Of a stretch of 64,000 nt of DNA, positions 1 through 64,000 are shown piece by piece. Location of the stretch: the NCBI RefSeq assembly GCF_009834535.1, contig NC_045696.1, positions 87,732,001 to 87,796,000 on the forward strand. The letters are read 5' to 3'. The first letter of the stretch is position 1; each line of letters opens with the position of its first letter. A model generated the notes under the pieces. The model made no database searches and was not told the DNA's origin. It was given only the letters and a program-made list of their open reading frames with translations. Source of the stretch: Camelus ferus. Lineage: Eukaryota. The position numbers were made by a program, and so were the translations under genes.

Positions 1-419
1 AAAAAAGGGCAATGAACGAGAAGGCATCAGGGCCCTAGAATCCTTTCTCTTTTGGACAGAGGGGTAGGACTGTCAGCTTTACTGAGAGTACTCTCAGAAA
101 AGTCCAGAGAGGAGAAGAAAAACTAATGGAGTCCAAAATCCTTCATGATTTCACAGTTACTAACCATGTTCTGTTTTATATTAAAGTCAATGGTAGTAGT
201 TATTATGCAACTCTCTCTGTCTCAGCTGAGAAAGTAACTTGGCCACAAATCTCTTTTAATTTTCTGTAGGGACTAAAACTAAGCATAAATGTGATTTTTA
301 ACTGAAACTGGTCTCCTGTGCTAGTGAATCACTCTTTAAATGAGGGCATATTTGTTTTATCACGATCTTAACCCCCTAAGAATTTAAGAGGGCATCCTTC
401 AGGCTAGAGAAGCTTGGCT

Positions 420-640
420 TCCTGTCGTTCCATTAATTCATGTCCCTCATCTGGGCATTAACATGAAAAAAAAAAGATCCACCAGTCAATGTCATGATAT
501 CCCTGGCACTAACGCCTCAGTGGAGTGTAAACGGAAGGTAACTACTTATCCATTAGCAAAAGTGGATTGATTAAACACATCAGAGGGTGATGGATGGGAT
601 ACCACACTAGGCAGGCAGTGCTTATAAATGGTTTTGAACT
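420..640. promoter_or_regulatory. Candidate conserved non-coding element (enhancer-like)
   Basis: Repeat-free block with CCATTAATT, a PBX/HOX-like GATTGATTAA and a few retained CpGs. Conservation was not tested. Confidence 0.3.
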
Positions 641-1182
641 AGAGTGTCTGAAAAATATTCTTCCGTGTTCACCCTACCTGGCTTCAAGGTTTGAATTCAT
701 CACTCTTTATCTCTAGCAAAATAAAAGTGAGTTTGCCACAGCATAGATAGTAATTTGATAGAAAGAAATGTCCAGATCACAAAAGGTTTGAAAACAAAAT
801 CATCCAGACCCCACCTGGGTCTCAAGAACCTTGGCCATGAAAGCAGGAGAGTCATGGGATGGGAGGTAGATGAGGTGTGCTTGCTTCTCCACTCACTGCT
901 AGAGCTGCCTACTCTGGCCATGCTTTAGAGAGAGCTCTCAATTTTCCATCGCAAGATCTTGCCATTTGAGCTGTGTGCAAACAAAGCCTCTGCTTTCAAA
1001 GGTGTATCTCTCAGATGCAGGTACTAACTGACATACTTCCTAAGTTCACAAAAGCCACACAGTTGCAAATATAGATTTTTTTTTTCCCTCACCAAAGAGC
1101 AAGGAGGAGGTGATGAGCATCCTTTGTTAGTTACTTCAGTATTGTCTGAGATTCCTTTCACACAGCTTTATCCAGTTCTAAT

Positions 1183-1738
1183 TGTATTACCCATGTTTTT
1201 CATTTTCTGGACTCTGATGCTTCGACATCTTGGGGCCTTGCTGATCCTAGAGAGACTGCCTCTCCTGGGGTTAGCTAATTTCTAGATAGTAAACAACTCG
1301 CTTGTGACCCTAGCTTTTATATTCAAGCCAGTCAATCTAGGGCCCATACCCTAAGCACCTCCTTTATCAGGGTCTCTCCCTCCTGGATATTATTCACTTG
1401 CTTTAATCAATCAAGAGTCAAGAATCAGACAAGCCGTTTCTATGCCCCCAGGGCTACTGAAATTATTCAAACTAGTCAGTCGAAACCGGCTTACCTTACC
1501 TTGCTGTTTCCTTCTGAGGAAACTACAACAAAGGCTCCTACCCCAAATTTCCCTCCCTCCCTGTATCTCCTGACCCATCTTAGTCCTTTCCTGTGTGGTT
1601 CCCTTATGTGGCTACTATGACTCCTGTTTCTAGGGAACCATCTGAGTATAAGAACCTTCTCATTTCATTATCGTCATTTCCACGTCTGAGTGTCTTACCA
1701 AACCTGAATACAAGTACTCTTAAAAGACTAATTTAAAC
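1183..1738 (+). mobile_element. ERVL-class solo LTR, MER74A-like
   Basis: Starts TGTATTACCCATGTTTTT and contains GGGGCCTTGCTGA and GAAATTATTCAAACTAG, collinear with the recalled MER74 consensus over ~550 bp. Confidence 0.8.
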
Positions 1739-2029
1739 CTTGTATTTTTTTTCTTCCTTTTCTCCTTCTCAAAAGATGATTGTCAATTAAAACTTTTTCT
1801 AAGTGAGATAATCATTAAGCAACCATTCAGATCAACTAATTTAACTTAGCAAGACCTCTATTTTAGTGAGAACCTTTGGCTTTGGTGAGAAAGCCACCAT
1901 GTTCATAACTGTATTCCTATTTTAAATGTATCTCTGCTCTTTCATTAACTTTCATTACTTAATCACTGAGGCATCAGCTTCCTAATCTATAGGAATGAAG
2001 TGAAATGCTTATATGTCAGAAAAAAACAT

Positions 2030-2700
2030 GTTATAGTTACAAAGATAAAGATCTGTACCCTTCACAGATCTAGAAGAGCTGAAGAGGGAGGAATTCACTT
2101 CTAAATAATCACTTAACTTTTATAGAGAAGAGAATTTAAGTAAATCTGTATCACTTAAATAGTAAAGAAGAGCATTTTGTTACGTAAGACAGAAGATAAA
2201 GACATGAAAACTTCAACCACATGGGTTCAAGTTTACTTAGAATAGGGAAGATTTGGCAGTACCTGGAATAGCTGCCCCTGGATGTTGTAAAGTAGGTTGT
2301 GATGGACTAATAAAGATTTTTCCATGGCAAACCAAGAAATTTAGACTTTACCCTGTGGTGGCAAGGGATCAAAGCAGGAGGATGTTACAACAATCTAGAT
2401 TTCTATTTTAGAATGCTAATGTTAGCAATTTGATGGATTGACTGGAGGAGAAACAGACCAAAAGAATAATGATGTTGGTTGGTAGGCTATCACTAATGTC
2501 CAACTGGGAAAAAAATTAATGTTCATCCCAGACAGGGGCAGGAAGAGCAAAGAATGGTTTCCAATGATAATTAGACTATTGAAGCAGAAAAGAACAAGGA
2601 TGATTTAGTGTGGGAAGTAAGAAGAGGGAAGTCTAGAAGGGTTTCAACTGCTATTACATGAATAACTAGAGATACCATTAATGAGATAGAGAACAAAGAA
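2030..2700 (-). mobile_element. Highly decayed LINE-2 fragment
   Basis: Purine-rich segments typical of antisense L2, e.g. TAGATTTCTATTTTAGAATGCT and GATACCATTAATGAGATAGAGAAC. Confidence 0.5.
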
Positions 2701-3479
2701 AAGTCAATGTACTACTCTGCAAACTCCAAATTTTCATGCTAAACAAGGTATACTAACTAAAAGACAAAAAGAAATTAAAAATATGTTGAAATTTATGATT
2801 CAGGCCAAAAAATTGTTGGAAGGTAATATAAAAAGAAGCAATTTTAGAAAACATAAGGTATGTATTGCATTTTAAATTTTATATAAAAATTAATAACAGC
2901 TCTTCAAAAATCAATTGTTAACAAAAGATAAAATTTATTCATTAATGATTTGAAATGCTTTTGGCTTTTTTGCTTTTTAAAGGCAAACTTTTAGATTACT
3001 CTAACTTACATTTTTACTTACTCAAGTTTCAATAAAAATTGAGTCATACTCAGTCCACACTATTTCACTAACACCTCCCACTATTCAACTACACTTTTAG
3101 AAAGTAAGATTCAAAGGTAGCTTTGACTCTCTCATATTAACAGTTAAAATGGTTTTGAGTCCCTAAGTGTTCATAACATAAGAATTTTCATCCACTGATT
3201 TTAATGTATTTGAATGCTATTTTGTGTGCCAAAATTTAGAGTAAATCACATATATGTCAATAGATTTCACATATCATATCTGAAAAATAAAATTAAAATG
3301 CACTGCTTAAAATTTATCATGTATAATGTTTTACCCTGAGAAGCTCTAAAAAATCAAAGCTATAACCTCAGTATCGCAGGTGATACCATAACGATTATAG
3401 TGTATCATTAAATACTAGAAACAGACAATATGTTTTAATACCATTATATAGAATTTATAGATATAACCAGCATCAATTG

Positions 3480-3700
3480 CTTGCAGTATAGTCAGAGCAT
3501 ATTTTTTACAGAGAATGATCTTATGAGAAAAATTAATTACTCAGGAAACAAAATCCCAATGAGGAAAAATGACCGATAATGTGAATGCCAGTGCCTTTTG
3601 GCAGGAGCCACTGGATCAATGTCAGAGAACAATTACACACAGCAAACCCCGAACTCTGCAAGCCTGGAAACAATGACAGATGTATCTCAGTAACAGCAAG
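3480..3700. promoter_or_regulatory. Candidate conserved non-coding element
   Basis: Repeat-free, with AATTAATTA, AACAATTA and AACAATGACAGATG (overlapping SOX, MEIS and E-box motifs). Confidence 0.25.
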
Positions 3701-4539
3701 GTTTAGTATCAAGAAAAATGTAGAGATGGATAGAACTGCATATATGATATAAAATTTTGGATAAGTTCACCCATTAACACCCTTTGGAAAGGAAAATGGA
3801 CACAGAGTTTTATTAGAAAATGAACACACAGCTATCAAATACATAAGCCCAGGTTTACACAATGCCTAGAATGTGGAGAATTTGTGTTCCTTTGTTACAT
3901 TTTCTTGATCATTCAGTTAGTTATACATTTGTTTATATGATTTCAACTTAAGATGGCATGGTTTGTAAAACAAATATATATATTTTATCAAAAAGCAACT
4001 TCTGGTGTGAAATCAAGTCTTCACACTACGTTACATAAGACTGCTGAAATTTTAAAGAAAAAAAATCATTAAGGAAAACTGCATTTTCCCAAAACAGCTC
4101 TACATGGCATTTTCATGTTAGACTCATCCACTATAAAACAAATTTATAAAATAGCAAATAAAATGATTATAAATTATTATATATGGAATGATTTCAATAC
4201 TAAATATATATAAATGTGTGTATATGTACCCAAATATTATGTAAAGTAACTTTTAAATAATAAAATTCTAGAAATAATGACTAAAATGTATATTTATGAG
4301 ATTTTAAAGATTGTGACTCATATCAATTCTATGATCATCAAAAGTCAAGAATGATTTGGTGAATTTCAAGATTTCCTACAATTTTTGTTTGTTTGTATGT
4401 TTGCTTTTTGAAAATATCTTATTGAGTAACAGAGTTATTTTGATTTTTTTCTTCTGTGAAGTTATGCTAAAAATTTGATATATGTTCATTTTTGCTTATA
4501 TTCAAGTTTAGTTTTAATTTTCTCCATCTTTGTTGTTTG

Positions 4540-4935
4540 TAGCTATTTTTTCTATTTTATAAATTAACATTTTTATAAAGTCAAAACTATGTAAGAACTT
4601 AATACTCACAGAAATTTATTTTCCTCTTGTTTCTTTTCCCAATCCCACTTGCTCCTGTAAATAAGTAATTCATTAGCTTCTGGTTTATTCTTCGCATGTT
4701 TCATTATCACTTTTTATAAATATAAGCAGATAATGATATTGTATTTCCCTTCTTTTTTACACAAATGTTAGCATTCTCTATATAATCTTTTGTACCTGTA
4801 TTTTTTTCATGTACAATGTACCCTAGGACCTTTGAGAACTAGAATTCCTCCTCATTATTTTTTTATAGCTGCATAGTACCGCATTAGTCAGATGGAACAT
4901 AGTTTACTAAAGTAATCTCCTATTTATGGACAGAA
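4540..4935 (-). mobile_element. Old L1 (L1M/L1ME-type) 3' fragment
   Basis: CTCATTATTTTTTTATAGCTGCATAGTA...TCTCCTATTTATGGACA matches the antisense L1 ORF2 end/3'UTR. Confidence 0.6.
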
Positions 4936-5059
4936 ATATTTAATCAAAAATTAAGTTGTCAAAAGTCTAAATCTATTTACATTTCAATTTAGAAGAGCTT
5001 GACACAGTGTATTCCAAATAGAATTTTTCTAATGAATTGTTTTTAATGCATATTTTATA

Positions 5060-6550
5060 CTATTTTTAATCCAAGAATTTTTTTAAAATTTAAGAACACC
5101 TAGAAAAAATTTTGAAAAATAAAAACAAAATCAGAGAAATTATACTACCCAATTTTAAAATTTAAGAAGCCACAGTAATCATGACAGCGTGGTACTGGTA
5201 ACAGAGTAAACAAATAAATCAATGGAAGAACATAGAAGACCCAGAAATAGAACCACGTATAAATGAACATTTAATGTTTGGAAGGTTATAAAAATACAAC
5301 AGAAAAACTATTCAACAAAAGGTGGAGGAACAATTGGACACTTACATATAAAAGTAAACTTTAATTTATACTTCATATACAAAAATCATACATATGCAAA
5401 AATTAGTGCAAATGTAAAATTCTAAGATTTTAGAAGAAAACATGTAAGAAAATCTTTATATCTTGGCATTAGGCAAAACATCCTGAGACATAACACTAGA
5501 ATCACGATGCATAAAAGATAAAATGATAAAGTTCATCAAAATTAAAAGAAAAAACTTTTCTGTGCAAATGACACTTTTAAGAGACTGAAAAGACAAGGTA
5601 CAGACCAGAAGAAAATATCTGTATACCACATATCCAACAAAGGATTTGCATCTAGCATATGTAAAGAACTTTCAAAACTTAACAGCAAGAAAAAAAATAA
5701 TTCATTTAAAGATGAGCAAAAAGACTTAAAAAAAATATTTCACCAAAGACAATATACTGATGACCAAAAAAACACATGAAGAGATGTTCAGCACCACTAA
5801 ACATTAGGGAAATATCAACAAGACGCCACTACATGTCTTTTAGAATGACTAAAATAAAATACACTTGACAATGCCAAGTGTTAGCAAGAATCTGGAGCAA
5901 CTAGACTCTAAAATCTTGCTGTTGGGGATGCTAAATGATTCGGCTACCCTGGAAAACTATTTGGCAATCCCTGAAAAAGCTGAACATACACCTACCATAA
6001 ACCAAGCAATCCCAGTCTTGGGTATTTACCTTAGAGAAATGAAAGCATATGTCCATATAAAACCTATACAGGAATGTTTACAGGATATCTACTACTAAGT
6101 ACTAAACACTAGAAACAACCCAGATGTCCTTAGATGAGTGAATGGATAAACAAACTGTGGTACCTCCACACAACAGAACACTAATGCAGCAACAAAAACG
6201 AACTACTGATAAATGCAACGATTGGGATTAACATCAAATGCATTATGCTGAGTAAAATATGCCAGTCTCAAAAGGTTACAGATTGTATTGCTACTACATT
6301 TCTATAACACTCTTAAAAAAATAAAACTATAATGATGAGATGCAGATTGGTGATTGTCAGAGATGAAGAGTGGGAGGAAGGAGTGATGACAAAGAGATAG
6401 CATAAGACGGCTCTTGGGATGATGTAACTGTTCTGTTCTTAATTAGGGTGGTATTTATGTGAATCTATTCATATGCTAAATTCTTAGAAGTGTATATTTA
6501 AAGAATCAATTTTACTGAATGCTAATATCAAAATTAAATTAAAAACAAAA
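5060..6550 (+). mobile_element. L1 (L1MC/MD-type), ORF2 C-terminal region, 3'UTR and A-rich tail
   Basis: Canonical L1 blocks GCCACAGTAATC...GTGGTACTGG, CCAAGCAATCCCAGTCTTGGGTATTTACC and GAATGGATAAACAAACTGTGG; ends in an A-rich tail; reading frame disrupted. Confidence 0.9.
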
Positions 6551-6576
6551 CAAAATGATAAAGAAAACATGGTCCT

Positions 6577-6604
6577 ATCAATAAAAAATGTTAAAAAAAA
6601 AAAA
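6577..6604 (+). mobile_element. Ultra-short 5'-truncated retrotransposon insertion (probably L1 3' tip plus polyA)
   Basis: ATCAATAAAAAATGTT plus an A-run, flanked by the perfect 13-bp direct repeat AAAACATGGTCCT (6564-6576, 6605-6617). Confidence 0.75.
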
Positions 6605-6989
6605 AAAACATGGTCCTTGTACTTTCCCTAAACAAAAATTAAAAGCTCGCTGCTCTGCCCTATTCTTCAAATAGAAAAGGTCTGAATAAGAACAGAGGAG
6701 GAAGGCTAAGGACATTTTCATACTGATATGTTTCTGTGCATGTATTATTTTTCAGAAAAAAATTAATGTTTCATTCCCTCCAGCTGAGTATTTGCAATTT
6801 TATTTTGGTGACTATTTCCACAATTCTCATCTTTACACTATGAATTAAAATAATACCTACAAAAATAGTCCCAGAAGAGAAAGGTATTTTTATATGCAAA
6901 CAACAAAAAACCCTGTTTATCATTTATACAACATATTAAGTGATAGTATTGGATTTCAGTTCATGGGGGCTTCTAGAATTATGGTGTTG

Positions 6990-7270
6990 AAGCAGGCACT
7001 TTATATGCAAATATTTTTCGAAGATCAATCTTCTGTCTCACAGATTATAAACTGTCATATTTCACTCAGTTTGAATCTGGCATATGTTAAAGTATTCCCT
7101 GTCGTGCTTTTATCGTCACAAACAGTAAATTATTCAAAGCTCAGAGGAATGGAACGAACAGCATGTTTATGGAGTTTCATCAAAACAGTTAGGGAGAATA
7201 CAAATTACTTAATTCATCAGTTTCATTTGTCTGTGTAATTGACTCTGCTTTTGAAACTGCAACCATAAGA
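6990..7270. promoter_or_regulatory. Candidate conserved non-coding element
   Basis: Repeat-free, with several CpGs and TGTCA, GTTTATGG, CTTAATTC and GTAATTG motifs. Confidence 0.25.
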
Positions 7271-8010
7271 TTTTGAAAAGGCTAAATACTTTGGTTCAGG
7301 AAAGGTGTGATACAAGATTGGTTTATTTTATTTTGTTGTAAATGGTGATGTTGACAGATTGGACAACATAATTTCATCCCTAAGACTTTGCTCTCCCTAA
7401 AAAGCTGAGCTACTTTACTTACAATCGGTTAGTGTATAACAGAAAAGAATTTAGTATTTTATTCTCTGTGTCATTTGTTCTCTATCTGCCTAGCAAATGA
7501 AAGGATAGTTTGATTAAAAATAATGGTCCTTGATTCTGTCAGTAGCTAGTTCACAGAACTTCAACCAGTGCATCATATTTTCTTCACTGAACTTGTATTT
7601 AACTCTCCAGAGATGGAGCTCTTCCTTTATATTTGGTGCGTATGGAGATAGAAATGATTTTAAAATAATAAAGTATAATAGTATCTGCAGCAATCAGGCT
7701 GCTTTTTAAAAATATGAAGAAAACTATTCTATATCAAAAAATAAAATGTTCTTTGGGACAAATCACACTCCCCAGTAAAAACTATGGCTCCATCTTTGCT
7801 TCATATTCAGTACCACTGAATGTTCTGAGAGGCAATCTTAAACTTGACCTATTCCAATCCAAAGATAAGCTCCACAAGACCAAAGTTAAATATGTTTTGT
7901 TCATCTGTCACAACTGTCTAGTAATTATATCCTGCACAAATGAATCAACTGCCTCATTCAACAAATGAGGAAAACCTAGACCTGATAAAATGGAGAGAAA
8001 TGAACCAGGT

Positions 8011-8542
8011 TGTAGCAGAGTGGATTTCTAATAATGGTCACAATATTTTGAACCCATACATACGCTCATGGGCAGTGTGATCCCCCCAGTCCTCCATCAA
8101 AGGATAGAGCCTAGGTCTTTCCCCTTGGATCAGGACTGACCTTGTGACTTGTTTTGACCAAAAGAATGCAGCCAAAATTATGCTGTTCAATTTTTGAGTC
8201 TGGGCCTGAAAAGATCTACAGCTTTGCCTCTGTTGCTCAGAATACTTGCTCCAGGGACCCACCTAGGTAAAGAAGCCCAGGCAGGCCACGAGGAAACAGC
8301 AACATGGAAAGTAAGAGACAGGCTAAGCCTCTAAACCATCCTTGCGAAGGCACCAGGTGAGTGAAACCATATTGGCTACTCAGGCCCTGCCTCCACTTTA
8401 CTTCAATCACTTCAGAATTGATGACACGTGGAGCAGAAAAACAGTGACTCAAGTTCTACCTGAATGTTAGCAAAGACAGGGTTGCTGTTTTAAGCACTAA
8501 ATTCTGAAACAGTTTGTTACATAGCAATAGAAAACTAAAATG
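8011..8542 (+). mobile_element. MaLR solo LTR (MLT1 family, MLT1H-like)
   Basis: Starts TGTAG, contains GACTTGTTTTGACCAAAAGAATG, and ends TTTTAAGCACTAAATT...GTTTGTTACATAGCAATAGAAAACTAAAA. Probable 5-bp TSD CAGGT/TAGGT. Confidence 0.85.
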
Positions 8543-10164
8543 TAGGTCATAAATCTAGTTCTGATGGAACTCTCATAGAAACCAAGTCAAACCGCCCCAA
8601 ATCCAAGGCATAGTATTCCAGCATTTACTTTTTGTTCTAGAAAATTCTAATCTTTATTTTTAATTTTAAAATAATGAATAGAACACAATACAGGTAGTTA
8701 CTTTATTTCCACAGTTAGTCTCAATTTTTTGTTACTTATTAAGAAGAAACACAAATACTACTCTCAGAACATTTAATAAAATGTGATACTTGAATAATTA
8801 GTACCTGTACACATAATAAAGAAGATCCTAAAACTAGAATCAAAATGTGGGCACAAGGAATTTCAAATACTTTTAAGATAAATACATTTATATTTTTCTG
8901 TACATATGACGAAAATAGGAAAAGTACCTGAGGCTTCGCCTCTGGATAAAGAAAGAGGGCTGCCAATTCCCATAAATTTAAAGTAAGTAGAAATCCAAAC
9001 AACTATGCTGAACAAATTTTCAACAGCATACTTTTTGCAGCATAATATTATTATTCCATAAGTTTTTGGAATTCAGTCTCTTCAAATGGCTTATAAGTAA
9101 ATATATTATCAGTGTTTTGAGGTTATAAAATTTAAATAGTAGGTTATAAAAGTGGAATATTAAATACGAAGAAATCAAATTAAGGACAAAAAACTTACAA
9201 ATTCAGTTGTAAACATGATCCAATGTTTTCATACACCATAGGAAACAAGGCAAATCCATGAGTATTTACTAACCAGAATGTAATACTCAGTGCTAAAAAC
9301 TATACAGCAAAAGGAGGGAGGGAGGGAGAAAAAAAGGAAGTGCCATGTTATTCCACTGAGGAGTTTACAACAGAAATAGAAAGATAAATGTGATAAGAAA
9401 TAAATGTGAGAATATTGATTCCCATAACTATAATTGTATATGCACAATCTACAAACAGACGTTTATTTACGTCCCCCTGCACTCCCCTTCCCAAGTGTAT
9501 ACAGGCTCCCTCTAATTCCGTACAACACATTCAACTAAGGACTCCTACAGAAATGCCCACTCATGAATGCAAATGAATTCTTTCTTTACTTACGTTACAG
9601 GAGCTCTTTGAAATATGTGAAGGTGTTTGGGCACATTGTCTCAATTTCCTTTGCTAGTTCCCCTTCATTACTTTACCCCTTTTAGTCTGAGTTAGGGTTC
9701 AGCTCAACCTCCTAAGGAAAGAGGAATTTTAAGCCTGAAACTTGTTGCCTACAAGGACTATGAGGTAAAAGATTAAGTAATAAAAGATAGCCAAGCTCCA
9801 TATGAGTTTCTTTTCATCAGTATATGAAGTTCTAAAGAGAAAAAGGCGTTAGTAGGGGCCTTTAAATTAGTCAATCCAAATTTATTTGTTCTTAATCTTG
9901 TTTTGAACTCCATCTGTTTCTAGGTCCCAACAAAGGAACTGGAGGGGCAAACTGGATTCCCTTGGCATGTTCATGGGCTCCTTGCCTCTCTGCCTCGTTT
10001 GCCCCTATTAAAGGTCTTAAGTTGTCTCTGATTTGTCAGATTGTGTGTCTTGATAACAGCTTTGCATTTCAAAGATCGAGACAGAGGTATTCATTGATAG
10101 ACTTATGACAAGGAAAGGGAGCCCTTAGGTACCTGTGTCCCTCAAGAGTACGTCCCTGGCCCAC

Positions 10165-11722
10165 TGTTTTACATTCTTGAGCATCTTTCTGAGTGATTTT
10201 ACCCATGTCTATTCTGAACCAAATCTATATCCTCAGCTCAGATCTTTCTTTTTAAGTCCAAGACATTTATCCAATAGCCTATTTTACAAATGACTGTTTC
10301 CTGGACCCACAGCAGCCTCTAAATCAGCAATTATAGAACAGAATATAGGTATCCATCATCCAAACAGTTTCTCATCCTGTCTTGTCTTAGGTAATGTACC
10401 ATCCAGTAATCTAAGCAGAAAAATCTAGGTACAGTAGACCACCCCTGCTTACCTGTGATTTCGCTTTTCACAGGTTCAATTATCCATGGGTCAACTGTGG
10501 TTAATAAATAATAAAGGGAAAATTCCAATAACAAACAATTCACTAGTTTTAAATTGTGATGCCATTCTGGGTAGCATGGTGGAATCTTCAGGCCATCCTG
10601 TTTCATACTCCCTGAGTGTGAATCATCCTTTTGTCGAGCATATCCACACTATATCTGCTACCCACCCATAAGACACTTAGTAGCTGCCTCCACTATCAGA
10701 CTAACTGTTGGGTATCACAACACATGTGTTCAATTAACCCTTATTTTACTCAATAGTGGCTGCAAGGCATAAGAGTAGTGATGCTGGCAATTTGGATATT
10801 CTCTTACTGTGTCTAATTTATAAAATAAACCTTATCATAGGTATGCATGTATAGGGAAAAACAAAGTATATACAGGGTATGGTACTTCCTGGGGTTTCAG
10901 GCATCCATGGAGTGTCTTAGCACATATCCCTTGAGATAAGGGGGAATACTGTATCATCTTCCTCCACTTGCTATATCCAATCAGTAACAAAATTTTGTCT
11001 ATTTTATCTGAAAAAAATACTTTTATCCTTCTTTCTCTTCCCACTACCAATCACAAAACCTTCCTTACCTGACTACTAAAACAGATTCTTAACTTTGTCC
11101 CTTTTTATTTTTTTTTCTATTCTCCATCAATTTTCCAACATTCCACAAGGGTAATATTTTGAATACACAAATGTGATCATGGTACCAAACTGATTAAATC
11201 ATTCAAGACTGTCCCTTCAATTTCAAGATAAACCCCAAACTCTGCTGGAAGTCATGAAGGCCTTCATCTGCCTTATTAGTCTCATCTTGTGCTGTCACTG
11301 CTCCTAACCTCATGATCCAACCATACCACAGCATCGGAAGCTCCCTGATATCCCTTCTCTGCTCATTAGTATATGATGCTCCTTCTTCTCTCTAGAAATA
11401 TATATATATATGTATTTCTTAGCCTATTAAACACCCCATTCCTCACAAACCTATAAACATTCCCCCCTTCCATAAAGCGTTCACTGAATTTCACCACCTC
11501 AACTCCCATATCCAGCCACAATGGAAGAGTTGCTGTTTTCCTCCACTGCACCACCTCTACATCATATAAATAACCCCTCAAATTTACTTAAATATCGAGC
11601 TTCCCATTAGACTCTGAACTCCTTCTGAAGAAGATGAACCATGTTAGCTTCTGATCTTCAGTACCTGGCAAGTGATCTGATGTACTAGGCAGACAATAAT
11701 TACTTGAAAAGTGAATGAATGA
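10165..11722 (+). mobile_element. LINE-2 3' portion, interrupted by MER44
   Basis: L2 blocks AAATCTATATCCTCAGCTCAGATC and TATCCAATCAGTAACAAA, and a terminal GTGAATGAATGAA tail. Confidence 0.8.
10432..10951 (+). mobile_element. MER44-type MITE (Tigger7 derivative, TcMar)
   Basis: Termini CAGTAGACCACCCC... and ...GATAAGGGGGAATACTG with intact TA target duplications (10430-31, 10952-53); the internal sequence follows the recalled MER44 consensus. Confidence 0.9.
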
Positions 11723-12741
11723 AAAAATGCACAAAATAGTCATTAGTAGATCTTTAGGCAGTTTCTTGGTCTAATTTTGTCTATAAGAATGGAAAATGAT
11801 GTATAAATCCCCAAAAGCTCAATTTTATGAATTATGAAATCCGCGAAGAAAAAGACAACACACAAAATGTAAAGATGGGGTACAGGGAATATCAGTGCTA
11901 TAAATTATTTTCCAGTAGGAGCTGAAAGACTTACATAAGAGCAAGTGTTTAACTTCGTCTTGATGGATACGTTAAACATGGAGAACTGAGAGGAGAGCAG
12001 AGGGAGCTCATTTCATGCAAGAACAAATGAGTGAAATGGCTAAAGTCAAAAGCAGCATAGTGTTTATTGGAGACATTACAGAGATGTTTTGTCTGGACCA
12101 GTTGTTGGGCATTTTTGAGGAACTGTGAGACATAAAACTGGAGGAGACAAGTGTGACTATTAGAAGATTTTAAATCACTCTTTAGAAGGTACCAATTATC
12201 ATCATTGGGATATTTAAAAATAATTTGCTACAAAATTGGAGTAATTAAAAGAAATAATCAGATCTTGAATTCCTAATTACAAACATGCCTTTTTAAATGA
12301 GTTGCCAAGGCTGAAATTGTTCATTACAATTAAATAGTGATTTCATTTATTGACATTTCATTCTAACACACAAAAAGGCTCTTCATGCCTTGCTACAATC
12401 TTTCATGTTCTACCCCTTGTAGTTCTGTGAACCACACTCATTCAGTGCTCCAGTAAAAACTTGATTTTTTTCTTTTTACCATTTCCTTTGTTTTCATGCC
12501 CCCTCACTTTGGTTATGCTCTATGTCTTTCATAAAATACTCCCATGTGTCACTATTTTACAAATCTCTATTCATCCATCAAGACAAAGTGCAAATGTCAT
12601 CTCCTCCAGGAAGTTTTCTAAGACTTCAGAGCTCAAAAACACCTTTTCACTCCTATTATAGAATTCAGCATGCAGGATCATTACTGCTGTCATACAGCTT
12701 TCTATCAAGGCTACTGAAGTACCAAAGTGGACCTTATTTAT

Positions 12742-12790
12742 CTTTTTTTTAATTCAAGTACAGTCGGTTTACAATGTGTCAATTTCTGGT
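12742..12790 (-). mobile_element. Very short 3' end of a young cetartiodactyl/camelid-type L1
   Basis: T-run followed by AATTCAAGTACAGTCGGTTTACAATGTGTCAATTTCTGGT; the same motif recurs at 44673-44760 and in sense orientation near 60370-60400. Confidence 0.7.
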
Positions 12791-13299
12791 AAACTTGAAA
12801 ACCTCGTATTTTCTGGTAAACAGAATGAGCTTAACTAACGACTGAAATAACTAATAAATATTGATAAGAAAGTAACATATTGAGAGTTTTTGTTAATTGC
12901 CAACAACCTACAATTAATTTTATTTTTGTTTATATATATATATAATATTCTGCTTAAAAATAGCCAACAAGAGAGAAAATGTATTGCCTTTCAAGTAAAC
13001 TTTAAAAAAAAAATACTTATTAGAAGCTAGATGGAAGTAAACAGAATACTTTCACATACCACTGGTAGAAGTATAAATTTCTGAAAACAGGCAATATTTA
13101 TCAAAAACTTTCTAAAAAGTGAATTCATTTTAACCAGTAATACTTCTTCTAGCACCATTTCCTAAGAAAAATGTCAGAATGATTAAGAAAATGTATGTCC
13201 AAATGATGAAATGTCATGTAATCATTGAATTTTCTGTTTTCGAATATTCCATATAAAAATAGAAATTAAAGTTATATTTGAGTCATTTTTGAAGATAAT

Positions 13300-13522
13300 G
13301 AAGAACTGACTTGTATTCAAATCCTATTTCTGCCCCATACTAGCTATATGACTTTGACCAAGTTAATTATACTCTCAAACCATAATTTTCACATCCATTA
13401 ATGGAGCACAATAATAGTAATTCCTTCACAGGGTTGAGGTGAGAAATAAATGTGACTTTAAAGTGTAAAAGATTTAGAACAATGGCTAGCAGACAATAAG
13501 TCATCAATAATATAATCTATTA
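13300..13522 (+). mobile_element. MIR SINE
   Basis: TTCAAATCC...CTAGCTATATGACTTTGACCAAGTTA core and 3' TTAGAACAATGGCT. Confidence 0.85.
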
Positions 13523-13819
13523 TACCAAAGACAATACTGACAACAGAAGTAACTCACAAAAAATAAAATAGGACTGTGTTTGCAGGACTTAGTAGGATCT
13601 CAAGATGTAGCATTTCAATTTTGATACAGCTCAACTGCTAGAATGGCATTTTATCGTGAACTGAAGATTAAGAGACAACAACTTCAATATTTTCTTTACA
13701 AGCATTTTTATTGAAAAATACAGAATCCCATTTTCAGTTATTATTCTGGGCATAGTAGTGCTGGATGTCATGGTTTTCACTATTAGAATGGATATTTTAG
13801 AGTTCCTTTTCAGATATTT

Positions 13820-14350
13820 TAAAACACTTTATTTTTGACAAGATAATTCTGCCACCTTGCTAACTAATCATCTCAGAGCCTACGCAATTATTTACATTAT
13901 ACCATTAATGGCCCGTTTCTTTTTTAAAGCTTAGGCAATCATTGTGACAGTAATAAGTCAGGATTTTATGATTATTTGAGCTGCCGGTTTCCTTTGTTCT
14001 TCCTTAAAAGAGATGTCACTCAAATCCACGTCTGATTGGTACTTCCCAAAGAACAAGGAAGAAAATTTGCATTTGTCATAAAGTCATTTATAATGATGTT
14101 AGAAAAGATTGAAACGTTTAGAAATTTCTTTAGAGGTGCCCGCTATGCAAATATGCTGAATGAGATGTTTTCTTTAAAAAAAAACAAACAAACTTCTTTA
14201 AAATTGTATCTGTTTGAGAATAATTTTAAGTCCCCAATTAACTGCAGGTGAAATGAGGAGTCATGTGATAACAGAAAATAATTTTAAAGGGATTGCTGCA
14301 TATCAATCATTTTTGTGCCAAAACATTAACTTTCCAAGTATTTCGAATGA
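13820..14350. promoter_or_regulatory. Candidate developmental enhancer / conserved non-coding element
   Basis: Repeat-free and CpG-retaining. Contains CCATTAATGG (13902), CATTGTGACAG (13940), TTTTATGA (13964), ATTTGCAT (14065), GTCATAAA (14075), ATGCAAAT (14145) and ATCAATCA (14302). Confidence 0.5.
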
Positions 14351-16639
14351 GATTACCCACCCAGTTAAAATTGTAACATTAAAGAAATAAAGATTAAATC
14401 AATATATAACAATCTTTGGGAAAGGGATGAAAAAGTATAGGAGGAGAGAATAATGAAGTGTGATTTATTCAAGATCACACAAGTACAAAGAAACTTAAGC
14501 AATAACGAGCCATTTTCATTATTGACCAGATTTATCTCTTTTGTCCTACATATGTGAGTGTGTGCATGTGTGTGAAATCCCTATGGAAAATATATGCATG
14601 TATCTATACATATAATTCTTGCGAGCACACATTTCTCGTGGTAACTTTAACAAACAGATTTGATATGTTTAATATAATCTTAAATTCTAGCTGTGTAAGT
14701 TGTTCTACGAATCATTAGTACTTGCTTCTATGTGAAAGACATTTCTGTCAGTTCTTTTTTGTAATGAGAGGGTACTAGACACGTTCTACTCAAGGTCAGA
14801 GGAGAAATGTAGTCTCTGTGTGACTCAAACACGGAGCCTCTGAAGCTACAACATTACTCCCAATTCTTCACCAAGTCAAACATCAACTACTCTTTCAAAG
14901 AAAACTATTTACATTGGTAGAGAAAGACCTTCCTTTCAAAATTCTTGTGACTCTGGAAACTTTCCCAGGCTCATGGATGGTGATGTAGATGATAATATAA
15001 AAACTGGACTTTGAGTGTTTTAAATACATCAGAAATTTTCAAAAATTTATCCAAACCAGGTACTCTTTATATGAGTCACATTGCGTAATTGAGTCACTAA
15101 CTTACTATCTGAGGCCTGAGATTTGCAAAATGATGGTGTGATGCTGGGTTCCATGATGTCTTTGAACTCTAAAACCCTCTGAAGGCACAAAAGACCCTGC
15201 AGGAATAAAAGTGGGTTCTTGTCAATACACACTGTACTGTTTATATGTGACTTGGAGAAAATCATCAAAAAGGATGAAATGAGTTGTATTAGGTCAAAGG
15301 TATGATGTAAGTTGTTGGTATTATGCAAAGGTGAAGAGGACTTCTGAAGACTAAGAATACAGGGAAGAGGAAGAGAAAGTGAACGGAGCATTGAGTGACA
15401 AAAGGGAGGCCACTTGATCCTAGCCAGCTGGAGAGCACCGCGATCAATGGAAAAGGCAGAATATAAAGAATGAATAAATGAATGAATGAATATGGTTGGT
15501 AGAACCAGAATCCAAAGAAGACAAAAACCAGGATGTCAAGGAAGGGTAATTTTGAGTAAAACTAAATGAACAGACAAAACTTTAGAACTAGAACAACAAA
15601 AAGATCTTAACGACTCCTGTAATCATAAACAAAATTTAAAGCAATGACTTAGTCTGGGATTAGAATATAATCAAGTGTGAAATAAGAACCTTGGTAAAAT
15701 AAATTAACACGAATGGTAACAACTATTATTTATTAAGCACTTAGTGTATTCTAGCACTAAGACTCTGCTTATAATTTTCTGAAACTAGCAACTTGAGCAC
15801 AGGAAGGCTCTAAGCCACTGCTAAGCTGATTAAAATGACCGAAGGTTTATAAAATGTGGGAGCAATCTGAATCCCTGCAAGGAACTAAACAAACCTAGCA
15901 AGAAACTATTCTGTAATATCTTTTGAGGACAAGAAGGTGAAATCTTGAGCTCTATTTCACCTTCAATATGCAATCTTCTGCCAAATTAGCAAATTAATTC
16001 ACCAGTGGTATTTCCCACAAAATCAAATCAATTTCTTCTCAGATCAACTTTACCAGCAAATAAAAACAAAAATAAAACAGCTTAAGATCTGAGAAGAAGA
16101 TCCTAAGATACAAGGGTAATCATCCTACCCAATTTGGATGTAAATAAAAGTCCTGAATAAGATATTCTTTTGCAAAGTTTAATTTAAAAAAACAAACAAA
16201 AAACAGCAACAGAAAGTAACATGAACTATTTTTGAAATTCTAAAGCAGACAGGAAAAAATGCAGCACTAAAAAGATAAAGAAAGAATATGCTGTATTTAA
16301 CACAAATAAACAACTAAATATTTCTTTTAGGAAATAAGTTATAGAGGGCCTCAGGTTTTGCCCTTAATAATACATAAATACCATGAAACAAAAAATTAAT
16401 GATAAGGTGAAAATATAGCACACGGAGGTCAAAAGAGGTATACCTAAAAACAGACAGCTATAAAGAGGTAAATATAACATATTAGGAGAAAATATGAAAC
16501 AAAATATAAATATGAAATCATTTATGCAAGGATAAAATGTCCATGCACATTCAAGAGTAGCTCCTTTGGGAAAAAAATGAAATAAACTTGTATGAATATA
16601 AACATATACATAGTTATACACATATATACATATGATTAT

Positions 16640-17340
16640 TTTCATGGATGTTGAAAAGACATTTGATAACTTCAACCACCATTCTTTATTTTAAAACAAT
16701 CTATAAAGTAGGAATACAAAAAAATCTATAAACATCCAAACTCAGTATCATTTTCCTGGAAAAATTAATACCATTATTCTCACTAAAATTAGAAAAATGT
16801 CAAGAAAGGCCACACTCACCAGCATTATTTAACATCTTATTAGAGGTATTAGCCATTGTACATAGAGAAAGAAATATGATGTAAGAAAACTAAAGAGGTG
16901 ATAAAGATGTCACTATTTATTGATTAAATACCTGAAAACCCTTGAAAATCAATTGTAAAAACTACTGACAGCAAGATAATGCAGTGAGATAATGGAATAC
17001 AAGATTGATATGAAGAAATCAATAGCTTTTATATTTAGAAGAAGGAAGAAAGAATATATACCACTTTCAATAGCAAGAACTACAAATAATAATAATAAAA
17101 TACCTTGGATGAACTCATCAAGAAATCTATAGAACTTTATTAGACATTTTTAAAGCATTATGAGAACACACAGAACTGAATAAATGTCCTTTCAGTAGGT
17201 TCAGTTCTTCCTAAGTTGATCTGTAAATGAAATGCTATCCTAAGAAAATACCAACTGAATTTTTAAAACTAGAAGAGCAATAACTTCTTAGAGAAAATTA
17301 GGCAGAAAAACTCTTTGAAAACTCAGAAGGAGGGGGAAGA
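16640..17340 (+). mobile_element. Decayed old L1 ORF2 (RT region) fragment
   Basis: GAAAAGACATTTGATAA, TTATTTAACATCTTATTAGAGGTATTAGCCA and AAATCAATAGCTTT correspond to L1 ORF2. Confidence 0.75.
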
Positions 17341-18079
17341 GGAAAGTCACTAACATCCCCAGAGTTTAATAGGGTAAAGTAAAAACCCGCCAAGCACAGA
17401 TATATATTGCCTTAAGCACCAAGAGTTACAAAACCACAGCTCAGTAAAGAATAAGGAATTCCTTTTAGTGCCATAAACCCTCTTCCTCAAGCCAACCCCA
17501 AAGCAGTCTGACAAGACTGCCAAGAGCGTGAGGTCTCTTTCAGTTTTGTTCTTATTCTCAATTTTTTAAATAAAAAAATCACCTTATTTTACAATCACAT
17601 GGCTAACATAAGGCAAAGACTATATTTAATCTTCTTCTCTTCAGTAATATCTGTTCTGTGAAGTATGGCGAACAATTATGACACAGGCCTCTAATTCCAA
17701 GAGCTCAAGTTCTAATAGAAGCAATACAAATATTTAGAAAACAATATGAGACAATATAGAAGAGATGAGTTGTACGGTAAGGTTATAAGGTAACCCCACT
17801 GGAAACAACTAATGACTTTTTTTTAATATGACCAATGCCATTCAAATCATTACTTCCAACAATAATCAGCTTTTCAAAATTAGAACTCAAACCCTGGGCT
17901 ACTTGTATCTCGTCTCTCTTGGAGACAACAGATCTCTGGTTCTAGCACATTTTCACTACTCATTTTACTGTTACTGTGTATAATACACATTATCTCTGAC
18001 AGTATTTAAGATGGTTGTCATAGCACGAAGAGGTCCTTGGAAATTTCTTATGGTCTTAGCCTTGAGTCATCAGGTCAAC

Positions 18080-18830
18080 AAAACCACAAGGAGACAATGC
18101 GATACCTACCATTTCATACCCATTAGGATGGCTCTTATCAGGTAAGTAGTAAATAAATAAACACATGTTGGCAAGAATGTAGGGGAATTGGAATCTTTGT
18201 GCATTTCTGGTGGGATTATAAAATTCTCAGTCACTGTGGAAGATACAGTGGTGATTCTTCAAAAATTTAAACAGAATTTCCTTTTAATCCAGCAATTCTA
18301 CTTCTGGGTATATTTTCAAAAGAAATTAAAGCAGATACTTTAGCAAACACCTGCATACCAATGTTTACAGCAGCATTATTCACAAGAGTCAAAACACGGA
18401 AGCAACTGGAGTGTCCATGGATAGATGAATGGATAACAAAATGTGGTATATGCATGCAATGGGATATTAACTTTAGAAAGTAAGGAAGTTGTGACTCATG
18501 CTGCAACATGAATGAACCTTGAGGACATTAGGCCAAGTGAAATAAGCTAGTCACCAAAAGACAAATACTGTAGGATTCTACTTACATGAAATACCTAGAG
18601 TAGTCAAAACATAAAGACAGAAAATAGAATGATTGTTTCTCGGGCTGGAGAAAAGGGAGAATGGGCAGTTGTTTAATGAGTATAGAGCTTCAGTTTTGCA
18701 AGATGAGAAGAGCTCTGGAGAGTCGTTGTATGAACAATGTGAATGTACTTATATCACAGAACTGTACACTTAAAAATAGTCAAAATTGTCAATTTTATAT
18801 ATGTATGCTTCATCACAATAAAAAATAAAG
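18080..18830 (+). mobile_element. L1 (L1MB-type) 3' end
   Basis: CCAGCAATTCTACTTCTGGGTATA, GAATGGATAACAAAATGTGG and a 3'UTR GAACTGTACACTTAAAA, followed by an A-rich tail. Confidence 0.9.
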
Positions 18831-19309
18831 CCAAAAAGCTAACAGCTTTACTAACAATATCAAGTGACAGCTTTTCTAAATGGTCCATGGAGAAATAAGG
18901 CAACTTACCTGGCCCCTATTGTATAGTCATCTGGGTAGGTTCTGTTGCTTCTCTCTCTCACACATCTGCATCCTAAATCACTATGCGCTAGCTCCATCAC
19001 TGCACAACAGATCACTTTGAATGGGGGATAGAAAGAGTCCCTGTGGTTTTGTTGACCTGATGACTGTTGTCTTCAGCCCAGAGAGGGGATGTTCTCTTAT
19101 CTCACCCTTTTTATCCCTGTTTACCAAAGGCTTGATAACTCTCATTAATTCTATCCTTGGTGAATGGATGACCCTAGAAATGACTGTCCCTTGGTCCTCC
19201 AGGATAACTAAAGTTACATCACATCTTTACTGTGGATTAGAGTCCTAAGATCTCAACACTTGTCTGGAGCTTGACTGGATTTTTCATGCACCTATTTAAT
19301 ATCTGTGAT

Positions 19310-19522
19310 TTTTTTTTTATTGAGGTATAGTTGATTTACAATATTACATTATTTTCAGGTGTAACATCGTGATTCAAATTTTTTATAGATTATATTCCAC
19401 TTATAGTTCATTATAAAATATTGACTACATTCCCTGTGCTCTACAATCCTTGTAGATTATTTTATACGTAGTAGTTTGTACCTCTTAAACTCCTCTTCCT
19501 ATCTTGTCGCTCCCCTCCTAAT
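19310..19522 (-). mobile_element. 5'-truncated L1 3'UTR, laurasiatherian/cetartiodactyl type
   Basis: T-run plus ATTGAGGTATAGTTGATTTACAAT; flanked by the direct repeat TGTGATTTT (19304, 19523), a likely TSD. Confidence 0.85.
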
Positions 19523-20724
19523 TGTGATTTTCACTTCTCATGAAACCATGGTCCTTGATGAATTCATAGTGACTCCATCTCCCTTCACCACTGGTTTCTT
19601 TATGGTCTGACGAGGACAATGCGTTTTAACAGCCTCCCAGGAGTCTGAAATCAAGGACATCTAAAATCTACAGGTGGGAACCCAAGAAAGGGATATTATT
19701 GTCTGGCAAAGACAAAAAGGAGAGAAGAGTTTATATTAGGTTTTAATATGAAATAACATTGGATATGTGAGATCTGATGAGATTCCTTTTTGTATTATAG
19801 CAACCAATGCATTTTTTACCCAGAGGCTCAATTCATCCATAAGTTTCTACTGCAGAAGATACTAAATTAAGGAAAATAACCCTCGAACCTCCTACATCAT
19901 AAAGCCAAATCTGTCATTTACTCTCAACAGTCAGCTTTAATCTAAGCATTTTTTTTCAAGTTTACTCAAATGAAATTGCCAGAAGTTGAGAACAGAAAGG
20001 TTAATACCCGAGCCTTGAGGTTAAGTCTATCTTCACAGTTTCCTAAGGATGACCACCTAGAGACAAGTGAGAGCAGAGAGCCCGCAGGTTAGGGACGGCC
20101 GACTGTCCGACAGCAGGTAGCCCTCCCTGCCCTTTCGTGTGGGGAAGGGATGCTGGGAGTCAGCAGGGAGGGGAAGAGAAAAAAGCAGGCAGGTCTGAAA
20201 TGAAGACCACATGGAAACAATTAACCAGATGGGCAGCTGTGTCACCGCCAGAAACCAGAAAGTGCACAGGAAACTGAAACAAAATAATTACTTTAAAAAT
20301 CCACTAAGGTTAAATTGAGACTTCAGTTATCAAAAAAAATCCAGAAAGTAAGGAAAAATTCCAGCACAGACTGAGAAAAGTGAGGGGACTGGATCTACCT
20401 GGAAAGGCCCCTTTGATGCAACTCCCTAAGTTTCTCTCCTAGCTTAAAATAAACTGTCTTCTGCGCCTCAGATGTCATTAGAGTCCTGATCAGATGACAT
20501 TCCTGGAGCAGTAACAGTTCCAAACAATAATTCTCATTTGCCACAGCAACCTGAAAACATAGTCTAATACCCCTTTTCTTCTCTCATTTTCTAATGCTGA
20601 CAAAAATAAAACAAAAAACAGACTCTGGGAGGCATTTTTTTCCTGATGGGTAATAAATGATAGAAATTTCTCATATGATTGTGCTTTTGAAAAACTAAAC
20701 ATAACAAGAAATTAATATTGTGTT

Positions 20725-20962
20725 CAACATTATGACTCTGAAATCACATTGCCTGGGTCCAAATCCTAGCTCTATTCCTCACTAGGAGCTGTGTGACTTT
20801 TACCACTGACTCTTCTTCTCTGGTCTTCAGTTTCCCTGTTTATAAAATAGTGATAATAATAGTGTCTACATTATAAGATTATTATGAGGGTAAATTGAGC
20901 AAATATATGTGAAACAATTAAAATATTAACAGGTAGATAAAAAGGACTAAGTATTTGCTATT
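20725..20962 (+). mobile_element. MIR SINE
   Basis: CCTGGGTCCAAATCCTAGCTCT...GCTGTGTGAC...TCAGTTTCCCTGTTTATAAAAT core. Confidence 0.85.
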
Positions 20963-20998
20963 AGAAAAATTTTTGAAAAGAAAGACAATTGAAAGAAT

Positions 20999-21165
20999 GA
21001 AAAAAGAAGGAAGGAAGGAAGAAGGAAGAAAAGAAAGAAAGAAAAGAAAGAAAGGAAGAAAGAAAGGAAAGGAAGAAAGGAAGAAAGGAAGAAAGGAAGA
21101 AAGGAAGAAAGGAAGAAAGGAAGGAAGGAAGGAAGGAAGGAAGGAAGGAAGGAAGAAGAAAGAAA

Positions 21166-21238
<73 letters not shown>
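20999..21238. repeat. Compound (GGAA)n/(GGAAGAAA)n/(GAAA)n microsatellite, 240-nt pure purine tract
   Basis: Read directly; only A and G on the + strand. Confidence 0.98.
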
Positions 21239-24200
21239 CTGTGTTGGGTGTTCCAGTAATTAATTTACATAACACTGAGTACACATTAAACAAAATGAAT
21301 AATATATAATTAAAAGAGGAGGATGAAAGAATAGGTAGTTACATAAGTGAATTAAACCTTCATTGTAACAGAAAACAGTTATTAACTAAATTTGGTAAAT
21401 ATCAAATATGTGGAGGTAATACTAAAAGAAAAAGCTAAAATAATCAAAAGTCTGGAGAGTGAGACTTAGTGGCAAGAACTTTACATACATGTGCACACAT
21501 ACATATACACGAATTTTAACTGTATTTGAGAAACACAAGTGTTTAAACATGTGGAATAACACTAAAATTTGGTTTGCTATATCACAGTAGATAATTTGTA
21601 TAAATTTTAAAAGCCTAGAAACAGAGACATCTGGTTTAAAGCATCATAAGACATTATACCCTAAATTGTTTTTAAAAGCAGCTAACTGGAAAACATAATC
21701 TAAATGTTAAACACTTTGGCTTGGGTACCAAAATCACATCATGGTCAATTTCCATTGGCATGTAGACTAGTTACCATTGCTTCCGAGCTGCTTCTGAGAA
21801 TTCATGCCACAATGAACATCGGTGACAAGGTTGAAATTTTTCTCTATTTCTTGTAAGAAACATCATGTGGAAAATATTCTTTTCTCCTAAGCACGAGAGA
21901 GAAAAGCTGACTTCATAGCCACATTATTCTTCAACAGTTGCCAGTCCTTCATATCTTTTGCCATTATCTTTAAATAAAAACTTCATTTTCAGACAATTCA
22001 GTCATTTACAATGCCCTGCTTAAAAGTGAGAGAGAACTAACAAGAGACGAAATTTGAACACTTTCTGAACAGCCATTTCCTCATTTGTGAGATGGAAGGG
22101 GGTTGATTTGATTCCCAAGGACCCTTCTATAATTCAATTCTATGATTTCTCAATTTCTGCCCAATAGGAATATCTTTCCTTTCAGTGACATCACACCCTT
22201 CTCCATCAGGCATTACAGATGATAACAGAGCCAATGTACCCAGACATAAAATTACCTATTAACTTTGTTCCCTTTTGCTTTGATAAGAATGTCAAGTTTT
22301 ATACTTTAAAGTGAACAGTTTTTGCATCCTTCCAAATAATCTAAAGTACTCCAAGACACAGCCAAAGCATTATTAGAAACCAAACTGCCTCTTAGTAGAA
22401 CTTTTAGTTCCACTTTTAAGACAGGAAAGGTTCCCAGTTGTGGCAGAAAAAGATAAAGTAAAAAGGAAGAAGACAAGTGAAAAATTAAATTAATTTAAAT
22501 ATTACAAAGTTGAAAATAATAACAGTTCTTATTCTATTATTAGAAGTCTCTATTACTCATCATTTTTATTAACTGCAAGGCTATATCAATTTTGATTCAT
22601 TTAAATTATCCAGCTGCATTCAGGAAATACTCTTCTGAGACAACTCCTATATTTCTGTATGTTCCATAGTTCATTATGTTGCTATATACATAATCTTAAA
22701 TACTCAATGATTGCCTTGCTAGAATTTGGGAAATTTGACTTCTTAACACTTTGGAACTGATTTTATTACTATTTTTCAAGCAACATGAAGCAAGACTTAG
22801 TTAATAGAATACTAGCATTTGCGTGAACATAAAGTCACTCAACCAACAAAAGAAATAAAAAATCAAATTTTCCAACAAATCACAGATCAGTGGGTCTGAG
22901 TCCCCTATTAATTTTATGATACATATTTAAAGTCATAACTTAATTTAAAATTAAAAGGAGATTTTATTCATGTAATTCTCTCTAAGCAAATAAATTAATT
23001 TCCCTTTCTCTAATTACCTTTCAACTGCTTCCAGTAATAGTCTTCCCTATAATAATTGGTCACAAAACATTCAATGTTCTTACAAAGGATACATGCAATC
23101 AAAACTAATGACCCTAAAATAATTTTCTAAGTTTAGAAGACCCAACTGCCTAGTGATTTCTCACGTGCACACACATCTGCAACTTATCCATTTTTGCATG
23201 TTTTATTGGTTTTTATGTTTCTACGCAAGTGTTCTTAGTAGAAAACAAAATGGAAGTGATTTTGGTTTCAAGTCAAATGTGCTAAAATTTGAAACCTGGC
23301 TCAATATCGTATAACCTAAAATATTATTATAAGGAAAAAAAGAAATAGGAACACCAATTGATTTAAATGTTTGGTTTCCCATCTCCTGCTTTTCTGAGAA
23401 CAACACCTCTCTAATATGGAAGCAGGAGGAGATGTCCTGTTTGTACAAAGTGACCCTGGGGCACAGTTTATTGGTGCAGGAAGAGTGGGAAAGGCAAACT
23501 GGACCAATTAGAGCCCTTTCCTGGAAAGCAGAATTAGGACTGTGATATCAGCTATCTATTATTCCATTCCTCAACCTTCTATTTATATAAGCAGCCTCTT
23601 TGCTTATCAACCCACACAGGTAACTCCTATTTTCTTTTTGTTCTCTAAAAAAATGCAATTACAAAAATGCATTAAGAAAGGGTTATACATTTTGCTGAAC
23701 ACTTGTTATAAGGAACATTTATTCCACATGACACACAGCTGACAAATTAAAAACTCCTCAAGAAGCGTTTCTGATCACCAAAGCCCTTCCTGTCATCATA
23801 TGGCTTTGTTTTTCTCTGGCCCTCTTTTCCTCTGGGCTCTGTCTCCTAACTCATCTGTTAAATCCCTCTCTCTTCTAACATGTAAACAATTCATTTTTGC
23901 TCTAGTTTGTACTTCCAATTTACAGATCCAAATTCAATTCCAGATGTGTTAAAACAAAGGTATAATCACTTGCCTGGATAAACTCCCGAAAGAAAATCAG
24001 AGCACCACTGTTTATTACATGGGCATAGCCTCTAGGGTCCTCCTTCCCCTGCTTTAGCAGCGCATGCAATGCATTTTGCAAGTGGAAATTTTAAAGGATG
24101 AAACATCCCTGCATTTAGATGACTTGGTATAGATAAAAGGATACAGGGCTACAGGGCATGACTTAATGGTACCAGATGAAGGAGTTAAGGACACAGTGGG

Positions 24201-24714
24201 GTTAGAGTGGGGGTTGGGAGAGGCAGTAATGGGGAGCTGGGCCAGAGGAAGGAAAGGGGATCCAAGAACTGGCAACCTTTCCCTTTTGTCATGACGCCAG
24301 GCTGCTTCGATTAAGAAATTTGGAAAAGGAATCTCACACGGTAGCTGGTTAGTAAAGCTAAGTCTCAGGCTGATCTCGGTGCTCTATCCATAGACACATG
24401 TATCCGAACTGGCCCTGTGTAAAGTTGCCTCTACCTCTGTTTCCCATCCAAGTTTCTCTTTTCTTGTTTCCTCAGCACTGTTTCTCCACTGTTCTGAAAA
24501 TAAGAATAAAGATCCTATTTTTTCCCCAAGAGTTATATACTAATTAGAAAATAAAAGAAAAAGGAGACGTAAGAATAGCAAACCGGAAGAAGTGAGCCTT
24601 TGCAAAACTGAAAATCTAACAATTAGTCCTCATTTCATTTGTGTTTCTGAATTCATTTCTTAGGTGCTGCTGCCTCTACCTTGCTTGACTCTAAGGAGTG
24701 CCAGTAGATTACTC

Positions 24715-24862
24715 ATCATTGCTTCTGTATTTTCATTGGAAATGTCAACACAGTGGACTTTATTATTATTATTATTGATCTATTATTATGAAAATAGTTT
24801 GACCCCCTAAAGGGTCTCAGGAACTGCTCAAGGTCCATGGACTGCACTTGGATAAATGCGAA
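24715..24862. mobile_element. hAT-Charlie MITE end (MER119-like)
   Basis: ATTATGAAAATAGTTTGACCCC...AAAGGGTCTCAGG...GGTCCATGGACTGCACTT resembles a recalled Charlie-type terminus. Confidence 0.55.
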
Positions 24863-25834
24863 TCTAGAGTTATTCTTATCCTCCAAGTCTAAATATAAGC
24901 GTGTGGGACATAAGCCTGATAGTTTTAAACATAATAATCTGTAATATACACAATCAAGATTATGTAACACTTAATTTTCTTTTGAGAAAATAAAGGTTCT
25001 AAAATGATTGCAATTTGCCTGGAAAAAGGTCATTTTGATTGTCTAAAATTTTCATATTATAAAGTGGTATACAGTTCTATAAATGGTATGGTAAATAATG
25101 AAAATAATCAGTTTATATCATATTTAAATATCTTAGGTAAGGAAAAATTACTTATAATAACTTCCAAGGATACCACAAATAATTTTTTTACATTTAAAAG
25201 AAAACAAAGCATTTTGTGACATTTCAGGTGTGGTACCCACTCATTCAACAGCAGCCTATATGGTAAATAGCTATTTGGGAAGCTCTATTCATTCTTGCAA
25301 CTAAAAGTAATTGTTTTAATGATGCAGCCCTATGTAGATATTACCGACACAGTGGGTGGCTTTTACTTTAATGTACTTTTAAGTGTATCGTAATTTATAT
25401 GTATTGTAATTTATTTATATCAGTTTATATGTTTCTTCCAGATAATAGCATAGAAATAAAATTGAGCTATTCAAGATCATTTTCAGCATCCATTTAAACA
25501 TTTTTGGATGTGCTGCTGAATATTTAAGTGAGATATCTTCAAAAGGCCCATAATTATTAATAAACCAATACTATTTTCCCAACAGTGAAATTTTTCCTTA
25601 AGGATACACAAAGACACATTTTTCTACTTCTTGACTCTTTCTCATTTCATTGAATGAATGAATGAATATTTAATGTACCAGAATATAATAAGTTGAATAA
25701 AACTGTCTCTACAACTAAAAGTATAAAACTTTGACAAGCAAGTTTTACCTGACTCTAGAAAACTCAATTCCCATGAAATGCAAAAATCAAAATAGTATAC
25801 TTACTTTATTTTTAAGATAACATGAGTCACACAA

Positions 25835-26030
25835 TACTATACATAAAATAGATAAACAAGGACCTACTGTATAGCACAGGGAACTATATTCAATTATTGT
25901 AATTACACATAATGGAAAAGAATCTGAAAAGAAAAATATATATGTATGTATATGTATAACTGAGTCACTTTTCTGTACACTTGGAACTAACACTGTAAAT
26001 CAACTACCCTTCAATAATTTCTTTAAAAAC
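25835..26030 (+). mobile_element. 5'-truncated cetartiodactyl-type L1 3'UTR
   Basis: ATAGATAAACAAGGACCTACTGTATAGCACAGGGAACTATATTCAA...GTATAACTGAGTCACT...TGTAAATCAACTA. Confidence 0.9.
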
Positions 26031-26428
26031 AATAGTTAATATGGCTTCTATTAGTTTGTGGAATTAATAATGGCTACTCTAACTCAGAGTTCTTCAGTTC
26101 TGCAATCTCCTCAATAAAGTCTGATACTTAGGAACACTGGACTTAGAGCCATAAAGCTTTCTCAGGACCTGGCTATTCTGCTTTCTAAAGATATGATGCT
26201 GAACAGCCACTTAATCTCCCTGAATCTTAATGTACTCATTTATAAAATGTAAGAAATCTCATAGGCTAAAGTTAATTTCATGTTAGATTTTGTATGTTAT
26301 TAAAAAATTAAAGGAAATATAAATCTATGCATATAATTAAAATAGTTACAATCATAATAGTCTTTTAATTTTAATATAGTATTGAACCATAAACTAGCTT
26401 CTGTTTTGAAATTAATACATCCTTTGCA

Positions 26429-26583
26429 CCAAATCTAGTCTGCCTCTTGCTCTCAGAAATAAAGTTTTATCAGAACATAGGCACACCCATGTGTATACAG
26501 ATTGTCTATGACTGCTTTCATGCTACAATGGCAGCACTGAGTAGTTGCAACAAAGCATACAGCCCACAAAGCCTAAAATATTA
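26429..26583 (+). mobile_element. MER58A-like hAT-Charlie MITE (partial)
   Basis: AATAAAGTTTTAT...TTGTCTATGACTGCTTTCATGCTACAATGGCAG...AGTAGTTGCAAC...CCCACAAAGCCTAAAATATT. Confidence 0.85.
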
Positions 26584-26884
26584 AGAGCAAGATTAACTTA
26601 CCAAGTCAAAATATTCTTCTGAAAAAAAAAGTTTAAGTTATGTCTTTCACAAATACTTCTACATTAATACCATAGTAACCAGGTCAAGTGGAACCATAGA
26701 GAAAATCCAAGAAATTAGAACCTTTAAGCAATTGGCAGATAATATATTAGCATAGTGTTTCTCAAAATTTGTCCATCCTACCCATATCAAAATCAACTAG
26801 AATACTTGTGAAAACCTATCTTAATGTTGTGTTTGAGGACATTTTTTAAGCAGAAGTCAAAGAGAGCCTACAACATCTAGAATC

Positions 26885-27040
26885 TTGATACTCAAAATAT
26901 GGCCCATGGACCAAGCAGTGTTAATATCACCTATTACTTGTGACAAATGCAGATCTCAAGTTCCACACCAAACCCACCGAATCAGAACTTGTATTTTAAA
27001 AAGACCTTCTGTATGCACACTGAACTGTGAAAAACAATGA
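26885..27040. mobile_element. MER5A-family hAT-Charlie MITE
   Basis: CTCAAAATATGGCCCATGGACC...AAATGCAGATCTCAAG...GAATCAGAAC. Confidence 0.75.
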
Positions 27041-28473
27041 TTTAGGACATAAATAGACTGAAGATCTACCAGGAGCTGTCAGGCAAAAATAGAACAACAC
27101 GAGGAATCTCAGTGAAAAGATTTACCATAGGATTCACCAAATTAGAGGTCATGTGATACAGGAGGAAAATCCTGTCTGATAAGTTTTGGTTTATTCTTAA
27201 TCTCAACTAAAATCACTACTTACAGAGAAGTATGTGGCATACGAATTGTAACCGAAAAACTGTTTTCGGAGTTTGCAACAGAACTATGCACGGAGTGATA
27301 GTGACAACCACTCAGGTTCAGGAAAGATAATTCAGGAGAAGATGGCAATTAGGCAAGTCCTATGCAGAGAACAGCTTCAATTACATATGTAGAAAAGGTA
27401 AAGATTATTAGGCTATAAAACGTGGCTTAAAATTAATATGCTTCAAGAAAGGGGAAAACACTTTATCTCAGACCAAGCTTAACTTGGCATCTACTATTCC
27501 TTAGAATTGCATCTAACTTCTAGTATTCCTAAAAAAGTTTAATTATTGAAATGCTTTCCATTGCTCAGGGAATTCTAAAACTTTCTGCTCGCCACTTGCA
27601 TCAATGTTTGCAAAATGGTTTGATTTACAACTTCAAAGTATTTATTTTACCTAAAATTAGGGCATGCAGTAGTATAATATTGTTATGAGGTTTTATTTTA
27701 AAGACCCTATCCTGATTAGGAACACCCTTACCAAGACATTTTCAAGCCTTACTCTGGAATTATTCATTCACCTTGACTTTCACATTTATATTAGCTTTTT
27801 TTAATTCCAAGAGTATTAAGTAGTTAACATTTCATATTTCATATGTCTACACAAGTAAACCACCTATAATATCTCTATTACTGTCTTGTAAATTTTGTTT
27901 AGAATAAAAGTAAAGTCTGGTAGGCTAAACTTTATATGCAACTAGTTATATAAATTAATTACACAAAAAGTTAGAGAATAAAATGAGTTTTGTTCCTAAA
28001 TTAACAATTTTTCCTGATTATTTTAGCTATTGATTTTCAATTTAATTATACTTAAACTAGATCTTCAGTAAATTAAAGCTAAGGACCAATTAGTACTTCC
28101 AATCCTTGCATTTTGGATAAATACCACTTTCTTGCCAGAATCACTGAAAAGATAAATGATTTGAAGTCATACATTTTTAATATTACTTTGGCCTCTAATT
28201 AAGGCCATTTAATTAATACTTCTAATTAAAGTCATTCATTAATATAATATAGTTCTCTTGTTATTTTGTTTCTCCTAACAAACTCTATTTAAATCTCAGA
28301 ACTTAGAATTAACTCAAACAAACTAGATTGTAACTTTGGCCAGAAAAAGTTCTGTTTTCATTGTTAAATTAAAATAGTTATGGAAACTATAGATACCAAA
28401 AATTTTCCAACCAACATCTTATGCATAATCTTGATAAAAAGAGGTGAGTAAGGCAGTGCTGCTCTTTTTTTAA

Positions 28474-28493
28474 GTGTGTGTGTGTGTGTGTGT
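28474..28493. repeat. (TG)n microsatellite
   Basis: Read directly. Confidence 0.95.
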
Positions 28494-28531
28494 AGTGGTG
28501 GTGAAGAGGGTCTATGTATAAATCACTACAA

Positions 28532-30158
28532 TGTACCCCCCTAGTGCCTGGGGTTGCCCATGAAGAACCTTCAAGAATAAAGTGAGCACCCTGGAGCTAA
28601 GTAACCACTAAGATATCATCTGTTCGGTTGTATGCATCTCCCTACTCCCATTGGTATAATATGCCTTGGCTACAGAAAAATAAATTTTCCCCTTGGAACC
28701 GAAAGCTTGTCTATATTTTATTATTTATTGAAAAGAAGCAATATACATGTCAGCTTCCGATTTATGGAGTGGATATGACATAATTAAATGTAAATTTAAG
28801 CTAACTCCTTGTTGAAGGAGAATAACTAGAGGGTGGGAGAGGAGGATTATAGATAAAAACAAGGCAAAAATAAAACGTACCCTAGTTTGTATGACAGGTG
28901 TCCTGATTGGATTTGTGTCAAGAGAGGACTATCACTACTCCATTGACCACCCTGAATAGGATGAAGAGAACTGGTCTCTCGAACAGAGGCCTATTTATTA
29001 GGATGCATTGATCAAAAATAGGAGATACATGTGTAGATTAGTATACGAAGTTATAATGTAGTTTTCTGGGAACTGTAAATTCTTAATGTAATTGACCACC
29101 TTCTCTCACTCAAAGTGGACCTCATCCTCCTGCTCAGTGGAACGGGAAGCCCCCTTCCCCCCAAATTACAAAGAGAAATGAAAAGTGTTATTCTGGAATT
29201 CCAACATCCAAGAGCCAGGTACTTCCATAAACAGGAGAATAGAAAGAAAATTTTGCTGAACAAATCTCCCCATTAAAATGGAGCAATAAAATTATCTCAT
29301 TTGGAGCAGGGTGTAATAATGTTTACATGTAAAGTAAGAGATATGTGTGACTTGGGGATAGTTCTGGTAGACCCAGAACACAGGGGATTTGCTCCTTTAT
29401 TTTCTAGGTGTGTGCATTTTGGGGGGTCAGCCAAGAAAAGCATAAGCTCACTGTGAGGTGTTGAAGTGATGGTCTCACCATCTACAATATCTTTGTGCAC
29501 AATGACAAGAGCAGACATATTTCTGAGCTAATCTTGGAGCTCAACCAAAGAAGGAACGTCATTGTAGTGGTAGAAACAAAAGAACTTTTCAGTCGAGGGT
29601 GCTGCTCAGATGCCTGCCTCCATTCAGGCATCTATGATTGGATTGGCAAAGGACCATTTTAGTCAATGTCAATGCAGAGATATGAGCAGCTTAGGACTTA
29701 CCAGACAGGATCAGTTAGTTATAGCACAGCGGGAAACAGTAAGTACAGATACTGACAGAGGTCCAGATATTGTCCTCCCAATGCTGTGACATCAGGTATG
29801 GCTCTACTGAACCCAAATGCAACTGGGGAAAAGGAGGGAAGAACGATTCCTGAAACAGAGTGAAATAAAAAATGCTGCCATGAGGGAAAATTACTTGAAT
29901 GACTAAGTGAAAAGATCAAGTTTTCGGCATAAAGGGAAATGGAAGCTTGACATAGAAATTAGTCCCAGTGTGAGAAAAACCAGAAAGATAGTTTTGCATT
30001 ATACCTGAATTTATGGTAATAAAATTCTTAATTTATCAGTTATACACAATTAACCCTCTGATACTCTTCTTCACTCCCCAGTGGAAAGAAATTCTAGAGA
30101 ATTTCTCCAGATCTCCAGATCTGGGACCTCTTTGATGCAGGCAGTAGTGACCGGAACA
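28532..30158 (+). mobile_element. Possible ancient long solo LTR (Gypsy-like, family uncertain)
   Basis: About 1.6 kb with higher GC than its flanks, TGT...ACA ends and AATAAA at 30018; no TSD or ORF visible. Confidence 0.3.
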
Positions 30159-30959
30159 GGATGAGCTCCAGGTGAATCAATTTTGCTCACTCATTTGTTG
30201 CTGGGCACTCGCACTGTTCTTTGTCCAATGGAGGCAACTGAGATTTGGACCAGGTCTCAGCATGTGTCTTGTGAATCAGAAAACATTTTTTCCAAGGTCC
30301 TCACCTGCACAGGCACAGAGGTTTAGGCCAAGGCCTTACTTCTTGCCCCAGAAATGATGACACTGTCAAATCAGGAAGCTTACTGTAGCTCTGGTCACTT
30401 GGAAAACTGGGGGAAGAGGTCTTTGTGAGTCACTTCACAAATCCTCCTAGCCTCTGTCTTTACTTGTTTGTTCTTCATTTTTTATTAACAAAAATATTCC
30501 TACCCCTTTATCCTTCATATATTATCCTAAAGATCTCTGAATTATATTGGTTGCTGTCATATCAATATTTACCCAACCCACGATCCTCACTGTATTTATC
30601 TGGCATGAAGCAAGGGCAATTCAAAATACCGAAATACAGAAGGAATGCAGAATAAGCTCACACCAAAGATAGGATATTCCAGTACCCAGCAAGTCAGCCA
30701 CCTTGCAAGACAGGGTTTCTTAAAAGAAAGGAAAGAAATTGATTTTCTAAATTTCTTCATCTCCCTCAACTAACTCATGCAAGACAATATATCATGATCT
30801 GATGATACATATCATGGAGTTTAATTTTTATTATTTGCTCTCCAACAAAAAAGAAGAGGAAAAAAGCACACACTTATAAGCCTAAAGGGTTATGAAAAGA
30901 TGAGAAATAGAAATGGATCGAGGAAATCAGAAGCCAAGAATCTTGACCATCACCCCTCT

Positions 30960-31370
30960 GTTTTAGGGTATAGGATAAGTTGCTGTTAATAGAGAAATCT
31001 CAAAATAAAATAGGAGTAGTTTTCTCATTCATATAATAACTATTTAAATGTGAGTCAACCAAAGCTTCCAGGGCCCTGCTGTTCTGACCTCATGGCTTTC
31101 ATTTTTGGACCCAAGATAACTGTTCTATGTGTCATCACGTCTCAGCTGGTGGGTGAGAGGAAAAAGAATGGAGGACAAGCAGTTTCCTTTCAAGAGGACA
31201 TAATCCCACAGTTTCACAAATCACTATCACTTGCATCTCACTATCCAGAGTGTAGTTGCACAGCCACATGTAGCTGCAAGGGAGGCTGAAATGTCTTTAG
31301 TTTGTTACCATATGCCCAACTAAATTTCTATTATTTTAGAAAAATGTGAGTATTGATTTTTGGAGACAGC
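30960..31370 (-). mobile_element. MaLR solo LTR (MLT1J/K-like)
   Basis: TCACTTGCATCTCACT...CAGCCACATGTAGCTGCAAGGGAGGCTG is diagnostic of antisense MLT1. Confidence 0.8.
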
Positions 31371-31384
31371 AAAATAGCAAGCGC

Positions 31385-31453
31385 TTTCTCTCTCTCTCTG
31401 TGTCTCTCTCTTGAATACACACACATACACACACACACACACAGAGAGAGAGA
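31385..31453. repeat. Compound (CT)n/(CA)n/(GA)n microsatellite
   Basis: Read directly. Confidence 0.9.
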
Positions 31454-31484
31454 AATCAAACTTCTAGCATTTGTGAATATTTTC

Positions 31485-31604
31485 AGAGTGACCAACTTGT
31501 CCTAGTTTGTGAGAAACTTTTCTCTCACAAAACCCATCCTGGCAGAGTCACCCATCCTGGTAACCCCCTCAGTTCCAGGCAATTTGGGGCATTTTGACAA
31601 CCTA
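31485..31604. mobile_element. MER81/MER94-like hAT-Blackjack MITE
   Basis: Termini AGAGTGACCAAC...TTTGACAACCT and internal AACCCCCTCAGTTCCAGGCAA. Confidence 0.6.
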
Positions 31605-32269
31605 TTGATATTACTAATGATTTCTTAAAAAGCAATATATAGTACTACAAACTACTCCTGGCCCAGTCCATCCTGTAAATTTTGTAACTCTTCGGTATTT
31701 ATATTTTAATGTATTTCAGGGTACTTAGATTCAAACAAGTCTTACAACTTAGAAATAAAAATCACTGGTGCAATTTATTGAAGGATTGGAAAGAAGCAAG
31801 GAATACTCAGAAGAGTCTCTGAGAAGACATATTAAACAGACTTCAGGATATGTTACTAAGAAGTTCATTAAACTTAAATGGTCCTTAAGCAGATTTTTTA
31901 TTCACTTACCAATTATTTACCTCGTTTGAAACCATAAAAGATAATAATAAGTACTGAGTTTGGGGTGAAGATGCTCATGTGACCACTTCAGTTAGTAGAA
32001 TCATGGAAACCCAGACCCACATTGTTGACTAGCATCTTAATTTTGAGTTATCTTCTACGCAATTATCTCTTGTGAAAAATTCAGTTGCAATTACTGTCAT
32101 GGGAGAACCCACAGGAAGAAAGATCTCTAGAACACCATACGCAGCTGAGAAGTGTCACTTGAGTTACCTGAATAGATGTCTCACAGAATTGCAATTTCAC
32201 TTTATACTTTTGGACTTAATCAAAACTGCATAAAAGAAATGCTTGCGACAAAGAGCGGCCATTTTTGTC

Positions 32270-33660
32270 CATCTCCACTGGACCCTTCTTCTGTCTGCTG
32301 ATCAAATGGCTTTTAGGGTTCCATCATCTACCTTCATCTCTTTCCAGTCCATACTATCTCCTTGGTTTTCTAATTTACCGTCATGGCTTTAATCTCCCCT
32401 CTCCTCCACACATATTGCTAAGTCCAAATTATTATTTCACATCTAGACTTTTCCTAGATCTAAGTTCATATATCCACTCATCCAAGATGAAACTTTATCT
32501 CAGAACATCCTACACGTATCTCAAAGCTCAATGTGGTCATACCGACCCTTCTCCTATATATCCACTTTTGGTGGCGTAAGTTTATTTTCTCACTCATTTT
32601 CCTTCTATAATTTTAATGTCTCTAATTCTCATTCTGCCTCCTAACTGAGAACTTTCCTCCATACTCATCACCATTGGCCGAGTTCAGGCCCCTTTCATCT
32701 ACTCAATTGACCAGTGTTTTACTAAAGTATACAGAAGAGTTACCTGAGGAGCTTGCTAAGTACGCAGACTCCCAGGCCCGCAACCACACATCCTAAACCA
32801 GGATATTGGGGGAGAGCTGCCTGTCAAGAGTTGAGTTGAGTTTAGAGAGAGGTGAGCTGCCAAATGCAGAGTTAGCTGATTAAGACAAGACAAGATGAAA
32901 GGAACAGTCAAGTCTTTAATGACTCACTGGGACGGTACAAGCAAAAGCTAAACAAGAGAAAGTGCCAACTCCCCTCCTGTTCCATGTTGTCCCATGGAAG
33001 GGCACCAGTTGAGGGACGAGAGGATCAGCATGGACCTGGGACCTGTGCCAATTTATGGCCTAGGAGTTGAAAAGTACTGAGTAGTGAATCAGAGTGGAGA
33101 AATGGGTCTTCAAGGACTCCTCTTTCCCTGACAGGGAGGTTTTAGCAGAGGCATCTGAGGAAGTCCTTTGCTGAAGATCCTACCTAAAGAGGCCTCCAAA
33201 TGGAAGCTTCCAGACTAGGAATGCAGCTACATGGAAGAGCCTGGTCTGCAGGCAGCCTTGGTCCTTGCTATAAAGCACTCACTGTGCACAAAGACTTGGC
33301 TGGGGAGGGCAGCTTCCCCTCAGAGGCCTGCCAGTTCAGTTCTTTGTAATTGCCCAGGCTCAGGCCTGAAAAATCACACTTAGGTTTCCGGCCAGGAGCC
33401 AGATATCTCACTGCCTTCTTAGCAGCAGATGATTTCAATGTAGGCAACTGTGGTCCACATTTTGAGTAATATTGGCCTAGACTTTGGAATAGATTTTTTA
33501 ACTCGCTTTCCTGATTTCAATTTCAGTTTTTGTCTAAACCATCCTCCACACATTGCCAGAGTGAGATTATCTTAAAAATTCAATTCCCAACATGTCTCTT
33601 ATTTAACATAAAACTCTTTACAAGAAATCGTTACCTGCATAAAAGGATAAAGACTAAGGC
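32270..33660 (+). mobile_element. LINE-2 fragment interrupted by a MER5-like MITE and an LTR
   Basis: L2 blocks on both sides (CATGGCTTTAA...CTAGACTTTTCCTAGATC; CATCCTCCACACATTGCCAGAGTGA); MER5-like halves at ~32712-32815 and ~33425-33475. Confidence 0.65.
32822..33378 (-). mobile_element. Solo LTR, probably ERVL class (family not assigned)
   Basis: GC-richer ~560-bp block beginning TGT and ending in CA, with an ATTAAA signal on the - strand (~32914-32919). Confidence 0.6.
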
Positions 33661-33919
33661 GTTTGTTTGAGTTGTGGCCTACAGAACACTCTCATTTCCC
33701 TCCTTCCACTTGAACATCTAACAAAACTACTGGCTTTGAGGGCAAGGTCTTGTATATATTTTTTCTTTATCTTAACTCTTTATCTATTGTGAAAATAGAT
33801 ATCAAGAAAAATGTGTTAAGTTCAATTGAATCCAATTTTTCTACGTAGTTTCTTTCTATTAAAAACACAATTCACAACAAGCAAATAAGGTTACTTAAAA
33901 CTTAAGTTTAAGTTAGTAC

Positions 33920-34060
33920 AAAAAAACTATATTCAATAACTTTGTAATAACCTATAATGAAAAAGAATATATATATGTATGTATAACTGAATCACCATGC
34001 TGTACACCAGAAACTAACATATTATTGTAAATCAACCACATGTAATAAAAAAATAAAAAT
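33920..34060 (+). mobile_element. 5'-truncated cetartiodactyl-type L1 3'UTR
   Basis: AACTATATTCAA...GTATAACTGAATCACCATGCTGTACACCAGAAACTAAC...TTGTAAATCAAC plus an A-rich tail. Confidence 0.9.
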
Positions 34061-35089
34061 CCCTAATACAATGCATCCTCTTCTAAGTTCAGACCTACCA
34101 AAATGCCTATGGACCCTAAATTGTTCTAATTTTTATCTTCTTCTTCTATTAGCTAATGAAACAGACATAACCAACAGTGCTTTTCTTTTCACTTGGGCTG
34201 TCAGAAAATCGGGAATTAAATTTTGTGCTGAATTTCACTAAAATTTACTCATGTTTTAATTTTATTGTGTTTATATCTTTTAATGTAAGGGGTTTTAAAC
34301 TGATGAGGACGTATACATTACTTAAGAAATATATAAAGGTAAATACACACACATAACACAGACACAGCTCTCCAACTGTTTGATTCATCTTTTTAAAAAG
34401 CAAAATATTTCTGCACTTAGATTAAAGTTACCTAAAACTCCAAAGAGGTTTTAAATTATATTTGCATGGGAATACTGTAGCAAAAGTGTAGGAGTTTGAA
34501 TTTTAACAGATGCTGTACATGCTTTACAACCACAGCAGACATAACGGTCTTTAACTTATCTTAACGGCATATGACTCTTGGTTTTAAACTGTAAGTTGGA
34601 GTGCTTAAAGTCTTCCTGATTTAATAATTCAAAATGTATCTGAATATAAAATAGTAGGATATAAAAAACAATACTAAAGTTCTGAATCTACTAGGATACA
34701 GCACAATATATTAAATATTTATATACCTCTGTGCTATAATAAGAACATTAAATTAAAATTAAAAAATTTTTTCACTTTTTCTGCCAGTTGGTATTTTTGT
34801 GCCTTCACAGAACTCTGAGTGTGTATGTGTGTGTATGTATAGATGTGTGTGTGAGGGTAGTTATCTATAAATAACATTTCATTTTTTAACATATTTTTTC
34901 TTCCTAATTTTATCAGGCTCACCTCTCATTCAGACTGTCTGATTAGTAGTTCCCATGCCAAGACTTTCCACATTGTAGGTTTATAAGGAAATTGCTCTAT
35001 ATGTTTATAATTTTATTTACAAACAGTTTTTACACACATGTTTTGTAAAATTTAACAGAAAGGAGGGAGGTAGAGTTTGGCTTTGTCTC

Positions 35090-35766
35090 AAACCCCCCAC
35101 ACAAGTCATCAGAAAATCCTACAGGCTTCCTTCAAAACGGATTTAGAACTGCATCTTGGCTCACCCCTACCTCCCCTGTTGCCACCCCGGCCCACAGCAA
35201 CCACATCTTCTGCCTGGATTATGGCCATAGCCTAATAACCGGTCCCCCTCTTTCTGCTCTGGTCCCATTTTATTCTTAATTTCCAGTACAGAAATCAGTG
35301 AGCCTTTTAAAACAGGAGTTAGAACATATCATTCCTCTGTTCAATACCCTTGAATACCTTCTCACACCACTCAGAACAAAAGCTAAAGTCCTCATGGTGG
35401 CCTCGCAGGCTTATCTCAATAGCCTGTGAGCCATCTCTCACTGCTTCCCAGGCTCCACTCGAAGGCTCTGGCTCTTGCTCACGTGCTCAAGCACAACCAC
35501 CTCCCAGACTGCTCTGCAACATGAATGCTGAGCTACCTCCCATCTCTTCACACCTGCCATTTTCACTGCCTGGAATCCTCTTCCCACAAGTATCTGCATA
35601 GCTCACTCTCACCTCCTTAGCATCTTTGCTCGAATGTCTGTGATGTGAGGCATTACCAGACCACTTTATTTAAAATTACACAATCTCTCCTTCCTTTAAT
35701 ACTCCCCTTTTGTGCTTTATTTCTACTTTTCTCCATAGACCTTATCATATGTGTGTGTGTGTGTGC

Positions 35767-35803
<37 letters not shown>

Positions 35804-36000
35804 TATACTATGTATATATACATACTATACATAACTATATATACAATATTTTTAATTTGTTTATTAACCTCTTTCTGCTAGAATATAAATTCTATAAAGT
35901 CTAGAATTTTTAATATTTTGTTAATTTTCATATTCTAATAACTAGAATAGAATCTGACATATAGTAGACAGTAACAAATATTTGTTGAATAAACAAATAA
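35090..36000 (+). mobile_element. LINE-2 (L2a-like) 3' end containing a (TG)n(TA)n microsatellite at ~35750-35800
   Basis: TGCCTGGATTAT, CTGCCTGGAATCCTCTTCCC and terminal AAATATTTGTTGAATAAA. Confidence 0.85.
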
Positions 36001-36449
36001 TTAAAATAATCCTAAAGTTCATCATAGGGTTAGCAAAGATGCTATGGGGATTTGGGAAAAATTGATATAATATTTCTGTTTATTACCTTTATCAGGAAAA
36101 ACCCTGGAGTAGATAATAGAGAGAGATTATAATGCCTCCATATAATATATAATATAGAATTTTAACATAAATTCTAGTTTTCCAGGATGCCTTCAGATAT
36201 TGCTAGAAACAATTTTTTTCAACATCTGAAATTATCATCGGAGGGAGAAAAAGTTACTCTTATATTAAGTAGAAAGATAAAAATTAAGTTAATTCAGTAA
36301 AGGGTTGAACTTATGAAGGTATAATTTTAACTCCTACCTGAGAGTTTTAATTTACTTAAAGACTACTAGGTATTTCTACCTGTAAAACTTGATAGCAGTC
36401 AAAAGTTATCAATAACCTATAGCAATGTTTCTCAAACTATTTCTTAATA

Positions 36450-37285
36450 CACACAACCTTACCCCCAAAAGATCCCACAGGTTAAGGGTTCAGCCCCCAA
36501 AAGATTGCCTCCTACTTCAGGTGCAAACTGCAAGTAGTAGATCCCCAGGTTACTCACAACTCTGTCCAACTTGGCATTAATACAGATTCCTGTGTCCCAG
36601 TAGTTCTTGATTTATTCAGTCTGGGCTGAAGCCCCAAAATTTGTAGGTTCAATAACCCATATGCTGGGTTGACCTCCTCCCCCCTTGGATTCAGTTATTT
36701 GCTAGAACAGAACTTACTTAAGTTTACCAGTTTATTAAAGGATATAATAAAGGATACAAATGGACAGCCAGGTGAAGGGATACAAATGGTGAGGTCTGGG
36801 AGGTTCCTGAACAAGGGACCTTCTGTCCCCATGGAGTTGGGGTGTACCACCCTCCTGGAACCTGGGTGTGTTTACTGATGTGGAAGCTCCCTAAACCCCT
36901 ACTACTGGGATCTTTTGGAAGTTCACAGAGGAAGACCAATTAACTCTATTTCCAGACTGACTGTCTCCTCTCTCTGGAGTGGGGGTGGGGGGCTGGGAGT
37001 ACAGGGAAATCCTGAATATTCCAAGCTTCTAATCTTGGCTTAGTCTTTCAGGTGACCAGCCCCGACCAAGGAGCCATCCAGGAGCCAGCACAGAGCTGCC
37101 TTATTAAAACTAAAGAACACCTATCATTCAGAAAATGACAGGGTTTGGAGCCCTGTTGGGAAGGAGAGTCAAAGACCAAATACTAGAACAAAAGATGCTT
37201 CTAGTGCTCAGGAAACAACAAGGGTTTCAGGATCTCGATGCCAAGGAATCTGGAGCAGATACCAGCACTTTTTCTATCATTTTAT
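36450..37285 (-). mobile_element. MER21-family ERVL solo LTR carrying a 96-bp foreign insert
   Basis: GATCCCACAGGTTAAGGG, TTTACCAGTTTATTAAAGGATAT, GGTGACCAGCCCC and AAAGACCAAATA are collinear with antisense MER21. Confidence 0.85.
36577..36672 (-). repeat. Perfect 96-bp inverted copy of 46046-46141
   Basis: Base-by-base reverse-complement identity, 96/96; the flanking base on each side mismatches. Confidence 0.97.
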
Positions 37286-37679
37286 AGTTTCCAACAAGCA
37301 AATATTTCAAGCCACTTTCCAAAAAAAATTCTATGACTGCCATTGAGTGATAAATTGTGTTTTCACACAAAGATTATGATTAGTACATTTTAATTCATAT
37401 TCCAAAACTGAGTTTACATTCACATGTGATTAAACTGCATAAGACCAAAGAAATTCAAATAAAACAGGATCATGACACAAGCACGTAATACATGTATAAC
37501 TTATTTGACTGTATTAGGAAAAAATGAGATCTAAAAGAGATTTTTAATTGCATCTATAAGTAGACTTTTTTTTTTTCTAACAAAAATAGTAGAGGAGATT
37601 TTACATACTCCTGAGACTGGTTCTTAAGAGATGCTAGAAACCAATATAATAAAGTATGTCCATTGAATTTAAAAATTCA

Positions 37680-38070
37680 AAGAAAATTTATCAAATGCAT
37701 TTATGCATTTTATGTACATTCCTGGGATAAATTCCACTTGGTCACATTGCATTATTACATATTGTTGAGTTCCATTTGCTTACATTTTGTTACCGGTTTT
37801 GTGTCTATGTTCACAAGTATATTGGTCTGTCATTTCATTTTCTTATACGTCTTTGTAAGCTCTTAATATCAGGGTTATGCTGACCTCATAAGATGAATTA
37901 GAAAACTTGCCCTTCTTCTTCGTTTTTGAAAGAGTTTACGCAAGAGTTATTTCTTTTTCCTTAAATGAATCTAATTGATAAGTGAAATCATCTACTCATA
38001 AAGTTATCTTTGTGGCAAGCTTCTTATGATGAATTCAATTTCTTAATAAAATATAGGTTAGATTTTCTGG
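37680..38070 (-). mobile_element. Old L1 ORF2 fragment
   Basis: CCTGGGATAAATTCCACTTGGTCA, GTGTCTATGTTCACAAGTATATTGGTCTGT and TATCAGGGTTATGCTGACCTCATA. Confidence 0.85.
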
Positions 38071-39084
38071 GGTTTTTTGGGCTGAAAAAGGTTAACTGAA
38101 AGCTCCAAGCAAGGAGAATGAGTGGTTTGTGCTCAAAACTCTGAACTCTCCATTTTTTGTTTGTAGAAGTAGACTTTTTAAGTACATATTTATGAACTAC
38201 ATAAATTGATGCATGTGTTAATATAAATTATTTAAAACAAGACAATGAAAGGAAATATTCAATTCAGAATCAGAGAACGAAAATTGTCTTTTAACAAACA
38301 GAAACCAGTGATGTTTCCAAGCAGACTAGTACTAGTATGTAGCTCAGAGTAGTCATAAACTGAAAACTAGTTTCTTAAATGCTAAAAGCCAGTTGAGGAT
38401 GTTGGTTGAACTCCATGAACTGTCTGAGGACAAGTAGGAAATTAGAGACACAGAGTTAGATGCTTTTAAGCAAACTGACCAACATAAGACAAATTCTAAC
38501 TGCTCAGATTCTCATGCTGAAAATTCTCAGTCCATTTATCGGCTGAAATCCGCTGGGCATAAATCTGATTATACCAGCCTTCAAAGTCTCAAAAAGAGTG
38601 TGAAGTATAGCACTGTTCCTATTAGCTCCCTGGGCTCACGAGGTGGCAAGGAAAAGCTTCTATAGGAGAATTTTAAGGAGCCAGGGGTGACTTGAATGGC
38701 CTCCTTACTACTGGATAGGCATGGTCTGCATTGGAGGGCATCTTATTGTTGTATTTTACTGTTGGTCTAGTGAATTTAAACTCACGCACCATTAGAACTG
38801 GATGCAGTCTTTGGGAACTTGGTGAAACTATGGGAGATTTCCCGAGGATGTAAGTATACATGCAAATCCATTCACAAAATTTTAGGTTATTTAAAGACTT
38901 TAGGATATACAATCACAGACCACATGAGTTCATATTCTCACAACACCCCCATGTTACCAAAATGGATAACAGATTCCATTCATTCATTACAGTAACTTAT
39001 AAGTTTACACCTACGTATTCTCCCATACTGTATTATTCCAAGAGAATGAAAAAAAAAAAAAAAGCAGGCAAATAACCCACATTC

Positions 39085-39700
39085 AAAAATCTCCCAGTCT
39101 ATTAAGGGAGACATGATTAAACAATATTAAGGGTCTGATAACAATGAATAAAAGTACAATGACTGTCTACAGGAACAGTTTATACAGAAAACTATGGGAA
39201 CAGAGATGTAGGATCAGACTCAGCCTACCTGTATTATGATTTTCCCGAAGGAGTCGGGGAGACTTTATGGACAAAGCAGCTTTTAGATTGAGTCTTCAAG
39301 GATCAAAAACAATTTAGCCAAGGAAAAGATGGAGCGGCATGATAATGAAAAGAAACCACAAGTGACAAGGGTAAAAGGAATGGCAAGTAATTTCAGTGAT
39401 TCCGTGTGAACTGATAACTGGCTGCATATGGGGAAGGACAGTCTGGGGTGTTAAGAGGGGCAGGGGCCAGGTCACCGAGGAACTTGTGGGCCTTGGTGAA
39501 GAGGCTTCCATGGACCCCATAGCTAATGGCAGGCCTTTAAAGGATTTAAATCACCCAGTGAGACTTGCTCTATACAAAAATCATCCTGGCAGAGGCGTGA
39601 AAAACAGCACTAGAAACAAGGGCGAAGTTTATGGAGAGAAAAAATGGACTGAAGCTAGTGGCAACAGTTACCCGTCTATAATAATATGGATAACAGAAAT
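39085..39700 (-). mobile_element. Decayed LINE-2
   Basis: CAGTCTATTAAGGGAGACA, TTGAGTCTTCAAGGAT and AAAGGATTTAAA...AAAAATCATCCTGGCAG. Confidence 0.6.
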
Positions 39701-39949
39701 CCTACAGGCCTGGGAAATATTTACCAGAAAAGAATCAGCAGGACTTGGGAAGGACCAAAAAATTAATTCACTTGCTCAAGGCCATGCACTTAATTAGTAG
39801 CAGACACATATCTAGAATTAAGTTTCCCAACTCCCAGCCCATTCATCTCTCTAATACTCTCTACTATTTCTTATTGTTTGATAAATTCAAATAGAGGTTT
39901 CAAATTAGGGATTGAAAATTGCCTATTAATGTTGATGACTTTCCCTCAA

Positions 39950-40440
39950 AACCTTCCATTTTTCTTTTAAACAAGCAAATTCGGACTAAGCACATTGTTA
40001 GCGGTTTCCTTTTAACAAAAGTTTTATTGTAATTAAACTCGATCATTATATTATACCTCCCCCCACCCCCTTACAAACAAATGAAGTTTGCTAAGGTCAA
40101 GATTAAATTTTGCCTCTGGTTACCAGCTGAGCCAATGGTTAGCTACATGACCAGAATGTGTGTGTCTATCTGCATGTTAGAATTGTGTCAACTGAATTAT
40201 TTTAAGAACATAGATTTCCCTTTTAACATAATCTCCTTCCTCTATGCCTTTTTTCAAAAGACAGGTTATTCCCACATTTTATCATACAACAACTGAACAG
40301 CTATGGTCTATCAATAGATATCTACAGATACCACCGAGTCCTGTTTGAATGTGCCCTCTTTGCCCTGATACAAGGAGGGCTTCGGGTGGGAAAAGGGCAT
40401 CTTATTGCTATGATTTCAAAGGTCAAAGAACTGGAAGTAT
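39950..40440. promoter_or_regulatory. Candidate conserved non-coding element
   Basis: Repeat-free with retained CpGs; CATTGTT, GTAATTAA, CAGCTG and AAAGGTCA (40418). Confidence 0.3.
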
Positions 40441-42429
40441 TGAAAGCCCTTTTATTAATTTTGTCTGTCTTATTCTTAAGAACACAAAATTATATTCTGC
40501 TCTGTTTACTAAATCAGAATAACTGTTTTCACTTTATGTGATAAATTGACATGTCTATTTTTGGAAACAATAAACTGAAAACAAGTGAATCACTAAATTA
40601 TTCTAAATAGGGAATGGGAATATTTTCCAATTTAAGTAGGAACACTATTTTCAAAATGTATGTCATAAAGGAAGCCAATCAGGAGCCAATATAAAATCAG
40701 AACACTAAAAAAGGAAGGAAAGCTGTACTGATAAGGTATTTTATAAGATGTATTTTTTTCATATTTACTAAAATAATTATTATAGATTACTTTATTAAAT
40801 GAAAAATTTTCACCAGCTTCTACTCTGTGCAGAGTGTTGTCCTAGACACTAGAGTTAAACAGTTAATCAACCTTGTGCCAGTCTTCACAAAGCTCACAGT
40901 AGCTTAGAAAATAGTCAAGGAATCAGACAATTGCAATAGAGTTTGGTAAGTGACATAATAGAGGTATTGAGCAATATCACTTTTCGATGATTCAAATAGT
41001 GGTATAGAAATAAAGTTGAAATAGATGAGAGTCTAGGCAACAATGGGTGATGATTTCTATTCTCTGTTAAAACCAGAAGTAGGATTTTATTATACTGCTA
41101 TGTTGTTTTTTTTAACTCAGGTCTTCTAAAACTCAGTATTTGATTCTCAGAAATCCTCATAAAGATCTTTTGTCTAAAAAATAAATCAATCTTCACTGAA
41201 GAGTAAAGAGTCCTGTGATTAAAGATGGTGAACTGAACAGTTTTAGTTCCACTGTGTAAACAATCATCTCCTGTTTATTGCAATATAGCTGTAACCCTTT
41301 CTTGTAAAGCTGGATGAACACATAACTTCATTTATTACCTCGGTAGCCTCAGTTATCTTCCTGAAAGTTATGAATTGATAGTTACTGAATAGCTAGCCTT
41401 CTCAAAATTATTCTTTGTGGATTATCAAATCACCTGAAATGACAATGGAGACACATCCTTCTTCATTAAATATCTGTCTCTCCAGAAATCAAAATATAAA
41501 TATAAATTGTGTGAGTCATAACACACTTACTTATTGTCCATTAAATGTTATTATTCATCTCCTTGAGGATGACATTGGGAAAGGGGAGCTCAAGGGAATG
41601 GGTATTAGATTCATCAGAGAACGCTTGATGTGGGCACCAAGGTAAGAACTCTGCCAGGATTCTCTAGAAAGGATTTCACTTGATATTCCTATAAAGCAGT
41701 GATTTTTTTTTTAAGGAACTGGATTAGGATTTAGAAAACCTAGTTTCAGTTTTATGCTCTGCCATTAACTAGCCAACTGGTCTAGGGTGTGTATGTCATT
41801 TGAGTTGATTTGGTCTTATTTTCTTAATCAGTGAATGAAGAAATATCACCAGCAAACTTTCAAGGCCTTTCCAACTCTGAGTTTTGAATAACGTGAACAT
41901 TATAATTAGAAAACAGCAGAACAAAAAGCTGTTGAAAATGGAGACATGACATTGGGAACAGCTGCAGAGATGAGCTTGGATATTACAAATTTAGCCTAGG
42001 GCCTGCCCATCGTCCAAGGTGACTACTTCATTATTTTGAATAATTCCACCAGATTGTGTTGGGTTTTTTCCTCTTTTTTGTTTTTTTACAATAACGATCT
42101 TTCAAAAACACCAGGTTAAAATAAATATTTAACTAAGAAAAATGTGTATGATCAACTCACTTTTATTCTAATAACAGAAACTTCTACTCTCCTATTTATA
42201 TTCAATTGGATTTTATACTCATACCAGTAACTATAGATTCATCGTTGTTTTTATGTTAAATGTTCTTAAAGTTAACATGACCACATCATTTGAAGCTCAG
42301 ACCAAAGGAGAAAAACTGAATCATGCTCATTTTTAAAAGAAGATGAAGAGGAACATTATGAAAGTTTCCAGATGATCAGCAACTCCCAGAAACTGGTTTG
42401 TCTTCATTTTGAGAAACTTCCTTTTACAT

Positions 42430-43000
42430 TCAGTTTAATGCATTTAGGAGTAAATCATTCAGGAAGTCGATAAAGATTCATTACTTAACTACGGGGAAGT
42501 CTAAAAGAGCAGTTAGCAGCAGCTGTGTGGATTTACTGCTTGTCTACTCCACATCTAGGGCATAATGGATATCCCGCAATTTGGGTAATGCAACATTATC
42601 TGTGTTGATTGTAGATATTACGGCAAGATATTATGCTTTTTTAAAGAGTGCTTTAAAGTGAAACAACTACATGATGGGTAAGGAGACATTATCCATCCTG
42701 GGGTAAAATTTTCTTGAGACTTCACCATTCCAGTAAAATAAGAGTTTGGAAACACCTTCTTCAAGAAGGAGAACAGTGTTCAGGATTGGCAGGGCCCAAT
42801 GACACATTTTGCAAATGAAATGCACCACCTTCATCTCCACAAATGATAAATATGGAAGCAACCAGATGTTGCAGATACCAAACTGACAGCCTGTGTTGAT
42901 TTTGACTCAGAATGAGTTATACTGTTGGGCAGGATGGTGAATGCAGGGGAATCGTTTACATAAAGGAGTGAGAAGACTTTCAAGCTGCCAAAGAATGGGT
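42430..43000. promoter_or_regulatory. Candidate conserved non-coding element
   Basis: Repeat-free with CpGs; CAGCTG (42519), TGCAAAT and TGACAG (42885). Confidence 0.3.
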
Positions 43001-43269
43001 GATAACTATGAAAGATAAAACTATAGCTTAATATTTAAATTTCACCCATCTATAAGAGAATGTGTATCCATGTTTAAAATAATAAAACACAAGGTGACTT
43101 TTGTAGTCTATGATGAATTTAGATACAGGTCCTAAAATATGGTTACTACAATGTAAATCTAAATTTGGGCCAATATTACTAGAAGCAATTTACAACACTT
43201 CAGCAAGGATAGATAGTTCTCTTTTTTCTTTAATATGTAAGAAATGGAGTTCTACGGAGTTCTAATGCT

Positions 43270-43452
43270 TCTGTGCCAGTACTAACTGACAGCTATTATT
43301 TACTGAGCATTAAGTTTCACAACTCTGTGAGGTAGGTATTATTATTTCATCTTTACAGATAAGGACACTGAGGCAGAGTTTAAAGAAATTGACCAAGAGT
43401 GCAGTTAAAAAGTAGCAGAGTCGAGATTTGAACCCAGGGAGATTGACTTCAA
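43270..43452 (-). mobile_element. MIR SINE
   Basis: CTCTGTGAGGTAGGTATTATT...TTTACAGATAAGGACACTGAGGC...GATTTGAACCCAGG. Confidence 0.9.
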
Positions 43453-43453
43453 A

Positions 43454-43455
<2 letters not shown>

Positions 43456-43490
<35 letters not shown>
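43456..43490. repeat. (CA)n microsatellite
   Basis: Read directly. Confidence 0.97.
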
Positions 43491-43492
<2 letters not shown>

Positions 43493-44100
43493 GCCTCTTC
43501 CAATCAGGCCTTTGATTTCATTTATTTGACAACCATTCAATAAACACCTTTAAGCTGAAGTTACTACAACTAGTGTCACAGAGGAACAGGGATAAATACC
43601 ATATAGCTGTTACTCTCAGAATGCTCACAACAATGACATCAGAAGATCGATATGTTACAATTGTGTCTCCCTGTTGCAAATGCCCTTATTAGTCTGCTCC
43701 CCCTCACCTAAGCCCAGCTCCGTGTTTACACGTTCATCTTCAGCTGCTATGGACAGTAGGAGACATTTGCATTTGGGACAGTTGCCTAAGACACAGAAAC
43801 CCTGATATTACTGCTACAGGACACCGAATGATAATGTCACAGGATGAAGACAATTCGTCTCTCTGGTAGCTAAGCCAGATCTCCTGTACTTTCCATATTC
43901 TCATTTCATGTTGATTTTATCCTTCTAAAGCCTCATTTAAGTCACTGAGCACCTTGATGTGGCTGAAATAAAAACTTTCCCATGAAATAACGTAAGTTTG
44001 GGGAAAGCCCACTGGGAAAAAACTAAGCATAGTTTAGGGATTTTGCCATACTTAAACATGTTTTATGATGTGGAGGAGAGTGAGTGGTAGTAGAATTTCC

Positions 44101-44203
44101 ACTAGATTAAACACAGGCTCATAAATTACCCTGTCATAGACCCATGGTTGCTGACAGAGGAAAGGAGACTCCTGGACTAGAAACAGAGGACTTTATCAAT
44201 CAC

Positions 44204-44234
<31 letters not shown>

Positions 44235-44578
44235 GCAGACATCTCAGCATATTTCTGCTGCTCCTCCTTGTCCTGAAGACCACGGGGTGACATGATGGGT
44301 GGAGATGGATGTCTATGAAAGCAGAGAGTTGCACTCCTGCTAAGGAGCTCTGAGTTTAAAAAAATCCGCCACTTTTAGAGCAAGTAGTAACCAGGCATGT
44401 TCTTTGGCCAGAGAGAGACCGAGTGCTATGTTGGACTATGTGATGAATTCCCGGGAGACATTAACTCACTTTTCAAAATTGCAGCTGCAAATACAATCCA
44501 GGGAAGTGGCTAGGGTTTTGGCATCCTTAATAAGACTTGGAGAAGCATAAGAAGCCCACAGCAGACTGCCTCCTAGCA
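44101..44578 (-). mobile_element. ERVL-class solo LTR (family uncertain) with an internal A28 run
   Basis: GACCCATGGTT...ACTCCTGG...GGACTTTAT...GCAGACTGCCTCCTAGCA pattern; A-run at 44204-44231. Confidence 0.6.
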
Positions 44579-44672
44579 ATATTCAGGGCACAAAATAAAG
44601 CAAATGGGGTCTGGTGTGTGAGCCTAGGTGCCTAAAAGATTACATCCAAAATTTTAAACAAAAATCTTAGAC

Positions 44673-44760
44673 TTTTTTTTTAAATTTAAGTATACTCAGT
44701 TACAATGTGTCAATTTCTGGTGTACAGCACAATGTCCCAGTCGTGTACATACATACATAC
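44673..44760 (-). mobile_element. Short young camelid-type L1 3' end
   Basis: T-run plus CAGTTACAATGTGTCAATTTCTGGTGTACAGCACAATGTCCCAGTCGTGTACATACATA. Confidence 0.8.
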
Positions 44761-46034
44761 AAAGAAACTTTAAAACAACTCCTCTGTGGTTTGGAGATAA
44801 CCTGAATCTCTTTTTCACTGAAAAAAAATTTCTTTACTGTTTTATGAAATCACAAGTCGGGGGATGTTTTTTGACCCTAAATTGGAGCTACTGTAAACCA
44901 TGCAAACATCTTTGAAGAAGCTTCATTTCCTGCTGGTGATATCACGGCAGAGGAAATTTTGTGGTTGATGGAAGGACAGGGTGAGAAGTTCCATGGTGGT
45001 CACTATGCTTACACTCTAAAAAAGCAAGCTAAGTGTTTCTTTTATTGCTGGCTCTGCCTGTTTCTCTATGACCTGAAGAAACTCAATTAACTTCTACGCA
45101 CCTGTCCAATGAGGATAACACTACTTGGTCACACACCTCTGAACGGTGTTGTAAGGAAAAACAAGATAATGCTCATAATGCCTTTGCAGAAAGTTCAAAA
45201 GAAACGTAGAAGGAGAGTACAATGCATCCTTAAACGTGAAAAATGTTCTCCTCCAAATTCTTTGACAAGGCTCGGCTAATAGAGAAAAGCATTTTTAACA
45301 CGCTGCTAAGCATAATTTGTTCCTGAGCATCTGCCATCAACGTACTCCCTAGCAGATGGAGCTCCCCAAGCCATAGTCGGCTTCACCAAATCAACCACAT
45401 AGTAGCACTTAGCCCCACATGTGCACAAAATTTGTATTAGTAGATGGGAAAGGGCTTTTCTATCTGCCCTGTCAGTGTAGAAGAAAACTAAAATCAAAGC
45501 AATTTAATCATGATGCTTAAAATGGTTTTAGTCATTTCCCCCTCATTTGACAATAATGGCTTTAAGGACCTACTGTGTAGCAGGGATAAAGCCAGGTGCT
45601 ACACTAACATAACAGACCAGGAGTGGAAGCCCTGTGGGCATGGAACCCCTGAATTTCTTAGTGCAAGTAAATGGTAGCAGCCTGTGCTTTAGTATTTATT
45701 CTGCAGTACTCTGTGTCCTTGTGAGGAGCCAGATCCTCTCTAGGGTAATCCAAAGCCTATTTAAGAGCTGATTTAAAACATGCAATAATGAAATCTCAGA
45801 AAAATTACTTGTCAAGGTAGAACACCAAACAGCATAGAGAACAGACACCTGTGAAAAAATGTCAAGAGGCTTTCTAGGTCACAGCACAGGGACTCTAGCG
45901 AGGGAGGCGCATTCTCTAATGCTCCTGGACAGAGACTGCCATCGGCACAGCAATCGGTGCAAGTTACACAGGCCAGCGCTACTCCAAAAATGGTCCATAG
46001 GGCCCCCCAAACAGGGCCGTCTAACACATTACAC

Positions 46035-46190
46035 GTGGTAGCAGCTCAACCCAGCATATGGGTTATTGAACCTACAAATTTTGGGGCTTCAGCCCAGACT
46101 GAATAAATCAAGAACTACTGGGACACAGGAATCTGTATTAACAAGTTCTCCAAGTGACTCCTGAGTTTCCCCAAATTTGATAAACTTTGA
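46035..46190. mobile_element. Decayed MER5-like hAT MITE; contains the donor of the 96-bp inverted copy
   Basis: CAGACTGAATAAATCAAGAACT...CAGGAATCTGTATTAACAAGTTCTCCAAGTGA...TTTGATAAAC. Confidence 0.65.
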
Positions 46191-46744
46191 TCAAAACTAT
46201 CCTCCTCAATTTCAATCAGATGATAATTATTTAAACTGTCCAGTTGCCTTTAATGTAAATTCACATTAACAGAATGTGTCCTATAAGACAAACACAAATG
46301 TAGAACAGCTAGTGGGCGGGATTTAGTGACTTGTTCCAATTCTACTTCATATGTGGTTCATCTGAAGTTAGCACACAATCTCTTGATACAAGGTACTCAT
46401 AACAGGAGAAGCAGCAGAATGCACTTTTCCATGTGTTTTAGCTGTACTTTGATCTGTCTACTTGATTCAAAGAGCCAGAGAAACCAAGCTGGATTTCAAG
46501 AAAACACCTTAACCAATGGTTATAATGCCAAACACAGCAATCCCGATTGCAGTCTGTTTGCATTGCTTTCTAGCCAACACAGCAGGATGTGTTTTTCACA
46601 AATCTTACACCCCTGAGGATGTAACATGTGGGAGGGAAGACATGGGGGAAGAACTTAAAGCTCAGTGGTTTAATCCCTTCTAAACACAGCAGAGGATTCT
46701 TATCATTATTGGATTGGCTGCTTTGTCTCCTTAGGCAAATAAGG

Positions 46745-46980
46745 CAGCCCTGGTGAGTGGCTCAGAGCATGACCTCAAGCTCAGGATTTGGGTTTCAATG
46801 TAGTTCTTTCATCACTAGCTTGGCAATTTTGTGCCAGTTACTCTGCTCCTCTAAGTCTCAGCTCCCTCATTAGTGAGATGGTGACAATAATAATATTTAA
46901 CTTACTGGGTTGTTATGAAAAATAAATGAATATTTGTAAGAATTTAAAACAATTCTTGGCACACAGAAGAATGATCACAA
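46745..46980 (+). mobile_element. MIR SINE
   Basis: GAGTGGCTCAGAGCATGAC...CTAAGTCTCAGCTCCCTCAT...GGGTTGTTATGA. Confidence 0.85.
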
Positions 46981-49900
46981 GTATAAAATTTCAAATAATC
47001 CAAGCATTTCTAGGTCATGAAATGCAGTGTGATCTCAGATTCATTTTAATTACTTTATGTCTTATTATCTGAACCTTGAATAGTGGTATGATCTATGCTT
47101 CTGTTTTTCCAAGGGTGGGATGGTAGTGGTAAATTATCTCATTAACTTGCAGGAAAAGTCTTCACGTACATGCAGACACCTGTGTTAGTATTCTTATTTC
47201 AGTCCAAGTTAAAATAAATTTTAAAGTATTTTTAAAATAGTCCATACAATAAAATATTTTAATGTTTATTTACTTCAAAAGTATGTCCATTATTGACATT
47301 CCTGCCTTGAAACTGCAAACCTCATTATCATTGGAAAATGAAAATGATACATGAAATAAGATGATACATTTATCCCTTTTGTCATAATTATTGTCAATTA
47401 TTTAATTAAGCAAAATTCTAAGAGGAGTAAACTGAAAGTTAGGGAGGCAGGCTGGAATCTCGGGGGACTGGAAATACCCAGGCATCAATAATTTCATAGA
47501 CTGACAAGTACAAGAAGGGATGTGACTCTGATTGGCAAGAGGTCTCTTCAGCCTGCTGCCCATCTGAGCCTCTGTGTCAGCACAAGAGCCAAAGATCTCA
47601 CTGCAGAATGTCTCACCATGAGTTTCACCAGGTTTATTGGGTCTAGACATTTGGTTAAGGGGGTCAGAGGATGCTTACCATGTGTCATTGGGGCTACAAG
47701 GGCCACTTACCAAATGAAGAGCAGCTCTCTTCCTGAATAGTCTCCATCAACTATGTGACAATTCCAAAAAGAGGAGCCAAATAGTATGACTCATTTCAAA
47801 GTATTAAAAAAAAAAATGCCAACATATTTTACTTTACAAAATGGCAGTCAGCCTACATGAGTAGTGTGTAAATCGAATTTGATAAATAAAATCATTCCCT
47901 ATGACTTTCATTGTGACAATAACAGAAATGATATTCCCACACAGGGAAAGGTCTTTGTACCATCACTGAACCACACAAAAAGTATTAGGTCAAGGCTGGG
48001 AATTAACAGGATGAAAATGGAGTCAAGAGAGCATGTCTGGGTGATAAGCTATGTGACTCTGGGTAAGATCCAAATTATCTGAGCTTCTATTTCCAATATG
48101 TAAAGTAAAAGGTGAGGGATTCCAGAATTTTTTCATCTCCCAGTGTTTTTTCTTTACATGAGAAAAACCTTTTCTCAATTATATATTAAAAGTAACTCAA
48201 TAATCCCATACCACTAATAAAAGTAAGTCAACAGCCAGTGACTATGCGAAATTCTATTTTATAGTACCAGAATATTTTGTAGCTGCTACAGGTATATTGG
48301 AGAAAAACAAATAAACAAACAAAAACAAAAAACCCTGCCCTTACAGAGGAACATTCAGTGTATCCATCCATTTAGTGTATACTGAAAGAGAAAACAATGT
48401 CTCACCAAAGAGCTACCTGGAACCCCCATCTCCCTAGAATTTTCTCCTTCATTTTTCAAGCATCATGCAAATATTCAAGATATTGCTGCTGTTGCTGCTG
48501 CTGCTCTTAGTTCCAAACAATGCTTTTAATAATAAGGATACTCTTCCCCTTTAATAAGGTAGGGTAACATTACAGCTGAGCAGAGATGGTCCCTCTTGGC
48601 AAAGCAAAGCATCCTACAGGGAAGATTGAAGATGCAGGAAACACAGGCAAATTGTCATCATTTAACAAATATTTTAAAGCACCTATTTCCTGGACAAAAT
48701 GCTGGGTTCTCTGGATATACTAGAGAACCAGATGACTTTTTTTTTCCCCAGTAAGGTTTTAATGCTCTGAGCAGACAGACAAGCAAGTATACTTAAGAGG
48801 AATCCACAGCGGGTATCCTCTCTGGGAAGATTAGGACAGAGAGGAGGGAAATTAAAGTGCATGGGCTCCCGACTACCTCTCTGTGCAAAGAGTATCACAC
48901 AACATGAGATAAGGCTGAGGAAGTAGAGGAGGAGCAGAAAGAAGTAAGAAATAACATGGGGTACCAGCACTGTAAAAGATTGGAGACATTTCACCTTTTC
49001 TTGAAAGAAAACTTTTATCTTATTATTGAGCAAAACCTCATTAAAAATCTAGTCAAATATCCTCATTTTAGAAATAAGCTCTATGGAGGGTCCATGGCTT
49101 CTTCAGGGCCGCACAAGAAATTACCATGAGAACTTGAGTTAGAACTCCCATCTCTACATTTACCCAGTCCCTCCATGGTCTTTCTCTTTTTTTTTAATTT
49201 GAGAGCAAGAAGGGGAAGGACAGAGCATCTAAAAAACAAAAGCACTATCTACTTATTTTCACCAACATCAATGCACAACTCATTATTTTATTATCCCGCA
49301 TTTTACAATGATAGAAAAAACTGAAAGAGTTCTAAGAATGTGAATTGTAATAGACAGGTGCATGTTGCTTTGGAAAAGAATGACTTATCATCTATGTCTA
49401 AGCCATCAATTACATGATGCATCTAACCAAAACTTTTAGTTCATCATTAACTGACATATGTACAAGGTAAATTCATAACCTCACACTTACCAGAAACGTT
49501 CATTTCCAAAAATAAGATAATAGAAAGCTGTTTAAAATGTATACAACCCCAGCTGAAGGAATTTACACAGTTTAATAAGTAAATCCTGGATTAAAACCCT
49601 AGGAATTCATAATTTCTTTTGTGTGTTGTTCTTCATAGATGATTTTTGAGACTGTTTTCTAACAGTGTAGAAATGCTGCAGTTACATAATGATTTGTGAA
49701 TCAGTGAGAGAATTAAAATTTGTTCATCACAGTGGACAAAAAGAAAAAAATCTAGCATCCAATTCAGTAGCAATGATATCATTTACTCAAACCATAGTCA
49801 TGAAGATAAAATACCAATTCTAAACTATCCACATAAATGGAGATGCAGACAAACCAAAATGGCAGATAATTCAAAGTAACTTAAATTTGATGTTTGCATT

Positions 49901-51215
49901 TTTAAAATTACATTTATATATGGCCAGTGCAAATATTCTTGGAATTGACTCAAGTAATGATATCTATTGAGACACTAGATTGCATTTTCTTCATGCTGAT
50001 CCATGCTCAATTCATCAATATAACCTATGGAGAACAGGAAACCTATCTTTGGACAACTGATGCCAATACAATGTTAAATAGAAATGAACTGATTAAAAGA
50101 AACCTTCCTGAAAAAGAAGCAGTGTTTGTACGTGATACATTATAACTGATGAATTTATACTTAGGGCTGGCATCCATGAGTTGGGTCATCTTAAGAGAAT
50201 CCTAATTTAATGTAGCCATGTTTTCATCCAGGCATTCCTTCCAACAACTATGTATCAAGAACTTACTTTCTATCAGACACAGTGCCAGGTCCTGGAGTAT
50301 CAAGACCAGGAATTATTTCATGTTCTCTGGTGGATTTTTGCTACTGTGGAATGTAAAATGAGGAATATGCAGATAGAACCTTTAATTCATGCACACAGTC
50401 TAGTAAAATCTGACCCAGATGTCAACTGATTGCACTTAGAAATGCTAAAAGATTGCTTTTTCATACGTTTCTGATTATTGTTCTTGTTATTTTATCATTT
50501 TCTATTATTTGCAAAAGTGTCTCATTCTGAGGTTCTGGGTATTAATTATACATATAGTACATGGATTTACAGTATTAAGAACTATCAGGATTCTAACATC
50601 AGAGTGGCTGGAAAAGCTATTAATGAATGAATGAACAAACTCACCTGGCAATCCTCATTTTCTAAAAAATGTGTTTTCTGTTTATATGTCTATTTGTACT
50701 ATATTTTCTTCAATGATAGCTGATATATGATTTGTCTTTATATCGTCTGGTTAATACTCTCCTCTCTTTTATGACATTTTTGAATGACTATTTTCTGTCA
50801 TCACTGTCTTAAGAATGCTGAGAAAGAAAAACATCTGTGCATCCATGAAAGAGTACTAATGAAAATATATTGAAAGCACAAATAAATCCTTTTGTTACTG
50901 ATAAAAAATATTAGCCTCTCTCCAGAAGCAATGGTTGGAGTGTGGTCTGGTGTGCCCTTTGGCTATGAAAAGGCTCCCACATTGTGTGGTTTATTCTCAT
51001 ACACTTGAAAAGCCACATTATATGTTTTCTGTTTTCCCTTTAGTTAAGCTAAGTGAATAATACTGATCAGAGGTCACCCATTATTAGAAGTTTCCAAGTT
51101 ACTCCAGAGAACCAAGGGAAAAATAACTCTTTAGGAAGAGTGGAGAAACACACTTACGGAAGGTTAGGTTTGAAAAGTATTCAGTCTATCAAATATAACA
51201 AAGAATTTGAAAGTG

Positions 51216-51471
51216 AGTAGTCACAGTAACATCCTATTGAGAAAGAATGATTTCTAATTCACCATGATGATTATTTTCTGGTAAGTATCTCGCCTTCTCC
51301 TCTGTTCTTTCTAGCCAAAGTCCACTTCATTGTAACAAAACTCTGTTCTACTGAAACTATCTAATTGTGGGTGTCAGTTAATAATTTTTTTAATTCCCTC
51401 TAATTTATACAGGTTAGTAGACATGCATACAAGACAATAACAATACATTCTGAAATGGGTGCCATGCTATT
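51216..51471 (+). repeat. Copy A of a ~255-bp diverged direct duplication
   Basis: Aligns collinearly with 51974-52233 at roughly 80-90% identity by eye. Confidence 0.95.
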
Positions 51472-51973
51472 GCCCATATTCTCACCAGCCCAGTACCTAG
51501 CACGCTGCAGGCACTGGATACATACAGAAAAACAAAAGTACAAAATCATTACAGATGCTGCCATTGCAACAGTAATTCTCACACCCAAGTTGAAGACAAT
51601 CCAGGAAAATTCCACCGATTAGGATGGCAAAGTAAAGCTATTTTCCCCTTGATATCAAATAACATTCAATAACTACTAAAATTCTCAAATGTTGGAAATC
51701 AATGTAGAAAATGTCCATAAAACAAGGAACAAATCAGAGAATTACTGGTGCCATCTGTCAATAAACTGCCAAGCACAGTTTTTAATAGAATTTTGTATTA
51801 ATTGATATTTGACTGAATATGTGTTCAATGCAGTCTGATTGGAAAAAATGCTCAATGAGCCAGTCAGGCTGAATCATAGGAGCCTTCTGCGCCACCTGAA
51901 GTGAATTGAAATGAAACAACAGAGCAAAGTGTAGTCATTAATCACAGACTGCTCTCAAGAAAAGGCAGCAGAA

Positions 51974-52233
51974 AGTAGTGACAGTGAAAACATCCTGTTG
52001 AGAAAGAATGTCTTCTAATTCACCTTGATGATTATTTTCTGATAAATATCTTGCCTTCCCCTCTGTTCTTTCTAGCCAAAGGTCTACCACATTGCAACAA
52101 AACTAGATTCTACTGAAACTATCTAACTGGGGGTGTCATTAAGTCATTTTTTAAACTCCCTTCAATTTGCACAATTTAATAAGTATATATACAAGATAAT
52201 AACAATAAATTCTGAAATGGGTAGCCATGCCAT
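51974..52233 (+). repeat. Copy B of a ~255-bp diverged direct duplication
   Basis: Shared blocks TGAGAAAGAATG, TGATGATTATTTTCTG, CCTCTGTTCTTTCTAGCCAAAG, TTCTACTGAAACTATCTAA and TTCTGAAATGGGT. Confidence 0.95.
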
Positions 52234-53097
52234 TTTCAGAATGAAAAAACAGAACTAATTTACAGAATTGTTACTCCTTTTTGCTTTTATGCAAAGAAAC
52301 TTTCAGATGTCAAATCATTCATTTTGATTTGCATACCAGCTTATCAGTTTCAAATTCTGAACCACACATACAAACAATTTGAATGTAGATTACATACACC
52401 ATTTCCTATGGTAATCATCATGGGAGGCAAAATGTCAACACTAAAAAAAGCTACCCAAAGTCTTGGCAATTTTTCTCTTGAGGAAAATGCAAACAAGTAT
52501 GTGAGTCACCTTAATTTCTACTTGTAAATAGTCACTCAAGTACTTTCTTCTGAAATGGAAGTAAAGAAAAGTGATGTCATTCATCAGAATAACGTGCACT
52601 CAAAATAGCAATAATCTTAAAAATATTGGTGAGAAGGAAAATGATAAATGTTTTATACCTTATTTGGGCAGGATGTTATTGCCCTACCTTCAAAATTCAT
52701 TTAGCCTACTTTATGATGAACCTGTATTTTCTGAAAGTATTGTTCATTTAAGGCCAATGGAGACAGTAATTAGATACCATCCTCTAAAACACGAACTACA
52801 AACTTATCCTTTGACCACGATAACCTTGTTCTAAGACCCCCCCACATTTAAATGATTCAATAATACAAGTGAGTATTTGTCTGTAACAAGAGGTAATCAC
52901 CATTCATCAATCAATCATTTGTTTTCAATGAAATATAAACCTTTCTAACAGCATCATGCCCCAAAAGCTAAATTCTAGATGAGGAAGTAATTCATCTCTG
53001 CATTTGGCTTAGTCTCTCCTTAGGGATAACTTTTACTTTATTGACAATGATCCTGGGTCTTCACATAGCAAAAAGAATTATTTAAAGAAAGAAATAT

Positions 53098-53155
53098 ATA
53101 CATATGAACATAAATTATATATATATGAACATATTATATGAACATAAATTATATA
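53098..53155. repeat. Short AT-rich tandem repeat (ATATGAACATA core x3)
   Basis: Read directly. Confidence 0.8.
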
Positions 53156-53569
53156 AATGAGTTGTTCTTTCATATTCTTCTGAAAAAACACAACAAAAAT
53201 GAAATACAGGTAATTATGGTTAAAATGATAACAGTGCAATATGGAGATTTTTAAACTATGCATACAAATATACATGCACATATACCCTTTTTAATATTTC
53301 CATATAGTAATGTTGTCACTATAACCCTAATAATTAACGTGTGTATAAGTATCTTTCTGTATCTTCATAACATACCCCCAAATAAGAGTGATTACATCAA
53401 CCAGACCAAATTCTTCTACTCGACCTGTCAGACAAGTTGTACTTTTTAAATGATATCCCAGAGAGACCAACAAGACTTGGAAAATCAGAACAGCAATCTA
53501 AAACTTTAATGTTTTAAACTAAGGAAGTACTTGTACGTCCTCAAACTAGGAATAGTCTTCACTAGAATC

Positions 53570-54180
53570 ATCCATCCAAATTCTCACCACTTCTCACCAC
53601 TTCCACCACTGCCACCTACAATCTCTTGTGTTTGCAGCAGCCTCCTAAACTTATGATTGGCACCTACTTTTGCACCAAGACTGACTGCCTATTTCTCACA
53701 AAGCATTCTTTTCACTTACCCCTTGAAACCTAAAAATGTCCGTATCACTGTTGAATCTGGACCCTGGCTACTTCTCTGAGTCATCTTCTTCCCATTCCTT
53801 TTCGCTCTACCAAATCTAGCCACGCTCTTATCCCACATACACATGCACACACATGCTCACCCATGAAGTGCTACACAGTTCTCTTCCTTCATTCATTCAG
53901 GTACCCGCCAGAAAGCCTTCCTGGCCACCATACCTAGAAAGTGTCCTGCTCTACCTATTCTCCACTCCATCTCCTTTTTCTGGCTTTTCTTCTCTCATCT
54001 GGCTCTATTTTTTTCACTTATTGTCACCTAATGTATTATTGATTTTCTGCCAGCCAACACTTAAATGATGAGTCAGTGACATTAGGGATTGTGTCTGTTT
54101 TGCTCACTGCTGTTATATCCAGCACACAGAACAGTGCCTAGCACATAATAGGTGCTCAGTAAGTATTTACTGAATGAAAT
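53570..54180 (+). mobile_element. LINE-2 3' end
   Basis: TGTCTGTTTTGCTCACTGCTG...AGAACAGTGCCTAGCACATAATAGGTGCTCAGTAAGTATTTACTGAATGAA. Confidence 0.9.
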
Positions 54181-55189
54181 AATTACTCCTTTGGAGATTC
54201 AAGTTCAGCAATGGTAGTCTATGGTGCAGGCTTCGCTACTTTTGTGGTTATAGAATGTGTGTCAGGGGATAGTGTTTATGTATGTGTGTGTGTGTGTGTA
54301 TTTCTAGTGCAAAACCAATAGAATTTCTCTGTAGAAAAAAAAAATGATTAAAAGGAGAAAGGATGGAAATTATAGCCACCATGAATCATGAATTCTATTA
54401 CTAAGAAATAAACATTACTAAAATATTAGTGAGTATCTTCCTAATCCTTTTGTTTTCCTATGAAAATTCTGCCACTAATTTTAAGTGTATTTTATAATTA
54501 AGTTCTCATTTTTTTTTTCATTTGCAGTGACTCAGATTTATCCTCTAAATATGCAGGTTGAAAAAACATTTTTCAAGGCCCTACTAGATAGAGTCCAGAT
54601 ACAATAAAATATGTTGAATTATTTTTAATTCTCATCAGTGGCCCCAAAACGTTTGTCATAATTGTATCTGTACATAAGACAATTTTCCCATCTAATTTGG
54701 ACCACATTGTTCAGATATATTTGCTAAAATAAAAATGTTTTAAGATGTTCAGTTTCTCTTCCTAAATCTCTATAACTTGCAATAAAAACTATTAGGATTA
54801 TATATTAATTTTATTTTATTACTGTTTCCATTGAAAGGCATTATCATATGAAATTGCAATTTCTCTTTGAAAAAAATTTTCTTGTCAAAAGGCAAAAAAA
54901 ATGTTTCTATTCCCTCAATCTACAGTGGCAGACTTTCAAGTCAATTTCTACGTTCCCAGGATTTAACAAAATGAAATGTAAAGGTATAAGGAATAAAACG
55001 GAAACATAAAAACAGAAGATGGTGAGAAGAGAGGATGATAAAACAGTTTTATCATGAAGCATAAAAATCTTACAATGAATATGACACAATAATGAAAAGC
55101 ATATACACATGAAGGCAGGAATTTATGATATCAGTTTTGCTCATTTTGTTCTCAAAATGCTCAAGGATTTTAAAAATAATTTTTATTTT

Positions 55190-55730
55190 TAGACCAAAGT
55201 CTTCTCACATTCTTTTCAATTCTCCTGATGCTGACTGCAGCCAATTTTGTAGCTGCATACGCTGTACACATTCGCAGTTTTGGGGGAAAACAGACCTTTC
55301 TCTTACATCTACCTCAGCCCCCTCAAGCAGCATTTGCTGTAGGCAATCGTGCAGAGGTGATTTCTTTAGAGATTTAAAGGATGCACAGAAGCAGCTGAAC
55401 ATGAAAGTGTGACAAAAGAATAAAGGAGAGAGGGGGAAAGGATAACAAAGAACTATTTTTGTCTTTAAAAGGTCACCACAAAATATGTATTAAAAGGCGC
55501 GACAGCAGTAGCAATCAGGAAAAGGTTTTCACTGGCAGAGTCTAGATCTCCACCGCCTTACTGGGAACTTCACATTAGCAACGCTTCTTGTGAGGCGCCT
55601 TTGGGAAATGATTCATATTTTTCTTATTAAGTGATCCCTGGTGCTAGACAGTGCTATTGATGTGAAAACATGGATATCCAGCAATTCAAAACAGTTCTTT
55701 TGCTTTTTAAGGTGAACTCTCTGTTCTAAT
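55190..55730. promoter_or_regulatory. Candidate conserved non-coding element / enhancer
   Basis: Repeat-free, with 8 CpGs between 55260 and 55600 in CpG-poor surroundings; CAGCTG, TGACA, AAAGGTCA and TAGCAAC motifs. Confidence 0.4.
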
Positions 55731-56059
55731 AACAGTAAGTGATGTTTTCAATTATAGCTAATTAATGTGGAGAGGGACATGAATGATGCACAGCTTATTC
55801 CCTTTTGGAATTAGGCCCTGTCACCTCATCCTCCTCAGGGCTTCTGAACCCATGGTAGGGTTTCAAAGAGGGATTTTTATCTGTCCCATCATGAACAAAT
55901 GCAATGCACCATATGATCAATGATACAACTAATTCCTAAAAATATCCAGGCTTCACAATAAAATTTTTTATTTAAAAAAATTGTCAATTTTATATCAAAA
56001 TAATATATAAAGTATAACTTTTTTCTCTGCATAGGAGGAACAAGTTTGAGTGGCAATAC

Positions 56060-56290
56060 ATCATTGTGATATAGTGTACAGACTCCACAGTGAGAGTGCC
56101 TGGTGTGAACTCAAATTCTGCCTCTTACTGATTATACAAACTTGATCAAGTTATTTAATCTCTCTGGTGCTCAGTTTCTTCAATTGTAAAATGAGGGTTG
56201 AATACCTACTTAAAATAGTTTTTGTGAGGGTTTCCTGAGATACCACGCGTCAAGATGTGAGATGCCCAGCACACAATACGTGCCACATAA
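56060..56290 (+). mobile_element. MIR SINE
   Basis: CAAGTTATTTAATCTCTCTGGTGCTCAGTTTCTTCAATTGTAAAATGAGG core. Confidence 0.9.
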
Positions 56291-56294
56291 ATCC

Positions 56295-57255
56295 TCCTTT
56301 TAGCCTTTCTTGTAAAGCAGGTCTAATGGTGATAATCCCTATCAGCTTTTATTTATCTACTTTTTATTTATTTACTTCTTTCTCCTTTTTGAATGACACT
56401 TCTAGGTACAATATTCTTGGTTAGCAGGGTTGTTTTTTCCTTTCAGCACTTTGAATATATCATCCAACTCTCTTCTGGCATGCGAGGTTTCTGCTTAGAA
56501 TGGGTTGATGGCCTTGCATGGTTCTTTTATGTGATGACAGACTTTTCTCACGCCCTCTGATGTCTGTTTGCGGTACTACAGGTTCTTTGGACTTAATGCA
56601 AGTTCCCTTACTCTCTTTTGTTCTCAGCTACCCTAGGTTTCTAGAATATGCTGGGTACCATCAGCACTCCTCAGATTTGGCAAGACAGAAACCAGGCATC
56701 ATGCAGCCCCCTGGAAAGCTGGGACACTGGGTGCATGCTTCAACTATGTCTCTCCCCGAGGCTGAAGCTAGGAGTTGAGGGTTTTCTCCTGCTCATTCCA
56801 CTTGGGGAAGGGCTGTGGTACATGAGCAAGTACACACTGGTGCAAATCATCCCATTTGTTCTCAGCAGCCCTGAAGCTGGTGCTCTTTCTTATCAGTACT
56901 TAGATTCAGGCAGTACATAAACAAGTCCCTCAGGCAGCCTCCTTTAAATGGTTGGAACACTGGATGTATGTTTCAGCCTGTTCTTTTCCTCTCCAGGGGG
57001 AAGCCAGGATGTGGGTTTTTGTTTTTTTTTTTTCTCTCAATAGTGCCATGCTGAGAGAATTACTAGTGAGTGCCATGAATTTTCCTACAGGCTTTGATGT
57101 GGCTGGTTTTGTGCTCCCCTGAGGTACAGGAGATTCTTAATTGTTTTCAGGATTTTTACAAAGGGAATTGGTCCATATAATGTTGTCAAGTTAGTGTTTC
57201 TGTGGGGGAAGGAGGACCAGGAGCTTTCTATTCCACTGTTTCTCACATCATCTTC
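56295..57255 (-). mobile_element. Old L1 5' region (ORF1 fragment and probable 5'UTR)
   Basis: TTCTTGTAAAGCAGGTCTA...CTTTCAGCACTTTGAATATATCATCCAACTCTCTTCTGGC...GGTTTCTGCT is antisense L1 ORF1; the GC-richer part resembles an L1M 5'UTR. Confidence 0.7.
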
Positions 57256-57689
57256 CATGGTTCACTTATGTTCTTGCTGTACAGAATTTCAGGGTATAAC
57301 TTCACATAGCTTATCTATTCTATTGGTGCCAGAAGAAGAGGAATGACAATAATTCATTCTTTTCATCATTAATTAATAAAAGTTTCATGTTGTATGCCTT
57401 GTAACTAATGAGTTGGTTCACTGCCTTTCTTATTAAAATAACTGTTTTTATTCATTTGAAATATTATATACATACTTTTAAGCAGATAGTGAAAAGAAAG
57501 TCTTTATGCATGAACCCTGGCAACATTAATACCAACTAATTGTGAATCTTTTCATTTAAGAAAATTTCATTTTTTCCCCAAAGGGCTATTGCTTTGTCCA
57601 AACTCTAATTATAAAACAATGTTTGTTTGTTTGTTTGTTTTTAGCTAATTTTCTATCCTAACCTTGTCTTATTTAAATATATTTGGGGT

Positions 57690-58260
57690 TATTTCTGAAC
57701 ATCATGTACTGTTCAATTTGATGTATTAGTCTCCATACTCCACAGCTCTAAAGCATTCTTGGTTAGAGGTTATGATATGTTTTAATACCTGGTATTCCTC
57801 TTCTCCTTCATGAAACCTCTAGAGCTTTTCTGGCTAATCTTGATTTTTATTTTTCACATAAAATTTGGAGTCGGTCGTCTAGGTAAAATTAAAAATCCTA
57901 ATGGCATTTTTTATTGTGATTCCATTAAAATGTTAGATTCACCAATTGACAAAAAGGTTGCCTTATATAATCTTTATAATATTTTTCTCTCTTTTAAATG
58001 TCATACGTCTTTCCATTTCTTCAAGTCATATTCAGTAGTGTTTTAAAAGTTTTCTTAGATCTTGCTTATTTTCTACTAACTTATTTTTAATTTTTTATCT
58101 CTTTCAGTATTCTAACTATGTCCTCTAACTATTTGATATTTGTGCTAAGAAAGTCTACTGATTGCTCTACATTAATCTTGGATCCAGACATTTTATTAAA
58201 TTCTCTTATTATTTATAACAGTTGTCTTTAGTTTGTTTTTTGTCTTTTGACTTTATGGTA
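57690..58260 (-). mobile_element. Decayed L1ME-type ORF2 fragment
   Basis: TTTATTTTTCACATAAAATTTGGAGTC...AAAAATCCTAATGGCATTTTTTATTG. Confidence 0.65.
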
Positions 58261-59620
58261 GTATTTTTCACGGAAAAAATTTGGATTTTCAAAGTACATA
58301 TTTTATTTGATTTTAGCATAAATCATATTTTATGTAAGTAGTGGTTAATTTTTAATTTAAAAGAAAGCTGAAAAACCCTTAGCTGAACTAAGAAAAACAG
58401 AAAGAAGACTCGAATGAAGTCAGAAGTGAAAGAGGAGACATTACAACTGATGCCACAGGAATTTAAAAGTTTGTAAGCGAGTACTATGAACAAATACCAA
58501 AAAATTGGATAACCTAGAAGAAACTCATAAATTCCTGAAACATACAACATACCAAGACTGAATCTTGAAGAAATAGAAAATTTGAACAGATCAATAATGA
58601 GTAAAGAGCTTAAGTCAGAAATTGAAAGCCTCCCAACAAAGAACAGCCAAGGACGGATGGATTCAGTGGTGAATTCCTACCAAACATTTAAAGAAGAATC
58701 AATGTCTGTTCTTCTCAAACTCCCCCAAAAGTTAAAAAGAACACTGCCAAACTCATTTTATGAGGCCAGCATTATCCTGACAACAAAGCAAGATAGGAAA
58801 TCACCGAAAAAGAAAAAAGAAAACTATAAGTCAGTATTTCTGATGAATATAAATGGAAAAATCCTCAACAAAATACTAACAAATCTAGTTTAACACCACA
58901 TTAAAAAGATCATACATTATGACCTAGTGGGATTTACCCCTGGGATGCAAGGATGGTTCAACACATGAATATCAATTAACGTGATACACCAAATCAACAG
59001 AATAAAGGATAAAAACCACATGATTATCTCAACAGATTCAGAAAAGCTTTTGACAAAATTTAACACCCTCTAATGATAAAAACCCTCAAAAACTAGGGAT
59101 AGAGGAAATTATATCAACATAATAAAAGCCACATGTGATAAATGCATTACTAACATTATACCTAATGGTGGCAAACTGAAAGCTTTTCCTCTAAGACCAA
59201 GAACATGAGAGGGATTCCTACTATTGACACTTCTATTCAACATAATACTGGAAGTCCTAGCCAGAGCATTTAGGCAAGGAAAAGAAATAGAAGTCATCCA
59301 AAGTGGAAATAAAGAAGTAAAACTTTCACTATTTGCAGATGACTTATATGTTGACAATCCTAAAGATTCCACAAAATAAAAAATTGTTTGAACTAGTAAA
59401 TTCAGCAAAGCTACAAGGTACATTAGTCAACATGCAAAACTTGGCTGTATTTCTATACACCAACAGTAAACAATCAAAAAGGAAATTAAGAAAGCAATCT
59501 TATTTACAATAGCATCAAAAAGAATAAAATACTTAAGGATAAACTTATCCAATGAAGTGGGAGATTTCTACACTGAAATCTATGAAACACTCCTGAAAGA
59601 AATTAAAGATGACACAAATA

Positions 59621-59840
59621 TATTTGACCCTTAAACAACACAGGTTTGAACTGTGCAGGTCCACTTATACATAATTTTTTTTCAATAAATATGTACTGCA
59701 GTACTTCATGATGCATGGTTGGTTGACTCTGCAGATGCAGAGCCACAGATACAAAGGGCTAAGTGAAAAGCTATACAAAGATATTCAACTGTGCAGGGCG
59801 TTGAGTGTCCCTAACCCCCCAATTATTCAAAGGCCAACTG
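59621..59840 (+). mobile_element. MER8-type MITE (Tigger2 derivative)
   Basis: TTGACCCTTAAACAACACAGGTTTGAACTG...TTCAAAGGCCAACTG with TA on both sides (59619-20, 59841-42). Confidence 0.9.
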
Positions 59841-59952
59841 TAAATAGAAATTCAATCCCTATGAAAATCCCAATAACTTTTTTTTCCAGAAATAGAAAAA
59901 ACAATTCCTGAGGAACTGTATAGGACCTCAAGAACAAAGCTAGATACTTCCT

Positions 59953-60500
59953 ATTCAGCCATAAAAAATGACAACATAATGGCATTTGCAGCAACATGGA
60001 TGTCCCTGAAGAATGTCATTGTAAGTGAAGTAAGGGGGCAGGTGGAGGAGGAGAAGGGGAGGGGGAAGGGGAGGAGGAAGAGAAGGAGAAGGAGAAGGCG
60101 ACAACGACAAATGAACTTAAATATAAAACGGAAACACTCATATACATAGAATACAAACTTGTGGTTGCCAGGGGGTAGGGGGGTGGGAAAGGACAGACTG
60201 GGAGTTTGAAATCTGTAGATACTGACAGGTATATACAGAATAGACAAACAAGTTTATACTGTATAGCACAGGGAAATACATACAAGATCTTATGGTAGCT
60301 CATGGAGAAAAAGAATGTGACAATGAATATATGTATGTTTAGGTATGACTGAAAAATTGTGTTCTACACTGGAAATTGACACAACATTGTAAATTAACTA
60401 TAACTCAATAAAATAAAATTTAAAAAAATAAAAAATAAAGCTACAATTATGGTGCTTTTGCTGGACATCATAGCCAGTTCAAAAAAAAAAAAAAAAAAGA
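59953..60500 (+). mobile_element. Young camelid-type L1 3' end with a probable 3' transduction
   Basis: L1 3'UTR (TATACTGTATAGCACAGGGAAAT), first A-rich tail, 41 unrelated nt, then A18; TSD CTAGATACTTCCT at 59940-59952 and 60501-60513. Confidence 0.9.
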
Positions 60501-61939
60501 CTAGATACTTCCTGACTTAAAAACATAACTCAAAGCTGCAGTAATCAAAACAGTATGGTACTGGCATAAAGACAGACATAAAGATCAATGGAATAGATTA
60601 GAGAGCACAAAAATAAACATAAGCTCTTAAGGTCAAAGATCTTCAAAAAGTGTGCCAAGACTATACCATGGGGGAAGGGCAGTCTCTTCAACAAATGGTA
60701 CTGGGAAAATGGATATCCACATGCAAAAGAATGAAATTGGATCTTCATCTTATATCACACACAAAAATCACTCAAAATGTATTAAAGGTTGGAACGTAAT
60801 ATCTATAAATATCTAAAATATAAAACTCATTAAATAAAACATAGGAGAAAGACATCATAACATTGACATTGACAATGATTTCTTTATATGACACCAAAAG
60901 TACAGACAACAAAAGCAAAAACAGGCAAGTTGGAATTAAAGTATACTTAAAAGCATCTGTACAGGAAAGGAAACAATCAACAAAGTGAAAAGACAATCTA
61001 TAGAATGGGATAAAATATTTGCAAATCATGTATATTATAGGTGGTAATACCCAAAATATGGAAGGAACCTTTACAACTTAATAGCAAAAAATCAAATAAA
61101 CTGATTAAAAACAGGCAATGGACTTGAATACACATTTCTCCAAAGAACATATAGAAATGACAAACAGGTACATGAGAAGATGCTCATGATCACTTACATC
61201 AGGGAAATAAAAATCAAAACCACAATAAGGTTATCACTTCATACCTGTTAGGATGACCATTATCAAAATAAGAGAAAATAACAAGTGTTGGTGAGGATGC
61301 AGAGAAACTGCAATCCTTGTGCACTGTTGGTGGAAAAGTAAAACAGTGTGGCCTCTATGGAGAACAGTATGAAGGTTACTCAAAAAATTAAAAATAGAAC
61401 TACCATAGTATCCAGAAATACCACTCTGGGTTTTTAACTAAAATAATTAAAATCAAGATCTCAAAGAGATATTTGCACTCTCATATTCATGCCAGTATTA
61501 TTCACAATAGCCAAAAAGTGGAAATTGCCATTGATGGATGAATGAACAAAGAAAATGTGGTATATACATACAATGGAATATTATTCAGCCTTAGAAAAGA
61601 AGGCAATCCTATTATATATTGCAACAGGTATTGACTGAGGATCTTATGCTAAGTGAAATAAGCCAGTCACAGAAAGATAAATACTGCATAATTACATTTA
61701 TATGAGGTATTTAAAGTAGTGAAACTCATAGAAGTACAAAGAAGATTGGTGGCTGTCAAGCTTAGAAAGTTGCAGTTTTAAGGATCTTACTCATAATTTT
61801 GTAATTTGGCATCTAGACAGTTGGTGTTTAATTTCAATATTATGTGTAAGTTTTTTGTCATTTTGAAAATATAATTTTATGTTGCATTATATGGGGAGAT
61901 TCAAATGAGCACCATAATTTTTTTCAGTAAATAATTCTT

Positions 61940-62043
61940 TCTTTCCTTTTTCTTTTCTTTCCTTAATGGAGGTACTGGGGATTGAACCCAGGACTTCATG
62001 CATGCTAAGCACGTGCTCTACCACTGAGCTATATCCTCCCCCA
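61940..62043 (-). mobile_element. tRNA-Ala(AGC)-derived SINE, Vic-1 type (camelid)
   Basis: The - strand reads GGATATAGCTCAGTGGTAGAGCACGTGCTTAGCATGCATGAAGTCCTGGGTTCAATCCCCAGTACCTCCA plus a purine-rich tail; TSD CAGTAAATAATTCTT / CAGTGAATGATTCTT (61925, 62044). Confidence 0.85.
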
Positions 62044-62175
62044 CAGTGAATGATTCTTAATGCAGTGTTTTTCAGCATGCCCTCACCTTTGCTCCCATCA
62101 GCTCTACACCTAACTTTTGCATCAGGCAACAGTGGACACGATTTCCTACACTTTTGAAGGCAATACAATGTAGGA

Positions 62176-62352
62176 CAGTAGTTCTTAACAATGGCGGTAC
62201 ATTTGTATCACCCAAGAGGCTTCAAAAATGTCCTGAGGCCCCGGCCTCACCCAAAGAGGTCTGATTTAATTGTTCTGGGATGGAAACTGGTCATTAATAA
62301 TTACAAAACTTCCTTAAGTGATTCCAGGATGCACGTAGGATGCAAACAACTA
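62176..62352. mobile_element. MER5B/MER5A-like hAT MITE
   Basis: CAGTAGTTCTTAAC...ATCACC...TCTGATTTAATTGTTCTGGGATGG...GTGATTC. Confidence 0.8.
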
Positions 62353-62404
62353 GTGTAGTGGGTTCAGGTAGCAGGTTCAAGAGTGAGATTGCTTTAGTTC
62401 AGAT

Positions 62405-62626
62405 CAGGAGTCAGCAAACTGTGGCTCACAGGCCAAATCTGGCCAGCTACTTGTTTCTGCAGATCACATTTATCAAAAACAGACATACACTCTTGTTTCA
62501 GGCTTGTCTGTGGCTGCTTTCTCCCCACACAGGCAGAGCTGATGAGTCGTAGCAGAGACTACAGGATCCATCAAGACTAAAATGTTTACTATGGGCCTGT
62601 TACAAAAAACAATTTTTCAATCTTTG
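62405..62626 (+). mobile_element. MER58A-like hAT-Charlie MITE (full length)
   Basis: CAGGAGTCAGCAAACT...GGCCAAATCTGGCC...TGTCTGTGGCTGCTTT; degenerate 8-bp TSD GTTCAGAT/GTTTAAAT. Confidence 0.85.
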
Positions 62627-62819
62627 GTTTAAATCCTAGATTTAAGGTCTATGATCCTAAAACTACTGAAAAGCAGTGGTGTACTCGTAAATGTTTAATA
62701 ACCAGTACCTGCAGGTTTGGAGAGGTGATGGCAGCATGGAAGACCTGATTTGTAGAATCTGCTTATTTCTGTGGTGTACATTTTTAATTTCAGATAGTTC
62801 ATATGCAGAAGTGGGAAGA

Positions 62820-63290
62820 AATGCACACAACTTGCTCTCATAAGAAGTCATTTCATTATACTTGTGAGATTTATCCAAGTTGTTACAAGCAAGGGCAGTA
62901 AGTTGTTTTCTATTGCTGAGTGGTACGCCATTGTATGAATACACCACAATCTGTTCACTCAGTCTCCTCCTAAGAGAGGTTTGCAGTTTTTTTTCAGTGT
63001 TTTGCAATTAGGAATACAGATGGTATGAACATGTTTATGTAGTATCTGGGCATATATGTGTCAAATTCACTTGGGTAAGTATATAGGCACCAAATTGCTG
63101 GGTCAGAAAAGAGATGTTCAACTATATAAGAAAATTCTAAACTGTAACAATGCAAAGGGACTAGTATGTCAAATGAGAAGGATCTGTCCATATTTTGCAA
63201 CCCATCAAAGACATGTATTATCTTAAAATATACCATAAATAAAATGCCATATAGAATTTTATAGTAATTTTAAATTGCAGACAATAAAAT
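62820..63290 (-). mobile_element. Old L1 (L1ME-type) 3' fragment
   Basis: TTGTGAGATTTATCCAAGTTG...CCATTGTATGAATACACCACAAT...AATTGCTGGGTCA. Confidence 0.8.
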
Positions 63291-64000
63291 CATATAAATG
63301 TTTAAAGGATATCAAACAGTATAGTCAGTGTATACATTATGCAAATAAAACCAAGGGGAAAAAAATATCAATCACCAAACAGCTAGTAAGAGAACACCCC
63401 AAATATCTCTTCAGATTTTCTATTGGATTATAGTTTTAAAAAGTCACATATTCAAAAGTACATTGACTCATTTAGATATAGTTACTATAACATTACTATA
63501 TTCATATGCTGTGATAATTTTTGTAAGTCCCATTCTTAGCAAATCAAAACAACTTTGCTCAAATTATATGAATATTCCCAATGTACAATCCTCTTAGCAT
63601 AAGGGATTAAAAAAGAGCTTAACCCTAAAAAATCAATCACTCTCAACAGCCTTTTTTATTCTACCACCCTGCTCAATCCAAAAACAGTTCAAGGAGTTTT
63701 CTCTTTGTCCTTCATGTTACTTAGTTTCCCAATATATCTAGTGTAATAAGTGTAATAAAGAGGTCAGTGAATGTATTAGAGAGAAGAAACATTTTAGTTT
63801 ATATCTAGTTAAACTTACTCTTTACATCCGGTTAAACTTATGATCAAAAAAATCGTAACACCTCTCAGCCGAAAGATTACATATTGTGACTGAAGAGAGA
63901 AAAATAAGATTGAAAATTACATCTCAATAAAACGTTTTATTTCACCTTGAGCCAGTTAATAAGAAGGCTGTCTCTACATAGCAATGCTTTGGAATCATCA

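Follow-up and report, generated by a model that had tools for sequence, protein, structure and literature searches.

A 96-bp tract of camel DNA occurs twice within the window, the whole 64-kb stretch analysed here, as perfectly identical arms in opposite orientation, and the patch at 36.6 kb is most likely an ordinary DNA copying or repair scar such as is well documented in mammals. The reading preferred here, with a probability of roughly 0.6, is that the patch is a real germline allele, probably a rare or recent one, which arose as a short inverted duplication when replication or replicative repair copied a local template in cis.

The inverted pair, its junctions and its presumed host repeats

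The recipient arm and the reverse complement of the donor arm (Table 1) are identical at 96/96 positions and the identity ends on both sides, which agrees exactly with the coordinates and identity given in an earlier note on this DNA. This pair is the longest exact inverted match across the 64 kb, the runner-up outside microsatellites being 24 nt long, and about 1e-45 inverted matches of 96 nt are expected by chance. The arms are separated by a spacer of 9373 nt (36673-46045), and lenient blastn and nhmmer searches detected no third copy of the 96-mer in the 64-kb window, which holds two copies in total. As the earlier note had also described, neither a TSD at the recipient site (best flank repeat, 2 nt) nor a poly(A) stretch in the insert (longest A run, 4) was found. 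Its view that perfect identity means a very recent event goes too far, since 96/96 identity by itself allows an arm divergence of up to 3.1% (95%) and is no proof of recency.

Table 1. Position of the two arms, their flanks and their presumed host repeats (coordinates of the window).
Feature	Position	Strand	Basis or remark
Putative MER21-like host of the insertion, old and LTR-like (limits approximate)	36470..37280	+	name and limits provisional
6-nt AACTTG, same as the sequence adjoining the donor arm; ends 3 nt before the left junction	36568..36573	+	643 of the 127,920 positions in the window match equally well
GCA, 3 nt between AACTTG and the copy; original host or untemplated bases	36574..36576	+	sequence
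Recipient arm: the 96-bp insert, opposite in orientation to the donor arm	36577..36672	+	96/96; probably derived, from word shares and presumed repeat context
Right flank, imperfect similarity to the donor onward flank 46045-46037	36673..36681	+	6/9; 10/20 over 20 nt
Putative MER5-like host of the donor, old and DNA-transposon-like (limits approximate)	46030..46190	-	name and limits provisional
Probable donor arm	46046..46141	-	sequence match; donor role probable
Donor-side partner of the 6-nt AACTTG match	46142..46147	-	BLAST alignment of 36568-36681 to 46147-46037

The copy at 36.6 kb presumably interrupts a MER21 LTR, which we take to be collinear across the insert and to have had a short stretch replaced, and the donor at 46 kb is assumed to lie within a MER5-like element. 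No second copy of either host repeat, against which collinearity and direction could be judged, was found in the 64-kb window. A MER5-type element might pass a palindrome test; for the donor context this test was negative, with 324, 309 and 208 of 500 resampled sequences scoring as high. MER21 is listed by name among LTRs and MER5A among DNA transposons (PMC5753468).

Both junctions bear some similarity to the flanks of the donor arm (Table 1). The right flank alone gives P of about 0.07 and both ends combined give P of about 0.005, for a score picked post hoc, after the data had been seen; a match of at least 6 nt on either side arose in 1,231 of 100,000 random pairs. Neither junction passes the strict rule for microhomeology (at least 5 bp, 70% identity and a gap of at most 2 nt; PMC6902434), the left match being offset by 3 nt and the right one reaching 67% identity. 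A simple pattern search found no G-quadruplex-like motifs near either arm.

Public sequencing runs and gene context

The occurrence of the recipient allele was gauged from the share of sampled words of the recipient region in 20 public sequencing runs holding this locus, which represent 19 samples, 6 studies and 3 organism labels; three runs with a share of 0.00 (18-34 million letters) were too small for the locus and were dropped from the counts. The full word set was present in none of the 20 holder runs, the best share being 0.92-0.93, and 19 of them, under three labels, stood at 83-84 of 90 words. A share of 0.929 is expected if just the two junctions are missing and the interior is supplied by the other copy, and one of 0.847 if the whole 96-mer is absent (P of at most 6 missing words, 0.008). 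Because the best share among the holders equals the junctions-missing expectation, the recipient allele is probably rare or private, or else an assembly error, as judged from word shares. The same deficit points to the 36.6-kb copy as the probable derived one, in that the public runs miss roughly as many words as its two junctions would remove; the earlier note had named the 46-kb arm as the donor, a role that these shares make probable. These figures depend on what else is private to the assembly: two private substitutions in 851 bp predict a share of 0.924, near-identical to the absent-junction figure, and the likelihood ratio for absent junctions moves from 23 to 0.6 as the assumed private differences go from 0.1 to 2. 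A 25-nt left-flank pattern used to seek the orthologous allele in metagenome contigs gave 0 matches, an uninformative result as host DNA is unexpected there.

No recognisable gene is touched within the window. Pfam was searched with 205 of the 208 complexity-filtered stop-to-stop ORFs of at least 58 aa (463 ORFs of at least 45 aa exist in the window), a selection in which short exons would be missed, and no match above the curated cut-off was obtained; two weak matches below the cut-off both lie more than 9 kb from the donor. The Rfam search, covering all but 99 window bases, gave one tRNA-like match at 62 kb. The site may possibly be intronic. The proposal of the earlier note that the arms could pair in a pre-mRNA finds no support in the Pfam result for these ORFs, nor does gene or transcript evidence in the window speak for its idea that they could seed an inversion. 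The RNA duplex of the arms was computed at -182.8 kcal/mol, and its stability was set aside as evidence of pairing, since any perfect 96-bp duplex is equally stable and no transcript is known. Nothing suggests a function for the 96-bp scar, which is best regarded as neutral.

Probable template switching and competing explanations

A germline template switch would account for the patch as follows. A 3' end at the recipient site, at a stalled or collapsed fork or a resected break, would anneal over a few bases to the strand of opposite polarity at 46.1 kb, would be extended by 96 nt on this template and then released, and the released end would rejoin its own template slightly further on, with the presumed loss of a few host bases. 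The whole would represent a two-switch event of the FoSTeS/MMBIR type, in which either junction may have primed first. An exact single inverted tract, the lack of a TSD or poly(A) and the short similarities at both ends argue for this origin; against it stand the absence of the complete word set from all 20 runs, so that the junctions lack independent confirmation, the strict microhomeology rule that neither junction passes, and a donor distance of 9.4 kb, beyond the 5 kb typical of human cases. The earlier note had inferred a templated insertion during break repair, by Pol theta or template switching: a non-retrotranspositional copy in cis holds up, given the missing TSD and poly(A) and the flank similarity at both ends, and Pol theta fits poorly with what PMC7165422 describes.

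An artefact of assembly or library construction is less likely; here 96 bp from a site at a distance of 9.4 kb would have entered the consensus through a chimeric molecule, faulty local reassembly or gap-filling. Perfect identity is its normal product, and none of the 20 runs exceeds a word share of 0.93, the maximum expected without the junctions, which leaves the artefact caveat of the earlier note standing and somewhat strengthened. A rare true allele, however, yields identical word shares, and contigs can lose heterozygous variants. The window contains no N, so the recipient site is not next to an open gap, and its long simple repeats have been resolved; similarity over a few bases at both ends is what biological switches typically show; and, by reasoning only, mate-pair short-insert contamination should misplace reads in direct rather than inverted orientation. 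It is improbable that a real allele of greater age is involved, one that is common or has reached fixation in the assembly species, with arms kept identical by chance or gene conversion and with the missing words due to other private differences or to runs from sister species. The divergence permitted by 96/96 identity and the share predicted from two substitutions would both suit such an allele, and the assembly species may be absent from the three organism labels; yet 19 of the 20 runs are almost identical to one another and to the window, and the word deficit equals the junction words without any extra assumption.

An end-joining patch, either a distal-template insertion by Pol theta (TMEJ) or a class 2 TSIP for which the donor region supplied a reverse-transcribed RNA or a free DNA fragment, appears similarly improbable. 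Class 2 TSIPs are free of TSD and poly(A) and carry microdeletions, microhomology and untemplated bases, experimental inserts measuring 73-414 bp (PMC5110952), and distal-template insertions do occur, in <0.1% of repair (PMC7165422); the GCA next to the left junction could be untemplated. Pol theta inserts, however, measure 3-30 bp, with a template typically within 30 bp and first tracts rarely >10 bp (PMC7165422), and the Pfam ORF scan and Rfam revealed no sign of donor transcription in the sequence. Because experimental TSI donors were not nearby but on 18 of 24 chromosomes (PMC5110952), a donor 9.4 kb away favours a cis DNA template. An inversion with staggered breaks was also considered and seems disfavoured, since the host repeats at the two arms are presumably collinear and such breaks would disrupt both.

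If the template-switched allele is real, it is a further clear case of template switching in the germline of a non-human species. It could then serve to mark lineages or pedigrees and would supply a single observation on donor distance; otherwise it exemplifies a kind of small assembly error. A far more speculative and very doubtful proposition is that donors about 9 kb away are the preferred source of exact templated patches in this genome, as the 9.4 kb found here would fit, and thus lie beyond the <5 kb described for human inverted duplications. Were a sharp mode at about 9 kb to appear in read-validated camelid patches, this distance would provide a physical measure of the geometry of germline forks or chromatin loops during template switching, and such a distance would equally arise from a library-scale assembly artefact.

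Comparison with known systems

By title and start of abstract, a weak search of the camel long-read structural-variant literature gave no camelid paper among the matches listed. Pol theta TINS resemble the camel patch in being templated and in that they can be inverted, and they are primed by short microhomology (PMC7165422), whereas the camel patch is one 96-nt tract from 9.4 kb, outside their range of both size and template distance. Class 2 TSIPs (Onozawa and Aplan, 2016, PMC5110952) resemble it in a length of about 100 bp, the absence of TSD and poly(A) and a possible microdeletion with untemplated bases; their donors are distant and an RNA route was proposed for them, whereas the camel donor lies in cis at 9.4 kb, with no indication of an RNA intermediate. 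A class 1 TSIP or L1-mediated origin would call for a TSD of at least 5 bp together with a poly(A) tail (PMC5110952), and the patch carries neither. MMB-TI events (PMC8421209) are likewise inverted copies of a cis template; they replace host sequence, as is presumed here, and they occur as germline variants in normal cells; templates were sought within 100 bp only in that study, and the camel donor is about 100 times further.

The closest counterpart is found among human variants, where short inverted duplications are the commonest class of inversion (PMC4617611, PMC12350158). There, 54% of 229 characterised human inversion sites were inverted duplications, nearly all <1 kb and no more than 5 kb apart from their second copy. 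Of the complex deletions, 53% (871) could be traced to a template at most 10 kb away (PMC4617611); the criterion for a local template was a match of at least 10 bp within 10 kb, the 5 kb being descriptive. Among inversions outside mobile elements, 277/733 were inverted duplications with a median of 284 bp, mostly with 1-15 bp of microhomology and read as replicative (PMC12350158). The camel copy differs in its donor distance (9.4 kb, against 5 kb or less in nearly all human cases; PMC4617611) and in its size (96 bp against the median of 284 bp; PMC12350158), and also in that it is known from assembly sequence, with a presumed accompanying deletion. Like the 'Inverted Dup' and 'Ins with Dup and Del' variants of humans (Sudmant et al., 2015, PMC4617611; Schloissnig et al., 2025, PMC12350158), it is <1 kb, inverted, matched to a template within 10 kb and free of retrotransposition marks such as TSD and poly(A), and its junctions show similarity over a few bases.

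The inverted pair and its setting

The copy at 36.6 kb is identical at 96 of 96 bases to the reverse complement of a segment lying 9373 nt further on, and the match stops at either edge, which bears out the perfect inverted copy described in the earlier note. Because the right flank is partly similar, a repeat finder lengthens the alignment to 105 nt (97% identity). No other exact inverted match in the window is as long (about 1e-45 expected by chance), the runner-up excluding microsatellites measuring 24 nt, and lenient blastn and nhmmer searches of the 64 kb returned these two copies and no third. Identity within the window's remaining repeat pairs is 68-88%, with the exception of one 28-nt pair at 96%, so the 96-bp pair is either far younger than the surrounding sequence or homogenised. 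The host repeats are putatively MER21 (recipient arm) and MER5 (donor arm), and the replacement of a short host stretch by the copy, which depends on these labels, is likewise putative. A palindrome test on the donor context was negative.

The window (35% G+C, zero N) resembles the non-coding DNA of mammals. Of 208 selected ORFs, 205 produced no Pfam hit that passed the curated cut-off, and Rfam, run on all but 99 bases, gave a single match, to a tRNA-like element. This element is probably a simple tRNA-derived SINE rather than a tRNA gene, presumably of the vic-1 type. SINEBase uses the name vic-1 for the simple SINE of camels (PMC3531059). The window also holds a second small inverted pair (chance about 5e-5), which may be the trace of a templated inversion that is older and of shorter range, and a local direct duplication that is old.

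Features of the window and their positions
Feature	Position	Remarks
Recipient arm (copy)	36577-36672	within putative MER21-like LTR
Donor arm	46046-46141	probable donor; opposite orientation; within putative MER5-like DNA transposon
Second small inverted pair	18065-18092 / 19038-19065	27/28 identical (24 exact), 945 nt apart; first arm at head of old repeat fragment
Old repeat fragment	18107-18608	67.5% identical to 61232-61724; taken to be L1-like
Compound microsatellite	20978-21244	about 265 bp, purines only, GAAA/GGAA units, fully resolved
Direct duplication	51216-51471 / 51974-52234	about 260 bp, 83% identity, offset about 760 bp; no Pfam match in scanned ORFs overlapping it
Open stretch	58531-58890 (+)	120 aa; no Pfam match at E 0.01; presumably decayed L1 ORF2-like
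tRNA-like element	~61967-62039 (-)	54.9 bits (Rfam match at 61967-62038); 72 nt, tRNA-Ala(AGC) by ARAGORN, then A-rich tail

Word shares and the age of the copy

The stretch 36200-37050 was queried as 90 sampled 31-mers against an index covering part of the public sequencing runs; the resulting word share, the fraction of these words present in a run, is indirect evidence on the allele. Twenty of the 23 runs listed contain the stretch (19 samples, 6 studies, 3 organism labels), the other three being very small, with next to no words present. Shares were 0.93 in six of the 20, 0.92 in 13 and 0.88 in one; none reached 1.00, the share predicted for a carrier of the insertion. Because about 58 of the 821 31-mers in the stretch span a junction, a share of 0.929 is predicted where the flanks and the donor are present and the insertion is not; for a genome wholly missing the 96-mer the prediction is 0.847, and six or fewer missing words would then have a probability of 0.008. 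The observed shares match flanks and donor present and insertion missing, and as they fit 0.929 they suggest a derived status for the 36.6-kb copy and absence of the allele from the animals behind these runs. Read literally, they put the frequency of the allele below 0.08, a limit that rises to 0.22 with one sample per study. Two private substitutions alone predict a share of 0.924, and the likelihood ratio for absent junctions falls from 23 to 0.6 as more private differences are assumed.

With no difference over 96 bases, the arms may have diverged by up to 3.1% (95% bound). Neutral rates typical of mammals would leave room for several million years at that level, so that identity by itself does not establish the very recent event that had been read from it. 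The one pointer to a younger age is the word shares, which hint that the copy postdates the split among the listed animals; a real copy that is old or fixed is improbable.

Junctions and the proposed route of copying

The absence of a target-site duplication and of poly(A), as claimed earlier, holds: the best repeat in the recipient flanks is 2 nt and the longest A run in the insert is 4. At the left end, AACTTG, the six bases bordering the donor arm on its outer side, recurs 3 nt before the recipient junction, and an equally good match to the donor flank is present at 643 of 127,920 window positions; at the right end, recipient and donor flanks share 6 of the first 9 bases and 10 of the first 20. 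In the proposed check for junction microhomology, few-base similarity was seen at both ends (P 0.016 left, 0.067 right, about 0.005 combined, on a junction-anchored score picked post hoc), and neither end conforms to the strict microhomeology rule as worded in PMC6902434. End bases of the copy may themselves coincide with the host sequence presumed lost.

We favor a replicative template switch that produced a real and rare allele, at a probability of roughly 0.6. Such an anatomy would require a pair of joins, with a single tract of 96 nt between them copied off the opposite-polarity strand 9.4 kb away. By the simplest route, a stalled or broken 3' end would pair with the donor through a few bases, be extended on it, release, and rejoin its own template a short way on; possible templates are the nascent strand, a gap left behind the fork and an invaded duplex in the same chromatin loop, and either end of the copy could have primed first. 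An assembly artefact is the most serious competitor, although distinctly less probable: a real but rare allele would give the same word shares as an error of assembly, and heterozygous alleles can be lost from contigs.

End joining or an RNA patch receives the least weight. The Pol theta-mediated insertion put forward in the earlier note is a poorer fit, since templated insertions by this route, as described in PMC7165422, measure 3-30 bp with first tracts rarely exceeding 10 bp, and use templates typically within 30 bp, distal ones making up <0.1% of repair. A patch made from RNA (class 2 TSIP) could also be considered, but the experimental donors described in PMC5110952 were not nearby, unlike the present one. 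The observation is confirmed and its earlier interpretation partly supported.

Consequences and comparison with known variants

No function is indicated for the copy from sequence, and no gene was recognised in the window. The possible duplex of the arms has a predicted energy of -182.8 kcal/mol, the same as for any perfect 96-bp pair. Efficient ectopic recombination in mammals is usually said to need more than 96 bases, and for this reason the suggested seeding of an inversion by the arms is possible yet unlikely.

Across 2,504 human genomes, 229 inversion sites were characterised and 54% of them proved to be inverted duplications, nearly all <1 kb and <=5 kb from the other copy, and the template lay within 10 kb for 53% of complex deletions (PMC4617611). 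Among 1,019 long-read genomes inverted duplications accounted for 277 of 733 inversions outside mobile elements, more than any other class, with a median of 284 bp and microhomology of 1-15 bp in most (PMC12350158). Normal cells carry germline inverted templated insertions, each person having about 100 whose template is no more than 100 bp away (PMC8421209), and dispersed duplications are a standard category of insertion (PMC7640490). The copy falls outside Pol theta templated insertions, outside MMB-TI as defined by the 100-bp search of PMC8421209, and outside both TSIP classes as given in PMC5110952. With a length under 1 kb, inverted orientation, a template within 10 kb and none of the marks of retrotransposition, it agrees with short inverted duplications from a local template in the features tested, and it would work like the human variants above. 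The 96-bp copy is a candidate allele and would add one more case to a small structural variant class that is known and common, its sole mild oddity being the 9.4 kb to the donor.
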